From the NCBI GenBank assembly GCA_050015075.1, contig JBEKCB010000009.1:1-64000 (forward strand): a stretch of DNA of 64,000 nucleotides, read 5' to 3'. The DNA comes from Candidatus Brocadiia bacterium (GTDB taxonomy: Bacteria > Planctomycetota > Brocadiia > CAIUPP01). Below the pieces are notes generated by a model that saw nothing but the letters and a program-made list of their open reading frames with translations, searched no databases and was not told the DNA's origin. Shown here piece by piece: positions 1 through 64,000 of this stretch. Position 1 is the first letter of the stretch. Each line of letters opens with the position of its first letter. Made by a program: the position numbers and the translations under genes.

Positions 1-1
1 C

Positions 2-973
2 GCTGCCGTCCGCGCGCCAGCCGAGCGCCTGGATCGTCACGCGCAGGTCTTTCTCGAACCGGACCGGGTCCATGATGTGCCAGCGGTACATGCCGAAGCG
101 CTGCTGCGAGGAGTAAAGCCCGTCGGGCCGGATCACCTGGTGCAGCCCGGCGTAGGGCGTGCAGAACTCCTGGTACTGCTTCGTCTCCTGGTTTTCGAAA
201 TCATAGGAGCCGCAGAAATAGTCCTCCGTGCCGGTGCCGCAGATCGTCGGGAACGCGCCGTCGCCGTCCATGAAGAACTTGATCTCGCCCTCGCCCCACC
301 AGCCGCAATTGTTGACGCCCCAGGCCATGGTCGTGCCGACGTAATGCCCGCGCCCGCGGACGCCGTCGAGAATCGTGTAGACCTGCTTATACGGCAGCGG
401 GTTCACGCGGCGGAATTGCGCGTGGAAGCAGGCGGCGTCCTCGGGGACCTCGGTCAGCGTGTAGTCCACCTGGTAGAAAAGCGTGGACTCTTCGAGGCCG
501 ATGTTCGTCAGCGTGATCCGGCAGTGTTTTCGGAACGGCATCTCCCAGTAGCAGTTGAACGCGCTCCCGGGATTGACGCAGACCGACAGGGAATTCAGCA
601 GCGCGATTTTCCTCCAGCCCTGGCCGAAGAAATCGCCGACCGGGCATTCGACGGAGGGCTGCTCCTGCCCGTCCCAGTAGATGCGCAGGATGTGGAACCG
701 CCAAGGCGGGCTGTCGGTCAGCCAGAGGTGTTGGATGGCGCCGGGGCCGGCGATGTCGGCCATGACGAACGTCTGGCCCGGCGCGATCTTCACAAAGGGC
801 GAGACCTTCCAGCCCCGGCCGAGTTCCCTGGCCGCGCGCGCCGCCGCGCCCTCTACGGACATGCCCGCCTTGCCCTTTTCGCCGGTGAAGTTTTCGGCGG
901 AAATCGAGCGCGTCCTCGCGCTGGAGAGAATCGCCAGGTTCCCGAGGTTCATGCCCAGTCCGTTGAATGCCAT
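2..973 (-). CDS. DUF2961 / glycoside hydrolase family 172-like protein (3' end outside window)
   Basis: Manual translation from ATG at 973: MAFNGLGMNLGNL..TRSISAENFTGEKG..GPGAIQHLW..LRIYWDG..PVGDFF..NCYWEMPF..WWGEGEIKF..GTGTEDYF..YRWHIMDPVRF. Absent from the ORF track because it runs off the edge. Confidence 0.85.
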   Translation of the reverse strand, partial: MAFNGLGMNLGNLAILSSARTRSISAENFTGEKGKAGMSVEGAAARAARELGRGWKVSPFVKIAPGQTFVMADIAGPGAIQHLWLTDSPPWRFHILRIYWDGQEQPSVECPVGDFFGQGWRKIALLNSLSVCVNPGSAFNCYWEMPFRKHCRITLTNIGLEESTLFYQVDYTLTEVPEDAACFHAQFRRVNPLPYKQVYTILDGVRGRGHYVGTTMAWGVNNCGWWGEGEIKFFMDGDGAFPTICGTGTEDYFCGSYDFENQETKQYQEFCTPYAGLHQVIRPDGLYSSQQRFGMYRWHIMDPVRFEKDLRVTIQALGWRADGS

Positions 974-1149
974 CGTGTCGCTTCCTTAATTACAGGAAAC
1001 GGGCGCCTGCTCGGCGGCATCATACGTTCTTTTCGCGCCATGGCGCAACCTGCGCCGAGCAGGCAGCGGCGGCGATTGAAGGACGCGGAAGGAAAGAGGT
1101 ACAATCGCCCTGTCGAGAGTTCGCCCGATTCCCCCAAAGGAGGTGCGCA

Positions 1150-1674
1150 GTGGATTTCTTCGATGCCGTCAAGGCGCGCTACAGCTATCGCGGACGCTAC
1201 AAGGCCCAGCCGGTGCCCGCCGAGCACCTGCGGAAGATCGTCCAGGCCGGCCTGGACGCCCCTTCCGGCTGCAACCTGCAGACGACGGAGTTCGTGATCG
1301 TCACGGACCCGGCGAGGATCCGGAAGCTGGCCGGGCTCGTCGGCCGGCAGAACATCTCCAGCGCGCCGGCGGTCATCGTGGCGATTTGCGATATCGAGGC
1401 GAATGCCGACGGGATGCGCTTCTGGGTCGAGGACTGCGCGGCGGCGACCGAGAACGTGCTGCTGGCGATCGCGGCGCTCGGCTATGCCTCGTGCTGGATT
1501 GACGGCGCGCTGCAGCGCGAGGGCCGCGCGGAGAAGGTCGCGGCGCTCCTCGGCGTGCCGCCGTCGCGGATCGTGCGGATCGTGCTGCCGGTCGGCGTCC
1601 CCGACGAGCCCGAGACGCGGCGGGCCAAGAAGCCCTTCGCCGAGCGCGCCTGGTCCAACGCGTACAAGGCGTAG
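1150..1674 (+). CDS. Nitroreductase family protein
   Basis: GTG start after AGGAGG; R-S-R-Y..APSGCNLQ..ENVLLA..LGYASCW motifs. Confidence 0.85.
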   Translation: MDFFDAVKARYSYRGRYKAQPVPAEHLRKIVQAGLDAPSGCNLQTTEFVIVTDPARIRKLAGLVGRQNISSAPAVIVAICDIEANADGMRFWVEDCAAATENVLLAIAALGYASCWIDGALQREGRAEKVAALLGVPPSRIVRIVLPVGVPDEPETRRAKKPFAERAWSNAYKA

Positions 1675-1680
1675 AGGCTT

Positions 1681-2619
1681 TTACGCCTCCGTCCGCGCTT
1701 TCCAGATCGTGTTCGTCGCGAGCGTCAGAAGGATGATGCCGGCGCCGATCATGGAGTTGCGCGGCGGAACGTCCGCGACGAAAAACCACGCCCAGAGCGG
1801 GCAAAGCATCGGCTCGATCAGGCACAGCAGCGAAGCCTCGACCGCCGTGATCCGCCTCAGCGCGCCCTGGAACAGGAAATAGGCCAGCCCGATCTGGAAC
1901 ACGCCCAGCCACAGGATCTGCGCGCCGCTCCGAAGCTCCGGCCAGACGAACCCTTGCGGGCTCCGGCACGCCATGCCGATGCCGATGGCCGCCAGGAGGA
2001 AGTTGCCCAGCGCGATGCCGCCCGCGGCGCCCGCGTCGCGCCATTTCCGCATGAGGAGCATGACCAGCGCGTAGCCGACTCCCGAGATCAGCGCCATGAC
2101 GTTGCCGAACGTCCCATGCCCGAATTGAAGCTCGGCCGAGAGGATCACGAAGATGCCGACGAGCAGCATGGGCAAACTCAGCAAGTCCGCCGCCTTCGGC
2201 TTCTCGCGCAGCAGCCACGGCGAGAGGAACAGGATGTAAACCGGCGCGGTGTACTGGAGTAAGATGGCGTTGGCGGTGGTGGTGAAGGTCTGCGCGAGGA
2301 CATACGTGAGCAGCGTGCCGGCGTAAAAGATCGCGAGGAGGACCTGCCGCCGGTCCGGCAGCCATGAGCGGGGCCCCGGCGCGACGGAAGTTCCCGCTTC
2401 CGCCGGCCGCCGCGGCCAGATGCGCCCCAGCGCCAGGAGCGTGATCCCCGCGAACAGCGAGCGCGCGCCCGCCACCTGCCAGCCCGACCATCCCGCGCCG
2501 GATTCACCCGTGAGCGTTTTGATGAAGAGGCCGGAGGTGGACCACAGGACCGCCGTGGCGACGCAGAGTCCGCGACCCGCCCAGCGGCGGGCATGTTCGA
2601 GGTTCGGCGCGCTGCTCAT
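1681..2619 (-). CDS. DMT/EamA family transporter
   Basis: About 10 TM segments; LWSTSGLFIK, ANAILLQYTAP, EASLLCLIEP. Confidence 0.85.
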   Translation of the reverse strand: MSSAPNLEHARRWAGRGLCVATAVLWSTSGLFIKTLTGESGAGWSGWQVAGARSLFAGITLLALGRIWPRRPAEAGTSVAPGPRSWLPDRRQVLLAIFYAGTLLTYVLAQTFTTTANAILLQYTAPVYILFLSPWLLREKPKAADLLSLPMLLVGIFVILSAELQFGHGTFGNVMALISGVGYALVMLLMRKWRDAGAAGGIALGNFLLAAIGIGMACRSPQGFVWPELRSGAQILWLGVFQIGLAYFLFQGALRRITAVEASLLCLIEPMLCPLWAWFFVADVPPRNSMIGAGIILLTLATNTIWKARTEA

Positions 2620-2841
2620 TCTTTTATCTCGCCCTTGTTTCGACGGTGGCCGCGCACTATACTACCGTTCCCGGATGATTCTGCAAAGCCACCGGGCGGA
2701 CTGGGCAGTTTTCCCTGTCATGTAGGAATTTCCGGCGCTGTGGGTTTTCAGGTAGGAACTCGCGACAACTAGGCCGGGAAATGGCAAGGCCGCAACGTTG
2801 TATCTCGCCGTATGGCAGCAGCTTACGTCAATGCTGCGATG

Positions 2842-2857
2842 CGGCATGACGCTTGCT
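2842..2857 (+). promoter_or_regulatory. sigma54 (-24/-12) promoter candidate
   Basis: CGGCATGACGCTTGCT (GG-N10-GC) about 90 nt upstream of the 2948 ATG. Confidence 0.6.
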
Positions 2858-2947
2858 TAGACTTTTTTACGCTGAGTCGGCGCAAGGGTTACGGAATATC
2901 CTCGCCTTCCAGGCATTAACCCGATTGATGAGAGAGGATCTGGCCTG

Positions 2948-4126
2948 ATGGGCAACGTGGTCATTCAACGCGAGGCCGCACGGATTCATACGCGCTCGGT
3001 CGTGGAGGACCTCGCCCATGTGACGGCCTCGGTCGCCGGACCGTCCGGCGACGCCGCGCGGGCGTCCGAGGAGATTTACACGCGTATCTCCGACATCCTG
3101 GCGCGCCGCAGGATGCAGGTCACCCATGAACGCATTTTCGGCAGCCTCAAGCTGCGCGAGCCGATCCTGGAGGCGCGCCGCCGCGCGCTCGAGCGGAGCG
3201 GCCAGGGCGCAGACTGGCCGACCACGTTCATCGAGGGCCGGCCGCCCTGGGGCGACGGGCTGGCGGGCGTGCAGATTCAGGCCGTCCGGCCGAAGCAGGC
3301 CGGAGGAGTCCGCACGATCACCGACGACGGCGTAGCGCGCGGACGCAGATGGCAGCGCAACGGCGCGACGTACCTGATGCTGCAGGACCTGCACGGCGCG
3401 GCGCCCGGCTCCGGCCGCGAGTCGCAGACCACGGCGATGTTCGAACTCGCCAACCGGATCCTCGAACTCGAGGGCGCCACGTATCGCGACGTGGCGCGGA
3501 CGTGGATTTACCTGCCGAATATCCTGCAGTGGTATGACGGCTTCAACGCCGCGCGCAGCGTCAAGTACCGCGAGTTCGGACTGCTCCCGGTCCGGCCCGC
3601 CGAAGACGGCGGCGGCCGAAGGCTGCCTCCGGCGAGCACGGGAATCTCCGGCGGCAACCCGCACGGCGCCGGCCCGGTGATGGACCTGCTGGCGGTGATC
3701 GGCAATCCGGAGTGCCCGGTGAAGGTGGACCAGATGACCAACGCGCGGCAGAAGGACGCCTTCGAATACGGCTCGGCGTTCTCGCGCGGCGTGTGGATCC
3801 GCGAGCCCGACATGACGCAGGTCCAGGTCTCCGGGACCGCCGCGATTGACGAACGGGGCAAGAGCCTCTTCCCGAACGACTGCCGCGCGCAGATCTTCCG
3901 CACGTTCGACACCATCGAGGCGCTGATCGCGCCCGCGGGCGCGTCGCTCAAGGACATCTGCCAGGCGACCGTGTTCCTCAAGCGCCCGCAGGACCTGCCG
4001 GTTTACCGGCAGGCGGCCGCCGAGCGCGGGCTCGCGGACCTGCCGGCGGTGTGCATGGTGGCGGACGTCTGCCGCGACGACCTGCTCTTCGAGGTGGACG
4101 CCACGGTCGAGTTCGCGCGGCGCTAG
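2948..4126 (+). CDS. Two-domain RidA/YjgF (endoribonuclease L-PSP) family protein
   Basis: RTWIYL, PASTGI, YGSAFSRG, VSGTAAIDE, ADVCRDDLLFEVDA. Confidence 0.75.
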   Translation: MGNVVIQREAARIHTRSVVEDLAHVTASVAGPSGDAARASEEIYTRISDILARRRMQVTHERIFGSLKLREPILEARRRALERSGQGADWPTTFIEGRPPWGDGLAGVQIQAVRPKQAGGVRTITDDGVARGRRWQRNGATYLMLQDLHGAAPGSGRESQTTAMFELANRILELEGATYRDVARTWIYLPNILQWYDGFNAARSVKYREFGLLPVRPAEDGGGRRLPPASTGISGGNPHGAGPVMDLLAVIGNPECPVKVDQMTNARQKDAFEYGSAFSRGVWIREPDMTQVQVSGTAAIDERGKSLFPNDCRAQIFRTFDTIEALIAPAGASLKDICQATVFLKRPQDLPVYRQAAAERGLADLPAVCMVADVCRDDLLFEVDATVEFARR

Positions 4127-4169
4127 TGCTTCCTTGCGGAAATAGGCGTCCTGTTTACGCAACTAAACA

Positions 4170-6065
4170 TTAGCCGGCTTTTCCCGACGCAGCGCTGTTC
4201 CCCTGCTTCGAGTACCGGCCGAAGAAGTCCAACGTCAGCTTCAGGTACTCCTCGCCGTGATAATCATGCCCGTTGATCGGGAAGATGTGCAACTCAACCG
4301 TCTCGCCGAGTTCTTTCATCCGGGCCTCGACCCTCTTGGCGCCTGCGGGCGGCACGACCTCGTCGGTTCCGCCTTGCAGGATGAGCGTCGGCACGGTCTT
4401 GAGCTGCTCCGCCAATTGCGGCCTGCCGGTCCCTGAGACGCAGCAGATGGCCGCAAACAGTTCGGGATGGGTCGTCGCCATGGTGTACGTTCCGAAACCG
4501 CCCATGGACAGACCGGTGCAATAAATCCTCGCCGGGTCAATTTTCGGATATTCCTTCCGCATCAGTTCAATCAGTTGGACCATGTCGGCCACGAAGCTGG
4601 GGCTGTTGCTGGCGTACCTGGGGCTGGCCATCAGGTAGCCGCGGCTGTCCAGCATTTTCAGCAGTTTGCCGTCGTCGAGGGTCGGGAAATAGTTCTCGTC
4701 CTGGCCGCCGCCGTGCAGCATCAGAATGAACGGCACCTTGTCCGCCTTCTCGTAGCCCGACGGAACCTCGACGCGGTAGATCCGCAACTCGCCCGAGGCC
4801 GCCGACCGGTAGGCCCGCCGCAAGTCGCCCACGCGGCCCGCATACGGATCCTGGCCGGCTTTGAGCCGACGCATCGTCTCCTCGCCCTGGGCCAGGGCGC
4901 GGCGCATGTCGTCCACCAGCGGCGCGGGATTCGGGACGCCCTCCTGAGCGGCCAGGCCCTGCTTGTAGACATCCACGGGTGCGACCGAAGCCTTCGTGAG
5001 CAGCTCGCCCTTGGCCTTGAGATATTCCATAAGGTGCTGGAAGTCGGCGCTGCAGCGCACGTCATCGGCCTTCGGCGATTTCGCCAGCTCGGTCGCAAAC
5101 GCCTCAAGCGCCTGCATCTTCTGATCCAGCGATCCGAGGAACTGTCCGGCCAGGACCACCGGCACGACGATCCGGCACTGCGGCCATTGGCCGGTCGCCA
5201 CCACGGCGTATTTGCCGTCGTCGAGCTTCGGCGGCAACTCGAATTTCATCAGGACTGCGCCGTTCTCGCCCGCGTCCGCGCCTGCGGCTTTCAGCGGCGC
5301 GGCCGAGTCGGCCGTTTTGCCGATCGCCAGCGTGACGCGCGGTTCCTTCGAGAAGCTTCGCGCCGCCACCCGCAAGACTGGGTTGGCTTGCTGGTTGACG
5401 GTCGTTCCGCTCTGAAGGCCGACATAGCCGTCCGACGTGATGGCGAGGGCGGTCAGCGCCAACTCCGCGGCGGTGATTTTGAAGCCTTCGGGGGCGATGA
5501 AAAACCCGTCCGTCACCACGTCATTGTCGTCGCCGAGGCCGGTGAGCTTGATCGTGCACTTGCCGGCCTTGACCGAACCCATCTTGGCCGCCGCGAGCTG
5601 CCACTCCGAGGGCTTGTAGCCCCAGCCGCCGGTGTTGGGAAATTCGGCTTCGCCCTTGAGGGCTTCGCCGCCGCTGGTGATCTCTACGCCGATGTGGGCC
5701 GGCACCATGGTCTGCCGCCAGTGCAGCCGGGCGTAGCGAAAGATGATCTGCGCCCCGTCAATCGCGTGCGGAAGCTCAAGTTCATAGCTCACCGCGTTGC
5801 CTTTTTTCGACAGGGTGGCGCCGCCCATCAGGTACGCTCCGCCCGACGCCGCGTCGCGCTGGGCGGTGGGCGGGCCGATGCTGTCCGGAGCCTGGACTCC
5901 GATCTCCGCTTCATGCCAGAAAACGGTTTGCGCCGTCGGCGGTTCCGCCGCGCGGGCAATCCCGGCGAGCGACATCAGGATTACGGCTCCATCCACGGCG
6001 ACCATGCCGGCGAGAGAGAAATGACCGATCATTGTGACCTTTCCAAGAAAAGGAGGGCCGGACAT
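4170..6065 (-). CDS. Exported alpha/beta-hydrolase (esterase) with N-terminal CBM6/35-like domain
   Basis: Hydrophobic N-terminus; EAE..YAR..FPNTGGW; LHGGG, GLSMGG nucleophile, GTDEVV, GH. Start uncertain. Confidence 0.7.
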   Translation of the reverse strand: MSGPPFLGKVTMIGHFSLAGMVAVDGAVILMSLAGIARAAEPPTAQTVFWHEAEIGVQAPDSIGPPTAQRDAASGGAYLMGGATLSKKGNAVSYELELPHAIDGAQIIFRYARLHWRQTMVPAHIGVEITSGGEALKGEAEFPNTGGWGYKPSEWQLAAAKMGSVKAGKCTIKLTGLGDDNDVVTDGFFIAPEGFKITAAELALTALAITSDGYVGLQSGTTVNQQANPVLRVAARSFSKEPRVTLAIGKTADSAAPLKAAGADAGENGAVLMKFELPPKLDDGKYAVVATGQWPQCRIVVPVVLAGQFLGSLDQKMQALEAFATELAKSPKADDVRCSADFQHLMEYLKAKGELLTKASVAPVDVYKQGLAAQEGVPNPAPLVDDMRRALAQGEETMRRLKAGQDPYAGRVGDLRRAYRSAASGELRIYRVEVPSGYEKADKVPFILMLHGGGQDENYFPTLDDGKLLKMLDSRGYLMASPRYASNSPSFVADMVQLIELMRKEYPKIDPARIYCTGLSMGGFGTYTMATTHPELFAAICCVSGTGRPQLAEQLKTVPTLILQGGTDEVVPPAGAKRVEARMKELGETVELHIFPINGHDYHGEEYLKLTLDFFGRYSKQGNSAASGKAG

Positions 6066-6110
6066 GTCGCCCGGCCCTCTTCGACCTGCCTGTATCCGTT
6101 CCGGATGAGC

Positions 6111-7328
6111 TCAGCTCATGGTTGAGATCTGACCCTGCAACTGGATCAACGCCTGCGCCCACATCTGGAAGAACGCGATGACGATGAACCCGACGATCAA
6201 GGCCAGCAGGATGATGATCACCGGCTGGACGACCTTGGCGAGCATCTGGGCCTCGTCCTGGAGCTTGTGTTCGTAGTAATCGCCCAGTTTCGAGAAGACG
6301 CGGTCGAGCGCGCCGGCCTCTTCGCCGGCCGCGCAGAGGTCGTACGCCAGCACGGGGAAAATTCCGCTGCTCTCGAGCGTCGGCGTGATGCGCTGGCCGC
6401 GGCGGACGGCTTCCTGCACGCGCGTGATGGTCAGGCGCCCGACCTCGTTCCGGCAGGTGTCATGCGCGGCCTGGAGCGATTCCTGGATCGGCAGCCCGGC
6501 GTGGAGCATCGTGGAGAAGACGCGGCCGAAGTTCGCCAGCAGGTCCTCCTTGACGAAGTGATTGATGCCGGGACAACGCAGCAGAAAACGGTCGCGCAGC
6601 AGGCGGAACACCAGGAACCGCGTCGCGATCGCGTAGAGGATCGGCACGCCGACGATCACAATGAGGACGCCGATCCAGAATTCCGGGGTGCGCAGCACGG
6701 CGCCGACCTTGAGCAGCGTGGACATCATCCACGGAATCTTGATGTCCATCTGCGTGAAGAAGTCGAATCCCTTGGAGAGCACGCCGAAAACGACCCCGAC
6801 GACGACCAGGGCCACGATCACCACGATGAACGGATAGATGAACATGGTGATGAGCTTGCGGCGCGAAGCGAGGACGCGCTCGCCGCTGTCGGCGATGCGG
6901 GCGAGCATGTCGCCCAGCTTGCCGGTTTTCTCGCCGGCGCGCACCATGGCGATAAACTGGCCGGGCAGGAACGGCGCATTCAGGCTGGCCGCATCGGAGA
7001 AGCTGCGCCCTTCCTCGACGGTCTTGGCCATTTCGGCGGCGGAGCGGGCCAGGGTGCGGTTCTCCAGCCGGCTGGCCAGGATGTTCAGGGCCTTGACCAG
7101 CGGCAGACCGCACTCCAGCAGGAGCGACAGCGCACTGCAGAACGAGAAAATCTCATGCGGCTTGACGCCGCCGAAGAGCCTGCCGCGCCGCCAATACGCG
7201 ACGGCCGGCGGATTCGGACTTGCGCCGCCTCCTTCCTGCGCTTTCTTCTGAAGCTCACGGGCGACGGCTTTCCCCACGTCGCCTTGCGCGCCTTCGGCTT
7301 GTCCCACGCCTTCGTCCTTCTTTGCCAT
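6111..7328 (-). CDS. Type II secretion F / PilC family inner-membrane platform protein
   Basis: Two T2SSF repeats (AGEKTGKL, AGEEAGAL), YP motif and TM segments. Confidence 0.9.
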   Translation of the reverse strand: MAKKDEGVGQAEGAQGDVGKAVARELQKKAQEGGGASPNPPAVAYWRRGRLFGGVKPHEIFSFCSALSLLLECGLPLVKALNILASRLENRTLARSAAEMAKTVEEGRSFSDAASLNAPFLPGQFIAMVRAGEKTGKLGDMLARIADSGERVLASRRKLITMFIYPFIVVIVALVVVGVVFGVLSKGFDFFTQMDIKIPWMMSTLLKVGAVLRTPEFWIGVLIVIVGVPILYAIATRFLVFRLLRDRFLLRCPGINHFVKEDLLANFGRVFSTMLHAGLPIQESLQAAHDTCRNEVGRLTITRVQEAVRRGQRITPTLESSGIFPVLAYDLCAAGEEAGALDRVFSKLGDYYEHKLQDEAQMLAKVVQPVIIILLALIVGFIVIAFFQMWAQALIQLQGQISTMS

Positions 7329-7371
7329 ACCTTTTCTCCTGCTCGGTTACCTGGCCTTCGCATGCAATCCG

Positions 7372-9636
7372 TCAGAGCGTCGTGACGCGCAGCAGCTCCT
7401 CGAGCGTGACTGCGCCCTCTTGCACCTTCTTGACGCCGGCTTGCATCAGATTCATCATCCCTTTTTCCCGGGCCGCCTTCACGATCTCGTCGTGGCCCGC
7501 GCCGGCGAGGACCATGCTCTTGATCGTGTCGTCCATCGAGAGGATCTCGAAAATGCCGGTGCGCCCGCGGTAGCCGGTGCGATAGCACTCCTTGCAGCCG
7601 ACGGCCTTGTAGAAGATCATGCGGCGGACTTCCTGCGGGTCGAGGCCGGCGGCGCGCAGGAGCGATTCGTCGGGCGTGTACGGCTCGCGGCAGCGCGGGC
7701 AGACCTTGCGGACCAGGCGCTGCGCCGCGACGGTGTGGACGGCGCTGGTGACCAGGTACGCGGGAATCCCCAGGTGGCGGAGCGCGCCGATGGCGCCGAC
7801 CGCGTCGTTGGCGTGCAGCGTGCTGAAGACCATGTGGCCGGTCATCGCCGCGCGGACGGCGACCGCGGCGGTGTCCTCGTCGCGGATCTCGCCGACCATC
7901 ATCACGTTCGCGTCCTGCCGCAGGACCGCGCGGAGCATGTTGGCGAAGGTCCGGTCCACGCGGTGGTCAATTTCCACCTGGTTGATGCCGGGCAGGCGGT
8001 ACTCGACGGGGTCCTCGATCGTCACCACGTTGCGCGTGAAGATGTCAATTTCGCTCAGGGCGGCGTAAAGCGTGCTGGTCTTTCCGGCGGCGATCGGGCC
8101 GGTGACGAGGATCATGCCGTACGGCCGGGCGACGGCGGCTTCCACGATCCGCAACTGCTCCGGCTCGAGGCCCAGTTCGCCCAGTCCGAGGAAGACCTCG
8201 TCGGCGCTGAGCATGCGCAGGACCATCTTCTCGCCCAGGACGGTCGGCAGGGTCGCGGCGCGCATGTCGTAGGTCTTCTCGCCGACTTCGATGCTGCAAT
8301 GGCCGTCCTGCGGGTGGCGCCGCTCGGTGACATCCATGTTGGAGAGGACCTTGACGCGCGCGATGATCTCCTCCTCCATCTTCTCCGGCAGGGTCATCAC
8401 GTCGTAGAGCATGCCGTCAATGCGGTAGCGCACGCGCAGCCCGTAGGTCTGCGGTTCGAGGTGGATGTCGGTCGCCCGGGAATTGATCGCGCCTTCGATA
8501 ATCGAGGTCACCAGGTCAATGACGCCCATCTTCGAGGCCATCGTGGCCATTTCCTGCATGCTGCCGGCGGCACCGCGAAGGCGCTCCTTCAGGCGGACCA
8601 GCGGACTGCCGGTGGAGGCGCCGGCGGGCGCTGCGGCGGCGGGCGCCTGGGCCTGGACGCGGGTGTGCTCGCGCTTGAGCACCTCGAGCAGGTCCTTGTC
8701 GAACGCCAGCACCGGGACGACTTCCTTGCTGAGCATCATCCGGAACATGTCGCGGGCGGAGGTGTCGTTCGGGTTGGCCATGGCCACGGTCACGCGGTCG
8801 CCCGCGACGGCGATGGGGAGCATCCGGTTCTCTTCGCACAGGTGCTCCGGCAGCAGCGCCACGGCGGCCGGGTCAATCTGGGTCTGGGTCAGGTCCACGT
8901 AGGGAACTCCGTACTCCTTGGCCAGCGCGACGCCGAGCTGCGTCCGGGTGACGACGTAGGAGTCAATCAGGATCTGCGTCACGTCGCGCCCGGTGGCTTT
9001 CCGTTCGGCCACGGCCTTGCGGCATTGCTCTTCAGTGACGAGGCCGGTCTTCACGAGCATCTCGGTGAGGGCGGCGTCGTCCGCGGTCGAGGAGGGCTTG
9101 AGCGAGCCGTACTTGCGGGCATCGGCGATCTGTTTCGGGTCGAGCAGGCCGCTGTTGACCAGGATGCGCCAGACGGAGGCGCCCGAGCGCCCATGCCGGG
9201 CGAGCGCGTCGGCGAGCTGTTCTTCGGTCAGCGCGCCGCTTTCCACCAGCGCGCGGCCGACGGCCGGATCGTACTGGCCGGCGTCATCGCCGGTCGCGGA
9301 CATCTCGTCGGAGGTCATCCAGCCGCCTTCGACGAGGATGTCTTTCATCTTCCGGGCGTCCGGCGAGGCCGGCTGGCCGGGCTTCTCATCCGCCGGTTTT
9401 TCGAGGAAGGCCCAGATCCGCTTGAACATGTCGCGGTCCACGTCCTGGCGAAGGATGTCCGTCAGGCTGCGGCCGGTGGTCTTCTTTTTCTCGATGGCGT
9501 CCTGGAGCTGGCGGCGCGTTTCGTCCTGCGCCTTGCCCAGGACCTCTTCGAGCATCTTGGATGGCTTCGCGGCGGGCCCGCGCGGACCGGACTTGCCGCG
9601 GGAATTTCGATCGTCGCCTTCCATCGTCCCGGCCAT
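7372..9636 (-). CDS. GspE/PilB family secretion ATPase with extended N-terminus
   Basis: ATDIHLEP, RYRIDG, PQDG, Walker A GPIAAGKT, TIEDPVE, LRQDANVMMVGEIRD, STLHAND, CPRC..CKEC. Confidence 0.92.
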   Translation of the reverse strand: MAGTMEGDDRNSRGKSGPRGPAAKPSKMLEEVLGKAQDETRRQLQDAIEKKKTTGRSLTDILRQDVDRDMFKRIWAFLEKPADEKPGQPASPDARKMKDILVEGGWMTSDEMSATGDDAGQYDPAVGRALVESGALTEEQLADALARHGRSGASVWRILVNSGLLDPKQIADARKYGSLKPSSTADDAALTEMLVKTGLVTEEQCRKAVAERKATGRDVTQILIDSYVVTRTQLGVALAKEYGVPYVDLTQTQIDPAAVALLPEHLCEENRMLPIAVAGDRVTVAMANPNDTSARDMFRMMLSKEVVPVLAFDKDLLEVLKREHTRVQAQAPAAAAPAGASTGSPLVRLKERLRGAAGSMQEMATMASKMGVIDLVTSIIEGAINSRATDIHLEPQTYGLRVRYRIDGMLYDVMTLPEKMEEEIIARVKVLSNMDVTERRHPQDGHCSIEVGEKTYDMRAATLPTVLGEKMVLRMLSADEVFLGLGELGLEPEQLRIVEAAVARPYGMILVTGPIAAGKTSTLYAALSEIDIFTRNVVTIEDPVEYRLPGINQVEIDHRVDRTFANMLRAVLRQDANVMMVGEIRDEDTAAVAVRAAMTGHMVFSTLHANDAVGAIGALRHLGIPAYLVTSAVHTVAAQRLVRKVCPRCREPYTPDESLLRAAGLDPQEVRRMIFYKAVGCKECYRTGYRGRTGIFEILSMDDTIKSMVLAGAGHDEIVKAAREKGMMNLMQAGVKKVQEGAVTLEELLRVTTL

Positions 9637-9672
9637 TCGTCTCTTCCGTGCTGGGATCCGTGTGAACGCGGA

Positions 9673-10617
9673 CTATCTCTCGAACGGCAATTGCTCGAAC
9701 CGCAGGATCTCGAGTCCTTCCGGCCCGCGCTGAACGACCTGGCGCAGCTTGCACTTGATCTCGGGGTCGTCCACGAGATAGCCCTGCGCGGTGATCGAGA
9801 AGTGGGTCGAGGAGGTCGTCAGCCACTTCTCGTCTATTCCTCCGAGGTAGGGGCCGGCGTCGCCGAGAGTTTTGAAGGCGCCCATATCGGCGGGGCCGCC
9901 CGTGCCTTTTCTGAACTCCTCGATTTTCTTCACGTTCCCCTCGTCGATGCCCAGGCTCGCGAGCACGGCGCGCGGGGCGGTGTTGATGTTGACCTTGCCG
10001 TCGCCCCAGACGGTGAGGAGGCTCTCGCGCTCTTTCGTCAGGAAGTTCGGCGGCGCGGCCTTGAGATGAGTCAGCTCGGACAGCATGAGGAAGGGCCTCT
10101 GCTGCCGGCGCTCCACGATGGAGTTGACGAAGTCCTCCGAGAAAGCCGGGTCCAGGCGGCGCAACGCGGCCGGGTCGGCTTTGTTGATGTTGAGCTTGCT
10201 CTCCTCGTCGGCGATGCCGATGCGCTCCTGGCCGCTGTCCACGTCGAAGTAAGCGACCTTGTAAAGGCCGACGGCGTGGCCCTCGTTGCCGCCGAGCAGG
10301 GTTTCGCGCAACTCCGCATTCTGGCTGGAATGCCACGCGTCGCCGAGCCCTTCGTAGCCGGGCGACTTGGCCGCCAGAAGTTGATTCACACCGGCCTCGA
10401 TGCCGGCGCGCGCGATGTAGAACGCCGTGACTTGCATGTGCCGGCCGTTGGAGATCCTCGACTCGGTCAACAGCTCAATCGAAACCGTGCCCATGACCGC
10501 GGTCAGAAAACCCAGCAGGACCAACGCGACGATCAGGGACTGTCCGGCCGCGCGGGATTGCCGGAACCGGTCGAAGCGCCTCGGACCGTGCACAGCATTC
10601 TGCGCACTCTTGGTCAT
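9673..10617 (-). CDS. GspK-like minor pseudopilin
   Basis: G-SLIVALVLL N-terminal helix; DEESKLNIN, GKVNINTAP motifs. Confidence 0.8.
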   Translation of the reverse strand: MTKSAQNAVHGPRRFDRFRQSRAAGQSLIVALVLLGFLTAVMGTVSIELLTESRISNGRHMQVTAFYIARAGIEAGVNQLLAAKSPGYEGLGDAWHSSQNAELRETLLGGNEGHAVGLYKVAYFDVDSGQERIGIADEESKLNINKADPAALRRLDPAFSEDFVNSIVERRQQRPFLMLSELTHLKAAPPNFLTKERESLLTVWGDGKVNINTAPRAVLASLGIDEGNVKKIEEFRKGTGGPADMGAFKTLGDAGPYLGGIDEKWLTTSSTHFSITAQGYLVDDPEIKCKLRQVVQRGPEGLEILRFEQLPFER

Positions 10618-11354
10618 TGCGGTATCCTCGAACCTGTGGGCAGGTACACAAGCGTGGAGTACTGGTTCATGACCGGCAGCTTGATCTGGCGCGACGGCCG
10701 CACGAGCGTGCTGACGCTGATGCGCACCGCGCGCGGCATGGTCTTCGCATCCGTCCATTCCGGGCGCCACTGGCTCTGGGCGTCAAGGTACTGGAACCCG
10801 AGCGAGACGAAACCGACCGAACTGGCCGGGTCCGACGGCTCGATCACCGTGGTCTCGACCTGGTCCGGCGAAGCGCCCAACAGCGCCGCGCGCCGCACGA
10901 TGTGGACCACATTTTTCTTCGGGTCGCGTTCGAGGGAATACTCGATCATGCCCGGCGCCGGCGGCTGGCTGGGCGACACGACGCGCAGGGTGCAAAACCG
11001 AATCGTGTCCTTGGAAACGGTCAACTGGCGCCCCTCGAAATCTTTAATGCTGACGTCCGGCCAGCCGGCGGTGGAGACCATGTCGAGCAGTTTCGCCGAG
11101 CCGCTCGCGCCGCGCCACTCCGCGCCTTCGCCCAACTGGCTCGGCGGCGTCGCTTCGCGCAATTCCCTGGTGAGCCTGTAGAGGAAAGTCCAGCCGTCGC
11201 GGCCCGAGGCGGACTGCTCCTGCTGTAACTGGGCGATCTGCTGAGCCGAGGTCAGCAGGCCGAAGCCCATGCCCACGACGACGGCCGTCAACACGACGGT
11301 GAGCATGATCTCGATCAGCGTGAATCCTGCGGCGCGGCGTCTGGTGATGTTCAT
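10614..11354 (-). CDS. Prepilin-type pseudopilin (GspJ-like)
   Basis: RRRAAG|FTLIE cleavage/methylation motif; C-terminal W..W..PRAVRI. Confidence 0.8.
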   Translation of the reverse strand: MNITRRRAAGFTLIEIMLTVVLTAVVVGMGFGLLTSAQQIAQLQQEQSASGRDGWTFLYRLTRELREATPPSQLGEGAEWRGASGSAKLLDMVSTAGWPDVSIKDFEGRQLTVSKDTIRFCTLRVVSPSQPPAPGMIEYSLERDPKKNVVHIVRRAALLGASPDQVETTVIEPSDPASSVGFVSLGFQYLDAQSQWRPEWTDAKTMPRAVRISVSTLVRPSRQIKLPVMNQYSTLVYLPTGSRIPQ

Positions 11355-11914
11355 TGGGTCACCCCCTCGAGCCGGTTCGGCTCCGCGGCGGCGGTCGCCT
11401 GCGGCTTTGCCGGCACGGCCAGCGTCGTCCACAGCTCGCGCTTTCCGCCGGCGCCCTCGACTCCGCTGCGCAGCCAGCGAAGCGTCACACTGATCTTTTT
11501 CAGGCCGGGATGATCCTTCATATCCTCGATCCGCCAGGTCCATCGGAAAGCGGCCAGCTCGGGACGCGGATGATCGAGTTCATCGAAGCCGTACAGCTCG
11601 GTCTTCCGGTCGTACACGAACGACTTCTTCGCCGCCGCTTCCCATGCGGCCAGATCGCTGCGATGCGCCAGCAGGTCCTCCATCCGCGACTGCGCGAGCA
11701 GCGTGGCCTCCGCGCGGCGGCGCGAGAAGGCCGACTCGTGCATCGCCCAGGACATGAGCTGCGCGAGAACGGTCATGGCGACGGCGAGGATGGCGAACGC
11801 GACGAGCGTTTCGACGAGACTGATGCCACGGCGGGAAATCGGCGGGCGGATTCGAGAGCCGCATACGAGATGTCTTTGGGGCGTCCCTGCGCCGCGCCTC
11901 GCGGTTCCGTGCAT
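11351..11914 (-). CDS. Prepilin-type pseudopilin (GspI/PilV-like)
   Basis: RRG|ISLVE motif; LAQSRMEDL; GGAGG RBS before ATG 11914. Confidence 0.75.
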   Translation of the reverse strand: MHGTARRGAGTPQRHLVCGSRIRPPISRRGISLVETLVAFAILAVAMTVLAQLMSWAMHESAFSRRRAEATLLAQSRMEDLLAHRSDLAAWEAAAKKSFVYDRKTELYGFDELDHPRPELAAFRWTWRIEDMKDHPGLKKISVTLRWLRSGVEGAGGKRELWTTLAVPAKPQATAAAEPNRLEGVTQ

Positions 11915-11946
11915 TGGCGACCTCCAGACGAGCTTGACCCACGTGC

Positions 11947-11962
11947 TGCCGGATGCGTGCCA
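11947..11962 (-). promoter_or_regulatory. sigma54 promoter candidate for the pseudopilin operon
   Basis: Minus strand TGGCACGCATCCGGCA: perfect -24 box, GG-N10-GC spacing, imperfect -12 box. Confidence 0.45.
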
Positions 11963-12103
11963 AAGTCGAACGGCTGCTGCGACGCGACTTTGAACTTTTT
12001 CGCTGCCCTTGGCGAGCAGTATAAGCACAATCGGCAGGCGATGTCAACTATTAAGCTGATTTATTGCGGTGCAAAATGTGTTAGGGTGCCGGCTTCCGAT
12101 TTT

Positions 12104-12883
12104 TCACCGCAGGAGCAGACAGGCCGCCAGCGCAACCGCGGCGGTTTCGACGCGCAGGATCCGCGGCCCCAGCGAAACGGCGGCGCAGCCGGCCTGCGCG
12201 GCCAGGTCCATTTCCTCGGGCGTAAAGCCGCCCTCCGGACCGATGAACGCCGTGACGCCCTGTCCGGGTTGCAGCCCGGCGGCGAACTCGGCAAGCCCCG
12301 GCCCGCCCGGCGCCGGCGAAGCGATCATGCGGACGGCTTGCTCACGCGTCAGCAGCGCCGACTCGAACGGCAACACGGCCGTGATCTCCATCAGCCGCGT
12401 GCGGCCGCACTGCTTCGACGCCTCCAGCGCGATCCGCCGCCAGCGCACGAGATGGTTCTCCTGCCGCTCCAGCGGATCCACGACGCTGCGCCGCGCCACC
12501 ATCGGCACGAAGCGGCTGACGCCGATCTCGCAGCATTTCTCGATCAGGAAATCCATGCGCGTGGCGCGCGGCAGCGAGCAGGCGATCGTGAGCTTCCGCG
12601 GCGCTTCGACGTCCACGCTCTCGACGCTGAGGACTTGCAGCGTCGCCTCGCCGCGCCGGCCCTGGAGCAGCCGCGCGCAGGCCACCGCCCCGCTGCCGTC
12701 GAAGAGGCTCACTTCCTCGCCGACGCGGACGCGCACCACGTTCAGCAGGTGGTGCGCCTCGTCGCCGCGCAGCGTGAACGCCGCGCCCGGCTGGGGCAGC
12801 GACTCGGTGAAAAACCGTCGTAGCGCGCGCGCGATGGCGAGTTCCTCCACGGGGTCGTCCGGCGTCGGAGGTATTGTTACCAT
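12104..12883 (-). CDS. rsmE: 16S rRNA m3U1498 methyltransferase
   Basis: HHLLNVVR, EKCCEIGV, EASKQCGR, IGPEGGF, SLGPRILRVETA. Confidence 0.93.
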   Translation of the reverse strand: MVTIPPTPDDPVEELAIARALRRFFTESLPQPGAAFTLRGDEAHHLLNVVRVRVGEEVSLFDGSGAVACARLLQGRRGEATLQVLSVESVDVEAPRKLTIACSLPRATRMDFLIEKCCEIGVSRFVPMVARRSVVDPLERQENHLVRWRRIALEASKQCGRTRLMEITAVLPFESALLTREQAVRMIASPAPGGPGLAEFAAGLQPGQGVTAFIGPEGGFTPEEMDLAAQAGCAAVSLGPRILRVETAAVALAACLLLR

Positions 12884-12975
12884 GCCCGGCGCGCCGTATC
12901 AAGCGCTGATCGGATGACCGGACGCGGCGGAGTTGCTAGAATGGAGGCGCAGCACGAATCTTCAGGAGGCGCGCA

Positions 12976-13872
12976 ATGGCAGCGGACAAGAGTGCGCGGG
13001 ATGCCGCGCGCGGGACGACGGATGAATCGGCGAAGAAACTGGAGTCTCTTCGCGCCCTGTTGCGATCGCTGGAGTCGGCGTTGATCGCGTTCAGCGGCGG
13101 CGTGGACAGCACGTTCCTGGCGAAGGTGGCGCACGACGAACTCGGCGAGCGGGTCGTCGCGGTGACGGCGCGCTCGGAGACTTATCCGGAGCGCGAGTAC
13201 GACGAGGCGACGGCGCTCGCAAAGCGGATCGGCATCCGGCACCTGGCCATCGAGACGGAGGAACTCTCGCTGGAGGGATTCCGGAAGAATCCGCCCGACC
13301 GCTGCTATCATTGCAAGCGGGAGCTTTTCGGCAAGCTCCGCGCGCTGGCGCAGGAGTTGGGCCTGCGGCACGTGCTCGACGGCTCGAACGCGGACGACAC
13401 CGGAGATTTCCGCCCCGGCGCGCGCGCGGCGGCGGAGCTGGGCGTTCGCAGTCCGCTCCAGGAGGCCGGCTTCACGAAGGAGGAGGTGCGCCTGGCGTCG
13501 CGGGCGCTCGGCCTGCCGACATGGAACAAGCCGTCGTACGCGTGCCTCTCGTCGCGCTTCCCCTACGGCGAGACGATCACGGCGGAGAACGTCGGCCGCG
13601 TGGACAAGGCGGAGGCGTTCGTGCGGACGCTCGGCGTGCGGCAGGTGCGCGTGCGCCATCACGGCGACACCGCGCGCATCGAAGTTCCGCCGGAGCAGAT
13701 CGCGCTGCTGGCCGCGGACGAAGCGCGCGCGCAGGTCGTCGCGCGGTTCAAGGAACTCGGCTATACGTACGTCACGCTCGACCTGCAGGGATACCGCACC
13801 GGCAGCATGAACGAGACGCTCGGCGAGGCCGTCGTCGCATCGTTCAAGCCCAAGGGGCGCGGCCATGCCTGA
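12976..13872 (+). CDS. larE: LarE-family ATP-dependent sulfur transferase (PP-loop)
   Basis: AFSGGVDS, RCYHCK, DGSNADD..RPG, KPSYACLSSRFPYG, RVRHHG..ARIE, GYRTGSMN. Confidence 0.9.
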   Translation: MAADKSARDAARGTTDESAKKLESLRALLRSLESALIAFSGGVDSTFLAKVAHDELGERVVAVTARSETYPEREYDEATALAKRIGIRHLAIETEELSLEGFRKNPPDRCYHCKRELFGKLRALAQELGLRHVLDGSNADDTGDFRPGARAAAELGVRSPLQEAGFTKEEVRLASRALGLPTWNKPSYACLSSRFPYGETITAENVGRVDKAEAFVRTLGVRQVRVRHHGDTARIEVPPEQIALLAADEARAQVVARFKELGYTYVTLDLQGYRTGSMNETLGEAVVASFKPKGRGHA

Positions 13873-14620
13873 AGGACCGGTGGACCCGCGGCATCTCGGC
13901 GAGGAATTCCAGGAGCGCACGAAATATCACCGCGAGTCGCCCGGCGGCGGCGCGCGGTGGCAGCGTCCGTTCCCGTCGCCGAAGGTCTATCCGCCGGCTC
14001 ATCCGCGCACGCCGCTGCCGCCTCCGCAAGCGACCGGCGGCGCGGGATTATGGGACGCCATTCGCGCGCGGCGCTCCGTCCGCTCGTTCGGCGCGCGCGA
14101 AGTCGCGCTGAGCGAACTATCGCAGTTGCTGTGGGCCGGGCAAGGGATCACCTGGGAAAAGGACGGCATGCAGTTCCGCGCCGCGCCGTCGGCCGGGGCG
14201 CTCTATCCGATCGAGACCTACGCGGCGGCGCGCAAGGTGCATTCCCTGCCGCCGGGCCTCTATCATTATGAGGTGGAAGGCCGCAGCCTGGCGCTGGTCC
14301 AGCCGGGCGACCTTGGCCTGGAATGCGCTCGCGCGGCGCTCGGGCAGGAGATGTGCGCGGAGGCGGCGCTGCTGCTCATCTGGACCGCCGTCGTCGGGCG
14401 GTCGGCGCGCAAGTACGCCCAGCGCGCGTATCGGTACATCTATCTCGATGCCGGGCACTTGGCGCAGAACGTGGCGCTGGCGTGCGTGGCGCTGGACCTG
14501 GGCTGCTGCATGGTCGGCGCACTCTTCGATGACGAGCTGAACGCGATCCTCGGCGTGGACGGGCACGACGAGACGGTGCTGTACATGGCCGCCATCGGCC
14601 CGATCCCTTCATCGGACTGA
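13865..14620 (+). CDS. SagB/ThcOx-family nitroreductase-fold dehydrogenase
   Basis: RRSVRSF, LSQLLWAGQG, RAAPSAGALYP, KYAQRAYRYIYLDAGH. Confidence 0.88.
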   Translation: MPEGPVDPRHLGEEFQERTKYHRESPGGGARWQRPFPSPKVYPPAHPRTPLPPPQATGGAGLWDAIRARRSVRSFGAREVALSELSQLLWAGQGITWEKDGMQFRAAPSAGALYPIETYAAARKVHSLPPGLYHYEVEGRSLALVQPGDLGLECARAALGQEMCAEAALLLIWTAVVGRSARKYAQRAYRYIYLDAGHLAQNVALACVALDLGCCMVGALFDDELNAILGVDGHDETVLYMAAIGPIPSSD

Positions 14621-14631
14621 TCGAGGGAGCC

Positions 14632-15417
14632 ATGAAATCCCGAATCCTGCAGAGTGCGTTCGAGCGGCTGGGCGCGTTGTACGGAATCCCGAAATGGGAG
14701 CGGTCGGGGCCGGCGCTCGACGAGTTGATCGAGACGGTGCTCTCGCAGAACACGAACGACCGGAATTCCAGCGAGGGCTTCCGCCGGCTCAAGGCGGCCT
14801 TTCCGAACTGGGAAGCGGTCGAGAAAGCTCCGGCGCGGCGGGTGGCGGCGGCCATCCGCGTGAGCGGGCTCTCGAACACCAAGTCCGTGCGCATCCAGAA
14901 GATGCTGCAGCGCCTCCGGAAGGAACGCGGCGCGTATTCGCTGGAGTTCCTGAAGAACGCCGACCCGACCGCGGCGCGGGAGTACCTGCTCGCGATTCCC
15001 GGCGTCGGGCCGAAGACGGCGGCGTGCGTGCTGCTCTTCTCGTTCGGCAAGCCGGTGTTCCCGGTGGACACGCATATTCACCGCGTCACGCAGCGGCTGG
15101 GCATCCTGGGCCCGAAGGTCAACGCGGTCGAAGCGCACCGGCTGTTGCAGGCGATGGTCCCGGCGGAGATCGTCTACCCGCTGCACCTGCTCCTGATCCG
15201 GCACGGTCGCGAGACGTGCCACGCGCGGAACCCGGACTGCGCGCACTGCGTGCTGCTCTCGCTGTGCCCGACGGGAAAGGCGCGGCTGCGGGAAGCGCTC
15301 ACGGCGCGTTCGTCCTCGGAGGAGAAGCCCCGGCATCCGGCCGCGGCGCGGCGCGGCGCGGCTACTCCGCCGGCGGCGCCAGGCGCGATTCGCCGCCGAA
15401 AACCCCGGCGACGGTGA
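14632..15417 (+). CDS. nth: Endonuclease III family DNA glycosylase
   Basis: LSQNTND, HhH motif IPGVGPKTA, PVDTH, 4Fe-4S motif C-x6-C-x2-C-x5-C. Confidence 0.88.
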   Translation: MKSRILQSAFERLGALYGIPKWERSGPALDELIETVLSQNTNDRNSSEGFRRLKAAFPNWEAVEKAPARRVAAAIRVSGLSNTKSVRIQKMLQRLRKERGAYSLEFLKNADPTAAREYLLAIPGVGPKTAACVLLFSFGKPVFPVDTHIHRVTQRLGILGPKVNAVEAHRLLQAMVPAEIVYPLHLLLIRHGRETCHARNPDCAHCVLLSLCPTGKARLREALTARSSSEEKPRHPAAARRGAATPPAAPGAIRRRKPRRR

Positions 15418-16282
15418 GGATGTCCTTGAGCATGGCGTCCACCGTCGGATAACGGTCGTCGCGCTCGCGCGCCATGCCGCGGAGGAGGATGTGCTCGAGC
15501 GCGATGGAGATGTTCCGGTTGCGCTCGCGCGGGTTGGCCGGGTCGCGGTTCAGGTGCAGGGCCAGCTTGCGGCCCTTGTCCGGATCGTCCGGGAACGGCC
15601 GCGTGCCGGTGAGGACTTCGAACATGCTCACGCTGAAGGCATACACGTCCGTCCGCGCGTCCACCTTCTGCCCGCGCACCTGCTCCGGCGCCATGTAGGC
15701 CGCCGTGCCGGAGCGATCGTAGCGCCACTTGTCCTTCAGGTGCGCCGGGATCGCCAGGCCGAAGTCAATGATCTTCGGCGTGCCGTCCTCCGTCAGCAGG
15801 ATGTTCTTCGGGCAGAAATCGCGGTGAACCAGGCCGTGCTTGTGGATGTAGGCCAGTCCGCGCGCGATCTGGATTGAGATCTGCAGGCCGTGCTCCGAGA
15901 TGCGCGGGTTGTGCTGGTCTATGAGCTGCTTGAGGTTCGGTCCTTCAATGAACTCCATCACGATGTAATACTCGTGGCCCTTGTGCCCGTAGTCGTAGGT
16001 GCGGATCACGTTCGGATGCCGCAGCGTGAGGGCGATTTCGCCCTCGGAGCCTTTCTCGAACGCCTCATCCAGTTGCGCGGCGAGCTGGGTGAACTTGGGC
16101 GTGATGACCTTGATGGCCACCCTCGCGTTGTCGGCGTTGCGGGTGGCCTCGTAGACCACCGACATGCCGCCCTGCGCGACCTCGCGGACGATGTGGTAGT
16201 TGACCGGGCTGCTGCGGCTGTGCCCGAGTACGCCCAGTACCCAGTCTTTTCGCAAGAGAGCTTCCTTATTTCCGATGTTCAA
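15362..16282 (-). CDS. Hanks-type Ser/Thr protein kinase (kinase domain only)
   Basis: GGMSVVY, VAIK, HRDFCPKN, IDFG, GTAAYMAPE, DVYAF; 3' end overlaps nth. Confidence 0.9.
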   Translation of the reverse strand: MNIGNKEALLRKDWVLGVLGHSRSSPVNYHIVREVAQGGMSVVYEATRNADNARVAIKVITPKFTQLAAQLDEAFEKGSEGEIALTLRHPNVIRTYDYGHKGHEYYIVMEFIEGPNLKQLIDQHNPRISEHGLQISIQIARGLAYIHKHGLVHRDFCPKNILLTEDGTPKIIDFGLAIPAHLKDKWRYDRSGTAAYMAPEQVRGQKVDARTDVYAFSVSMFEVLTGTRPFPDDPDKGRKLALHLNRDPANPRERNRNISIALEHILLRGMARERDDRYPTVDAMLKDILTVAGVFGGESRLAPPAE

Positions 16283-16341
16283 TCAGCCACCGGTACTAAG
16301 CATTCGACAATCGGCATTCTGCGATCGGCATTTAAAGTGAC

Positions 16342-16710
16342 TTACTCTTTCAGCGCGGCGGCGATGAGGTCCCAGCCTTTCGGCGTGAGTTCCAGGAACT
16401 CCGCGCCGATGACATGCGTGTAATTCTCGATGCCGACCTTCTTCTCCTCGCGCGTCCAGCGGACTTCCACTTTCACCTTCACCGTCTCGCGCATGTTCGG
16501 AAAACGCAGCGTCATGTAGAGCGCGTCGCCGTGCTGCAGCGGCTCCGTCGTGCGGAACTGCACGCCGTTCTTGCTCACGTCCACCATCGGCCCGCGCTGC
16601 ACGTCGGGCTTGAACAGGCGCGAGAGCCGCGTCCCGGCTTTCGAGTACTCCACGTAAGCCCGGTGAATCGGCTTGCGAGGATATTTTCTTTCCGCCTGTT
16701 CTCGGCCCAT
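16342..16710 (-). CDS. Stand-alone PilZ domain protein
   Basis: ERKYPR (RxxxR) and DVSKNG (DxSxxG); VRW..IGAEF. Confidence 0.8.
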   Translation of the reverse strand: MGREQAERKYPRKPIHRAYVEYSKAGTRLSRLFKPDVQRGPMVDVSKNGVQFRTTEPLQHGDALYMTLRFPNMRETVKVKVEVRWTREEKKVGIENYTHVIGAEFLELTPKGWDLIAAALKE

Positions 16711-16901
16711 CAGGAGCGCTTCCTCGATCCGCATTCTGTTCGTAGAACATGCCGAAGCAATTATAGCGGTGCGCAGAAGCGAAAACAAGATTGCGTTTCT
16801 CCGCCGGCCGTGCCCTGCCGGTTGCATGCTGAAATAGCTTTCGATAACATGCTTCGTCCGAACCGGGCCTCGTCCGCGCCACGCAGAAACCGGGAGAACT
16901 C

Positions 16902-17639
16902 ATGAACAGACCGAGACGCGTCTTTCATTTCCAGCGGCAGGAGGAGGCGACGCCCCAGGCATTGCGCGGCGCCACGGTGGTGGTGATTGACGTCCTCCGC
17001 GCCACCTCGACGATGACCGCCGCGCTGGCCGCCGGCGCGCGCGAGGTCCGATGCTTCCCCTCCGTGGCCGCGGCCCGCCGCGCGCGCCGAACGGCGGCGG
17101 GACGGACGGGTCTTCTCTGCGGTGAGCGCAACGGCCGCAAGGTCCCGGGATTCGACCTCGGGAATTCGCCGGGCGATTTCACGCCGGAACGCTGCGCCGG
17201 GCGGACGCTGCTGATGACGACCACCAACGGCACGCGAGCGCTCGGGCGCACGCTGCAGGCGCGCGAGGTGGTCATCGGATGTTTCCTCAACCTGTCGGCC
17301 GTCGCGGAGTATCTGGCGGTCGGGCGCGGCGACGTCGCGCTCCTCTGCGCGGGCACCGAGGGCGAAGTCTCCGCGGAAGATGTCGCCTTTGCCGGAGCGC
17401 TCGCCGAGGAGATCGCCGGGAACCGCCTTGCGCTGACCGAGTCCGCGCAGGAGGCGGTGCGGGTGTGGCGCGCGGCGCGCCGCTCGCTCACGAAATTCCT
17501 GGCCGGCTCGCGAGGCGGCGTCCCGCTCGTGAAGATCGGCCTGGGGCGCGACATCCGCTTCTGCGCCCGCCGGAACCGGTTCGACGTGGTCCCGCGCGTG
17601 GTCGGCCGCGGCCAGGGAGTCCGCGTCGCGGCCTGCTGA
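16902..17639 (+). CDS. comB: 2-phosphosulfolactate phosphatase family
   Basis: VVIDVLRATST, GER.G..FDLGNSP, TTTNGT, ED..AG. Confidence 0.88.
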   Translation: MNRPRRVFHFQRQEEATPQALRGATVVVIDVLRATSTMTAALAAGAREVRCFPSVAAARRARRTAAGRTGLLCGERNGRKVPGFDLGNSPGDFTPERCAGRTLLMTTTNGTRALGRTLQAREVVIGCFLNLSAVAEYLAVGRGDVALLCAGTEGEVSAEDVAFAGALAEEIAGNRLALTESAQEAVRVWRAARRSLTKFLAGSRGGVPLVKIGLGRDIRFCARRNRFDVVPRVVGRGQGVRVAAC

Positions 17640-17725
17640 ACGCGTGGCTTGCGGAGCGGTTTTGCAAACGGTAAGATGTCGCCGCCTGGCGAACCGGCGA
17701 AGTCTCACAAATAAAAGGAGGACGC

Positions 17726-18481
17726 ATGGCTCTGAACAATTGCTTCGCGCCCCACTGCGGCGCGGTGTCGCTGACCTTTGACGACGGCACGGCCAGCCAG
17801 CGCGAAAAGGCCATCCCCGAAATGGATAAGCGCGGATTGCGGGGCACGTTCTACCTCTGCCCGCAGGGCGACAATTGGCGGGAGACTTATGCGCCCTGGA
17901 AAGCCATCGCCCGGACCGGACACGAAATCGGCAACCACACGATGTCGCACACCTGCTCGAGCACCTTGGGCCTGGGCGGACCGCGCGGCCTCGAGGACCA
18001 GACGCTGCAGGAAGTGGAGGCCGACATCCTCGCCGCGCAGGAACGGCTTGTGGAAATCGCGCCGCGCCAGAAGGACTGGACGTTCTGCTACCCGTGCTAC
18101 ATGACCTTCGTCGGCCGCGGCAAGGGACGGCAGAGCTACGTGCCCGTCGTCGCGAAACATTTCCTGGCCGGCCGCGGCGGCGGCGAGTACGGCTTCGGAA
18201 ATCTTCCCGCCGTGGTGGACCTCGCCTGCTTTGCGGGGCTGGACATGGACCGCAGGAGCGGCTTCGAGATGATCGGCCTCGTCGAGGAACTGACCTCCAG
18301 GGGCCAGTGGGTTGTCTTCGTCTTTCACGTGATTGACGGCAGCCGGCTGACGGTCGGGAGCTACGATTTCAACATGCTGCTGAACTACCTCCATCGCCGG
18401 CGAGACGACATCTGGACGGCGCCCGCCGCCGAAGTCGCGCGAAAGATCGCCGACTTTCAGGCCTCCGCGCGGAAGGGCTGA
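17726..18481 (+). CDS. Polysaccharide deacetylase (CE4) family
   Basis: SLTFDDG, GHEIGNHTMSH, FCYP. Confidence 0.85.
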   Translation: MALNNCFAPHCGAVSLTFDDGTASQREKAIPEMDKRGLRGTFYLCPQGDNWRETYAPWKAIARTGHEIGNHTMSHTCSSTLGLGGPRGLEDQTLQEVEADILAAQERLVEIAPRQKDWTFCYPCYMTFVGRGKGRQSYVPVVAKHFLAGRGGGEYGFGNLPAVVDLACFAGLDMDRRSGFEMIGLVEELTSRGQWVVFVFHVIDGSRLTVGSYDFNMLLNYLHRRRDDIWTAPAAEVARKIADFQASARKG

Positions 18482-18608
18482 TTCGGCGCCGCGTCCGGCC
18501 GTCCTTCGAGCCTCCGCGCCGCGCCATCCGCCGGCCCGTTTGGCCCTTCCGGCCTGTTTCGGGTATGATAAAAGAGACGCCGGACGTCACCGAATCCCGA
18601 GGCGAAGC

Positions 18609-19580
18609 ATGAGCATCAGCAAACCGAAGCCGCCGGACGATGCGCCGCGCGAGTTGCGCGCCGCGCTGCGCCGGCTCGTCAAGCGGGCCGAGAAAAGCAC
18701 CACGTTTCTCCCCGTCGGCGAATACACCCTGCCGCAGCCCGAGGCGGCCTCGCACATCACCGCGCTCCTGCGGCAGATTCTGTTCTTCGGGTACATCGGG
18801 CGGCAGGACCTCACCGTGCACACGCTCGAGGCGCACGTGGCGGAACTCTCGCAGCAGCTCTTCAGCATCCTCTCCGATCAGATCGCGCGCGCGCTGCGCC
18901 ACGCCTGCCGCCAGGAACATCGCCCCTGCGACAAGTGCCTCGGCAACGGCCGGCAACAGGCCCTCGCGCTCATCAACAAGCTCGCGGACATCCGCGAGAT
19001 GCTCGAGGACGACGTGCGCGCCGCCTACGACGGCGACCCGGCGGCCCGGAGCTACGACGAGGTCGTCTTCAGCTATCCGGGCCTGTACGCGATCACCGTC
19101 CACCGCGTCGCGCACGAGCTTTACGTCCAGGGCGTGCCGCTGCTGCCGCGGCTGCTCTCCGAGCTGGCGCATTCGCAGACTGGCATTGACATCCATCCCG
19201 GCGCGAAGATCGGCCGCTCGTTCTTCATTGACCACGGCACCGGCGTGGTGATCGGCGAGACGACGGTGATCGGCGACCACGTGAAAATGTACCAGGGCGC
19301 CACGCTGGGCGCGCTGAGCTTCCCGCGCGACGCCTGTGGCGCGCTCATCCGCGGCGTAAAGCGCCATCCGACCATCGAGGACCACGTGACGATTTACGCC
19401 GGCGCGGCCATCCTCGGCGGCGACGTGGTGATCGGCCGCGGCTCGGTCATCGGCAGCAGCGTCTGGCTGACCCACTCCGTGCCGCCCGGCACGAAAGTGA
19501 TCACCGAATCGCCTCGCCTGCGATACAAGAACTCCGACGACGTCCTCAAGGGCGAGTCCGCGGCGGATTTTCAGATCTGA
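18609..19580 (+). CDS. cysE: Serine O-acetyltransferase
   Basis: GDPAA, SYPG, DIHPGA, FIDHGTGVVIGET, KRHPTI. Confidence 0.9.
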   Translation: MSISKPKPPDDAPRELRAALRRLVKRAEKSTTFLPVGEYTLPQPEAASHITALLRQILFFGYIGRQDLTVHTLEAHVAELSQQLFSILSDQIARALRHACRQEHRPCDKCLGNGRQQALALINKLADIREMLEDDVRAAYDGDPAARSYDEVVFSYPGLYAITVHRVAHELYVQGVPLLPRLLSELAHSQTGIDIHPGAKIGRSFFIDHGTGVVIGETTVIGDHVKMYQGATLGALSFPRDACGALIRGVKRHPTIEDHVTIYAGAAILGGDVVIGRGSVIGSSVWLTHSVPPGTKVITESPRLRYKNSDDVLKGESAADFQI

Positions 19581-19612
19581 GCGGGCAGCGAGCGGCGCGT
19601 CTCGGGCAAAAA

Positions 19613-19697
19613 TCGTCGTCGTCCTCGTCGTCGTCCTCGTCCTCGAACGGCCGTTAGCTCCAGCCGAGGACGAGGACGACGACGAGGGCGAGGACGA
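19613..19697. repeat. GTCCTC/GAGGAC-armed palindromic element, copy 1
   Basis: (GTCCTC/GTCGTC)n arm, core CGAACGGCCGTTAGCTCCAGCCGA, (GAGGAC/GACGAC)n arm. Confidence 0.85.
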
Positions 19698-19716
19698 AGA
19701 CCACTACGAGCGGAGA

Positions 19717-20610
19717 ATGCCAAACCCGACACTCATCATCATGGCCGCCGGACTGGGCTCGCGCTACGGTCAGCTCAAGCCGCTGGCGCCGGTCGGCCCG
19801 AACGGAGAATCCGCCGTCGCCTATTCCATCCATGACGCCCTGAAGGCGGGCTTCGGCCGCATCGTCTTCGTGATCCGCAAAGCGATGGAAGCGCCCTTCC
19901 GCGACCGCGTCGGCCGGCCCGTCGAGAAATCCGCCGACACCGCGTACGTCTTCCAGGAACTCGACCGCCTGCCGGCCGGCTTCCGCGTCCCCGCCGGCCG
20001 CGAAAAACCGTGGGGCACCGGGCACGCGCTCCTCTGCTGCAAGGAGGCCGTGCGGACGCCGTTCGCGGTCATCAACGCGGACGACTTCTACGGGCCGACC
20101 TCCTACGCCGCGCTCGCCGGCCACTTGAAAGCCGCGCCGTCGTACTGCATGGCCGGATTCGTCCTGAAGAACACGCTTTCGCCGCACGGCAGCGTCTCGC
20201 GCGGAGTCTGCCAGGTGACGCGCGACGGCTTCCTCGCGAGCGTGACCGAGCGCACGCAGATCAGGCGCCAGGGAGATTCCGTCGAATATGCCGACGGGCC
20301 GGGCCGATGGGTGGAAATCCCCGGCGAGACGATCGTCTCGATGAACATGTGGGGCTTCACGCCGGCGATCTTCGGGGAGCTGGAGCGGCGGTTCGTCGCG
20401 TTCCTCGAAAAGAACGGCGCGGATCTCAAAGCGGAATACTACATTCCTTCGGTCGTCGGAGAGCTGGTGCGCGAAGGGAAGGCGAAAGTCCGCGTCCTCA
20501 AGAGCCAGGAGACCTGGTTCGGCCTGACCTATCCGGAAGACCTGCCCGCCGCGCAGCAGGCCGTCCGCGACCTCGTCCGCCGCGGCGTCTATCCCGAACG
20601 ACTGCAATAG
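19717..20610 (+). CDS. Sugar-phosphate nucleotidyltransferase family
   Basis: IMAAGLGSRYG.LK, REKPWGTGHA, VINADDFYG, SMNMWGF, WFGLTYPED. Confidence 0.88.
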   Translation: MPNPTLIIMAAGLGSRYGQLKPLAPVGPNGESAVAYSIHDALKAGFGRIVFVIRKAMEAPFRDRVGRPVEKSADTAYVFQELDRLPAGFRVPAGREKPWGTGHALLCCKEAVRTPFAVINADDFYGPTSYAALAGHLKAAPSYCMAGFVLKNTLSPHGSVSRGVCQVTRDGFLASVTERTQIRRQGDSVEYADGPGRWVEIPGETIVSMNMWGFTPAIFGELERRFVAFLEKNGADLKAEYYIPSVVGELVREGKAKVRVLKSQETWFGLTYPEDLPAAQQAVRDLVRRGVYPERLQ

Positions 20611-20615
20611 CGGAC

Positions 20616-20703
20616 GAACGTCGAACATCCAACGTCGAACGCTCAACGCCGAAGTTCGCATGGGCGCGCAGGTTCGGCGTTCAATGTTCGATGTTGGAAG
20701 TTC
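20616..20703. repeat. Heptamer-armed palindrome (AACGTCG/AACATCC units) between convergent genes
   Basis: gaacgtcgaacatccaacgtcgaacgctcaacgccgaa ... ttcggcgttcaatgttcgatgttggaagttc. Confidence 0.8.
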
Positions 20704-20718
20704 TGCGTTCGCCGTCAA

Positions 20719-21501
20719 TCACGCCCCAAGCAACTCCGCCGCCGCGCGGCCGGGGTCGGGCTGGCGCATGAGGCGCTCGCCGACGAGCATGGCGTCAACG
20801 CCAGCCTCCTGCAGCCTCAGCGCGTCGGCGCGGGATCGGATGCCGCTCTCGCTGACGACGATGATCGCCGGCGGGATCAAGGGACGCAGGCGAAAGGTCG
20901 CCGCCAGGTCCACGCCGAACGTGCGAAGGTCGCGGTTGTTGATGCCGACGATCTTCGGCCGAATCGCCAGCGCGCGGTCCAGGTCCGATTCGTCGTGCAC
21001 TTCGACCAGCGCGGCCAGGCCGAATTCGGCGGCGCGCCGGTGGAGGCGCGCCAGTTCGTCTCCGGGCAGCGCGGCGGCGATGAGCAGGATGGCGTCCGCG
21101 CCGGCGGTGCGGGCTTCGAGCACCTGGTAGTCGTCCAGGATGAAATCCTTCTGCAGGACCGGGATCGTCACCGCCTCGCGCGCGCTCCGCAGATCATCGG
21201 CGCTGCCCTGGAAGAACGGGGCGTCGGTGAGCACGGACATCGCAGCCGCCCCGGCGCCGGAATAGAGCCGCGCGACCTGCGCCGGGGCAAGGTCCGCGCG
21301 GATGACGCCCTGGCTCGGCGAGGCTCGCTTGAATTCCGCGATCAGCCGAATCGCGCCGTCCCGCCCGCGCCGGATCGCGCTGGCGAAATCACGCGGCGCG
21401 GGCGCGCCGTGCAGCCGTTTCGCCAGGTCGGCCGGCGGGACGAGCGCTTTGCGCCTTTGGACTTCTTCCCTTTTCGACGCGAGGATTTTGTCGAGAATCA
21501 A
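20719..21501 (-). CDS. trpC: Indole-3-glycerol phosphate synthase
   Basis: ILDKI, IAEFKRASPS.G, SVLTD..FF.G, KDFI, LVEVH, GINNRDL, VSESGI, LVGE; TTG start inferred. Confidence 0.92.
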   Translation of the reverse strand: MILDKILASKREEVQRRKALVPPADLAKRLHGAPAPRDFASAIRRGRDGAIRLIAEFKRASPSQGVIRADLAPAQVARLYSGAGAAAMSVLTDAPFFQGSADDLRSAREAVTIPVLQKDFILDDYQVLEARTAGADAILLIAAALPGDELARLHRRAAEFGLAALVEVHDESDLDRALAIRPKIVGINNRDLRTFGVDLAATFRLRPLIPPAIIVVSESGIRSRADALRLQEAGVDAMLVGERLMRQPDPGRAAAELLGA

Positions 21502-21687
21502 GCCGGCGACCTTTCCTGCCGAGACGAGCCGCGCGCAACGCGGGATGCGGACCCAAGCTCCAACAGGTATAGCGGACGGTCCGATGGGTGTCAATCGCAC
21601 GCGCCGGACGGGAGCTTGACGGCGCCGGGCCTTTGCGCTAAACTCGGTTCGGCCCAGGGGTTCGCCGAGACCACAGGTAATCAAACC

Positions 21688-22815
21688 ATGGAACGCAACT
21701 CCGTCTATCTCTTCAAAATCTTCGGTATCCCGATCCGCGTGCACGTCAGTTGGCTCATCATCTTCGTCCTCGTCACCTTGAGCCTGGTGACGGACTACTT
21801 CCCGCGCGTGCGCCACTACCAGTGGCCGGCGTTGACGTACTGGATCGTCGGGATCACCACCAGCCTGCTGTTCTTCGTCTCGGTGCTGCTGCACGAGCTG
21901 GCGCACTCGGTCGTCGCGCGGCGGCGCGGGATGAAAGTGCGCGACATCGTCCTCTTCATCTTCGGCGGCGTGTCGGAATTGGGCGACGAGCCCGGATCGG
22001 CGGCGACCGAGTTCATCATGGCGTTCGTCGGGCCGCTGACGAGCTTCGCCCTCGGCGCCGGTTCGCTGCTGCTTTACTGGCTGACGCGGACCGTGAGCGA
22101 GCCCGTCTCGGCCATCGCGTACTACCTGGGCATCATCAATATCTTCCTGGGGATCTTCAACCTGATCCCCGGCTTTCCGCTCGACGGCGGGCGCGTGCTG
22201 CGGGCGATCCTGTGGGGCATCACCGGCGACCTCCAGCGCTCCACGCGCTGGGCCTCGCGGCTGGGCAGCATCATCGCCTACTCCTTCATCTTCGGCGGCA
22301 TCTGCTGGATCGTGTTCCTCCGCGAGTACATGAACGGGCTCTGGCTCATCTTCATCGGCTGGTTCCTCAACAACGCGGCGCTGAGCACCTACAGCAACAT
22401 GCTCGTCAAGCACGTCCTCGGCGGCCACACGGCCAATGAGATCGTCAACCGCAACTGTTCCCGGATTGCGCCGGACCTGCCGATGGACGCGGTGGTCAAC
22501 AACTATATCCTGGCGCAGGGGCTGCGCTGCCTGCCGGTGGTCGAGGGCGAGCGCCTGCTGGGGCTGGTGACCTGGCAGAGCGTCAAGGCGGTGCCGCCGG
22601 AACAGTGGAGCCGCATGCACGCCGTGAACGCGATGGTCCCCATCGAGCAGGTGAAGGCGGTCCGCCCGGATTGCGACCTCTGGAACGCGCTGGAGCAAAT
22701 GGGCGGCGAAGGCGTCAGCCAGTTGGCGGTCACGCAGGACGGACAACTGGTCGGCCTGCTGACGCGCGACGCGATCATGGGCTTCCTGCAACTGCACGCC
22801 GAGCCGAAGAGCTGA
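21688..22815 (+). CDS. Site-2 protease (M50) with C-terminal CBS pair
   Basis: HELAH, FIFGGV, FNLIPGFPLDGGR, two CBS domains. Confidence 0.92.
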   Translation: MERNSVYLFKIFGIPIRVHVSWLIIFVLVTLSLVTDYFPRVRHYQWPALTYWIVGITTSLLFFVSVLLHELAHSVVARRRGMKVRDIVLFIFGGVSELGDEPGSAATEFIMAFVGPLTSFALGAGSLLLYWLTRTVSEPVSAIAYYLGIINIFLGIFNLIPGFPLDGGRVLRAILWGITGDLQRSTRWASRLGSIIAYSFIFGGICWIVFLREYMNGLWLIFIGWFLNNAALSTYSNMLVKHVLGGHTANEIVNRNCSRIAPDLPMDAVVNNYILAQGLRCLPVVEGERLLGLVTWQSVKAVPPEQWSRMHAVNAMVPIEQVKAVRPDCDLWNALEQMGGEGVSQLAVTQDGQLVGLLTRDAIMGFLQLHAEPKS

Positions 22816-22845
22816 CCCTGCGGCGGGCCGTCGCGCCGTAACCAA

Positions 22846-22924
22846 TCGTCCTCGGCCTCGTCCTCGTCGTCGTCCTCGGCTGGAGCTAACGGCCGTTCGA
22901 GGACGAGGACGACGACGAGGACGA
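22846..22924. repeat. GTCCTC/GAGGAC palindromic element, copy 2
   Basis: Core TCGGCTGGAGCTAACGGCCGTTCG is the exact reverse complement of the copy 1 core. Confidence 0.85.
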
Positions 22925-22936
22925 AAGAGGAACTTC

Positions 22937-23560
22937 TCACCAGCCCCGAATCCGATACGGCCTGAACCACCGGCACGGGCCCAGGATTTCGCGCAGGACT
23001 ACCGCCTGCGCCAACGGGCTCAGGTGCGCCATGGCCGGCAACCCTGCGACCAACTCCGACTCGACCGGCAGCGCCATGGCCTCGGCCATCGTCGCATCGG
23101 TTGATACCGGCCGCGTGGTCGGCGCGTGATGGAACGCGACAGGTACCGGCGACGGAGCCGCGCCGGGCGGTCTCGGCCGCGAGGGCGCGGGCGGACGCGG
23201 CGGTGCCGGCGGAGGCGGCTGAACCGGCGGGCGCTGCTGAACGGGCGGGCGCGGCGTGGGCGGGCGCGGCGGAACCGGAACGCCGGATTGCCGGGCCAGC
23301 TCTTCGAGAAAACGGTCCACCTCGGTCGCGGCGGTCCCTTTTGCTGGAGCGGGCGCCGCCGTTCCCGTCGAGGGCGCAGACGCGGCGGTTGCCGTTTCGG
23401 GCGCGCGCTTCGGCTCCGCCGACGCTTGCCGGCGCGCCTCCTGCTGCTCTTTGGAGCGGCGCATCACCAGCTTGATCACGTTGATCCCGATCACGACAAC
23501 GATGATGATGAACGGGATGATCCCGCTGTCGAAATCGGCGAGCGTCCACGTCGGGTGCAT
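22937..23560 (-). CDS. Pro-rich single-TM protein downstream of floA (YqfB-like)
   Basis: N-terminal TM segment, Pro-rich linker, C-terminal LAQAVVLREILGP. Confidence 0.7.
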   Translation of the reverse strand: MHPTWTLADFDSGIIPFIIIVVVIGINVIKLVMRRSKEQQEARRQASAEPKRAPETATAASAPSTGTAAPAPAKGTAATEVDRFLEELARQSGVPVPPRPPTPRPPVQQRPPVQPPPPAPPRPPAPSRPRPPGAAPSPVPVAFHHAPTTRPVSTDATMAEAMALPVESELVAGLPAMAHLSPLAQAVVLREILGPCRWFRPYRIRGW

Positions 23561-23580
23561 CTGTGCCTCCGAAAACCCGC

Positions 23581-24630
23581 TCAGACCTGGTGCGAATCCG
23601 CCTCGGTCCCCGGCGCCTTGCCGGAAATGGACCGGCGCATCTCCGTGTCGGCCTGGATGTTCCTGAACCCGTAGTAATCCATCACGCCGAGTTTGCCCTC
23701 GCGGAACGCCTGCGCGATCGCCTTGGGCACCTCGGCCTGGGCGAGCACCACGGCCGCCTCGTTCTCGCGCACGCGCGCCTTCATCTCCTGCTCCTGCGCC
23801 ACCGCCATCGCGCGGCGCTTCTCGGCCATGGCCTGCGCGACGTTCTTGTCCGCCTCGGCCTGGTCGGCCTGGAGCTTCGCGCCGATGTTCACGCCGATCT
23901 CCACGTCCGCGATGTCAATCGAGAGGATCTCGAACGCCGTCCCGGCGTCGAGGCCCTTCGCGAGCACGGTCTTCGAGATCATGTCCGGCTGTTCGAGCAC
24001 GCGCTTGTGCGACGGGGACGAGCCGATGGTCGCCACGATGCCCTCGCCGACGCGCGCGATGATCGTCTGCTCGCCGGCGCCGCCGACCAGCCGCGCGATG
24101 TTGGTGCGGACCGTCACGCGGGCGCGCGCCTTCACCTGGATCCCGTCGAGCGCCACGCCGTCCACCGTCGTGCGCCCGGACTGCGCGTTCGGGCAGTCAA
24201 TCACCCTCGGGTTGACGCTGGTCTGCACTGCCTCGAGCACGTCGCGTCCGGCCAGGTCAATCGCGCAGGCACGGTCGAAGGTAAGCTCGATGTCCGCCTT
24301 GTTCGCGGCGATGAGCGCGGTGATGACGCGCTGGACGTGGCCGCCGGCGAGGAAGTGCGTTTCGAGCTGATCGGTCGAGATGGTCAGGCCGGCCTTGACC
24401 GCGGCGATGCGGGCCGAGACGATCGCGGAGGCGTCCACGCGCCGCAGCCGCATCGCGATCAGCGTCACGAACCTGACGTGCGCGCCTGAGACCGCCGCAC
24501 GAATGTAAATCCAGCCGTACTGAAAAAGAAAAATCAGCAGAATGAAGCAAGCCAGCCCCAGCAGCACCAGCAAAAGAATCTCCGGTGTGCTGATGTCCGC
24601 CACCGTCAAAAGTCCCAATCCGAGTCCCAT
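23581..24630 (-). CDS. floA: Flotillin-like protein FloA (YqfA)
   Basis: [64 protein letters not shown]. Confidence 0.93.
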
Positions 24631-24776
24631 CTTGCTCTCCTTCCATTTTGAACTGTCTTGAAGCCGGAGCCTAGCACCTCCGGCGCACCGAGTCAACACT
24701 TACGAGTGCCGCGCCCAGAATGCGGCTTCCTCATGGCATTAACATGTTGTGCTCAGTAGCGCCCGAAGATACCTCA

Positions 24777-25889
24777 CTATTTAAAGTGCGCGGACATTTT
24801 AGCTAGTTCATTCTCGACTGTTGGACGGCTCTCGGGACGCTTACTTAAGTAGCCTGAGATGGTTTTAAAGCATCCGTCCAAATCAGCAAGACGATAATCA
24901 GTAAATGTCACAGTTGTAATTCCGAATTCGGCGAAATAACGATTCCTCTTTTCCATTTCCTTTTCCCAATGTCCGGCCAGCTCACCGTTGATCTCGACCT
25001 GCGTTTTCTTCGTGATCCCGTTCATGAAGTAATGAGTCGAGTGAGGACTTAGCTCGAAGCCAACGTGCTCAAGCGTATAAGTATTAAGAACTGCGTAGTC
25101 AAGACGATACATGTGTTCCTTTGCCAATCCCGCATAGCGCAACTCTGGAATAAGGAACGGCTCGCTTTCTGGATCCGCCGATAGATCAATGTAGGCCACG
25201 TACCGGTCTGCAATTTCACGCTCGTACAATGAGTTAGAGACTCGCTTCAGTATTGACCTGTAGAAGTCAAGCAGCATTTCCAAGCTGTGGAATTTGTACG
25301 GAGTGGATACAGAAGGATCAACAAAACCTTCAGCGAGAACTTGCCCAACCGTCCAGTATACGTATGGAGCACGCCTCATCTCGCTTTTGTCGTTGGTCCA
25401 TTTAGCTCCGCGAAATGCGGGGGCTATAAGCAAACCCCATGTCATCTGATTGTTGCCAAACCATAGGCTCCATAGTGATTCGCCTGGTTTAGCGCGCGTT
25501 CTCTCAACGAAGTTGCGGTAGAAGTTCCTCTCCAGAAATAGGAAGGTATACTTGCAGATAACCTCGTCTTGAAGGAGTTGCATGATCATGTATGCAGCGC
25601 AGCTCAGGTTAACTGTTCCCCCTCGGTAGACCGCGCGGTTCAGACCTTGGAGCCATTTGGCAAGAAAATCTCGGAAGTCAGGGAACTGAGTTCGCACGCT
25701 GTCAACATAAGTGTTGTTCTTTCCGCCGATGACTGCATGAAATGATAGCAGCTTCGGTTCCCTCTTAGTTATTGAAGCATACCTTCGAAGAGCTTCTGGT
25801 TGGAGACGTTTGAGTTCGCCAGTGATTTGAAACTCAATTCCCTGCAGTGTCGCAACGTCAGTCGCCGAGAGTTGCATATCATTCCCCAA
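24777..25889 (-). CDS. AT-richer hypothetical protein with C-terminal Vsr/DUF559-like nuclease signature
   Basis: 370-aa ORF with foreign composition; IPELRY..YRLDY..GFELSPHSTH..KRNRYF..FGITTVTFT. Confidence 0.7.
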   Translation of the reverse strand: MGNDMQLSATDVATLQGIEFQITGELKRLQPEALRRYASITKREPKLLSFHAVIGGKNNTYVDSVRTQFPDFRDFLAKWLQGLNRAVYRGGTVNLSCAAYMIMQLLQDEVICKYTFLFLERNFYRNFVERTRAKPGESLWSLWFGNNQMTWGLLIAPAFRGAKWTNDKSEMRRAPYVYWTVGQVLAEGFVDPSVSTPYKFHSLEMLLDFYRSILKRVSNSLYEREIADRYVAYIDLSADPESEPFLIPELRYAGLAKEHMYRLDYAVLNTYTLEHVGFELSPHSTHYFMNGITKKTQVEINGELAGHWEKEMEKRNRYFAEFGITTVTFTDYRLADLDGCFKTISGYLSKRPESRPTVENELAKMSAHFK

Positions 25890-26042
25890 GCGTGCTCTTA
25901 TGCCGACGCGCTTTCCCAGCGTTCCCGGCGTACAAGTGGTCCATTATCAATGTTCCCGGAGAAACCGTACTTACTCTTTCTGCCGGTCGCAAAGGTATTA
26001 AGGAGAGCGATCCTTTCGATCCTGACATCCTGTCCAAGCCGT

Positions 26043-26504
26043 TCAACCCCTCACCGCCCGGACGACGACGCGGTTTCCTTTGACCTCGACTACGCGGACG
26101 CGCGCGTCGCGGTCTACGACTTCGCCTTCGGAGACCACGTCCACTTTCTTGTCGCCGAACCGGGCCATGCCGGCCGGGCGCAGCGCGGTGAGCGCCACGC
26201 CTTCCTGGCCGACGAGGTCCTTGTACTGCATCTGCGCGCCGGTGTAGCCGGTCTGGGTGAACTTCATCGCCAGGACGCGGTTGATGACTTTGACCCAGAC
26301 GATGGCCAGCACCGGGACCGACGCGGCGGCGATGACCACGAGCGTCCAGCCGAGGCCCGCGCTTTTCTCAAACCCGAAGTAGATGCTGACCAGCATGCAG
26401 GTGAGCCCGATCAGCCCGAGCACTACGCCGACGAGGAATATCTCGGCGACGATCAGCGACAGGCCCAGGGCAAACAGCAGCACGACCCACAGTTCGCTGC
26501 CCAC
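26043..26504 (-). CDS. Short NfeD family protein (TM + OB fold)
   Basis: TM segments followed by G.EGVALTALRPAG..VDVVSEG..VRVVEV.GNRVVV. Confidence 0.88.
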   Translation of the reverse strand: MGSELWVVLLFALGLSLIVAEIFLVGVVLGLIGLTCMLVSIYFGFEKSAGLGWTLVVIAAASVPVLAIVWVKVINRVLAMKFTQTGYTGAQMQYKDLVGQEGVALTALRPAGMARFGDKKVDVVSEGEVVDRDARVRVVEVKGNRVVVRAVRG

Positions 26505-26531
26505 TCTTGCGTTCTCCTAACCTTTTGTTTC

Positions 26532-26843
26532 ACCACCAAGGCACCAAGGCACAAAGAGACAACGGCTTCCACCACGGAATACACGGAGCACACTAAATGA
26601 CTTTTCCGAACAGCTTCAGTGTTTTCCGTGTGTTCCGTGGTTGCAATATCAGTTGCGTTCTTGATGTCTTTCAATCACAAATCAGCGCGCCTTTTCAACC
26701 ACCGGGCACAAAGAGATAATAGCTTCCACCACGGAATACACGGAGCACACTAAGTGACTTTTCTGAACAGCTTCAGTGTTTTCCGTGTGTTCCGTGGTTG
26801 CAATATCAGTTGGCGTTTTTGGTGCCTTGGTGTCTTGGTGGTT
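26532..26843. repeat. Tandemly duplicated nested palindromic element
   Basis: ~108-bp near-identical direct repeat (about 26548-26655 and 26705-26812), each with an ACCACGGAA..TTCCGTGGT hairpin inside CACCAAGG/CTTGGTG arms. Confidence 0.85.
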
Positions 26844-26853
26844 AAAGTGGTCA

Positions 26854-28359
26854 TCAGTTTTTCTTCCGGACGACAATCCGATTGCCGCTGACTTCGGCTA
26901 CGACGATCGGGGTGCCCGGCTCGATGAATTCGCCGTCGGTGATGACCGGGTACGTCTCGCCGCCGATCTCGGCGCTGCCCGACGGCCGCAGCATGCTCAT
27001 GGAGCGGCCCGTCATCCCGACGAGGCCCTGCTGCTCGGCGCTGACGACGACGTAACCGCCGGCGTGCGATTGCTGCGTGGCCAGGACGAGCTTTTTCAGG
27101 AACGGCGTCTTCGGCAGGAAACGCACGAGGATCATGAACAGCAGCGTCGCCGTCAGCAGGCTGCCGAAGATGGAGGTCAGGTTGTGGACGAGGACGGTGA
27201 GCTGCCAGTCGTACTCCGGGGTCTGCGGCCTCGGGATGGTGAAGTTCTGGAACGCCAGCACGAGCGACAGGATGATGCAGATCGCGCCGCCGATGCCGAG
27301 GAGGCCGACTCCCGGCCAGACGAAGATCTCGAGGGCGATCAGGCCGAGCCCCGCGACGAACAGCATCATGTCCGCCACGGTCGCGAGGCCGACCATGTAC
27401 TTGCTCAGGAACAAGATGCCGAAGCAGACGATGGCCACGGCCTCGGGCGCGCCGAAGCCGGGCGTCTTGAAACAAATGTAGACCGCGATGGTGCCGATGA
27501 TCATCAGCACGCTCGAGACGGCGGCGCTGTTGAGGAAGCGGACCATCTCCTCGGACCAGTTCACGTCGGCGATGATCCGCTGCGCGCCGGGCGCGGCGAC
27601 GAGCGCCACCGCGTCGTCGAGGCTGGAGACGCTGTCGCGCGAGATGCCGTAGGCGCGCGCCTCCTGGTCATCCATGGTCAGCAGCTTGCCCTTGCCGGCG
27701 ATCAGCTTCGTCTCCAGCCCCTGCTTCTCGTCGGTCTTCATTTCGGCCAGTTCCTGGCCGGAGAGGTAGCGGACGGTCCCGCTTGCGGACGTGCACTGGT
27801 AGACCTCCATGTCCGGGTCCACCATCTTCTCGCAGAGCGCGGTGGGATAGCCGTTGGCCTTGGAGTACTTGCGCATCAGCACGCGGACGAAGGTCTGAAT
27901 TTTTTCGGGGGCGGGCTCCATCGTCTGCGACTGCGTGATCATGATCGCCTCGCAGTCGCCGAGCGTGGTGCCGCGGCGCATGATGATCTGCTGGCAGGCC
28001 AGGCTGATCAGCGCGCCGGCGGAGATGGCTTTCTTGTCCACATAGGCCACGGTCCGGGCCTTGCTGCCGGCGGCCAGGATCATGTCGGCCATTTCCGCGC
28101 CGGGGTCGAGCCCGCCGCCGTAGGAATCCATCTCGAAAATGATGACGCCGGCGCCCTGCTCGAGCGCGGCGTCCAGGCGGCGTTCGAGGGATTTCTGGAG
28201 GCCGTAATCAATGTCGCCGGAGATCGGGATGACGGCGACTTTGGACGCGAGCGCGGGTTGCGCGGCGGGCGCCTGCAAGGCGGCCGGCTTCTCCTCGGCC
28301 GTCGCCGCGCCGAGCAGGCACAGGGCCGCCAGGACGATGATGAGACGGGTGCGCATCAT
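26854..28359 (-). CDS. Long NfeD family membrane serine protease (ClpP-class + TM + OB)
   Basis: Signal peptide; MDSYGG, AISAGALI (Ser), PEKI (Lys), KLLTM, TPGFG, LEIFVWPG, LRPSG. Confidence 0.9.
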   Translation of the reverse strand: MMRTRLIIVLAALCLLGAATAEEKPAALQAPAAQPALASKVAVIPISGDIDYGLQKSLERRLDAALEQGAGVIIFEMDSYGGGLDPGAEMADMILAAGSKARTVAYVDKKAISAGALISLACQQIIMRRGTTLGDCEAIMITQSQTMEPAPEKIQTFVRVLMRKYSKANGYPTALCEKMVDPDMEVYQCTSASGTVRYLSGQELAEMKTDEKQGLETKLIAGKGKLLTMDDQEARAYGISRDSVSSLDDAVALVAAPGAQRIIADVNWSEEMVRFLNSAAVSSVLMIIGTIAVYICFKTPGFGAPEAVAIVCFGILFLSKYMVGLATVADMMLFVAGLGLIALEIFVWPGVGLLGIGGAICIILSLVLAFQNFTIPRPQTPEYDWQLTVLVHNLTSIFGSLLTATLLFMILVRFLPKTPFLKKLVLATQQSHAGGYVVVSAEQQGLVGMTGRSMSMLRPSGSAEIGGETYPVITDGEFIEPGTPIVVAEVSGNRIVVRKKN

Positions 28360-28366
28360 GTTCTTG

Positions 28367-28476
<110 letters not shown>

Positions 28477-28542
28477 TCTAAAGCGTGCCCGGATTATAGG
28501 CCCGCTGAAATCCCCTGTCAACGAGGCCGGAGGACAGCCCGA

Positions 28543-28836
28543 TCAATCCCAAACCGGACCCTGCGGTTTGCCGTCGTCGCCGGCTTCCTTGGCTTTCTCC
28601 TGCGCTTTTTTGAAAAGCTCCTCGATACGCTCCTTGCGTTGCGACTCGCGCTCCTTCGCCGCCGCGAGCTTCGCCTCCTGCTCCGACTTGGACTTCTCGA
28701 TGCTGTGCAGGATCGAGCCGAGCTTCTCCTCGGGTTTCTGCTGCGGCTGGCCGGGAACGATGTGGTCCACCACCCGGCGCAGGCGCTCGTCAATCATCAG
28801 GATCCCGCCGCAGACGGGGCATTTCACTCGGAACAC
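28543..28836 (-). CDS. Small CxxC / coiled-coil hypothetical protein
   Basis: KCPVCG N-terminus, charged helical C-terminus ending in WD; AGGAG RBS before GTG. Confidence 0.7.
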   Translation of the reverse strand: MFRVKCPVCGGILMIDERLRRVVDHIVPGQPQQKPEEKLGSILHSIEKSKSEQEAKLAAAKERESQRKERIEELFKKAQEKAKEAGDDGKPQGPVWD

Positions 28837-28853
28837 TCAAGGACTCCTTTTCA

Positions 28854-28993
28854 GATTGCCGAATGCCGATTGCCGAATTATGACCGCGAAGTGGAAAGGA
28901 ACGGAGAATGGCCGCCGAGGCGCGCGTCAGCGCGCTTTTCACGGGCGAAGCCCGATCCGCTTTCCCATTCGCCAATCGGCAGTCGGCAATCGG
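28854..28993. mobile_element. MITE-like element with ATTGCCG/CGGCAAT heptamer arms, copy A
   Basis: Inverted heptamer arrays around an internal sequence AAGTGGAAAGGAACGG..AATGGCCGC..GGCGCGCG.CAGCGCG shared with 39201-39377. Confidence 0.7.
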
Positions 28994-29052
28994 AATTTGA
29001 CAACACTGTACTCGCACGCTTTACTGGAGTCAATCTCGCGGAGGAGGTGCTT

Positions 29053-29958
29053 ATGACCGCGGACATCGGCGCGTTGCCGAGGCGGTTTCTGCGGCGGCTG
29101 GAGCAGGAGCGGAACTATTCGCCGCACACGCTCCGCGCGTACCGGAAGGACCTGGAGGAGTTCACCGAGTTCCTGGGCCCCGGCGACGGCGGGCTGACGG
29201 CGGTCACGCGCGTGCAACTCCGGAGTTTCCTGGCGCACCTGCACAGCCGGCGGCTGGGCAAGCGGACGATCATGCGCAAGCTGGCCGCGCTGCGCTCGTT
29301 CTACGGCTTCCTCTGCCGCGAAGGCGAGGCGCAGACGAACCCGATGCTCGGCCTGCGCACGCTGAAGCAGGAGAAGCGGCTCCCGAGGGTGCTGAGCGTC
29401 GAGGAGGTCTCGCGCCTCCTGCAGACCGCCTCCGGCGACGACGCCGCGGACCTGCGCGACCGCGCGATTCTGGAGACGCTCTACAGCAGCGGCATCCGCG
29501 TCGGCGAGCTGGTGGCGCTCAAGGTGAGCGACGTGGATTTCTCCGCCGAGGTCGTGACCGTGATGGGCAAGCGCCGCAAGGAGCGCGTCTGCCCGCTCGG
29601 CAGCTACGCGCTCAAGGCGCTCGAAGCCTGGCTGGCGCGGCGCGGCATTTCGCCGGTCCGCGCGCCGCAGTGCGGCGAGCCGCTGTTCCTCAACCTGCGC
29701 GGGACGCGCCTGACCGACCGGAGCGTCGCGCGCATGCTCGCGCAGCGCTTGGCTGAGGCGAACCTCGGCGCGCGCGCCTCGCCGCACACGCTGCGCCATT
29801 CCTTCGCCACGCACCTGCTCGACCGCGGCGCCGACCTGCGCTCAGTCCAGGAACTCCTCGGACACGCCAGCCTCAGCTCGACGCAGATTTATACTCATCT
29901 CTCCGCCGAGCGCCTCAAGCAGGTCTACGACAAGGCGCATCCGCGGGCGAGGAAGTGA
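29053..29958 (+). CDS. xerC: Tyrosine recombinase XerC/XerD
   Basis: YSPHTLRAY, RDRAILETLYSSGIRVGE, GKRRKER, SPHTLRHSFATHLL..GADLRSVQELLGH..TQIYTH. Confidence 0.88.
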   Translation: MTADIGALPRRFLRRLEQERNYSPHTLRAYRKDLEEFTEFLGPGDGGLTAVTRVQLRSFLAHLHSRRLGKRTIMRKLAALRSFYGFLCREGEAQTNPMLGLRTLKQEKRLPRVLSVEEVSRLLQTASGDDAADLRDRAILETLYSSGIRVGELVALKVSDVDFSAEVVTVMGKRRKERVCPLGSYALKALEAWLARRGISPVRAPQCGEPLFLNLRGTRLTDRSVARMLAQRLAEANLGARASPHTLRHSFATHLLDRGADLRSVQELLGHASLSSTQIYTHLSAERLKQVYDKAHPRARK

Positions 29959-29990
29959 ATTCGCAATCGCAGCCGACGGCGACGCGAACC

Positions 29991-30019
29991 TTGACATCGA
30001 AGCCGCACGCTCATACGAT
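29991..30019 (+). promoter_or_regulatory. sigma70 promoter for lipB
   Basis: TTGACA-N17-TACGAT. Confidence 0.6.
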
Positions 30020-30071
30020 TGAATATTGAATTGAAACGGCCGCTCCGCTCCATTCCGGGAGAGCGCTCGAC

Positions 30072-30752
30072 ATGCCGCGCCCGCTGACGGTTTACCAGCT
30101 CGACACGGTCGGGTACGAGGAGGCGCTCTCGCTCCAGAAGCGCGTGATGACCGAGTACGCGGAGAGTTTCGAGGACGCCGGCACGCTCATTCTGCTCGAG
30201 CATCCGCCGGTCCTCACCATCGGCCGAAGCGGCACGGAGAAGAACATCCTCGCGTCCTCGCAGGAGCTTGAACGCAGCGGCGTGCGCGTCATCGAGACCA
30301 ACCGCGGCGGCGACGTGACTTACCACGGACCCGGACAGATCGTCGGCTATCCGATCCTGCCGCTGGCGTTCCACGGCAAGGACGTCCACCGCTACCTGCG
30401 AAGGCTGGAGGCGTTCCTGATCGCCACGCTCTGGGAGTACGGCATCAAGGCGGAGCGCAAGGAGGGCTTCACCGGCGTCTGGACGCCGACCGGGAAAATC
30501 GCCTCGATCGGCGTGGCGATCACGCACTGGGTCAGTTGGCACGGCTTCGCGCTGAACGTGGCGCCGAACCTGGAGCATTTCAAGCTGATTCACCCGTGCG
30601 GGCTGGTCGGGGTCGAGATCACCTCGATGGAAAAAATCCTCGGCCGCGCGCCCAGCCGGCGCGAGGTCGAAAGCCGGCTCATCGCGCACTTCTGCACGGA
30701 GTTCAAATTCGAGGAAGGCCGGACGCTCAGTCGCCTTCCGGCCGTTCCGTAA
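30072..30752 (+). CDS. lipB: Lipoyl(octanoyl) transferase
   Basis: LEHPPVLTIG, RGGDVTYHGPGQ, KIASIG, HGFALN, PCG. Confidence 0.95.
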   Translation: MPRPLTVYQLDTVGYEEALSLQKRVMTEYAESFEDAGTLILLEHPPVLTIGRSGTEKNILASSQELERSGVRVIETNRGGDVTYHGPGQIVGYPILPLAFHGKDVHRYLRRLEAFLIATLWEYGIKAERKEGFTGVWTPTGKIASIGVAITHWVSWHGFALNVAPNLEHFKLIHPCGLVGVEITSMEKILGRAPSRREVESRLIAHFCTEFKFEEGRTLSRLPAVP

Positions 30753-30785
30753 GCCGCAGCGGATGCCGTCGGATGAGAGGAAGAC

Positions 30786-31658
30786 GTGGAGAAGACGAAA
30801 TTTCCGCCCTGGATCAAGAAGCGCATTCCCGCCGGCGGCGCGGGCGAACGCGTTCGCGAACTGCTGAGCCGGCTCCAGCTCGCCACGGTCTGCCAGAGCG
30901 CGCACTGTCCGAACCAGTGCGAGTGCTTCGCGCGCGGGACCGCCACGTTCATGATCCTCGGCACCGCCTGCACGCGCAACTGCGGCTTCTGCGCGGTGGC
31001 GCACGGCGCGTGCCCGCCGCCCGATTCGTCCGAACCGGCGCGCGTGGCCGAGGCCGCCGCGGCGCTGGCGCTCACCTACGTGGTCGTCACCTCCGTCACG
31101 CGCGACGATCTCCCGGACGGCGGCGCGGAGCAGTTCCGGCGGACCATCCTGGCCCTGGCCGAAAAACCGTCTTGCCGCGTCGAAGTGCTGACGCCGGATT
31201 TCCAGGGAGACCGCGCCGCCATCGAGCGCGTCGCCTCTGCGCATCCGCACGTGTACAATCACAACGTCGAGACCGCCCCGCGGCTGTACGCCGAGGTCCG
31301 GCCGCAAGCCGACTACCGGCGCTCGCTGGCGTTGCTGCGGCAGGTCAAGGACCGCCACCCGGAACTGCGCACCAAGAGCGGGCTGATGGTCGGCCTCGGC
31401 GAGACGCCGGGCGAAGTCCTCGCCGTCCTCGCCGACCTGCGAGAGGCCCGCTGCGAGATGGTCACCATCGGCCAATACCTCCAGCCGTCGCCGCGGAACC
31501 TGCCCGTCCGCGAGTTCGTCACGCCCGAGCAGTTCGTCCTTTACGAGGTCCAGGCGCGCGCGATGGGTTTCGCGGCGGTCGCTTCCGGGCCGTTCGTCCG
31601 AAGCTCCTGGCATGCCGACGCGATGTGCGCCTCAAATATTTCCGCCGGAGATGCTTGA
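30786..31658 (+). CDS. lipA: Lipoyl synthase
   Basis: [46 protein letters not shown]. Confidence 0.95.
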
Positions 31659-31731
31659 CAAGCGGGCGCGAACTGTTTTTCATAATCACGGAAACATGGC
31701 GCAGCCCGCTTTTCGTTGGGGGACGGGTGAC

Positions 31732-32013
31732 ATGAACATCGAGGTCGAATTGCCGGACCTGGGCAACTTTGCCGGCGACCACGCCACCGTCGTGGAGTGG
31801 CATTTCGAAGAGGGCGAGTCCGTCGAGCAGGGCGAAATCCTGATGGAGGTCGCCTGCGAGGCCGGCGTGATCGAAGTGCCCGCCCCGCGCGCCGGCGTGC
31901 TGATCGAACGGGTCGTGGAAGAGGACGAGATCGTCCGGGTCGGCGAACCGGTCGCGCTCATGGAGTGCAGCGACGAGGACGAAGCCGTCGAGGAAGACGA
32001 AGAAGAAGAGTGA
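31732..32013 (+). CDS. Stand-alone lipoyl-domain-like protein lacking the attachment lysine
   Basis: LPDLG..ATVVEW..EGESV..GE.L.EV..IEVPAP.AGVL..VRVGEP; ACEA replaces ETDK. Confidence 0.8.
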   Translation: MNIEVELPDLGNFAGDHATVVEWHFEEGESVEQGEILMEVACEAGVIEVPAPRAGVLIERVVEEDEIVRVGEPVALMECSDEDEAVEEDEEEE

Positions 32014-32038
32014 GCCGCCGTCCCTGACGTTCGGCAAC

Positions 32039-33046
32039 GTGCTCGGACAGGAGCGGGCCAAGCTGCTCCTGGCCGCGGCGTTCGCGCCGGAGCGGCTGGG
32101 GCATGCCTACCTGTTCACCGGCCCCGACGGGGTCGGCAAAACGCTCCTCGCGCAGGAGGCCGCGCAGGCGCTGCTCTGCCGCGGCGACGGCGCGCGCCCT
32201 TGCGGGGCCTGCCAGGACTGCCGGCTCTTCGCCCATGACTCGCACCCCGACTTCCTGCTCCTCGAACCCGAAGGCGACAGCCGCGTCATCAAGATCGATA
32301 AGATCCGCGACCTCATCCACACGCTCAGCCTGATGCCCGTCCAGGGCGACCGCCGCGTGGCGATCATCCGCGAGGCCGACGCGCTTCAGGAGCCGGCGGC
32401 CAACGCGCTGCTCAAGACCCTCGAGGAGCCGCCGGCCTCCGCGCTGCTGATCCTCACCTCGTCGCGGCCGCGCGCCCTGCTGCCGACGCTGCGCTCGCGC
32501 TGCCAGGAAATCCGCTTCGAGCCGCTCTCCGCCGAGCACCTGCGCGCCATCCTCGACGACCGGCCCGGGCTCGACGAGGAGGACGTCGCCGCCGCCGTGC
32601 GCCTGGCCGGCGGCTCCGCGGACCGCGCGCTCCAGCTCATCGAATCCGGTTGCCTGGAAATCCGCAGGAAGACGCTCGCCCGCATCCTGGCGCTGCCGGC
32701 GGAGGACGTGTTCGATCTTGCCGACGACGTGCTCGACTGGGCCAGGGCGGCCGCGAAGCAACTCGAGCCGCAGCGCGAGCGCCTCCGCGCATTTCTCTAC
32801 ATGCTCGAAAGCACCTATCGCGACATCATGGTCCGCGCGGTGTGCGACGGCAAAGAGGGCCCGCAGCAACCCGCCCTGAGCGAAGTCGAAGGGCCCGACG
32901 CCGCGCAGCGGCTGCCGCCCCGGCGGCTGCTGGGCATCCACGAAGCGGTTTGCGACGCGCGCCGCCAGATTGACGCGAACGCCACGATTGATTTCGTCCT
33001 GCAGGACCTCTTCGAGCGAATCGCCCGCCTGCAGCAAGCCACCTGA
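32039..33046 (+). CDS. holB: DNA polymerase III subunit delta'
   Basis: HAYLFTGPDGVGKT, CGACQDC, HPDF, ANALLKTLEEPP, TLRSRC; true start may be CTG at 32024. Confidence 0.92.
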   Translation: MLGQERAKLLLAAAFAPERLGHAYLFTGPDGVGKTLLAQEAAQALLCRGDGARPCGACQDCRLFAHDSHPDFLLLEPEGDSRVIKIDKIRDLIHTLSLMPVQGDRRVAIIREADALQEPAANALLKTLEEPPASALLILTSSRPRALLPTLRSRCQEIRFEPLSAEHLRAILDDRPGLDEEDVAAAVRLAGGSADRALQLIESGCLEIRRKTLARILALPAEDVFDLADDVLDWARAAAKQLEPQRERLRAFLYMLESTYRDIMVRAVCDGKEGPQQPALSEVEGPDAAQRLPPRRLLGIHEAVCDARRQIDANATIDFVLQDLFERIARLQQAT

Positions 33047-33129
33047 GTTTTTGATCTCGGCTTAAGGAGAAATAGGGCTTCTTGCCTCGTAGCGCGAGCC
33101 TGTCTTCTCCTGCCTTCGGTCTCCCGTTT

Positions 33130-34587
33130 TCACTTCGCCCCGCCCACGAAGGTCACGTCGGACACGTGCGGGCGGATCTCCAAGTGCACTTCCTCCGCGT
33201 TATTGCATCGCCGGCCGTTCACGCGCACGTTCTCGATCGTGACGCCCTTCACGTCGTGCTCGGCGTCCAGCCCCTGGAAACGCGACGGGAGGAAAAGTTT
33301 GCTCGTGACGGTGATGTCCTTGAAGACCACATTCCGCACCACGCCGTGATTCGGGTCGGCCGACCAGGAGTTCGGCTCGATGACGATATACATGAGATAC
33401 GGCCGGTAGTCGTCCTTCGGATCGGTCACGTACTTCTCGTCGCGGGTCTTCTGAATGACCGGCCGCAAGTTGACGTCGTCGGCCTCCACGCGGATGTTCT
33501 CGAAGCGGATGTCGTGCACGTTGGCCCGGTGGCCGTGCTGGATATCCATGGCGATGTAGTCGGTCCGGATGATGTCGCAGTCGCGGAAAACCACGTCGGT
33601 GATCTCCGGCGTACTGGTCTCCGCGCCGATTTCCAGCGCGCGGCCCCAGTCGTTCCAGATCACGCACCGCTCGACCAGGATCCCGCGCACCGGCCGGTCA
33701 ACGAATGAAACGGCCGATTTGCCTCCGCCGCCGCCCATCAAGCCCTTCAGCACGATGCAGTCGTCGAAGGCCCGCACAAAGCAATCGTGGACGTGAATAT
33801 CCTGGCTGTTGCAGAGATCAATCCCGTCCGAATTATACCGCCACAAGCCGACGCACTTGACGTTGCTGATCTCCGCATTGTGGCAGCCGAGGAGCGTGCA
33901 GCACCAGACGTCGGGGTCGCGCAGCACCGGGCCGTCAATCCTGATGTCCGAGCAGTCCCTCAACCGGATCGCGCCGCCGCCCTTGCCGCGCTCGGACTCG
34001 CTGACATCCACGATGCCCCGGCCCAGGATCCGAATGTTGCTGGCCTTCTGCGCCGAAATGCTGCCATACACAACCGCGCCGGCCGCCACGTAAATGGTCT
34101 GGTTGCTCTCCAGGACGATCTTCCCCGGATGATGCACGCCCGGGCCGAAATACTTAACGTTCGGATCGTCAGCCCGCGGCGCCGCCTGTTCGGGCGGATT
34201 GATGAACAGGTGCAGCGCGTTGTGCCACCCGTCCACTTCCACCGTGAGCTGCCCTGGGCCTGAAACGTCGAAGCTGATCTTCCGGCCTTTGACCGACGGC
34301 GTTATTTTTCTGGACAACGGCCGGACCACCACGGACTTTATTTCCCGTTGCGCCGTGACCTGCACGGAGACGGGGCCTGCCGCCTCGCAATAAGCGAAGC
34401 CCGCCAGCTCGGTCTGGTCCATCGGCCGTTGATACCCCGGCCAGACCTGGTCCAACGGCACCGCCGAAACCCGGCAGCAATACACCGGTACCGCGACGCC
34501 GCCGACGACAACCGAGTAGTCCTCCGACAAAGCCTCGCCCGCCGGCGCCGGCTGCACTGAGACCTTCGCTTCCTTCGACTTGCTCAT
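33130..34587 (-). CDS. Beta-helix glycoside hydrolase (GH28-like / pectin-lyase fold)
   Basis: KYFGPGVH, IRILGRG, NSDGID, AFDDCIVLK, WNDWGRALEIG; ORF is open upstream to 34749. Confidence 0.8.
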   Translation of the reverse strand: MSKSKEAKVSVQPAPAGEALSEDYSVVVGGVAVPVYCCRVSAVPLDQVWPGYQRPMDQTELAGFAYCEAAGPVSVQVTAQREIKSVVVRPLSRKITPSVKGRKISFDVSGPGQLTVEVDGWHNALHLFINPPEQAAPRADDPNVKYFGPGVHHPGKIVLESNQTIYVAAGAVVYGSISAQKASNIRILGRGIVDVSESERGKGGGAIRLRDCSDIRIDGPVLRDPDVWCCTLLGCHNAEISNVKCVGLWRYNSDGIDLCNSQDIHVHDCFVRAFDDCIVLKGLMGGGGGKSAVSFVDRPVRGILVERCVIWNDWGRALEIGAETSTPEITDVVFRDCDIIRTDYIAMDIQHGHRANVHDIRFENIRVEADDVNLRPVIQKTRDEKYVTDPKDDYRPYLMYIVIEPNSWSADPNHGVVRNVVFKDITVTSKLFLPSRFQGLDAEHDVKGVTIENVRVNGRRCNNAEEVHLEIRPHVSDVTFVGGAK

Positions 34588-34835
34588 AATCCCAACCTCA
34601 TTTCCAGTGTCGCCTGAACTCTGGGAACCATACAGGCCATTGTGGTGCGAATACATGAGATTAGCTGCACCTACAATCGCAGCCGCAGCACAACATTTGA
34701 TCAGATACTTCCGCACAGTCGGTCTTGCTGGCAGACTTTTCCAACTCATGACAAGCTGACCTCTATATTCTTCAATGGAGTTCAGAGGATAGCGCGGACA
34801 AGTGAGCCTAACCCTTTAAATACCCAGAATCCCAA

Positions 34836-35366
34836 TTAGAAGTTATCCCTGCCGGCGTTTATCACTAAAATAGTCGCATCACCATTCCGTACGTCGATCA
34901 CGCCGATCTTCTCTAAAACGGTCACCTTCATCGGCAGCAATTTCTGCAAAAACGTGACCAAGCACAAGTTCCATTCAGTTCGATATTCTCTGTAACAGTA
35001 TAACTGCATCCCATTAACCCCCGAATATGGGTAAGCAGCAACGAAAATGTATTTGTTACCGTTGCTGGTTACTGGAATAAACTCGGTATATAGCACATGC
35101 CTTTCAAAAGCTGCTACCAACTCCTTGGCATTGCCAAAATGCGATTTATCTTCAAATGTCCATTTGCGAACCGTTTTATCAACGGCATCGGGATTCTCTA
35201 CGTGGACAGTCTCCCCTTTCTCGAGACGCTCATACGGCTTCTCATCCGCAGCGCCGCGGGAACTGCCTCCAAAAGCGAACGCCACGAGAAAGGCAATGAC
35301 TGGCATCATAATTAACTTCCTACACATAGGCCACCTCAATTCTTGTCGGAGTTCCTGGGACATCAT
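34836..35366 (-). CDS. AT-rich hypothetical exported protein
   Basis: 176 aa with a signal-peptide-like segment (PVIAFLVAFAFGG); foreign composition. Confidence 0.55.
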   Translation of the reverse strand: MMSQELRQELRWPMCRKLIMMPVIAFLVAFAFGGSSRGAADEKPYERLEKGETVHVENPDAVDKTVRKWTFEDKSHFGNAKELVAAFERHVLYTEFIPVTSNGNKYIFVAAYPYSGVNGMQLYCYREYRTEWNLCLVTFLQKLLPMKVTVLEKIGVIDVRNGDATILVINAGRDNF

Positions 35367-35416
35367 ACTTAATGGCTATTTCCCAATTAATGTAAAAACA
35401 GCATGGAATTTCTCGC

Positions 35417-36517
35417 CTATCCGTGCCGCAAAGGCAGAAGTCTCGGAACGTTCCGCCGCAGCTCCTCGGTCGCCTGCATCCAACGTTCGACATGGAACTG
35501 CCAGGACCGCATAGGCCTGAATTCGCACCGCTGAAAATCTTCGCCGTTCAAAGTCGGCTTCGTGCGCAGTCCGAACTTACCCTCGGTCAACGCGTCCAAA
35601 CAGTACCATGCGGTGCTGATGAGCCAGGGACGCACAGTGTCCTTTGTCGCGCGGATGAGAGCATGAGAATCCACGTTCCCCTCGCCTCTATCCAGAACCT
35701 TATGTCCCTGCTCACCGAAGCCGATGAGTGCCGTTTTCAGCCAACTCTCGCCCTTCCACCGGACGTACCACTCTTTCCATGCGTCCGCCACCTTTCGGCA
35801 ATGGGAAATGCGCCCGATCATAAGCGGAAAGTCCGCTTTCAATGCTTCGCCTTCGACGAGGAGATACCAGCCCGTATGGTCGCCGAGCGCGCTTCTCAAT
35901 GTGTAGAAGGCGTCGTCGTACTCGGAAGAGATTCGGTCCTGAAGGTCGGCGATGTAGTCAAGACCGTTGATCAGCGGTTCTACGGCGTACATCCCGGGCG
36001 CGGCACGCGAGAGGCCGTTGAGGACTTGCTGAAGCGTTCCTGACGCGCCCAGTTCGCTCAGCCGGTTCGGCGATGAAAGAACATCGGGTTCGAGGAGTTC
36101 TGCCGCGTATTCGGGCCCGAAAGAATCGTCCGCTATCGAAGATACGATGGCACAACTCTCGCTCCTGCGCTTGTAGGACTTGCGGTCCGCCGGCCGCGTC
36201 TTGCGAAAGATGCGCATAAGCTCGGCCGCAACCTTCGGGGCTTGGAGTAATATCGTCCGATAGCCGCGCGACTGGGAAATATCGTACCGGTTTTCGACCG
36301 AAACTTTCTCTCCAAGCGCGCTTTCATACTCTTCCCAGGTTACTCGGTGATGCGGGCCTTGGGTACAGACCCTTCTTGGTCCGCCGTCCTTGGAGATAGA
36401 TACTGACCGTCTTTCGTCCGCATCAAAAGGAAATGGTTGCGGCTCTCCGATGTAATCGCCCGCTTGCCCGATGGCGTCCAGAAGCTGAACGAGCGTCGCT
36501 TGTTCATCCACAGCCAT
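35417..36517 (-). CDS. Hypothetical protein in a lower-GC islet
   Basis: Long ORF (open upstream to 36706) with no recognisable motif; start uncertain. Confidence 0.55.
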   Translation of the reverse strand: MAVDEQATLVQLLDAIGQAGDYIGEPQPFPFDADERRSVSISKDGGPRRVCTQGPHHRVTWEEYESALGEKVSVENRYDISQSRGYRTILLQAPKVAAELMRIFRKTRPADRKSYKRRSESCAIVSSIADDSFGPEYAAELLEPDVLSSPNRLSELGASGTLQQVLNGLSRAAPGMYAVEPLINGLDYIADLQDRISSEYDDAFYTLRSALGDHTGWYLLVEGEALKADFPLMIGRISHCRKVADAWKEWYVRWKGESWLKTALIGFGEQGHKVLDRGEGNVDSHALIRATKDTVRPWLISTAWYCLDALTEGKFGLRTKPTLNGEDFQRCEFRPMRSWQFHVERWMQATEELRRNVPRLLPLRHG

Positions 36518-36745
36518 CGCTTTGCCCTTCGCTAACGCTGCGGCACGAAGAAAACGTGCACGGACGAGTTCCGGCAGGAGTTCCGGGGATACCAGACCGC
36601 AACGACAGGAAGTGAGCCGTTCTATACTCCCTCGTCCTTCCCTTTGCCTCGCCTGCCGCACAATATACGCCTCGGCTCGGCGCTGCGTCAAGGCGTTTCC
36701 GGACATCAGCGCCGGAGGATGCGGCTTCCCCGCGGAAAATTTCCT

Positions 36746-36827
36746 AACCGCCGATGAACGCAGATGAACGCCGATAAGAAACTCAAACGCAATTCGTATC
36801 TGCGTTCATCGGCGTCCATCGGCGGTT
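36746..36827. repeat. 9-mer-armed palindrome (ACGCAGATG units)
   Basis: aaccgccgatgaacgcagatgaacgccgat ... atctgcgttcatcggcgtccatcggcggtt. Confidence 0.8.
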
Positions 36828-36876
36828 CAACCACTTATTGGATATTGGAAATTCGGATTTGGAAATTGACGCTGCG

Positions 36877-39105
36877 CTACAGCAGCGACACCGGGTCCAC
36901 GTCCACGGTCAGTTCAACGCCTTCGGCGCGGCGGCGGTCTACGCCGCGGAGGGCATCGCGGAGCGCTTCGGGATCGGGGGCCTTGATGAGCGCGTGCCAG
37001 CGGAACAGGTTGTTGATGCGCCGGATGGGCGCTTCCGCCGGACCGACTACGCTGACCGTTTTGGCCGTCACTCGCGCCCGAAGCGCGGCGACGGCTTCCG
37101 TGCAACGCTTCTGCGTCTGGCCGGCGTCGCGGCCCCTGTAGATCAGCCGCGCGAGGCGCGTGTACGGCGGATAGCCGTACCGCTTGCGTTCCTCCAGCTC
37201 TCGCCGGGCGAACGCCTCGTAGTCGTGTTTCGCCGCGTCGCGGATGCAGGACTGGTCCGGCTCGAAAGTCTGCACGATGACGCGCCCGCCTTTCGGCCCG
37301 CGGCCCGTCCGGCCGGCGACCTGCGCCAGGAATTGAAAGGTCCGCTCGCTGGCGCGGAAGTCCGGCATGTGGATGCTCGTGTCCGCGTTGATCACGCCGA
37401 CCAGCGTCACGTTGGGGAAGTCCAGCCCTTTCACGACCATCTGCGTGCCGAGGAGGATGCGGGATTTCCCGGCGCGGAACGCCTCCAGCACGTTCCCGTG
37501 GCTTCCCCGGGTCTTCATGGAATCGGTGTCCATCCGCGCGACGCTGCCGGCGCCGAAGAGCCGCTGGACTTCCTGCTCGACGCGCTCCGTGCCGGAGCCG
37601 TGGAGCAGCTTGATTCCATGTAGCCCGCAGCTTGGGCATGCCGCCGGCGGCTGCGTCTTGTAGGCGCAGTAGTGGCAGCGGGCGGTGTCGCTCTCGCGGT
37701 GGTAGATCAGGCTCACGTCGCAGTTCGCGCAGCGCAGCACGAACCCGCAGCGCGGGCAACTGATGTACGTGTTGAAGCCGCGGCGGTTGAGGAAGAGGAT
37801 CACCTGCTCGCCCTTCCCGAGCGCGGTTTCCATCGCCAGGCGGAGCCGCCGCGAGAGCAGCGGCGGCAGCCCCTTCTTGCTCAGCTCGGTCGCCAGGTCG
37901 TGAATCTCGACCGGCGGCAGCGGCCGTCCCTCGACGCGGCGCGGGAGCGTGAGCAATTCGTACTTCCCCGAGCGCGCGTTGTAGAGGCTTTCGAGCGACG
38001 GCGTGGCGGAGCCGAGGATGACGAGGGCGTTCTCTTGGCGCGCGCGCCAGATGCCGACGTCGCGTGCGTTGTAGCGCGGGGCGTTCGGCTGCTTGAAGGA
38101 AGGATCGTGCTCCTCGTCCACGACGAGCAGGCCGAGTTTCGGCACTGGCGCGAAGACGGCGGAGCGCGTGCCGACGACGACGTCGGCCCGGCCTTCGTGG
38201 ATCGCCGTCCACTGCTCGCGCCGCTCGGAATCGGTGATGTCGCTGTGCAGCACGCGGACGCGGTCGAACCGCGCGCGGAACCGCGCCACCGTCTGCGGCG
38301 TGAGGGCGATCTCCGGCACGAGGACGATGCCCTGCCGGCCCGAGGCGACGCAGAGGCTCAGCGCCCGCAGATAGACTTCCGTCTTGCCGCTGCCGGTAAC
38401 GCCGTGGAGCAGCGCCACGTGGAACCGCCCGCGCCCGAACGCCGCCTGGATGCGGTCGAGCGCCGCCTGCTGCTCGGGTGTCGGCACCGGCGGCTCGGTG
38501 CGCTCGACGGGAGAATCGAGGAGCGGATCGCTCGCGGCCCTTTTCACCAGGGTCAGGAAGCCGGCCTCGCCGAGCTTCGCGATGACGCTCGCGGCGGCCG
38601 CGGCGAGGCGGGCCAGTTCGCCGGCGGCGATTTCGCCCTGAATCCCTGCCAGCGCGCGGAGCATGCGCGCCTGCCGCGGCGAGCGCTTCTCGATCTGCGC
38701 GGCGTGCGCGAGCAGTTCGTCCGCAGGGCGCGCGGCGGAAACCCACTGGACCGTCCGCGCGACGGCGCCTGTCTTGATGACCGAGGGCAGGACGGCATCG
38801 AGCGTCTTGCCCCAGGAACAGCAGTAATATCGGGCCATCCACTCCGTCAGGTCGCGCATGTGCTCATCGAGGAACGCGCGCTGGTCCAGCACCCCGAGAA
38901 TGTCCCTGACGCGCGCGAAATGGATGCCGGGATCGGCCGAGAACTTGATGCACGTCCCGGTCATCTCGCGCCGGCCGAACGGCACGCGCACCCGCGCGCC
39001 GACCGCGACCGCCCCACGCAGCGCCTCCGGCACCCGGTAATGGAACAGTTTGTCCATGGGCACATTCAACGCCACCGCCGCATAGAGAGGAGGTGCGTCC
39101 GCCAT
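36877..39105 (-). CDS. priA: Primosomal protein N'
   Basis: VRVPFG, GVTGSGKTEVY, LVPEIALTPQ, DEEHD, GSATPS, NRRGF, four CxxC motifs, KGLDF, QVAGRTGR. Confidence 0.96.
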   Translation of the reverse strand: MADAPPLYAAVALNVPMDKLFHYRVPEALRGAVAVGARVRVPFGRREMTGTCIKFSADPGIHFARVRDILGVLDQRAFLDEHMRDLTEWMARYYCCSWGKTLDAVLPSVIKTGAVARTVQWVSAARPADELLAHAAQIEKRSPRQARMLRALAGIQGEIAAGELARLAAAAASVIAKLGEAGFLTLVKRAASDPLLDSPVERTEPPVPTPEQQAALDRIQAAFGRGRFHVALLHGVTGSGKTEVYLRALSLCVASGRQGIVLVPEIALTPQTVARFRARFDRVRVLHSDITDSERREQWTAIHEGRADVVVGTRSAVFAPVPKLGLLVVDEEHDPSFKQPNAPRYNARDVGIWRARQENALVILGSATPSLESLYNARSGKYELLTLPRRVEGRPLPPVEIHDLATELSKKGLPPLLSRRLRLAMETALGKGEQVILFLNRRGFNTYISCPRCGFVLRCANCDVSLIYHRESDTARCHYCAYKTQPPAACPSCGLHGIKLLHGSGTERVEQEVQRLFGAGSVARMDTDSMKTRGSHGNVLEAFRAGKSRILLGTQMVVKGLDFPNVTLVGVINADTSIHMPDFRASERTFQFLAQVAGRTGRGPKGGRVIVQTFEPDQSCIRDAAKHDYEAFARRELEERKRYGYPPYTRLARLIYRGRDAGQTQKRCTEAVAALRARVTAKTVSVVGPAEAPIRRINNLFRWHALIKAPDPEALRDALRGVDRRRAEGVELTVDVDPVSLL

Positions 39106-39200
39106 CGAGCGCCGCTTTCCGCCGCGATTCGGTCAGAGATTGAACTGGTCTAACGTCGGCAGAGCATTGTAGCAAAGGCGACTGACACTGTATAAACTAC

Positions 39201-40628
<1,428 letters not shown>

Positions 40629-40662
40629 CGAAGCTGCTCAATCGCCGTTAATCATTCGGGAA

Positions 40663-40703
40663 TCCGCCTTCGCCCTTCGACTGCGCTCAGGCCTACGGCG
40701 GAC
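40663..40703. repeat. Nested short REP-like palindrome between convergent genes
   Basis: TCCGCC TTCG CCCTTCGACTGCGCTCAGG CCTAC GGCGGA. Confidence 0.6.
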
Positions 40704-40719
40704 AAGTCGGCAGGCCTGT

Positions 40720-41541
40720 TCATTCTTCCAAGTCTTTAGCCAGGCTCTTGAGCGCGGCGCGGTGAATCTGGCAGACGCGCGAATCGGTCACGTGCAGGAT
40801 CGCCCCGATCTCGCGCAGCGCCAGCCGCTCGAAGTAATAGAGGGTGATGACCAGCCGCTGGGTCTTCGTCAGGCGGAGGATGGCCTCGGCGAGACGCGAC
40901 TTTTCCTCTTCGAGCGATGCGTGGTCCAGCGGCTGCAGGGCCGGGTCGCGCTGCTCGTGCTGCGCCAGGGCGCACTCACCGTCGGGCGCGGCGGAGAGCG
41001 GCATCTCGTCGAGCGAGTAGAACACGTGCGCGCCGGCGCCTTTCAGGTCGGCGAGGTCCTGCGCGGCGAGTCCCGTCCGGTTGCAGACTTCCGCGGAGGT
41101 GGGCGAGCGGTGGACTTCCTGTTCGAGTTGCGCGCTGGCCCGCGCGACGCGCCCGAGTTCCGAGCGCACCGACCGCGGCAGCCAGTCGTCGGAGCGCAGC
41201 GCGTCGAGCATGGCCCCGCGAATGCGAGTCACGGCGTAAGTGTGAAAGCGCACGTTCCGCGCCGGGTCGAAACGGTCGGCGGCGTCAATCAGCCCGACTG
41301 CGCCCGCCTCGAGCAGGTCGCCGCGGTCCACGTGCGGCGGCAGGTGCGCGGCCACGCGGCCGAGCACGTACTTCACCAGCGGCAGATGACCGAGGATCAG
41401 TTTCTCCCGCGCTTTAGCCGAGGAGCGCGCGACTTTGCGCATGCGTCCTGAGTTCGCGTGTCCGTTTTCTGAGGGTTGCCGGCAGGTTCGCGCGCGGCGA
41501 ACCATGGGCTCGGCGATCTGAGCCGACGCGTGGCTGGCCAT
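40720..41541 (-). CDS. FliA/WhiG-family RNA polymerase sigma-28 factor
   Basis: HLPLVKYV, DLLEAG..GLIDA..RFDP, YAVTRIRGAMLD.LR..DW.PRS, LYYFE.L.LREIG.IL.VTDSRVCQIH. Confidence 0.9.
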   Translation of the reverse strand: MASHASAQIAEPMVRRARTCRQPSENGHANSGRMRKVARSSAKAREKLILGHLPLVKYVLGRVAAHLPPHVDRGDLLEAGAVGLIDAADRFDPARNVRFHTYAVTRIRGAMLDALRSDDWLPRSVRSELGRVARASAQLEQEVHRSPTSAEVCNRTGLAAQDLADLKGAGAHVFYSLDEMPLSAAPDGECALAQHEQRDPALQPLDHASLEEEKSRLAEAILRLTKTQRLVITLYYFERLALREIGAILHVTDSRVCQIHRAALKSLAKDLEE

Positions 41542-41638
41542 CTGGATTTCCCTTCCCTGCGTAACGGTCGGACGCCGCTTGCAGCGCTCCATCCGTGGGG
41601 CGCCGCCGCCGGCTGCACTTCGATTACCAGCGGAAAAG

Positions 41639-41654
41639 AGCAAAATCTGTGCCG
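41639..41654 (-). promoter_or_regulatory. sigma54 promoter for the sigma-28 gene
   Basis: Minus strand CGGCACAGATTTTGCT, near-consensus -24/-12. Confidence 0.72.
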
Positions 41655-42148
41655 AGGAGCTACACTCGGCTTTAACTGGAAGGATATTCGAGCGTCGCAG
41701 CGATGCCGCTGAGGCGCCGGATTACGCGATTTTCCGGAAGCCGAATGCGAACATCGGGATGTCGCAACTCCTTGCTTAATAGCCGGCTACGACATGCGAA
41801 GTGAAATCATCGGCGGCAACCCTCCGCCGCGCGCCCGGCGCGCCGATTTGCGTTCAGCGCAAATCCGAAACGAACCATTGTGCGACGACGGCCCGGACAA
41901 GCCCTGTCCGATAATGCACGTTTTGCGGTATTTTTGAACATGTCCGCCGCCTGGCTCTGGAGGCGCGGCAGGTTCATGTGGAACGCACGATTATGGAGCC
42001 GACGCCATAATAAAAGCGCGCAAAGCGCAAAATGCGTCGGGCTTGTCGAAGGCCGTTCGCACTTTTCATTTTGCATTTTCCGCTACTGACCGATAGAATC
42101 CGCGAGTCGTTCCGGCGGTTCCTTCCGCGCCGGCTGTCGAGGGAGCGC

Positions 42149-44269
42149 GTGTTACACATCCTTTACTTCCATCTGCCGATCGGCGGGCTAAGCTGCCTCA
42201 GCCGGGCGTTTGTGCTCGGGATCATCTTGAGCAGCCAGGCGCTGCTGGCGCGGCGCAAGCGCGTCGGTTTCGAGCAGCACCTGATCCTCTTCAGCACGTT
42301 CAGCTTCCTCATGGCCGCTGAAATCTTCGGCATCTCTCTGTCGCTCCTGGATTCCGGTCCGGAGATCGGCCTGCCGGCGGCGATGTGGGTCTGGTATCCG
42401 GTGCTGTCATCGGTCGGGCTGCTCGGCCTGGCGTTCTGCTTCGACTTCATGCGCCTGACCGGCGGCGAGCCGGACCGCGGCGCTCCGCGCCGGTCGCTCC
42501 GGTCGCACAGCCTGCGGTTCCTCGTCGCGGCCGGGATTCTCTTTGCGCTGGGCGCGCTGCTGATGCAGGCGTCATTCGGCCACGACGAATTCCCGACCTC
42601 GCGCCACCAGATGGGCTCCGTCTCGTACCTGCTCCACGGGATCCAGGCCGCGGCGATGGCGCTGCTGGTCTGGAAGGCGCTGATCACGCGGCGCGTCTGG
42701 CTCTCGCGCACGGAGACGCGCATCTTCGTCCTCGCCGCCCTCCTCGGAGTGATCGGCGCGCTCGTCCAGATCCTCGACGGCCCGCAGGAATTCCTGACCA
42801 CGTTCGCCTTCACGCTCTTCGTCGGGGTGCTCCTGCGCGACAACTATCGCCGCAGCGAGCTGGACGCGGTCCGCGCCTCGACCGAGCGCACCGCGCACAT
42901 GCTGCTCTTCCATCGCATCACCACGCAGCTCAAATCCACCTCGGACCTGCCGCGGCTTTACGAGATCACGCTGAACAGCCTGCTCGACCGCCTGCACGCC
43001 GAGTCCGGCGCGATCTACGTCGGCGCGGATGCCGAGTCGGAACTGCTGCCGGCGCGCGTGCAGGGGCCTTATCCGCCGCCGCTGCCGCTCGGCGATCTCG
43101 CCTCGAGCGACGCGGTCGAAATCCGCACGCTGATCTCCAGCGCGCACGTTCCGCCGGGCGCCGGCATCATCGGCCGGGTCGCAGCGACCGGCGTGCCGCT
43201 CTACATCGCTTCGGCCGAGGACGCCGCCGCGCATTACACCTGGCCGACCGGCGCGGTCCATGTGCGCACGGCCATCACTCTGCCGCTGCGCGGACCGGCC
43301 GGCGCCTTCGGCGCAATCCAGGTCGTCAACCGCCGCGACGGGGCCGCGTTCAGCGAATCGGACCTGCACTTCGCCAGCCTCATCGCCGAGCAGGCCGGCC
43401 TGGCCATCTACGACGCGCGCCTCCACGCGGAGATGGTCCAGCGCCAGCGCGCCGAGGAGCAGCTCCGCGTCGCGCGCGAGATCCAACTGCGCATGATCCC
43501 CTCCGAGCCGCCGCACATCGAGGGACTCTCGCTCGGCGCGGAGTACATGCCCGCCGAAGAAGTCGGCGGCGACTACTTCGATTTCTACCGCATTGACCAC
43601 GACCACCTCGGCGTCGTCATCTTCGACGTCGCCGGCCGCGGCGTGCCGGCCGCGCTGCTCATGGCGATCACCAGCACGTTCTTCAAGATGGCCGCGCCGC
43701 GCTCGAACTCGCCGGCGTGGGTCCTCAACGAAGTCAACGCCGCGCTCACCGCCGAGCTGCGCCACGGACTTTACGTCACCGCGCTCTACGGCGTCCTCCG
43801 GCTCAGCACGCTCCAATTCACCTTCGTCTGCGCCGGCCACACCGACGCCATCGTGATGCAGGAAGGCAAGCTCGAGTGCGACCGCCACCGGCCGCGAGGC
43901 GCGGCGCTCGGCCTCCTGCGGCCGAACCGCTTTCGCGCCGTGATGGAGCAGGAGACGATCCAGCTCCGCGAGGGCGACACGCTCCTGCTCTACACCGACG
44001 GGGTCGTCGAGGCGATGAACGACGAAGGCGAGCAGTTCGGCGAGGACCGCCTTTGCGAGGTCGCGCGCGCGCACACCGCCGACGGCGCGCGCAAGCTCGC
44101 GGCCGGGATTAAAGACGCCGTCCGCCAGTACTCCGGCCCGCACCGTCAGGACGACGACATCACCGTCCTCACGCTCCAGATCGCGCCGGAGCCGGAGACG
44201 CCGGCGCGCGAACCGCAGCCGGAACCGCCCGCGCCGGAGGCGGAATCACCCAGTGCGGAGGCGCCATGA
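42149..44269 (+). CDS. Membrane-bound GAF + SpoIIE/PP2C phosphatase (RsbU-like)
   Basis: Multi-TM N-terminus, GAF domain (GIIGRVA..QVVNR..F), AREIQ, VGGDYFDF, DVAGRG, YTDGVVEA, DDIT; GTG start inferred. Confidence 0.88.
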   Translation: MLHILYFHLPIGGLSCLSRAFVLGIILSSQALLARRKRVGFEQHLILFSTFSFLMAAEIFGISLSLLDSGPEIGLPAAMWVWYPVLSSVGLLGLAFCFDFMRLTGGEPDRGAPRRSLRSHSLRFLVAAGILFALGALLMQASFGHDEFPTSRHQMGSVSYLLHGIQAAAMALLVWKALITRRVWLSRTETRIFVLAALLGVIGALVQILDGPQEFLTTFAFTLFVGVLLRDNYRRSELDAVRASTERTAHMLLFHRITTQLKSTSDLPRLYEITLNSLLDRLHAESGAIYVGADAESELLPARVQGPYPPPLPLGDLASSDAVEIRTLISSAHVPPGAGIIGRVAATGVPLYIASAEDAAAHYTWPTGAVHVRTAITLPLRGPAGAFGAIQVVNRRDGAAFSESDLHFASLIAEQAGLAIYDARLHAEMVQRQRAEEQLRVAREIQLRMIPSEPPHIEGLSLGAEYMPAEEVGGDYFDFYRIDHDHLGVVIFDVAGRGVPAALLMAITSTFFKMAAPRSNSPAWVLNEVNAALTAELRHGLYVTALYGVLRLSTLQFTFVCAGHTDAIVMQEGKLECDRHRPRGAALGLLRPNRFRAVMEQETIQLREGDTLLLYTDGVVEAMNDEGEQFGEDRLCEVARAHTADGARKLAAGIKDAVRQYSGPHRQDDDITVLTLQIAPEPETPAREPQPEPPAPEAESPSAEAP

Positions 44270-44289
44270 CACCATCGGGCCGCACCCAA

Positions 44290-44390
44290 TCGTCCTCGTC
44301 CTCGTCGTCGTCCTCGTCCTCGAACTGACGTTTAGAACGACCGAGGACGAGGACGACGACGAGGACGGTTACGAGGACGGCGATTACGAT
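44290..44390. repeat. GTCCTC/GAGGAC palindromic element, copy 4
   Basis: Core CGAACTGACGTTTAGAACGACCGA. Confidence 0.85.
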
Positions 44391-44428
44391 CCTCACCAAA
44401 TCATATTTGAGGTTTTGAGACCGCTTCC

Positions 44429-46312
44429 ATGAATGACTCGCCTCCACCCGCCGCCGGCCGCATCCGCCGCCTCGGGCCCGAACTGGTCAACCAGATCGCC
44501 GCCGGCGAGGTCGTCGAGCGCCCGGCTTCCGTCATCAAGGAACTCGTCGAGAACTCGATTGACGCGGGCGCATCGCGCATCGAGGTCGCGCTCGAGGACG
44601 GCGGCAAGAAACTGGTGCGCGTCTCCGACGACGGCATCGGCATGTCGGCGACGGACCTCTCGCTGCTCTTCGAGAGCCATGCCACGAGCAAGATCGGCGG
44701 CGTGGACGACCTGGCCCGCATCCGCACGCTCGGGTTCCGCGGCGAGGCGCTCGCGAGCATCGCCGCGGTCAGCCGGTGCCGCGCCGTCTCGCGCGAGCGC
44801 GGCTCGGCCGAAGCCTCCGTCGTCCAGTGCGAAGCCGGACGCGCCGGCGAAGTCCGCTCCTGCGGCGCGCCCGAAGGCACGCTCGTCGAGGTGCGCGACC
44901 TGTTCTTCAACACGCCCGCGCGATTCAAGTTCCTGCGCTCGACCGCGACGGAGCTGCGGCACATCGTCGAGATGATGACGCGCCTGGCGCTCCCGCATCC
45001 GGCGCTGGCGCTCGCGCTCGTCCACAACGGCAAGCCGGTCCTCAAATTGCCGGGCTGCGCGCCGCCGGGCGCGGCCGGCCAAGCCCAGGCGCCGCAGATC
45101 CTCGCGGAGCGGCTCGAGTCGCTCTACGGCGCGGAATTCGTCCGCCGGCTGCTGCCGGTGCGGTCGGAGACGTCGGCGATGCTCCTGAGCGGCTTCGTCT
45201 CGCCGCCCGGCGAGGGCGAGGCTTCCGCGCTCCAGCATTTCTTCCTGAACGGCCGGGCGATCCGCGACCGGGCGCTGCAGCGCGCCGTCGCTGAAGCGTA
45301 TCGCGCGCGGCTGGCGCATGGCCGCTTCCCGGCGGTTTTCCTCAGCCTGGAGATTGACCCGGGCCGCGTGGACGTCAACGTCCATCCCACGAAAATCGAG
45401 GTGCGGTTCCGCGATTCCGGCGCGGTCTTCGCGCAAGTGCTCACGGCGCTGGAGAAGGCGCTCCGCGCGGCGGCGCCGACTTCGGCCGAGCCCTCAAAAC
45501 CGCCCGCCTCCGCCGCCGAGCGGCGCGAGAACGTCCGGCAGGCCGTGACGGAATTCTTCGACCGCTCGTCCGGCCGCCGCGATTTTCCGCCGCCGGGGAC
45601 CGGCGCGCGGACTGCCGCTTCGCGGGAGCCGGCGCCGCCCGCTCAGCCTCCGCAAAACGCGCCGCCGTTCGAACCGCCTCCGGCCGCGCCGCAGGCTGCG
45701 CCTCATCCTTCGCCCGTCGCCGCTCAACCTCCCGCGCCGGCGCCGCCCAGGAACTTCATCCAGATCCACGACCGCTACCTCGTCGAGGAAACGCCCGGCG
45801 GGTTCCTCGTCGCCGACCAGCACGCGCTGCACGAGCGCATCCTGTACGAGGAACTCAAGCAGCGCGTCAGCCACGCCGCCGTCCCGCGCCAGCGGCTGCT
45901 CATCCCCGAGATCGTGGACCTGCGCCCGGCGGATTTCCTGCGGGTGATGGAGATGCGCGAGACGCTGCTGAAAATGGGCGTGGAGGTCGAGCCGTTCGGA
46001 GAGAAGACCGTCGCCGTCCACGCCGTGCCGCACCTGGCCACGGGCGCGAACCCGCGCGAGCTGCTGCTGGAGATCCTGCGCGAGACCGCCGAGGAATCCG
46101 AAGGCGGCGCCGTGGACCGGCAGGAGCGGCTCCTGCGCGTGATCGCGTGCAAGGCCGCCGTCAAGGCCGGCGATCGCCTCTCCAGGACACAGGTCGAGGC
46201 CCTGCTCGACCGGCGAGACCAGATCGGCCCCGAGACCATCTGTCCGCACGGCCGCCCCACCACGCTCCGTTTCGACCTCCGCGACATCGAGCGGCAGTTC
46301 CTTCGGAAATAG
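44429..46312 (+). CDS. mutL: DNA mismatch repair protein MutL
   Basis: IAAGEVVERPASVIKELVEN, GFRGEAL, DVNVHPTK, DQHALHERILYE, ACK, CPHGRP. Confidence 0.96.
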   Translation: MNDSPPPAAGRIRRLGPELVNQIAAGEVVERPASVIKELVENSIDAGASRIEVALEDGGKKLVRVSDDGIGMSATDLSLLFESHATSKIGGVDDLARIRTLGFRGEALASIAAVSRCRAVSRERGSAEASVVQCEAGRAGEVRSCGAPEGTLVEVRDLFFNTPARFKFLRSTATELRHIVEMMTRLALPHPALALALVHNGKPVLKLPGCAPPGAAGQAQAPQILAERLESLYGAEFVRRLLPVRSETSAMLLSGFVSPPGEGEASALQHFFLNGRAIRDRALQRAVAEAYRARLAHGRFPAVFLSLEIDPGRVDVNVHPTKIEVRFRDSGAVFAQVLTALEKALRAAAPTSAEPSKPPASAAERRENVRQAVTEFFDRSSGRRDFPPPGTGARTAASREPAPPAQPPQNAPPFEPPPAAPQAAPHPSPVAAQPPAPAPPRNFIQIHDRYLVEETPGGFLVADQHALHERILYEELKQRVSHAAVPRQRLLIPEIVDLRPADFLRVMEMRETLLKMGVEVEPFGEKTVAVHAVPHLATGANPRELLLEILRETAEESEGGAVDRQERLLRVIACKAAVKAGDRLSRTQVEALLDRRDQIGPETICPHGRPTTLRFDLRDIERQFLRK

Positions 46313-46423
46313 GTTGCCGGGTTCATGTCATTCTCGGGAGCTTGACCTTATTTATTTAGAAATGATACCTTGGACTGCTGTGGGGACATCGAACCGCCGG
46401 TCATTTGGGGACAGGAGACTGTC

Positions 46424-47107
46424 ATGAAAAATTCCAGGGCATGGATGGCGGTGGCACTCTGCGGGCTCCTGGGCGCGCTGACGGCGTGCTCCTCGGGTTC
46501 GAGCTACGTGAAGCCCGGTTACAACTTCAACTCCGTCGGCAGAGTCGCGGTGATCGTCTCGATGAGCGTCGGCTACCCGCCGCAGCGGCAGGAGATCGCC
46601 GACCTGTTCGCCATGCACATCCTTCAGAAAGGCTACGACGTGATTGACCGCGCCAACGTGCCGGACCTGGCGCAGGAGGTCGCGTTCCAGAATACCTCCG
46701 GCATCACCAGCCCGGATGGGCGCGAGAAGCTCGCCATCCACAACGTCTCCACCGTGGTCGTCGTCAACATGGCCATGCAAAACGAAGAGGATTTTTCCAT
46801 GACGGCCAAGATGCTGGACGTGCAGACCGGCACGCTGCTCTGGGCCGGCGAGGGGACCGGTGCCCTGAAGAGCGGGCTGGCCACTTTCGGCGGCGCGGTG
46901 CTGGGCGCAGGCGCCGGCGCGGCTATCGGCTCCATCGGAAACACGACCGGGGCGATCGTCGGCGGCGTGGCCGGCGCTCTGGGCGGAGGCGTGGTGGGCG
47001 CGGCCCTGGAGCCGGGCCAGGCACAACTGCTGCGCTCCGTGATCGAGAAAACGTGCAGGGACCTTCCCGCGCGGATGCCGGCGGGCGCGGTTCCGAGCCC
47101 GCACTGA
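46424..47107 (+). CDS. Lipoprotein with CsgG-like fold and glycine zipper
   Basis: Lipobox LTAC; DVIDR..L..E; AKMLDVQTG.LLW; GAVLGAGAGAAIG..GAIVGGVAGALGG. Confidence 0.7.
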   Translation: MKNSRAWMAVALCGLLGALTACSSGSSYVKPGYNFNSVGRVAVIVSMSVGYPPQRQEIADLFAMHILQKGYDVIDRANVPDLAQEVAFQNTSGITSPDGREKLAIHNVSTVVVVNMAMQNEEDFSMTAKMLDVQTGTLLWAGEGTGALKSGLATFGGAVLGAGAGAAIGSIGNTTGAIVGGVAGALGGGVVGAALEPGQAQLLRSVIEKTCRDLPARMPAGAVPSPH

Positions 47108-47162
47108 CGTCCCAATCGTCCTTTTCCTTCGCATCATGGGGCCATCTCCTCGCGGAAATCCG

Positions 47163-47191
47163 TTGACTTCACTTGCCGCGCTTGCTATACT
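47163..47191 (+). promoter_or_regulatory. sigma70 promoter for the pheA-tpiA operon
   Basis: TTGACT-N17-TATACT with extended TG. Confidence 0.7.
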
Positions 47192-47341
47192 TCTGGATTC
47201 AGGGCCGCGGGAGCGCGATGAATTCCAACGGACAAGTCCCGCAGCCTCAGGGAGTTACAGGCCATCGGCCGCCGCGTTCGATCGGCGGCGCCTGCGACAG
47301 GGAAGATATTGTCCTCGTCCGGTTCATTGATCAGCGGGCCA

Positions 47342-48448
47342 ATGAAGATCGAGCAACTTCGGACTCGGATTGACGAGATAGACCGGCGCATCATCGGCCT
47401 GCTGAACCGGCGCGCGCAGATGGCGATGCAGGTCGGCGAGATCAAGCACCGCGAGGGCGCGCCGATCTTCGCGCCCGAGCGCGAGGAACAGGTGCTGCGC
47501 CGCGCCGAGGCCTACACCGCCGAGCACGGCGTGATCGAGCCGGAGACGATGCGCGCGATCTACTCCGAGATCATCTCCGCGTGCCGTTCGGCCGAGCGGC
47601 GGCTCAGCGTGGCGTTCCTCGGGCCGCGCGGCTCGTTCAGCCACCACGCGGCCCGGTCGGCGCACTGGGCGACCGTCGGCGGCAGCGCGGTGAAACGGCG
47701 GTTCGGCTCGTCGGTGGACCTGCTGCCGGTGAACGGGATCGAGGCGGTCTTCGCCGAGGTCGCCACCGCCCGCGCCGATTACGGCGTGGTGCCGATCGAG
47801 AACACTTCCGAGGGCGGCATCGGCGCGACGCTGGACATGTTCATGGAGTCGGACCTCAAAGTCAGCGGCGAGATCCTGGTGCGGGTCCATCACGCCCTGC
47901 TGGCGCGATGCGCGCCGCGCGCGATCCGCAGGATTTACAGCAAGGCCGAGGTCCTCGGACAATGCAAGCGATGGCTGGCGAGCCATTATTCGGACGCGAC
48001 GCTGACCGAGGTCGCCTCGACCTCGCACGCGGCCGAGTTGGCCTCGCGCACGCGCGACGCGGCGGCGGTGGCGCACGAAGAGGCCGCGGCGATCTACGGG
48101 CTCAACGTCCTTCACCGCGGCATCGAGGACAACCCGTCGAACATGACGCGCTTCTACATCATCGCGCAGCGCGGCGCCGCGCCGAGCGGCCGCGACAAGA
48201 CGAGCATTCTCTGCTTCATCAAGGACCAGGCCGGCGCGCTGCACCGCATCCTGTTCCCGTTCTGGCGCGCGCACGTCAACCTGACGAAGATCGAGTCGTG
48301 GCCGTCGAAGCGCAAGGCCTGGGACTATTGCTTCTTCATTGATTTCGAGGGGCACCGCGACGATCCGAAGATCGCAGGCCTGCTCGACCGCGTGCACGCG
48401 CAGTGCAGCGAGATGAAGATCCTCGGCTCCTTCCCGGCCGCGCGGTGA
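47342..48448 (+). CDS. pheA: Chorismate mutase / prephenate dehydratase (P-protein)
   Basis: LRTRIDEID..LLNRRA, FLGPRGSFS, PIENTSEG, NMTRF, NLTKIESWP. Confidence 0.93.
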   Translation: MKIEQLRTRIDEIDRRIIGLLNRRAQMAMQVGEIKHREGAPIFAPEREEQVLRRAEAYTAEHGVIEPETMRAIYSEIISACRSAERRLSVAFLGPRGSFSHHAARSAHWATVGGSAVKRRFGSSVDLLPVNGIEAVFAEVATARADYGVVPIENTSEGGIGATLDMFMESDLKVSGEILVRVHHALLARCAPRAIRRIYSKAEVLGQCKRWLASHYSDATLTEVASTSHAAELASRTRDAAAVAHEEAAAIYGLNVLHRGIEDNPSNMTRFYIIAQRGAAPSGRDKTSILCFIKDQAGALHRILFPFWRAHVNLTKIESWPSKRKAWDYCFFIDFEGHRDDPKIAGLLDRVHAQCSEMKILGSFPAAR

Positions 48449-48478
48449 AACATACGGATACGGAAACTGACAACTTGG

Positions 48479-48568
48479 AACCACAGATAACACAGATGAA
48501 CACAGATACGAAGAATCAGGCAGTCCGTTTCCGTCGTCATCTGTGTTCATCTGTGTCCATCTGTGGTT
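48479..48568. repeat. 9-mer-armed palindrome (ACACAGATG units)
   Basis: aaccacagataacacagatgaacacagat ... atctgtgttcatctgtgtccatctgtggtt. Confidence 0.8.
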
Positions 48569-48605
48569 TAAAAACCAACTCTTCGTTTACTGAGGCCAGC
48601 GCATC

Positions 48606-49364
48606 GTGAGAAAATCGTTCGTCGCCGGGAACTGGAAGATGAACACGAACGGCCAGGAAGCCGTTCAGCTCGGGATGGCGGTGGCGGCCGGCGCGCACGA
48701 CGTGCGCGCGGACCTGGCGGTGTGCCCGCCGTTCGTCTATCTGTGCGCGGTGGCCGCCGCGCTCAAGGGCAGCCGCGTGGCGCTCGGCGCGCAGAACATG
48801 TACTCCGAGCCGAAAGGCGCCTACACCGGCGAGATCAGCGCCGCGATGCTCAAGGACGCCGGCTGCCGCTGTGTGATCCTCGGCCACTCCGAGCGGCGCC
48901 ACATTCTCGGCGAGAAGGACGACCTCATCCGCGCCAAGGTCCGCGCGGCGCTCGCGGCGCAGCTCGAGCCGATCCTCTGCGTCGGCGAGACGCTCGAAGA
49001 GCGCGACGCCAACCGCACGCTCACCGTGATCGAGCGCCAGGTGCGCGAGGGGCTTTCCGGCACCCCCGCCGAGCAGGCGCGCCGGGTGACGCTCGCCTAC
49101 GAGCCGGTCTGGGCCATCGGCACCGGCCGCAGCGCCGCGCCCGAACAGGCGCAGGAAGTCCACGCCGCGATCCGCAAATTGCTCGCGGCGCTCTTCGGCG
49201 CCGATACGGCCGAGGCGATCCGCATCCAGTACGGCGGCTCCGTCAAGCCGGAAAACGCGCGCGCCATCCTCAGCCAGCCGGACGTGGACGGCGCGCTCGT
49301 CGGCGGCGCATGCCTCAACGCCGATTCATTCCTGCAGATCGCGCGCGCGGCCAAACAGGTCTGA
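48606..49364 (+). CDS. tpiA: Triosephosphate isomerase
   Basis: AGNWKMN, GHSERR, AYEPVWAIGTG, YGGSV, LVGG. Confidence 0.97.
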   Translation: MRKSFVAGNWKMNTNGQEAVQLGMAVAAGAHDVRADLAVCPPFVYLCAVAAALKGSRVALGAQNMYSEPKGAYTGEISAAMLKDAGCRCVILGHSERRHILGEKDDLIRAKVRAALAAQLEPILCVGETLEERDANRTLTVIERQVREGLSGTPAEQARRVTLAYEPVWAIGTGRSAAPEQAQEVHAAIRKLLAALFGADTAEAIRIQYGGSVKPENARAILSQPDVDGALVGGACLNADSFLQIARAAKQV

Positions 49365-49451
49365 TTGCGGCCGCGCCGGGAATCGGATTTTTGGGCCGGG
49401 CTGCGGACCGACGCGGGCGCGGCTCGGGAACTTCATTAAGGGAGACGACTC

Positions 49452-49796
49452 GTGGGCATCTACCGCGGGATAGTGCTGGTGTTGCTGGTGATTGATACGG
49501 TTGCGCTCTGCGGGCTGATCCTGATCCAGCGCGGCAAAGGCGGCGGGCTCGCCGGCGCGTTCGGCGGCGGCGGCGTGGAACAGGCCTTCGGAACCCGCGC
49601 GACGACCCTCGCCCAGAAAGCCACCGCCGTGCTCGGCGGAATCTACCTGCTCCTCTCCATCGTGCTCGGCCTCAGCCTCGGGATGGGCCGCGCAGGCGCC
49701 ATCGCGCCGACGCCGAGCCCCGAAATGCCCGTGAACACCATGCCGGAGAAGGCGCCGCTTCCCGCCGCGCCCTCGAATCCCGGGAATGCCAAATAA
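49452..49796 (+). CDS. secG: Preprotein translocase subunit SecG
   Basis: ILIQRGKGGGLAGAFGG, two TM segments; follows tpiA. Confidence 0.9.
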   Translation: MGIYRGIVLVLLVIDTVALCGLILIQRGKGGGLAGAFGGGGVEQAFGTRATTLAQKATAVLGGIYLLLSIVLGLSLGMGRAGAIAPTPSPEMPVNTMPEKAPLPAAPSNPGNAK

Positions 49797-50380
49797 TGGA
49801 CCATAACCAGGTCGAAGCCGCGTTCAAGAAGTGCGGCGCCTTTCTGCGGGGCCACTTTCAACTGACCTCCGGGCTGCACAGCCCGGGCTATCTCCAGTGC
49901 GCGCTGGTCTGCCAGGACCCGGTCCTGTGCGCCCGGCTGTGCGAAGAGCTGGCCAAGCCGTTCCGCGGCATCCGCGTGGACGCGGTGATCGGCCCGGCGA
50001 TGGGCGGCATCGTGCTGGCGTACGAGCTGGCGCGCGCGCTCGGTGCTCGCGGCTTGTTCACGGAGCGCGGCGAGGACGGGCGGATGACGCTGCGGCGCGG
50101 CTTCGCGCTCAACAGCGGCGAGAAGGTCGTCATCGCCGAGGACGTGATGACCACCGGCGGCTCCGCGGCGGAGTTGATCGAGATCGCCAACGCGGCCGGC
50201 GCGGAAGTCGTCGGCGTCGCGGCGCTCGTGGACCGCGGCGGCGCGAAACGGTTCGAAGGCCGGCGCGTCGCCTTCGCGCTCCAGGTCGAGCTGCCGACGT
50301 ACAAGCCCGAAGAATGTCCGCTGTGCAAGGAGGGCGTCGCCCTCGTGAAACCCGGCAGCCGGAAACGCCCAGGAGCTTGA
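49796..50380 (+). CDS. pyrE: Orotate phosphoribosyltransferase
   Basis: GHFQLTSGLHS..Y, GPAMGG, LRRGF, EDVMTTGGS, VKPGS. Confidence 0.93.
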   Translation: MDHNQVEAAFKKCGAFLRGHFQLTSGLHSPGYLQCALVCQDPVLCARLCEELAKPFRGIRVDAVIGPAMGGIVLAYELARALGARGLFTERGEDGRMTLRRGFALNSGEKVVIAEDVMTTGGSAAELIEIANAAGAEVVGVAALVDRGGAKRFEGRRVAFALQVELPTYKPEECPLCKEGVALVKPGSRKRPGA

Positions 50381-50381
50381 C

Positions 50382-51248
50382 ATGGTCCGAAGCATGACGG
50401 GATTCGGCCTCGGCTCGAGCGAGACCGGCCGGTTCGCCGTGCGCGCGGAGGTCCGCTCGGTCAACAACCGCAACCTGCGCGTGACGGTGCGGCTGCCGGA
50501 ACGCCTTCAGGCGCTCGAGCCGGAGTTCGAGAAGATGCTCCGCGACGCGATGTCGCGCGGCACCGTCACCGCCGCGGTCACCGTGGACGACGTCAGCGGC
50601 GATCCGGGCTACGTGCTCGACACCGCCGCCATCGAGTTCTACCGCGAAGCGCTCAAGAAGGTCGAGAAGGGCAAGGTGCCGCTCGCGGTCCTGGTCTCGC
50701 TTCCGGGGGCCATCCGCAAGAAGCCGGTCGAGGAGATCCCCGCCGAGCTGATCGCCGCCGTGCGCGAGGCGATGCAGAAGGCCATCAAGGAACTCGTCGC
50801 CGCGCGCGAGGTGGAAGGCGCGTTCATCTGGAAGGACATGACGGCGCGCTGCGTGGCGATCGGCGCGCTGGTCGAGCGCGTCGAGGCGCGCATCCCGCGC
50901 ATGATCGAGGATTACCGGCGGCGGCTCTCCGAGCGGCTCGCGAAACTTCTCAACGGGATCGGCACGACGATCACCCCGGAAGACGTCCGCAAGGAAGTGG
51001 CGCTCTTCGCCGACCGATCCGACATCTCCGAGGAGATCACCCGGCTCCGCAGCCACCTGGCGCTGATGGCCAAGGCCGACAAACAGGACGAGCCGTACGG
51101 CCGCAAGTTCGAGTTCGTCATGCAGGAGATGTTCCGCGAGGCGAACACGATGGGCTCCAAGGCTACCGATGCCGAGATGGTGCAGGACATGCTCGACATC
51201 AAGTCCGAGATCGAGAAACTGCGCGAGCAGGCGCTGAACGTCGAGTGA
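50382..51248 (+). CDS. yicC: YicC/YloC family endoribonuclease
   Basis: SMTGFG, RSVNNR, DISEEITRL.SH, GRKFEF..QEMFREANT.GSK, REQALNVE. Confidence 0.93.
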   Translation: MVRSMTGFGLGSSETGRFAVRAEVRSVNNRNLRVTVRLPERLQALEPEFEKMLRDAMSRGTVTAAVTVDDVSGDPGYVLDTAAIEFYREALKKVEKGKVPLAVLVSLPGAIRKKPVEEIPAELIAAVREAMQKAIKELVAAREVEGAFIWKDMTARCVAIGALVERVEARIPRMIEDYRRRLSERLAKLLNGIGTTITPEDVRKEVALFADRSDISEEITRLRSHLALMAKADKQDEPYGRKFEFVMQEMFREANTMGSKATDAEMVQDMLDIKSEIEKLREQALNVE

Positions 51249-51255
51249 GGCGCGC

Positions 51256-51891
51256 ATGTTGCCGGCCGAAACCGGGCGAAAGTGCGGGCTTGCCCGCCAT
51301 CCGTATGGCGGGCTGGCCGTGGTCGTCTCCGGGCCGTCGGGCGCGGGCAAGACCACCGTCTGCCGCGGGCTCATCGCGCGGTACGGCTACGAGCGCTCGA
51401 TCTCGGCGACGACGCGCGCGCCGCGCGCCGGCGAGCGCGACGGCGTGGATTACCATTTCATGACGCGCGAGCGGTTCCTGGAAGGCGTCCGGCGCGGCGA
51501 GTTCCTGGAGCACTCGGAACATTTCGACAACCTGTACGGCACGCCGAAAGAGCCGGTCGAACGGGCGTTGCAGCAAGGGCGGACGATCATCCTGGAAATC
51601 GACATCAACGGCGCTCAGCAGGTGATGGAGCGACTGCCGGCGCAGGACCGCTTCTGCATCTTTCTCACCGCGCCCGATGCGCGCGAGCAGGAGCGCCGCC
51701 TGCGCAGCCGCCGGACCGAAGGCGAGGAGGCCGTCCGCACGCGGCTCAGCCGCGCCGAGAAGGAAATCGCCCAGGGCCTGCGCTACGACGCCCGGGTGGA
51801 GAACGACGTGATCGAACGCACCGTCCTCGAAGTTCATGCGCACATTCAGAAAGCGGAGGCGAGGAAAAACGATGGATGTGGACAGGCTTGA
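51256..51891 (+). CDS. gmk: Guanylate kinase
   Basis: SGPSGAGKTT, SATTRAPR.GE.DGVDYHF, YGT, EIDINGA. Confidence 0.95.
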   Translation: MLPAETGRKCGLARHPYGGLAVVVSGPSGAGKTTVCRGLIARYGYERSISATTRAPRAGERDGVDYHFMTRERFLEGVRRGEFLEHSEHFDNLYGTPKEPVERALQQGRTIILEIDINGAQQVMERLPAQDRFCIFLTAPDAREQERRLRSRRTEGEEAVRTRLSRAEKEIAQGLRYDARVENDVIERTVLEVHAHIQKAEARKNDGCGQA

Positions 51892-52126
51892 GCACTTGAC
51901 GCAGAAGGTCGGCGGACGGTTCCGGCTGACCGCGCTCCTCCAGAAGCGGCTGGCGGAACTCGTGAAGGGTTCGCCGCCGCTGGTGGACCTGCCGTCGAAC
52001 AATTTCTTCGAGGTCGCCCTGCGGGAGATCGAGGAAGGCCGGATCGAGCTGCTGCGCGCCTGGACGGCCCAGGACGGCGGCGGCCGCGCCGTCTCCGCGC
52101 CCCCTGAGAAAGAAGCCGACGAATGA
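51872..52126 (+). CDS. rpoZ: RNA polymerase omega subunit
   Basis: KVGGRFRLTALLQKR..EL, ALREIEEG; follows gmk. Confidence 0.85.
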   Translation: MDVDRLEHLTQKVGGRFRLTALLQKRLAELVKGSPPLVDLPSNNFFEVALREIEEGRIELLRAWTAQDGGGRAVSAPPEKEADE

Positions 52127-52677
52127 AGGCCGCGCATATCCTGCTCGGCGTCACCGGCAGCATCGCGGCCTTCAAGGCCGCCGACCTGACCGCCGGCCTC
52201 ACCAAGGACGGCGCGGAGGTCACCGTCATCATGACGGAGTCCGCGCAGCGTTTCGTCGCGCCGCTGACGTTCGAGACGCTCGCGCGCCGGCCGGTGATCA
52301 CCAGCATGTGGACCCGCACGGCCGAGGTCGGGCCGGTCCACGTCGAACTGGCCGACTGGGCCGACCTGCTCGTCGTCGCGCCGGCGAGCGCCAACTTCAT
52401 CGGCAAGCTCGCCCACGGCATCGCCGACGACATGCTCTCGTGCATGGCGATCACCATGACGCGTCCGCCGCTCATCGCGCCGGCCATGAACGACAACATG
52501 TACCGCCACCCGGCCGTGCAGGAGAACATCCGCACGCTGCGCCGCCGCGGCTGCACGTTCATCGGCCCCGTCGTCGGCCGCCTGGCCAGCGGCAAAATCG
52601 CGCTCGGCCGGCTCTCCAGCGTGGAGGACATCCTCTCCGCAATCCGCCGCGCGCTGAAAACCAGCGGGCGGAAATAG
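52123..52677 (+). CDS. coaC: Phosphopantothenoylcysteine decarboxylase (stand-alone)
   Basis: GVTGSIAAFK, HVEL, APASANFIGK..GIADD, APAMN. Confidence 0.9.
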   Translation: MKAAHILLGVTGSIAAFKAADLTAGLTKDGAEVTVIMTESAQRFVAPLTFETLARRPVITSMWTRTAEVGPVHVELADWADLLVVAPASANFIGKLAHGIADDMLSCMAITMTRPPLIAPAMNDNMYRHPAVQENIRTLRRRGCTFIGPVVGRLASGKIALGRLSSVEDILSAIRRALKTSGRK

Positions 52678-52679
52678 AT

Positions 52680-52772
52680 ATCGTCCTCGTCCTCGCTCTC
52701 GTCCTCGTCCTCGGTCGTAACTAACAGCGGTTCGAGGACGACGACGAGGACGAGTATGAGGACGAGGACGAT
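52680..52772. repeat. GTCCTC/GAGGAC palindromic element, copy 5
   Basis: Core on minus strand CGAACCGCTGTTAGTTACGACCGA; lies between coaC and coaB. Confidence 0.85.
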
Positions 52773-52790
52773 GGATTTCTGAGGCGACCT

Positions 52791-53432
52791 ATGCGCTTCA
52801 TCGTCACCGCAGGCCCCACTCGCGAGTACCTCGACGACGTGCGCTTCCTGACGAACGCCTCGAGCGGGCGGATGGGCTATGCCGTCGCCCGGATGGCGGC
52901 GCGGCGCGGGCACAGCGTGGACCTCCTCACCGGCCCGGTGGCGCTGAGGGCGCCGTCCGGCGTGCGGGTCCACCGCGCAATCAGCACTCAGGAGATGTAC
53001 GAGGCGGCGAAGAAACTTTTCCCGCGCGCGGACTGCCTCATCGGCGCGGCGGCCCCGGCCGACTTCACGCCCGTCCGCCGGATCAAGGGAAAAGCGAAGA
53101 AAGCCGACGCGTCCCTCGTGCTGCAACTGAAGCCGACGGTGGACATCCTCGCCACGCTCGGCCGCGCGAAGAGCCGTCAGGTCATCATCGCCTTCGCGCT
53201 CGAAGTGCAGAGCCCGCTGAAGAACGCTCGGCTGAAACTGCGCCGCAAGAACGCCGACGCCATCGTCCTGAACTCGCCCGCCGCCATCGGCGCGCCCCGC
53301 TCCGACGCGACGATCCTCCTCCGCAGCGGCGCGCGACTGGAAGTCAAGCAGGCCACCAAGCAACGCCTCGGCCGCATCCTCGTCGGCCTGGCAGAATCAT
53401 TGCGCGCAACGGCGCGCGACGATGGACGATAG
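52791..53432 (+). CDS. coaB: Phosphopantothenate-cysteine ligase (stand-alone)
   Basis: TAGPTREYLDDVRFLTNASSGRMG, AAAPADF, DIL, FALE, KL..K..D.IV.N. Confidence 0.9.
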   Translation: MRFIVTAGPTREYLDDVRFLTNASSGRMGYAVARMAARRGHSVDLLTGPVALRAPSGVRVHRAISTQEMYEAAKKLFPRADCLIGAAAPADFTPVRRIKGKAKKADASLVLQLKPTVDILATLGRAKSRQVIIAFALEVQSPLKNARLKLRRKNADAIVLNSPAAIGAPRSDATILLRSGARLEVKQATKQRLGRILVGLAESLRATARDDGR

Positions 53433-53449
53433 ACCATCGGCGACGGACC

Positions 53450-53568
53450 ATCGTCCTCGTCGTCGTCCTCCGCCCTCGTCCTCGTCCTCCGCCCTCGTCC
53501 TCGTCCTCGTCCTCGTCGTCGTCCTCGTCCTCGAACCGCCGTTAGTTACGACCGAGGACGAGGACGAT
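53450..53568. repeat. GTCCTC/GAGGAC palindromic element, copy 6 (expanded left arm)
   Basis: Core CGAACCGCCGTTAGTTACGACCGA. Confidence 0.85.
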
Positions 53569-53634
53569 CTAGCGCGGGCGACGCCATTTCTGCTATCCGC
53601 CGCGTTTCCCCGTTTCTCTTGCGCCTCTTCGCGG

Positions 53635-54309
53635 CTAAACTTTTTTCAGCCGTCCCCGCGCGCGGCGGGCTTCATCCTCGGCGATCCACGATTTCGCGAG
53701 CGCCTCGACTTCGGCCGGCGCGAGGTCGGTCGGTCCGCCGATCGCGCGCCGCCGCAACGACGCGGCGATGTAGATCGAAATCCCGGCGGCGACGGAGACG
53801 TTCAGGCTCTGCGAGAAGCCGGGCATCGGCAACTGGTATCGCCCGTCGCACGCCGCGAGCAACTCGTCGGAAAGCCCGGCGTGCTCGCCGCCGAAGACCA
53901 GCGCCACCTTGCGCCCGAAATCCAGCGCCTCGATCGGCTGCGCCGCGCGGTCGGGCACCGCCGCCCACAGGCCGAAGCCCTGCTGGTGCAGCGCCCCGGC
54001 GCACGCCGCGCCGTCGGCATGCGCGTGAAGCTCCAGCCATTTCTCGCAGCCGCAGGTGATCGCGCGGTTGAGCGGCAGATCTTCCATCGCGCCGACCAGG
54101 TGAACGTGCTGCACGCCGAACCCCTCGCACGAGCGCAGGACGGCGCTGATGTTGTGCGGATCGTGGACGCCGTCGAGCACCACGCGCACGCCGCCGAGCC
54201 GCCGGCCGGCCACCAGCCGCATCCGCGCGGGCCGGCGCTCCTCTTCCGGGATGTCCGGCGGCAAGTCCTCCGGAACGGGCGCTCGACCGGATGATCGTTT
54301 CGTCGCCAA
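53635..54309 (-). CDS. TrmH/SpoU family RNA 2'-O-methyltransferase
   Basis: DPHNISAVLRS, FGGEHAGLS, PMPGFSQSLNVSVAA. Confidence 0.9.
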   Translation of the reverse strand: MATKRSSGRAPVPEDLPPDIPEEERRPARMRLVAGRRLGGVRVVLDGVHDPHNISAVLRSCEGFGVQHVHLVGAMEDLPLNRAITCGCEKWLELHAHADGAACAGALHQQGFGLWAAVPDRAAQPIEALDFGRKVALVFGGEHAGLSDELLAACDGRYQLPMPGFSQSLNVSVAAGISIYIAASLRRRAIGGPTDLAPAEVEALAKSWIAEDEARRARGRLKKV

Positions 54310-54497
54310 ATTCGGACCGCTTATGGAAGAACCCGGACAGGGTCAGCGCGCCGGCATCCTGCCGCCGGTAATAATGCAGTGCCCCCGAAATAACATACGT
54401 AAGTCCAGCCAGCGTCATGTCGCGCGCAGTACGCTGCGCGCTCTGGCTGCTCGTAGTGTGCCCGTAAGGGCATACGACGTAGCGCCTGACGGCGCCA

Positions 54498-55607
54498 CTA
54501 CAAGCGCTGGAAACTGCCGATGCGGGCGCGGCGGTTGCCCTGGATTTTCCTGACGGCGGATTCGAACGCGGCGACCTCGCTCTTCGTCGTCAGCGCGCCC
54601 AGTTCCAGATCGTACTGCACCGTTTCGCCGGGCTTGAGCATCCTCAGCCGCCCTTCGGCGCGCTCCTTCGCGCGGCCATGGACCGAGTTCGTGGCCGGCT
54701 CGACGCCGACGACGTACGTGCCCTTGCCCAACTGCTTCCACTCGATCAGGTGCGGCAACTGCGTCTTGCGGTACACCACGTAGCCGCCGAATCCGAGCGC
54801 CGGGTTCACGATGCCGGCCATCGTCCGTCCGCCCGCCGTGGCGACGTCGTGGTGGTACACCTTCTCGCGGTACCCGGCGACCGGCGCGTGGAAGGAGGCG
54901 TACTCCGCCTTGCCGTCCTCCGCGTCGGCGTCGCGCGGCGTCACGCACAGGCTCGGCGAGACGAGCCGCGAGCCCGCGTCCACCACCGGGAAGCCGAAAT
55001 TGATGTGATAGAGCAACATGTGCGGCGCGGGCTTGTCGTCGAGGTTCGTCACTTCATCGTGCACGTACAGCTTGTTCTGGCCGAGGAACGCGAAGATCGA
55101 GCGCGTCAGGCACAGGCACGGGCCGAAGACCTTGCATTCCATCACCTTCCCGCGGACGCCGACGACGTAGTCGTCGCCCTTCCAGCCGCTGATCGTCCGC
55201 ACCTCCTGCGCGGGAGTATTCGAGATGCGGCCGTGGAGGCCCAGCGGCACGCCCTCGTCCACGCACGGCGCGCCGAAGTGCGTCAGCCCGCACGTGCAGA
55301 CCAGCCCGCCGAAGAACCCGCGCAGCCACTCGAGCCCTTCGGGCTGATAGAATTCCGGCGCCGTATCGCCCGCGCACGACCGCCAGCAGAGCGACCGGCC
55401 GTTGTGCTCCGCCGCGCTCACGTCCAGCGCGCGGTCGGCGAGCACGGTGAAGCGGAATCCCGACCCGGTGCTCAGCTCGATGGCGGCGACGCCTTTCGCC
55501 CGGCCTTCGGTCAGCGTGTGTGGCCGCACCGTGGCGATCTGCGAAGGGTCGCCGATACGCTCGAGGAGCTGCCTGCGCGTCCAGCTCCGGCCGAAGAGCC
55601 ATGCCAT
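54498..55607 (-). CDS. DUF4432 / aldose 1-epimerase-fold protein
   Basis: DRALDV, F.GGL..TCGL.H.G.P, LHGRISN, LYHINFG.P, YVVGVEP. Confidence 0.85.
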   Translation of the reverse strand: MAWLFGRSWTRRQLLERIGDPSQIATVRPHTLTEGRAKGVAAIELSTGSGFRFTVLADRALDVSAAEHNGRSLCWRSCAGDTAPEFYQPEGLEWLRGFFGGLVCTCGLTHFGAPCVDEGVPLGLHGRISNTPAQEVRTISGWKGDDYVVGVRGKVMECKVFGPCLCLTRSIFAFLGQNKLYVHDEVTNLDDKPAPHMLLYHINFGFPVVDAGSRLVSPSLCVTPRDADAEDGKAEYASFHAPVAGYREKVYHHDVATAGGRTMAGIVNPALGFGGYVVYRKTQLPHLIEWKQLGKGTYVVGVEPATNSVHGRAKERAEGRLRMLKPGETVQYDLELGALTTKSEVAAFESAVRKIQGNRRARIGSFQRL

Positions 55608-55852
55608 GGCGATTCTCCTTTTGATGGAACGCGCGCTGTGAACGCCCGCCGTTCAGTCGGCAAGGTAGCGACCCGCGCCACAACTGTCAAGCCGAGACCG
55701 CCTCCGGCTGAAATCCTGCGGAAAAATCCGGATTCTCCTTGACAGGCTCGCGCGGGTGGGCTATCTATTACGGAAGAGGTATTCGGCCGCTGGCGGAGGA
55801 AGAAACGCGGAATTTATCGCCGATTTCGCGGCGGAATGCAAGGAGGCGCTCC

Positions 55853-56248
55853 GTGGCGACGATCCTGCTGGTCGAGGACGACCTCAACGAGTGCGTGCTG
55901 TATGAGCGCGAACTCGGCGAACAAGGGCACAACATCCTGATCGCGCACAACGGCCCGCAGGCGCTGGCGATGTGCGAAGACGCCAAGCCCGACCTGGTCG
56001 TCATGGACGTCAGCATGCCGGGGATGGACGGGATTGACGTGATGGGCCGCATGCTGTGCAGGAACCACAAGCTGCCGATCATCCTCAACACCGCGTACGC
56101 GTCGTACAAGGAAGATTTCCGCTCGTGGGCCGCGGACGCTTACGTCGTCAAGTCCGCCGACCTCACCGAGTTGAAGCAGACGGTCAAGCACGTTCTGGAG
56201 ACGCGCCGGCAGGGCGCCGAGCCGAAGCCCGGCGGCGCGAAGGGGTGA
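55853..56248 (+). CDS. Single-domain response regulator
   Basis: LLVEDD, MDVSMPGMDG, TAY, YVVKS; AGGAGG RBS. Confidence 0.88.
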   Translation: MATILLVEDDLNECVLYERELGEQGHNILIAHNGPQALAMCEDAKPDLVVMDVSMPGMDGIDVMGRMLCRNHKLPIILNTAYASYKEDFRSWAADAYVVKSADLTELKQTVKHVLETRRQGAEPKPGGAKG

Positions 56249-56418
56249 GATGCAGGAATCGAGCGCGTCGGACCAGGGCAGTCCTTCCATGGACCCATGG
56301 ATGAAGGCATCATCAACACGCCCGCTGAGCCATGCGCTCGGTTCCTGCGTCGCCTGCCGAAGTTAATCCTTTCCTTTGCCGACCTATTACCTGATCAGGA
56401 GAGGACTCTGGGCGAGAC

Positions 56419-56447
56419 TTGAAAGCTTGAAGCCAGAGGGGTAGTAT
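56419..56447 (+). promoter_or_regulatory. sigma70 promoter for the DUF4160-DUF2442 pair
   Basis: TTGAAA-N17-TAGTAT, ending 6 nt before the ORF. Confidence 0.65.
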
Positions 56448-56453
56448 CGTGTC

Positions 56454-56702
56454 CTGAGTCCAACGCTATTCACGTGGAAAGGGTACCGGTTCTTCTTCTT
56501 TTCGCGCGAAGAGCCACGTCCTCATGTTCACGTCACTTGTGCCGACGGTGAAGCGAAATTTTGGTTGGGGCCAGCCGTTTCCCTGGCGAAGAACTACAGA
56601 CTGTCAGGGTCGGAAGTGTCAAAGTTGAAGAAGGTGGTGGAGGAAAAGAAAGATGAGATCGTCCGTGCCTGGAACGACCGCTTCCAAGGTCGAAGTCACT
56701 AA
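56454..56702 (+). CDS. DUF4160 family protein (putative toxin), CTG start
   Basis: Manual translation: (M)SPTLFTWKGYRFFFFSREEPRPHVHV..GEAKFWL..IVRAWND; absent from the ORF track. Confidence 0.8.
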   Translation: MSPTLFTWKGYRFFFFSREEPRPHVHVTCADGEAKFWLGPAVSLAKNYRLSGSEVSKLKKVVEEKKDEIVRAWNDRFQGRSH

Positions 56703-56946
56703 CGTCGGCTCGTTCGGCCTGTGGATTCTCCTCCAAGGGAAGGAATATTTCCTGCCCTATGAACAATATCCCTGGTTCAGGGAAGCCCGGATCGCCGACG
56801 TCCTGAACGTCGCTCTTGTGCATGAGGATCATCTGCACTGGCCGGCGCTGGATGTTGACCTTTGCGTCGAGTCACTGGATCACCCCGAAGACTTCCCTCT
56901 GATTTACAGAGACCGCGCCGCCGCATCCAAACGCCGCGCCAAGTAG
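56653..56946 (+). CDS. DUF2442 family protein (putative antitoxin)
   Basis: EVTNV..FGLW..EYFLPY..YPWF..LHWPALDVDL..L.HPE.FPL. Confidence 0.82.
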   Translation: MRSSVPGTTASKVEVTNVGSFGLWILLQGKEYFLPYEQYPWFREARIADVLNVALVHEDHLHWPALDVDLCVESLDHPEDFPLIYRDRAAASKRRAK

Positions 56947-57002
56947 ACCGCGCTGCGATTCTCAGCCGCAGAGTACCCCTAGCGATATTTCGATTTTCAG
57001 GC

Positions 57003-57052
57003 TTGACATGGATGCGAGGGAATATTACTCTGTAATGCAGAGTGCTCTGTAA
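57003..57052 (+). promoter_or_regulatory. sigma70 promoter overlapped by a palindromic operator
   Basis: TTGACA-N17-TACTCT; inverted repeat ACTCTG-TAATG-CAGAGT (57027-57043) plus a second CTCTGTAA. Confidence 0.7.
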
Positions 57053-57088
57053 GCTCCCGTCGGCCAGCATAATTTGGAGGCCACTGTG

Positions 57089-57727
57089 ATGGAAATTTCT
57101 TCGGAGGAGGCCCGGGAATCACTGGCGCAGGCGCAGGATGCGGCCGCGCGCACGCGGAAGCTGCTGGCCTGTCGCGGGGCGGATGCGCTGTTTGTGGTCT
57201 GGGGCTTGGTCTGGTTCCTGGGTTACCTGGGAACTGACTTAGCGCCCCGGCTGCTGGCGCTCGGGAAAGGCGGCGAGGACCGCGGAGAGACGGCCGTCTG
57301 GATCGTGAACGGGATATGGCTCGCCCTGATCGCTCTCGGCATCGTGGTTTCTGTCGCCGTGTGGAAACGACGCTCGCCGACGAAGACGAGCAGCGGAGCG
57401 CGGTTGGGCTGGTTCTGGCTGCTGCTTTACGTCTATGTGAGTGTCTGGATCTTCCTCCTCTGGCCGTTCATCAAGGTCGAGGGCGCAGCGGAATCCGTTC
57501 GGTTCGGGCGGCACATGGGCGCCATCGAAGCGACGGTGCCGATGTTCGCATACGTGGTGATGGGACTCTGGCTCGACCACTTCATGATCTGGATAGGACT
57601 CGCCATAACCGGGCTGACGGTGCTCGGCCTGTTTCTGGCACCGGCCTGGTTCTGGATCTGGATGGCGGTAATGGGCGGCGGCTCGCTCGTCAGTACCGGC
57701 TTTTTGATCCGCAACCGCTGGAGGTAG
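57089..57727 (+). CDS. Multi-pass membrane protein
   Basis: N-terminal helix EEARESL, about 6 TM segments, WGLVWFLGY. Confidence 0.75.
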   Translation: MEISSEEARESLAQAQDAAARTRKLLACRGADALFVVWGLVWFLGYLGTDLAPRLLALGKGGEDRGETAVWIVNGIWLALIALGIVVSVAVWKRRSPTKTSSGARLGWFWLLLYVYVSVWIFLLWPFIKVEGAAESVRFGRHMGAIEATVPMFAYVVMGLWLDHFMIWIGLAITGLTVLGLFLAPAWFWIWMAVMGGGSLVSTGFLIRNRWR

Positions 57728-57729
57728 CC

Positions 57730-58023
57730 ATGGGCCGCATTGACGAGGTTATACACCAGTCGCTGCGCTTGCAAATCATGGCGTCGCTGATCACTCTCGA
57801 TCCGCGGCAGTCGGTGGATTTCGTTTATCTGCGCGACCTGCTCAAAGCCACAGACGGCAATCTCGGCGCGCATCTGGAGAAACTGGAGGCGGCAGGCTAC
57901 GTGAAGATCGAGAAGACTTTCGTCGCGCGAAAACCGCGCACGTTCGTTTCGGCCACAGCGAAAGGGCGCACGGCGTTCGAGGAGCACGTGGCGGCGCTCA
58001 AGACGATTCTGAACATGAAGTGA
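57730..58023 (+). CDS. Winged-helix transcriptional regulator (HTH_34/MarR-like)
   Basis: DEVIHQ.LRL.IMA.L, DF..LR..L.ATDGNL.AHL.KLE.AGYV, PRT..T.KG..AF..H. Confidence 0.88.
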   Translation: MGRIDEVIHQSLRLQIMASLITLDPRQSVDFVYLRDLLKATDGNLGAHLEKLEAAGYVKIEKTFVARKPRTFVSATAKGRTAFEEHVAALKTILNMK

Positions 58024-58134
58024 CGCTGCTCGAGGCAGTCATTTCCAGCTTGACTATCGCAGCCGTTCGTTGTGACTATTCGCGGGACATCAAACCTATT
58101 TGGCAGCCCGGCTTCAAAGCGTGAAGGACACGCG

Positions 58135-58267
58135 TGGCCATCTCGTAACTCCAACATGCCCCTCCGGCTCCTCTTTCCGATCAGGCGCGCGAGGGTTGGG
58201 TCTGGGCGTATCGTTTCACAAGTCAGCCGAAAAACCGCTTGGCGACGGACAACTGTTACAGTACACT
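58135..58267 (+). repeat. Cargo-leader module, copy 1 (att-like scar + promoter)
   Basis: CTCCGGCTCCTCTTTCCGATCAGGCGCGCG..GGCGTATCGTT..TTGGCG-N17-TACACT. Confidence 0.8.
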
Positions 58268-58321
58268 CTCGCCTTTAAAAGCGAGCCCTCCTTCGGAGAA
58301 CGGTCAAATGGGAAATCCCGG

Positions 58322-60253
58322 ATGAAGCGACCCATGACATCCGACAACCGCGCCGCAGCACCACAGACCCTCTGGGTTATGCTGGCCTGCGCGTGGATTC
58401 TGGTCGTCGCGGTCGTGGTTTGGGCGAACGGCCTGAAAGGCCCTTTCATCTTTGACGATCTCATCGCGATCCGAGACAATCCGACCCTCCGCCATTTTCC
58501 CGCCTGGGAGAATTTCGTCCCGCCGCATGAGAACTCGCTCTCCAGGAGGCCGGTTGTAAACCTCACGCTCGCGCTCAACTACGCCATCGGCGGCCTCGAC
58601 GTGCGCGGGTTTCACGCCGGGAATCTGCTCATCCATCTGCTGACGGCGCTGCTGCTCCTCGGCATCGTCCGCCGCACGTTGAACGAATTGACGATGGACC
58701 CCGGACGACGGACGATGGTCCATGCTCCCTCGTCCATCATCGCCGTTTCGTTTGCCGTGGCGCTCATCTGGGCGGTCCATCCCTTGCTGACCGAACCGAT
58801 GGACTACTTGACTCAGCGCACCGAACTGCTCATGGGCCTCTTTTTTCTGCTCACCCTGTATTGCGCGGTCCGCGGCGCGTCCAGCGGGCATCCCCGGCGA
58901 TGGCACGCAGCCGCCATCGCCGCCTGCGCCCTGGGCATGGGCTCCAAAGAAGTCATGGCCGCCGCCCCGGTCATCGTCCTGCTGTACGACCGATGCTTCC
59001 TGTCCGGCTCGTTCCGGGAGGCGTTGCGCCGGCGCCTCTCCTTGTATCTCGGACTGGCCGCCACCTGGGCGATCCTCGGTGCGCTGATGATCGCATATCC
59101 CTGGGGCGGCGGAACCGGCGCCGGGTTGGGCCTGGTGGGGATCGGACCGTGGGAATACGTGCGCACGCAGCCGGGCGTCATTCTGAACTACCTGCGGCTG
59201 AGCTTCTGGCCGAGTTCGCTGTGCCTGGACTATGGCTGGCCGATCGCGACGAGCGCAGGGCAGATTTTCCCGGCGGCGGCCGTCATCGCGGCGATGCTCG
59301 GCGCGACGTTGTGGGCGCTGAGCCGGAGGCCGGCGTTCGGATTCCTGGGCGCGTGGTTTTTCCTGATCCTGGCGCCCACCTCGACTTTCGTGCCGATCGC
59401 CGACGCGGCGGCCGAGCGCCGGATGTACCTGCCGCTGGCGGCCATCGTGACGTCCTGCGTCCTTGCGGCCTATTGGCTCGGCGACCAATTGGTCCGCCAC
59501 GTGGCCGAAGACGTCGGGACGCGCAAACTCCTCGGAAGAGTCCTGGCGGCTCTGGCGCTCCTCCTTGTAACGGCCGCACTGGGCTATCGGACGTTCGAGC
59601 GGAACGCGCTTTACCGCGACGCGATTTCCATCTGGCAGGATACGGTCACCCAGCGCCCTCGGAATGCGCGCGCGTGGGGCAATCTGGGCATGTGTTACGT
59701 TGATGCCGGCCTTCCTGGCGAGGCCGTGCCATGCTTCAGCCAAGCCATCGAATTGAAGCGGGACAACTCCACGGCGTACAGCAACCGAGGGAGCGCCTTC
59801 ATCCACAATGACCGCGGCATCGCCTTCGCCAGGATGAACCGCCTCGACGAAGCGGTCCAGGACTACGACACGGCCATTGCCCTGAACCCGGATTATGCCG
59901 AGGCATACGTCAACCGTGGCGCCGCCTATGCGGACTCCAACCGTTTCAATGAGGCCCTCCAGGACTATAGCCGGGCTGTTGCGCTGCAGCCCGATAACGC
60001 TCGCGCCTACAGCAACCGCGCTGTGGTGGGCCTGCGCACCGGCCGCTTCAATGAAGCCCTGTCCGATTGCGACAAGGCCATCGCGCTGCAACCTGACTAC
60101 GCCAATGCCTACCTTAACCGCGCTTACGGCCGGTACCTGGTGAAAGAGTTCGACAAAGCCCTCGCCGACTTGAACACCTGTGTGCAACTGGGCGGCAAGC
60201 CGGATCCTGAATTTATCGGGAAGGTTCTGCAAGCCGCCGGACAGGCGAAATAA
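58322..60253 (+). CDS. TMTC-like GT-C glycosyltransferase with C-terminal TPRs
   Basis: FIFDD, RPV, FH..NLLIH, WAVHPL.TE, QR.ELL, SKE, WP..L..DY, ERRMYLP, RN..Y..W, TPR repeats. Confidence 0.85.
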   Translation: MKRPMTSDNRAAAPQTLWVMLACAWILVVAVVVWANGLKGPFIFDDLIAIRDNPTLRHFPAWENFVPPHENSLSRRPVVNLTLALNYAIGGLDVRGFHAGNLLIHLLTALLLLGIVRRTLNELTMDPGRRTMVHAPSSIIAVSFAVALIWAVHPLLTEPMDYLTQRTELLMGLFFLLTLYCAVRGASSGHPRRWHAAAIAACALGMGSKEVMAAAPVIVLLYDRCFLSGSFREALRRRLSLYLGLAATWAILGALMIAYPWGGGTGAGLGLVGIGPWEYVRTQPGVILNYLRLSFWPSSLCLDYGWPIATSAGQIFPAAAVIAAMLGATLWALSRRPAFGFLGAWFFLILAPTSTFVPIADAAAERRMYLPLAAIVTSCVLAAYWLGDQLVRHVAEDVGTRKLLGRVLAALALLLVTAALGYRTFERNALYRDAISIWQDTVTQRPRNARAWGNLGMCYVDAGLPGEAVPCFSQAIELKRDNSTAYSNRGSAFIHNDRGIAFARMNRLDEAVQDYDTAIALNPDYAEAYVNRGAAYADSNRFNEALQDYSRAVALQPDNARAYSNRAVVGLRTGRFNEALSDCDKAIALQPDYANAYLNRAYGRYLVKEFDKALADLNTCVQLGGKPDPEFIGKVLQAAGQAK

Positions 60254-60336
60254 GGCGAACCTGGTCACCCTCCACACGCCCCGTATCGCCATAGACACGC
60301 TCCTCGGAAAAGGTCCGGTTCGCCGTAACGTGCTAG

Positions 60337-60462
60337 ATGGCCGGCCAAATAGGTCGGTTGACAAACCGCTCCGGCTCCTCTTTCCAATCAGGCGCGCGTG
60401 GGCGTATTGTTATCCAGAACGGCCGAGAAACAACTTGACGGTGGGCACGCTTTGAGTACAAT
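60337..60462 (+). repeat. Cargo-leader module, copy 2
   Basis: ATGGCCGGCCAAATAGGTCGGTTGACAAACCGCTCCGGCTCCTCTTTCCAATCA..TTGACG-N16-TACAAT. Confidence 0.85.
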
Positions 60463-60561
60463 ACTGTCGCCGCGAACGACAGCCGAAGGCGCAAAAGCCG
60501 CCGCAAGGCGTTAATTCTTAAAGCTCCTGACCTCTTTATATGCCGCACGGGAATACTGGGG

Positions 60562-61428
60562 ATGAAGCGGATACTCATCCTGCTGCATGAGCACTTCAAA
60601 CACGAACAGTATCTTATCTATCGTCTCCGCGAGGCGTGGCAGAAACAGGGGCTGCACGTATCATGTGTTTACGGCATTAGAGACCGGCCCGAGGCAGACC
60701 TGCTGATTCCGCACGTTGATCTGACGCGAACACCTCCCGAATACATCGAGTACATCCGATCCTATCCCAACGCCGTCAACCGCAATGTGGTGGATATCTC
60801 CAAGCGCAGGATCAGCGCGAACCTGCTTCGCGGTGACGAGGACTTCCGCGGGCCGGTCATTGTGAAGACCGACAACAACTCGGAAGGCGGCTCGGAGGAG
60901 TTCCTGTACCGATGCCGGCATCCCCATCTCGCGTGGCTCCGGGGGAAAGCGAGCGCGGTCCAGGCGCATCTGGCCGGGCATCGTTCCACGGCGCGGAGTG
61001 GTCTGCACGAATATCCTGTCTACAGCAGCCTGGCGGAGGTTCCCGCCGGCGTGTTCAGAAACCGGGCGCTCGTGGTGGAGAAGTTCCTTCCGGAGAGAGA
61101 GGGCGATCGCTACTTCGTGCGTGTGTACGTTTGCCTGGGCAGTCACACACAAAGCATCCGCATCGCCGACTCGAAGCCCTTCGTGAAAAGGCCCGCGGCT
61201 CGGCAGGTGGACGAAGGACTTGAGGTTCCCGAGCCGGTGCTGGACCTGCGCCGCCGGATCGGCTTGGATTATGGCAAAATTGATTACACGATTCATGAGG
61301 GGCAGGTCGCCATCCTGGACGTGAGCCTCACGCCGGGGTGGTCTGCCGGGACTGAGCTGACGGCGCGCACAGTCGGCATCCTGGCGGGCGGCATCTGGTC
61401 GCTGCTGCCGAACCAGGGAAATACTTGA
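60562..61428 (+). CDS. ATP-grasp-like hypothetical protein
   Basis: DISKRRIS, GPVIVKT, LVVEKFLPE, GLDYGKIDY..ILDV..TP. Confidence 0.7.
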   Translation: MKRILILLHEHFKHEQYLIYRLREAWQKQGLHVSCVYGIRDRPEADLLIPHVDLTRTPPEYIEYIRSYPNAVNRNVVDISKRRISANLLRGDEDFRGPVIVKTDNNSEGGSEEFLYRCRHPHLAWLRGKASAVQAHLAGHRSTARSGLHEYPVYSSLAEVPAGVFRNRALVVEKFLPEREGDRYFVRVYVCLGSHTQSIRIADSKPFVKRPAARQVDEGLEVPEPVLDLRRRIGLDYGKIDYTIHEGQVAILDVSLTPGWSAGTELTARTVGILAGGIWSLLPNQGNT

Positions 61429-61605
61429 CGCATGCGACCTGTTCAGGACGGAGCGCGTTTGGACAAGACCGCAGGGATGATGCTCGCGCCCTTCCCTCAA
61501 GGTCATTCGGCTCGCTTGCCTCCCGGAAATGTCGGCCGAAGGCCATGAGCCGTTCGACGTTGCTAGCGGCCCTGAGTCCATCGAAGGGCGAACGAAGCGA
61601 GTTGA

Positions 61606-61741
61606 ATGGCCGGCCAAATAGGTCGGTTGACAAACCGCTCGGGCTCCTCTTTCCAATCATGCGTGCGAGGGGTGCGCGTGCGCGTATCGTTTTACAGAAC
61701 AGCCGGGAAAAACTTGAAAACAGGCTCTTTGAGAGTACAAT
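61606..61741 (+). repeat. Cargo-leader module, copy 3
   Basis: 53 of first 54 nt identical to copy 2; ends in TTGAAA-N16-TACAAT. Confidence 0.85.
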
Positions 61742-61828
61742 GTTATCGGAGCGATCGGCAGTCTAAGAGGGAAACGCCGTTGGAAGTCGGGCGGGGAAAG
61801 CGACAATAGGTGATGTCCCAAATTAGTA

Positions 61829-62311
61829 ATGACAATACTTATGAAAACATCGTGCAATATCGCCAGGCCTGATTTTATCTTGCAGGTTGAAGCGATCGAG
61901 CCATCGAACACTGGTTTTCTTAAAAACCGGCCGTGTCGGCTAATACTTGCAGATGGGAAAGCTGTTGAACGTGCGATTTGCGTGGAAGATCATCGTGGAT
62001 TCTCAGGCAAGTGGTGGATCCACCCGGAATGCGTCGCAAGGATTGAGGCGTCACGAGAGAGGATGCCGGCGAACCTCGCATCCAAGTTGTACGTCGCAGG
62101 CGAATCAGGAATGGGTTACCAGATATTCAAAGTTAAAATGAGAGACGGCACATCCTATCCGTTCCTTACCGGGAACATCGTTGATTTTCCGGATTTCCCT
62201 GAGGGATACAGCACGGATGATGTCGTGGAAGTATACCCGCACGAAGGAAGATACGAATTCGGCCTGAGGCGGAGCCGGAGTTTCAAGTGGTGTTTCTATG
62301 TTAAAGAATGA
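61829..62311 (+). CDS. AT-richer hypothetical protein
   Basis: 160-aa ORF with PC...L.DG, LY.AGESGMGY, TGN.VDF, V.PHEGR motifs. Confidence 0.65.
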   Translation: MTILMKTSCNIARPDFILQVEAIEPSNTGFLKNRPCRLILADGKAVERAICVEDHRGFSGKWWIHPECVARIEASRERMPANLASKLYVAGESGMGYQIFKVKMRDGTSYPFLTGNIVDFPDFPEGYSTDDVVEVYPHEGRYEFGLRRSRSFKWCFYVKE

Positions 62312-62354
62312 ATCTCCTGCGGAATTCGGCGGACACCATAGGCAACTACGGATG

Positions 62355-62455
62355 AACTCCCAACACCCAACATCGAACGTCCAACGCCCAGGTACTCGCG
62401 CAATCCGAGCCGCCGACTTGGACGTTGGGCGTTCGGCGTTGGATGTTGAGCGTTG
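62355..62455. repeat. Heptamer-armed palindrome (same family as 20616-20703)
   Basis: caacacccaacatcgaacgtccaacgccca ... tggacgttgggcgttcggcgttggatgttg. Confidence 0.8.
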
Positions 62456-62800
62456 ATCCGTTCATGCCTGAGCATCCGGGACCTGAACCTGGGGTGATTC
62501 AGGAACAATATAACATTCGAACAACCGGAATTGCCAGCCGGGAAGTCGCCTGAAACAGCGTCCCGACGGCTGCGGTATCTCTGGCGCATCGCAGCGCCAG
62601 GGAGCCAGACCGCGGCGGCGCCGCTGCTCGCGGTGATAGGGAGAGACACCGAACCGACAGATCGGGTCGCAAACTTGGATGATTTGGACTATACTCCCAT
62701 GCATTCCGTTTAGAGGCACATCGAGGGAAGTTGGCGCCTTCGGCACATGCGGGATCGTGACATGAACATGGCTGGTCAAAATGAGTGACAGGAGACTGCG

Positions 62801-64000
62801 ATGATGATTCGCTCGGCGCGCTGCAAGGCGTTTTGCGTTTTCGTCCTGGCGGCTGGAACGCTCCTATGGGCGGGCCAGTCTTTTGCCGCGGTGCGGTTGG
62901 CGCGGCTCTTCGGCGACGGGATGGTGCTGCAGCGCGAGATGCCCGTGCCGGTCTGGGGTTTTGCGAAGGCGGGCGAGAACGTGACGGTCCGCTTCGGTGG
63001 CCAGGAGAAGTCGGCGACGGCCGACGCGAGCGGCAAGTGGATGGTCCGCCTCGACGCGATGCCCGCAAGCGCGTCGCCGCGCGAGATGACCGTCGCGGGC
63101 GAGAACACACTGACGCTCAAGGACGTGCTCGTCGGCGAAGTGTGGCTCTGCGGCGGCCAGTCGAATATGGAGATGACGGTCAACAACAGCTTGAACTTCG
63201 ACGCCGAGAAAGCCGCCGCGACCAATTCCGCCATCCGCCAGGTCAAGGTCCCCCGCAGCGTAGCCGCCGCGCCGAGGGACGACCTGAGCGATTCGCCCGG
63301 CAATTGGGTCGTCTGCGCTCCGGCGACCGTCGGGCAATTCACCGCGGCGGGCTACTTCTTCGCGCGCGAGATCGCGAAGGCGCTCGACGTGCCCGTCGGC
63401 CTGATCAACGATTGCTGGGGCGGCACGTCCATCGAGCCGTGGACGCCGGCGGAGGGATTCCGGCTGGCGACATCCGATCCGCAGATGCGAGACATCAGCC
63501 GCCTGGTGGATTCGTGGAACCCGACGACCGACGCCGGCCAGGAGGCATACCGCCGGTATCTCGCGCAGGTCAAGGAATGGCTTCCCGCGGCCGAGGCGGC
63601 GGTCGAGGCGAAGCGCGTCCCGCCGCCCGCCCCGAAAACGCCGGAGCCTGCGCCGAACAACGGCCAGCCGACGTACCTCTTCAACGCCATGATCGCGCCG
63701 GTGATCCCCTGCGCGATCCGCGGCGCGATCTGGTACCAGGGCGAGGCCAACGGCGCCGAGGGCATGGTCTATTTCCACAAGATGAAAGCCCTCGTCGGCG
63801 GCTGGCGCCAGCTCTGGGGCCAAGGCGATTTCCCGTTCTACTACGTCCAGCTCCCCGGCTGGCAGCGGTCCGACCCGGCCAAGCCCGCCGGCGGCGACGG
63901 CTGGGCGCACCTGCGCGAAGCCCAGCTCCGGTTCCTCGCCTTCCCCAACACCGGCATGGCGGTGGCGATTGACCTCGGCGAGGCCGACGAAATTCACCCC
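62801..64000 (+). CDS. Sialate O-acetylesterase (SASA) family protein, 3' end outside window
   Basis: Manual translation: signal peptide, LFGDGMVLQRE.PVPVWG, VGEVWLCGGQSNME, PVGLI..WGGTSIEPW, GAIWYQGEAN, FPFYYVQLP, LREAQ. Confidence 0.9.
   Translation, partial: MMIRSARCKAFCVFVLAAGTLLWAGQSFAAVRLARLFGDGMVLQREMPVPVWGFAKAGENVTVRFGGQEKSATADASGKWMVRLDAMPASASPREMTVAGENTLTLKDVLVGEVWLCGGQSNMEMTVNNSLNFDAEKAAATNSAIRQVKVPRSVAAAPRDDLSDSPGNWVVCAPATVGQFTAAGYFFAREIAKALDVPVGLINDCWGGTSIEPWTPAEGFRLATSDPQMRDISRLVDSWNPTTDAGQEAYRRYLAQVKEWLPAAEAAVEAKRVPPPAPKTPEPAPNNGQPTYLFNAMIAPVIPCAIRGAIWYQGEANGAEGMVYFHKMKALVGGWRQLWGQGDFPFYYVQLPGWQRSDPAKPAGGDGWAHLREAQLRFLAFPNTGMAVAIDLGEADEIHP

Follow-up and report, generated by a model that had tools for sequence, protein, structure and literature searches.

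A module repeated ahead of unrelated genes in a Candidatus Brocadiia bacterium: probable attachment-site arm of elements moved by a large serine recombinase

The gene array and its modules

The DNA analysed here, referred to as the window, is a stretch of 64,000 nucleotides from a Candidatus Brocadiia bacterium. It contains an array of three cargo genes, each headed by a copy of the same module. The module, of ~150 nt, consists of a part A (the first ~100 nt) and a part B, made up of a promoter-like site and, after it, a conserved leader. The features of the array are the following (LSR, large serine recombinase; M and T, the two kinds of right arm; P, B1, B2 and B3, the left arms):

56362-62800, plus strand: variable island; flanks about 91-93% identical to congener G001
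58130-58229, plus strand: module copy 1 part A (M arm); degenerate core ACGCGTG at 58130-58136, then remnant of the LSR C-terminal extension, open in the frame of the earlier note
58239-58267, plus strand: copy 1 part B; weak promoter-like site TTGGCG-17-TACACT, 8/12
58268-58321, plus strand: leader type 1; conserved, common to many other copies, ends at the start codon
58322-60253, plus strand: cargo 1; 643 aa, C-terminal TPR repeats (Pfam), member of a large paralogous family
60264-60336, plus strand: P arm; last ~25-26 LSR codons, close behind the cargo 1 stop and in frame with copy 2
60337-60425, plus strand: module copy 2 part A; core ATGGCCG at 60337-60343, then M arm with an 11-nt internal deletion
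60435-60462, plus strand: copy 2 part B; promoter-like site TTGACG-16-TACAAT, 10/12
60463-60561, plus strand: leader type 2 (copy 2); conserved
60562-61428, plus strand: cargo 2; 288-aa protein
61501-61605, plus strand: B1 arm; three collinear blocks homologous to C6:148921-149025
61606-61705, plus strand: module copy 3 part A; core ATGGCCG, then M arm
61714-61741, plus strand: copy 3 part B; promoter-like site TTGAAA-16-TACAAT, 10/12
61742-61828, plus strand: leader type 2 (copy 3); conserved
61829-62311, plus strand: cargo 3; 160-aa AT-richer protein
62348-62463, plus strand: B3 arm; long inverted repeat, the right half (62419-62463) abutting the core
62464-62496, plus strand: core ATGCCTG and T fragment; antisense of a tRNA-Gln 3' end, downstream end of the array

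An earlier note on this DNA had described three homologous modules on the plus strand, and all of them are present where it placed them. The copies span 58130-58280, 60337-60472 and 61606-61751; an nhmmer profile built from the three placed them at 58132-58280, 60337-60472 and 61606-61751 with E values of 3e-28 to 4e-38. Copies 2 and 3 show one difference across their first 54 nt, as had been stated, and a repeat finder (family D5) gave identities to copy 2, over 79 nt, of 61% for copy 1 and 87% for copy 3. Copy 2 has lost 11 nt directly after the peptide stretch quoted in that note. In copies 2 and 3 the sequence does show the minus-strand stem-loop followed by GGCCGGCCA that had been described, and both copies open with a 12-bp palindrome, ATGGCCGGCCAT.

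The only domains that Pfam recognised in the cargo proteins were the TPR repeats of cargo 1. The N-terminal part of this protein had no Pfam match, and the 288-aa and 160-aa proteins gave nothing at E<=0.001. For this reason the names 'TMTC-like glycosyltransferase' and 'ATP-grasp', given previously to cargo 1 and cargo 2, remain guesses.

The modules also occur outside the array. A profile search of the genome found 40 copies (E<1e-6) dispersed over 20 contigs, and outside this genome the module was found only in one other genome of the genus (31 genomes searched, one genus). The downstream gene is co-directional with the module in 32 of the 40 copies (crude gene calls), and the genes behind the modules are functionally unrelated. 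The copy number, the spread over 20 contigs and the restriction to one genus would suit an ordinary dispersed repeat, that is, a promoter-bearing pseudogene fragment of a recombinase tail which spread by transposition, gene conversion or homologous recombination, without serine recombination, and was kept where it drives a useful gene. The orientation towards the downstream gene likewise fits selection for promoter use. However, informal inspection of alignments of the module ends and flanks brought no terminal inverted repeats or target duplications to notice, and we regard this explanation as improbable in view of the arm structure described below.

Part A and the tail of a large serine recombinase

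The three peptides quoted in the earlier note were recovered exactly, in a single frame, and the conservation of this frame is real. The pN/pS of part A is 0.63 in this frame, the shadow frame giving 0.75 and four further frames 0.99-1.09 (28 copies), and the column entropy by codon position is 0.74/0.63/0.88, showing a period of 3 (permutation p 0.014), both tests overstating independence because the module copies are related to one another.

Only 17 proteins among 1.84 billion representatives were matched by a profile built from 27 module peptides, and in 15 of these the motif lies at the C-terminal end. In protein P0005 the motif is joined in frame to an LSR C-terminus. The longer relatives of this protein, P0018-P0020, carry PF00239, PF07508 and PF13408, and the C-termini of P0019 and P0020 read ...RNAL(N/D)G. 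An intact LSR of 540 aa with the Resolvase, Recombinase and Zn_ribbon_recom domains (PF00239, PF07508, PF13408) is encoded on metagenome contig L094. Its frame crosses the 7-nt core (ATGGCYG) into a diverged but homologous M arm, and its 34-aa extension aligns with the module peptide profile with an hhalign probability of 96.5% (E 8e-10). In the window, the translation of 60255-60452 served as BLASTP query for the comparison with both proteins: the part 60264-60395 aligns across the core with residues 482-524 of the L094 LSR (E 4e-10), and the same translation matches the last 26 residues of P0020 (482-507; E 1e-7). Judged by this homology, part A corresponds to the last ~35 codons of an LSR gene, so that the proposal of a recombinase-gene tail holds, with a large serine recombinase as its source.

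Part A also contains a GC-rich hairpin with a few compensatory changes (3/4 predicted pairs), and a terminator scan picks up this hairpin in copy 3. These observations would fit a structured RNA: part A might encode a small RNA, or it might serve the upstream gene as a 3' UTR or terminator element. Against this, RNAalifold on 37 copies predicts 4 pairs only (-1.3 kcal/mol), Rfam gave no match at gathering score in the window and none at E<=10 in 57900-62000, and the variation of part A has a period of 3. This reading is extremely unlikely and already close to refuted. We take part A for neither an ordinary REP nor an RNA motif.

Shorter LSR relatives end at the core, and their TGA is the antisense of the tRNA-Gln(CTG) 3' end. 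On contig L095, for example, the LSR stops at GGC TGA and an antisense tRNA-Gln-like end follows. At the locus itself the catalytic LSR gene is not intact; its tail precedes copy 2, with about 25 codons left before the core. Elsewhere in the genome the cognate LSR has left tail remnants only. The best LSR homologue, an intact gene situated at a tRNA-Ala gene on C14, is 41% identical and has a different tail, and congener G001 gave no LSR match at E<=1e-30. The recombinase acting in trans that had been postulated was therefore not recovered: no cognate LSR able to play this part was found in this genome or in G001, the assemblies searched being incomplete (93.6% and about 91%, respectively).

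Exchange of arms at a core matching the tRNA-Gln end

The genome has a single tRNA-Gln(CTG) gene (C6:148851-148924), and its end, ...CCTCAGCCA, is the antisense of the core. An att-type core from a tRNA 3' end, as proposed in the earlier note, is thus borne out for the 5' edge of the module and for tRNA-Gln(CTG). The idea that the module itself is an antisense tRNA fared differently. ARAGORN found no tRNA gene in the window, and neither ARAGORN nor Rfam has a match at the module. The argument built on copy 1 reading RNSN, similar to the RDSN of an antisense T-arm, fails because the tRNA-like sequence sits in the second kind of right arm, T.

No module lies near the native tRNA-Gln gene on C6, and the array is not adjacent to its target tRNA gene; the window contains only the tRNA-Gln-like T fragment (about 26 nt, 62471-62496), which matches other T arms at 19-20 of 26 nt. 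Most T arms are about 25-31 nt long, and because they are so short they may be element-borne tRNA mimics and not pieces of real tRNA genes. The sequence preceding copy 3, in turn, is a tRNA-Gln flank, since the counterpart of the B1 arm (C6:148921-149025) is the ~105 nt 3' flank of the tRNA-Gln(CTG) gene of this genome.

Four classes of left arms, P, B1, B2 and B3, which were initially recognised by eye and which leave the left arms of 20 of the 30 M copies and of 3 of the 9 T sites unassigned, each pair with both right arms, M and T, and the switch takes place at the 7-nt core. Where two copies share the left arm but not the right, identity is 62-88% in the left arm and 40-55% in the right; where the right arm is the shared one, it is 42-60% (left) and 70-98% (right). 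Genome-wide, the arm profiles matched five sites for P, six for B2 and two for B1, each directly followed by the core and an M or T arm. The B3 profile matched 10 sites, of which the best 5 are directly followed by the core and an M or T arm, and its right half abuts the core in four other strong copies of the genome as it does in the window. The arms are thus exchanged at the core, which points to site-specific recombination. Any assignment of the arms to element and host, or to attP, attB, attL and attR, is tentative.

Seven of the eight tRNA-like fragments (native tRNA gene excluded) have a module on the same strand 858-5139 nt upstream, compared with an expectation of about 2.3% for a random oriented site. 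A dispersed repeat would not account for the meeting of four unrelated left arms with both right arms at one and the same 7 nt, for the tRNA-Gln-like fragments of the same orientation downstream of arrays, or for the authentic tRNA-Gln flank before copy 3.

Comparison with a congener and a metagenome variant

The variability between relatives that the earlier note had predicted is found. Congener G001 lacks the island and has a different 1.4-kb insert in its place, comprising a 155-aa gene and a 261-aa DUF1828 gene, and a metagenome contig (run X10) joins position 58068 of the window to position 62800. None of the differences examined, between this genome (G000) on the one side and G001 and the metagenome variant X10 on the other, is bounded by cores. 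Between G000 and G001, some breakpoints are found close to module positions 63, 87, 96-98 and 143-149 and others within short microhomologies, and the metagenome variant breaks at 58068 and 62800 and not at 58130 or 62464. Because the breakpoints avoid the cores, the recent events look like ordinary deletions and rearrangements. Breakpoints at varied module positions are also expected for homologous or illegitimate recombination, in keeping with a dispersed repeat.

These data bear on whether the array is a live integron-like cassette system, in which units of M arm, promoter and gene still move singly at the cores, with a serine recombinase acting in trans that is encoded elsewhere in the genome or brought by an incoming element. 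Such a system would account for arms combined as though exchanged at one core, for small units, several of them without any recombinase remnant, and for cargo that is not the same in the two genomes of the genus or in the metagenome variant; moreover, the genome does contain one intact LSR. But this LSR is the 41% identical enzyme with a different tail at tRNA-Ala, no difference examined breaks at a core, the module copies are 61-87% identical to one another and not near-identical, and no circular junction was seen among the assembled contigs. Integron-like mobility today is therefore quite unlikely.

Proposed origin of the array

We favour the explanation, to which we assign a probability of roughly 0.7, that the module is one attachment-site arm of a family of integrative elements moved by an LSR, together with its promoter and leader. 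Most likely, the cassettes arrived through site-specific recombination that targeted the end of a tRNA-Gln gene. Of the earlier interpretation this retains the recombinase tail, the tRNA-derived core and the variability, and drops the antisense tRNA, the recombinase in trans and the current mobility.

In the proposed mechanism the crossover core (ATGGCYG) would lie inside the recombinase gene, about 35 codons before the stop. In the joined form, consisting of P arm, core and M arm, the LSR frame would cross the core, run through part A and end in the -35 region of a promoter pointing away from the recombinase and into the cargo. Through recombination with the tRNA-Gln(CTG) 3' end the two halves would come apart. 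The LSR gene body would then end ...DG-TGA, the TGA being the antisense of the ...TCA of the tRNA, and the M arm with the promoter would be moved to the opposite end of the insertion, where it heads the cargo. Repeated insertion beside earlier insertions (tandem accretion) and later loss of the recombinase genes by deletion would yield arrays of units each made up of M arm, promoter, leader and one or two genes. The spacers between units would be remnants of LSR tails, tRNA flanks or the hairpin arm, and the array would end in a tRNA-Gln-like fragment. The array in the window would comprise three such units.

Modules lie upstream of the tRNA-like fragments in the same orientation, and the arrays look like fossils of tandem accretion. 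Accretion would then be the route to the arrays, and the arrays would now be immobile. Against this picture, the arrays occur at at least eight loci away from the sole native tRNA-Gln(CTG) gene. To our knowledge, canonical LSRs join attP to attB and no other pair, so that accretion calls for a further assumption.

In one further, rather doubtful reading the recombinase reports its own state through the in-frame crossover site, which would entail an isoform switch, self-expressing cassettes and units mobilised in trans. The enzyme of the free or joined form would keep a conserved C-terminal extension of ~35 residues encoded by part A, and integration at tRNA-Gln would cut it back to ...DG, with a stop taken from the antisense 3' end of the tRNA. 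The isoforms could differ in activity or direction, and no further directionality factor would be needed for this built-in switch. Each insertion would become a self-expressing cassette through the displaced tail with its promoter and leader, and recombinase-less cassettes ending in the B3 hairpin arm, mobilised in trans, would form a serine-recombinase counterpart of the integron. If the isoforms differ in activity, the direction of serine integrases, enzymes in wide use for genome engineering, would be controlled here in a new way. Given the short core and defined arms, the idea lends itself to a direct test in vitro.

Comparison with known systems

Integrons use the tyrosine recombinase IntI, folded attC hairpins 3' of promoterless cassettes and one common promoter. 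The arrays described here resemble them in that unrelated single-gene cassettes lie between recombination sites. They differ in the serine-type recombinase, in a site 5' of the gene and in a promoter-like sequence belonging to each cassette; an attC-like fold is absent from the module according to the RNAalifold result given above.

In the integration-dependent immunity of mycobacteriophage BPs, a repressor gene is said to span attP, the free and integrated forms having different C-termini, and the integrase to be of the tyrosine type. Here, too, a gene would span the attachment site and the two forms would encode different C-termini, but the spanning gene is the recombinase itself. The ICESt1/ICESt3 family, reportedly treated by Pavlovic et al. 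in 2004, is said to undergo site-specific accretion and to include cis-mobilizable elements. Recombinase-less segments between att sites, and new elements integrating beside older ones, are common to both systems. ICESt1/ICESt3, in contrast, have tyrosine integrases, a single kind of att site and neither a recombinase tail nor a promoter in the repeated site.

The closest known system is that of the serine recombinase DsiB in Dehalococcoides, with its genomic islands specific for ssrA (McMurdie et al. 2011, PMC3146451). As far as described there, DsiB has ~540 residues and acts on a small stable RNA gene at its 3' end; in every case the recombinase gene overlaps attL with its own 3' end and has its stop codon outside the island. 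Tandem islands are bounded by repeats of the target 3' end, and 15 islands without integration module are read as cis-mobilizable elements gathered by accretion (PMC3146451). The target is tmRNA in Dehalococcoides and tRNA-Gln(CTG) here. The islands there are many kb long and the arrays stand behind one target gene, whereas here the units comprise one or two genes and the arrays are found at at least eight loci. The frame beyond the core is conserved as protein here; the Dehalococcoides overlap is, in that account, divergent and probably non-functional. The M arm also bears a promoter-like site and a conserved leader, unlike the Dehalococcoides islands as presented in PMC3146451.

Tycheposons of Prochlorococcus are cargo elements at tRNA genes in which repeated integration at one site pushes older elements inward, leaving islands with scattered fragmented integrases and partial tRNAs; most use tyrosine recombinases, a large serine recombinase occurring in 27 of 937 (bioRxiv 10.1101/2020.12.28.424599). 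Cargo elements targeting a tRNA gene, repeated integration and remnants of integrases and tRNAs are shared with the present arrays. Neither a conserved promoter-bearing arm nor a recombinase frame crossing att figures in what that source sets out on tycheposons (bioRxiv 10.1101/2020.12.28.424599). The SSV-type (suicidal) integrases of archaea have the site of recombination inside the gene that encodes them, as the recombinase here would, and integration splits the gene (PMC8371274). According to this account these are tyrosine enzymes which are split mid-gene and inactivated, whereas the serine enzyme here would lose about 35 C-terminal residues.

Within the scope of these sources, a recombinase gene spanning its own site has been described before only as the non-conserved Dehalococcoides overlap and as gene splitting by archaeal tyrosine integrases (PMC3146451, PMC8371274). 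The present case would add a bacterial one of the serine type with a conserved coding overhang. It would also account for a conspicuous genus-specific repeat, not as a REP or regulon site but as a recombination system's footprint, and show how insertions can bring their own promoter and leader.

Promoter-like sites and leaders

Each module contains a promoter-like site facing its cargo, as the earlier note had described. Of the three sigma70 promoters it named, the promoter scan recovered the sites of copies 2 and 3, while the site of copy 1 (8/12) is below the threshold. The scan gave 5 sites in 6.6 kb as against 1.8 +/- 1.1 in shuffles, and over the genome 23 of 36 copies have a match of at least 10/12 at the expected place.

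The conserved promoter-like site and leaders, located downstream of the palindrome that opens copies 2 and 3, would also suit a regulon region, the upstream half being a transcription-factor site (e.g. ATGGCCGGCCAT) that co-regulates all module-headed genes. This is very unlikely: the genes behind the modules share no function, the conserved half shows codon-type variation and homology to the LSR C-terminus, and the palindrome is the att core region, which in the alignment is lost in many copies. Returning to the attachment-site arm, we expect from the sequence that its predicted promoters fire. A 268-nt contig of a metatranscriptome library corresponds to positions 60651-60917 within cargo 2 with zero mismatches.

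Module copies in the window and in the genome

The three modules that the earlier note had described are present in the window and were recovered with an iterated whole-genome profile (E 3e-28 to 4e-38). Copies 2 and 3 indeed show a single mismatch in their first 54 nt, and the three peptides quoted were correct. Each module of about 150 nt comprises a part A and a part B with a promoter-like site, followed by a leader. The features of the array are:

58132-58280, + strand, module copy 1
58268-58321, + strand, leader type 1 behind copy 1, with a short palindrome directly ahead of the start codon
60264-60336, + strand, P arm (tail of a large serine recombinase, LSR) behind the stop codon of the TPR gene, encoding VTLHTPRIAIDTLLGKGPVRRNVLD
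60337-60472, + strand, module copy 2
60463-60561, + strand, leader type 2 behind copy 2
61501-61605, + strand, B1 arm, ~105 nt before copy 3, homologous to the 3' flank of tRNA-Gln(CTG)
61606-61751, + strand, module copy 3
61742-61828, + strand, leader type 2 behind copy 3

The module is genome-wide rather than local. In the source genome (4.64 Mb, 66 contigs, 64.7% G+C), of which the window is C9:1-64000, the profile search found 40 copies at E<1e-6, spread over 20 contigs; at a cut-off of E<=0.01 the number rises to 57. Other clusters lie on contigs C25, C32, C8, C4, C10 and C57. Among the 31 genomes searched (own, genus, family, order and class) only two contained it, the source genome and its single congener, G001.

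The next downstream gene is co-directional in 32 of the 40 copies, according to crude gene calls. The copies might be taken to mark a regulon, yet the 146 ORFs around them have unrelated functions in Pfam with no common one, which argues against this. They include NRPS, GH123, GNAT, FGE-sulfatase, DUF899, a beta-helix protein, an IS110 transposase and many proteins without a family. As to the cargo names proposed before (TMTC-like glycosyltransferase, ATP-grasp protein, hypothetical protein), the Pfam result bears out no more than 'TPR protein' for the first, and the other two had no match.

The TPR membrane protein of cassette 1 is one of a large set of paralogues, which form tandem arrays in G001 (its contigs C16, C57, C123 and C89; 66-78% DNA identity). 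In the left part of the island (window 56445-58023) a DUF4160/DUF2442 pair is followed by a 212-aa protein without family and an HTH_34 regulator; on C52 a module has a comparable pair behind it, of 221 aa plus HTH_34. Modules directly adjoin four URO-D-like genes (PF01208), of which three lie immediately upstream (C4:206386-207477, C17:33-647, C25:24708-25913) and the fourth immediately downstream of a truncated module (C32:60677-61870). In the region C12:14078-15565 a complete module is followed, after 265 nt, by the start of the IS110-family transposase gene (PF01548, PF02371); insertions may target the module region.

Part A and recombinase genes

Structured RNA was rejected as an explanation of the module: on 37 copies RNAalifold gave only a 4-pair hairpin of -1.3 kcal/mol. 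Rfam had no match on the modules at gathering score or at E<=10, and ARAGORN found no tRNA in the window and none on the metagenome contigs L094-L096. Part A varies as codons do in the frame that the earlier note had read, with a pN/pS of 0.63 as against 0.75 in the shadow frame and 0.99-1.09 in the four others; column entropies at codon positions 1, 2 and 3 were 0.74, 0.63 and 0.88 (permutation p 0.014).

In the source genome, hmmsearch over all stop-to-stop frames found no long protein with the module peptide; the frames that carry it are all short (33-261 aa). Searching 1.84 billion representative proteins with a profile of 27 module peptides gave 17 matches, the motif being C-terminal in 15 of them. 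In one database protein, P0005, the motif is joined in frame to sequence whose longer relatives, 425-540 aa in length, are LSRs that combine Resolvase, Recombinase and zinc-ribbon domains; the C-terminus of two of them reads ...RNAL(N/D)G. Scanning metagenome contigs yielded an intact 540-aa recombinase on L094 that continues across ...GAT GGC TGG into a diverged module arm, and its 34-residue extension matches the module peptide profile with an hhalign probability of 96.5% (E 8e-10). L095 has a gene of this kind that ends at GAT GGC TGA, and the antisense of a tRNA-Gln-like 3' end follows. The read-through with its matching extension and the stop at the core identify part A as the last ~35 codons of an LSR gene, beyond the 7-nt core ATGGCYG. 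The recombinase tails suspected earlier are thus supported and are of the serine type. Upstream of the intact recombinase, L094:42-6849 carries defence-type genes (GmrSD, T5orf172/ResIII and pieces of an Eco57I-like methylase).

A further stretch of LSR tail precedes copy 2 in the window. It follows the TPR gene, whose stop codon occupies 60251-60253, and encodes VTLHTPRIAIDTLLGKGPVRRNVLD. Taken with the beginning of module 2, this peptide can be aligned to residues 482-524 of the L094 recombinase (E 4e-10) and to the C-terminal 26 residues of P0020, a full-length LSR relative (E 1e-7).

Arm combinations at the core

An att site at a tRNA end had been proposed, and two places in the window bear this out. 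The source genome has a single tRNA-Gln(CTG) gene (C6:148851-148924), and its 3' flank has its best genome-wide match in the segment 61501-61605, where three collinear blocks agree at 26/27, 18/18 and 21/23. Past cargo 3 there follow a long inverted repeat (B3 arm), a core at 62464 and a 26-nt antisense tRNA-Gln-like end, in which 19-20 of the 26 positions agree with the antisense tRNA-Gln end; random 26-mers of the genome reach a mean of 12.6 and a 99.9th percentile of 19.

Core-bearing sites have two kinds of right arm, M (module) and T (antisense tRNA-Gln 3' end; n=9, including the native tRNA-Gln gene and the window site), and four recognisable kinds of left arm, P (recombinase tail), B1 (tRNA-Gln flank), B2 and B3 (hairpin arm). 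Each left arm was found with both M and T. Identity between pairs with a shared left arm is 62-88% on the left side and 40-55% on the right; with a shared right arm it is 42-60% on the left side and 70-98% on the right. Clustering of left arms with blastn-short and arm profiles run on the flank set recovered seed members only; genome-wide scans were more informative. They gave 5 matches for P, 6 for B2, 2 for B1 and 10 for B3, and a core with an M or T arm stands directly behind all P, B2 and B1 matches and the five best B3 matches. Matches outside the seed set include C33:2410 and C3:202735. Outside the native tRNA gene, seven of the eight T fragments have a same-strand module 858-5139 nt upstream, where ~2.3% would be expected. 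We take this pattern to result from site-specific recombination at the core.

Promoter-like sites and leaders

Three promoters had been claimed for the window. The promoter scan recovered predicted sites in copies 2 and 3 (10 of 12 each; -10 boxes at 60462 and 61741), whereas that of copy 1 (8 of 12; -10 box at 58267) falls below the scan threshold. In 23 of 36 copies the expected position holds a site that agrees at 10 or more of 12. The proposal that the module supplies its cargo with a promoter-like site facing it is largely borne out at the level of prediction. The recombinase frame ends in the -35 region, and a second module subtype has an extra ~45 nt before its promoter-like site.

Behind these sites, two conserved leader types precede the start codons of unrelated genes. 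Neither matches Rfam at E<=10 across window 57900-62000. Leader regions also occur elsewhere, for example downstream of C10:83585-83682 and C12:14078-14221. RNA library contigs leave parts of the stretch uncovered, and such gaps carry no information. One metatranscriptome library yielded a 268-nt contig that matches perfectly within cargo 2, although this does not prove transcription.

Recombinase search and variation between relatives

The cognate LSR was not found in the source genome, an incomplete assembly, which contains only tail remnants and one intact LSR (C14:73755-75497) 41% identical to the module-linked clade. The last codons of this LSR overlap, in antisense, the 3' end of tRNA-Ala(GGC), the same architecture at another tRNA gene. 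In G001, also incomplete, there was no cognate match at E<=1e-30; the other 39 relatives (40 with G001) had no LSR above 37% identity. A scan of genome contigs matched 104 pattern stretches, none of which was confirmed.

G001 aligns with the window as far as 56361 and resumes at about 62802-62804, with about 91-93% identity, and has a different 1.4 kb in between. This slot (G001 C128, L043:2697-4085) holds two AT-richer genes, for a 155-aa protein without family and a 261-aa DUF1828 protein. In a peat metagenome run one contig joins 58068 to 62800, the letters between not being seen. Several short-sided contig joints inside the stretch (58194>58296, 58326>60343 and others) probably stem from paralogous copies or other organisms and were left out of account. 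On C32 the source genome has two extra cassettes compared with G001, with junctions in short microhomologies. At the G001 loci compared, synteny ends near module positions 63, 87, 96-98 or 143-149, and never at the core.

Since no cognate LSR was found in these genomes and synteny ends away from the cores, the arrays look like decaying remains rather than the working integron-like system with a recombinase in trans that the earlier note had envisaged. The core of its interpretation, namely recombinase tails, an att site at a tRNA end and promoters that the cargo genes receive, largely holds.

Comparison with known systems

Integrons have only the array architecture in common with the module arrays. 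Keyword searches of the open-access literature listed no paper on a serine recombinase whose coding overhang beyond attP is conserved, which is no proof of absence.

The closest described case that we found is that of the Dehalococcoides ssrA islands. These islands are reported to be tandem, the gene of their 540-residue serine recombinase to overlap attL always, and islands lacking the recombinase are explained by accretion (PMC3146451). The part overlapping attL is called divergent there (PMC3146451), whereas the overhang here shows conservation at the protein level, with a promoter-like site and a leader behind it; the units here also consist of one or two genes at many loci. Tycheposons (bioRxiv 10.1101/2020.12.28.424599) and SSV-type integrases (PMC8371274) share single features with the module system.

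A repeat family unrelated to the module, D1, was also seen in the window. This palindromic repeat of about 91 nt with GAC/GAG-type triplets was located by a repeat finder in six copies:

19611-19701, D1 repeat
22844-22934, D1 repeat
28389-28479, D1 repeat
44288-44378, D1 repeat
52679-52769, D1 repeat
53499-53589, D1 repeat
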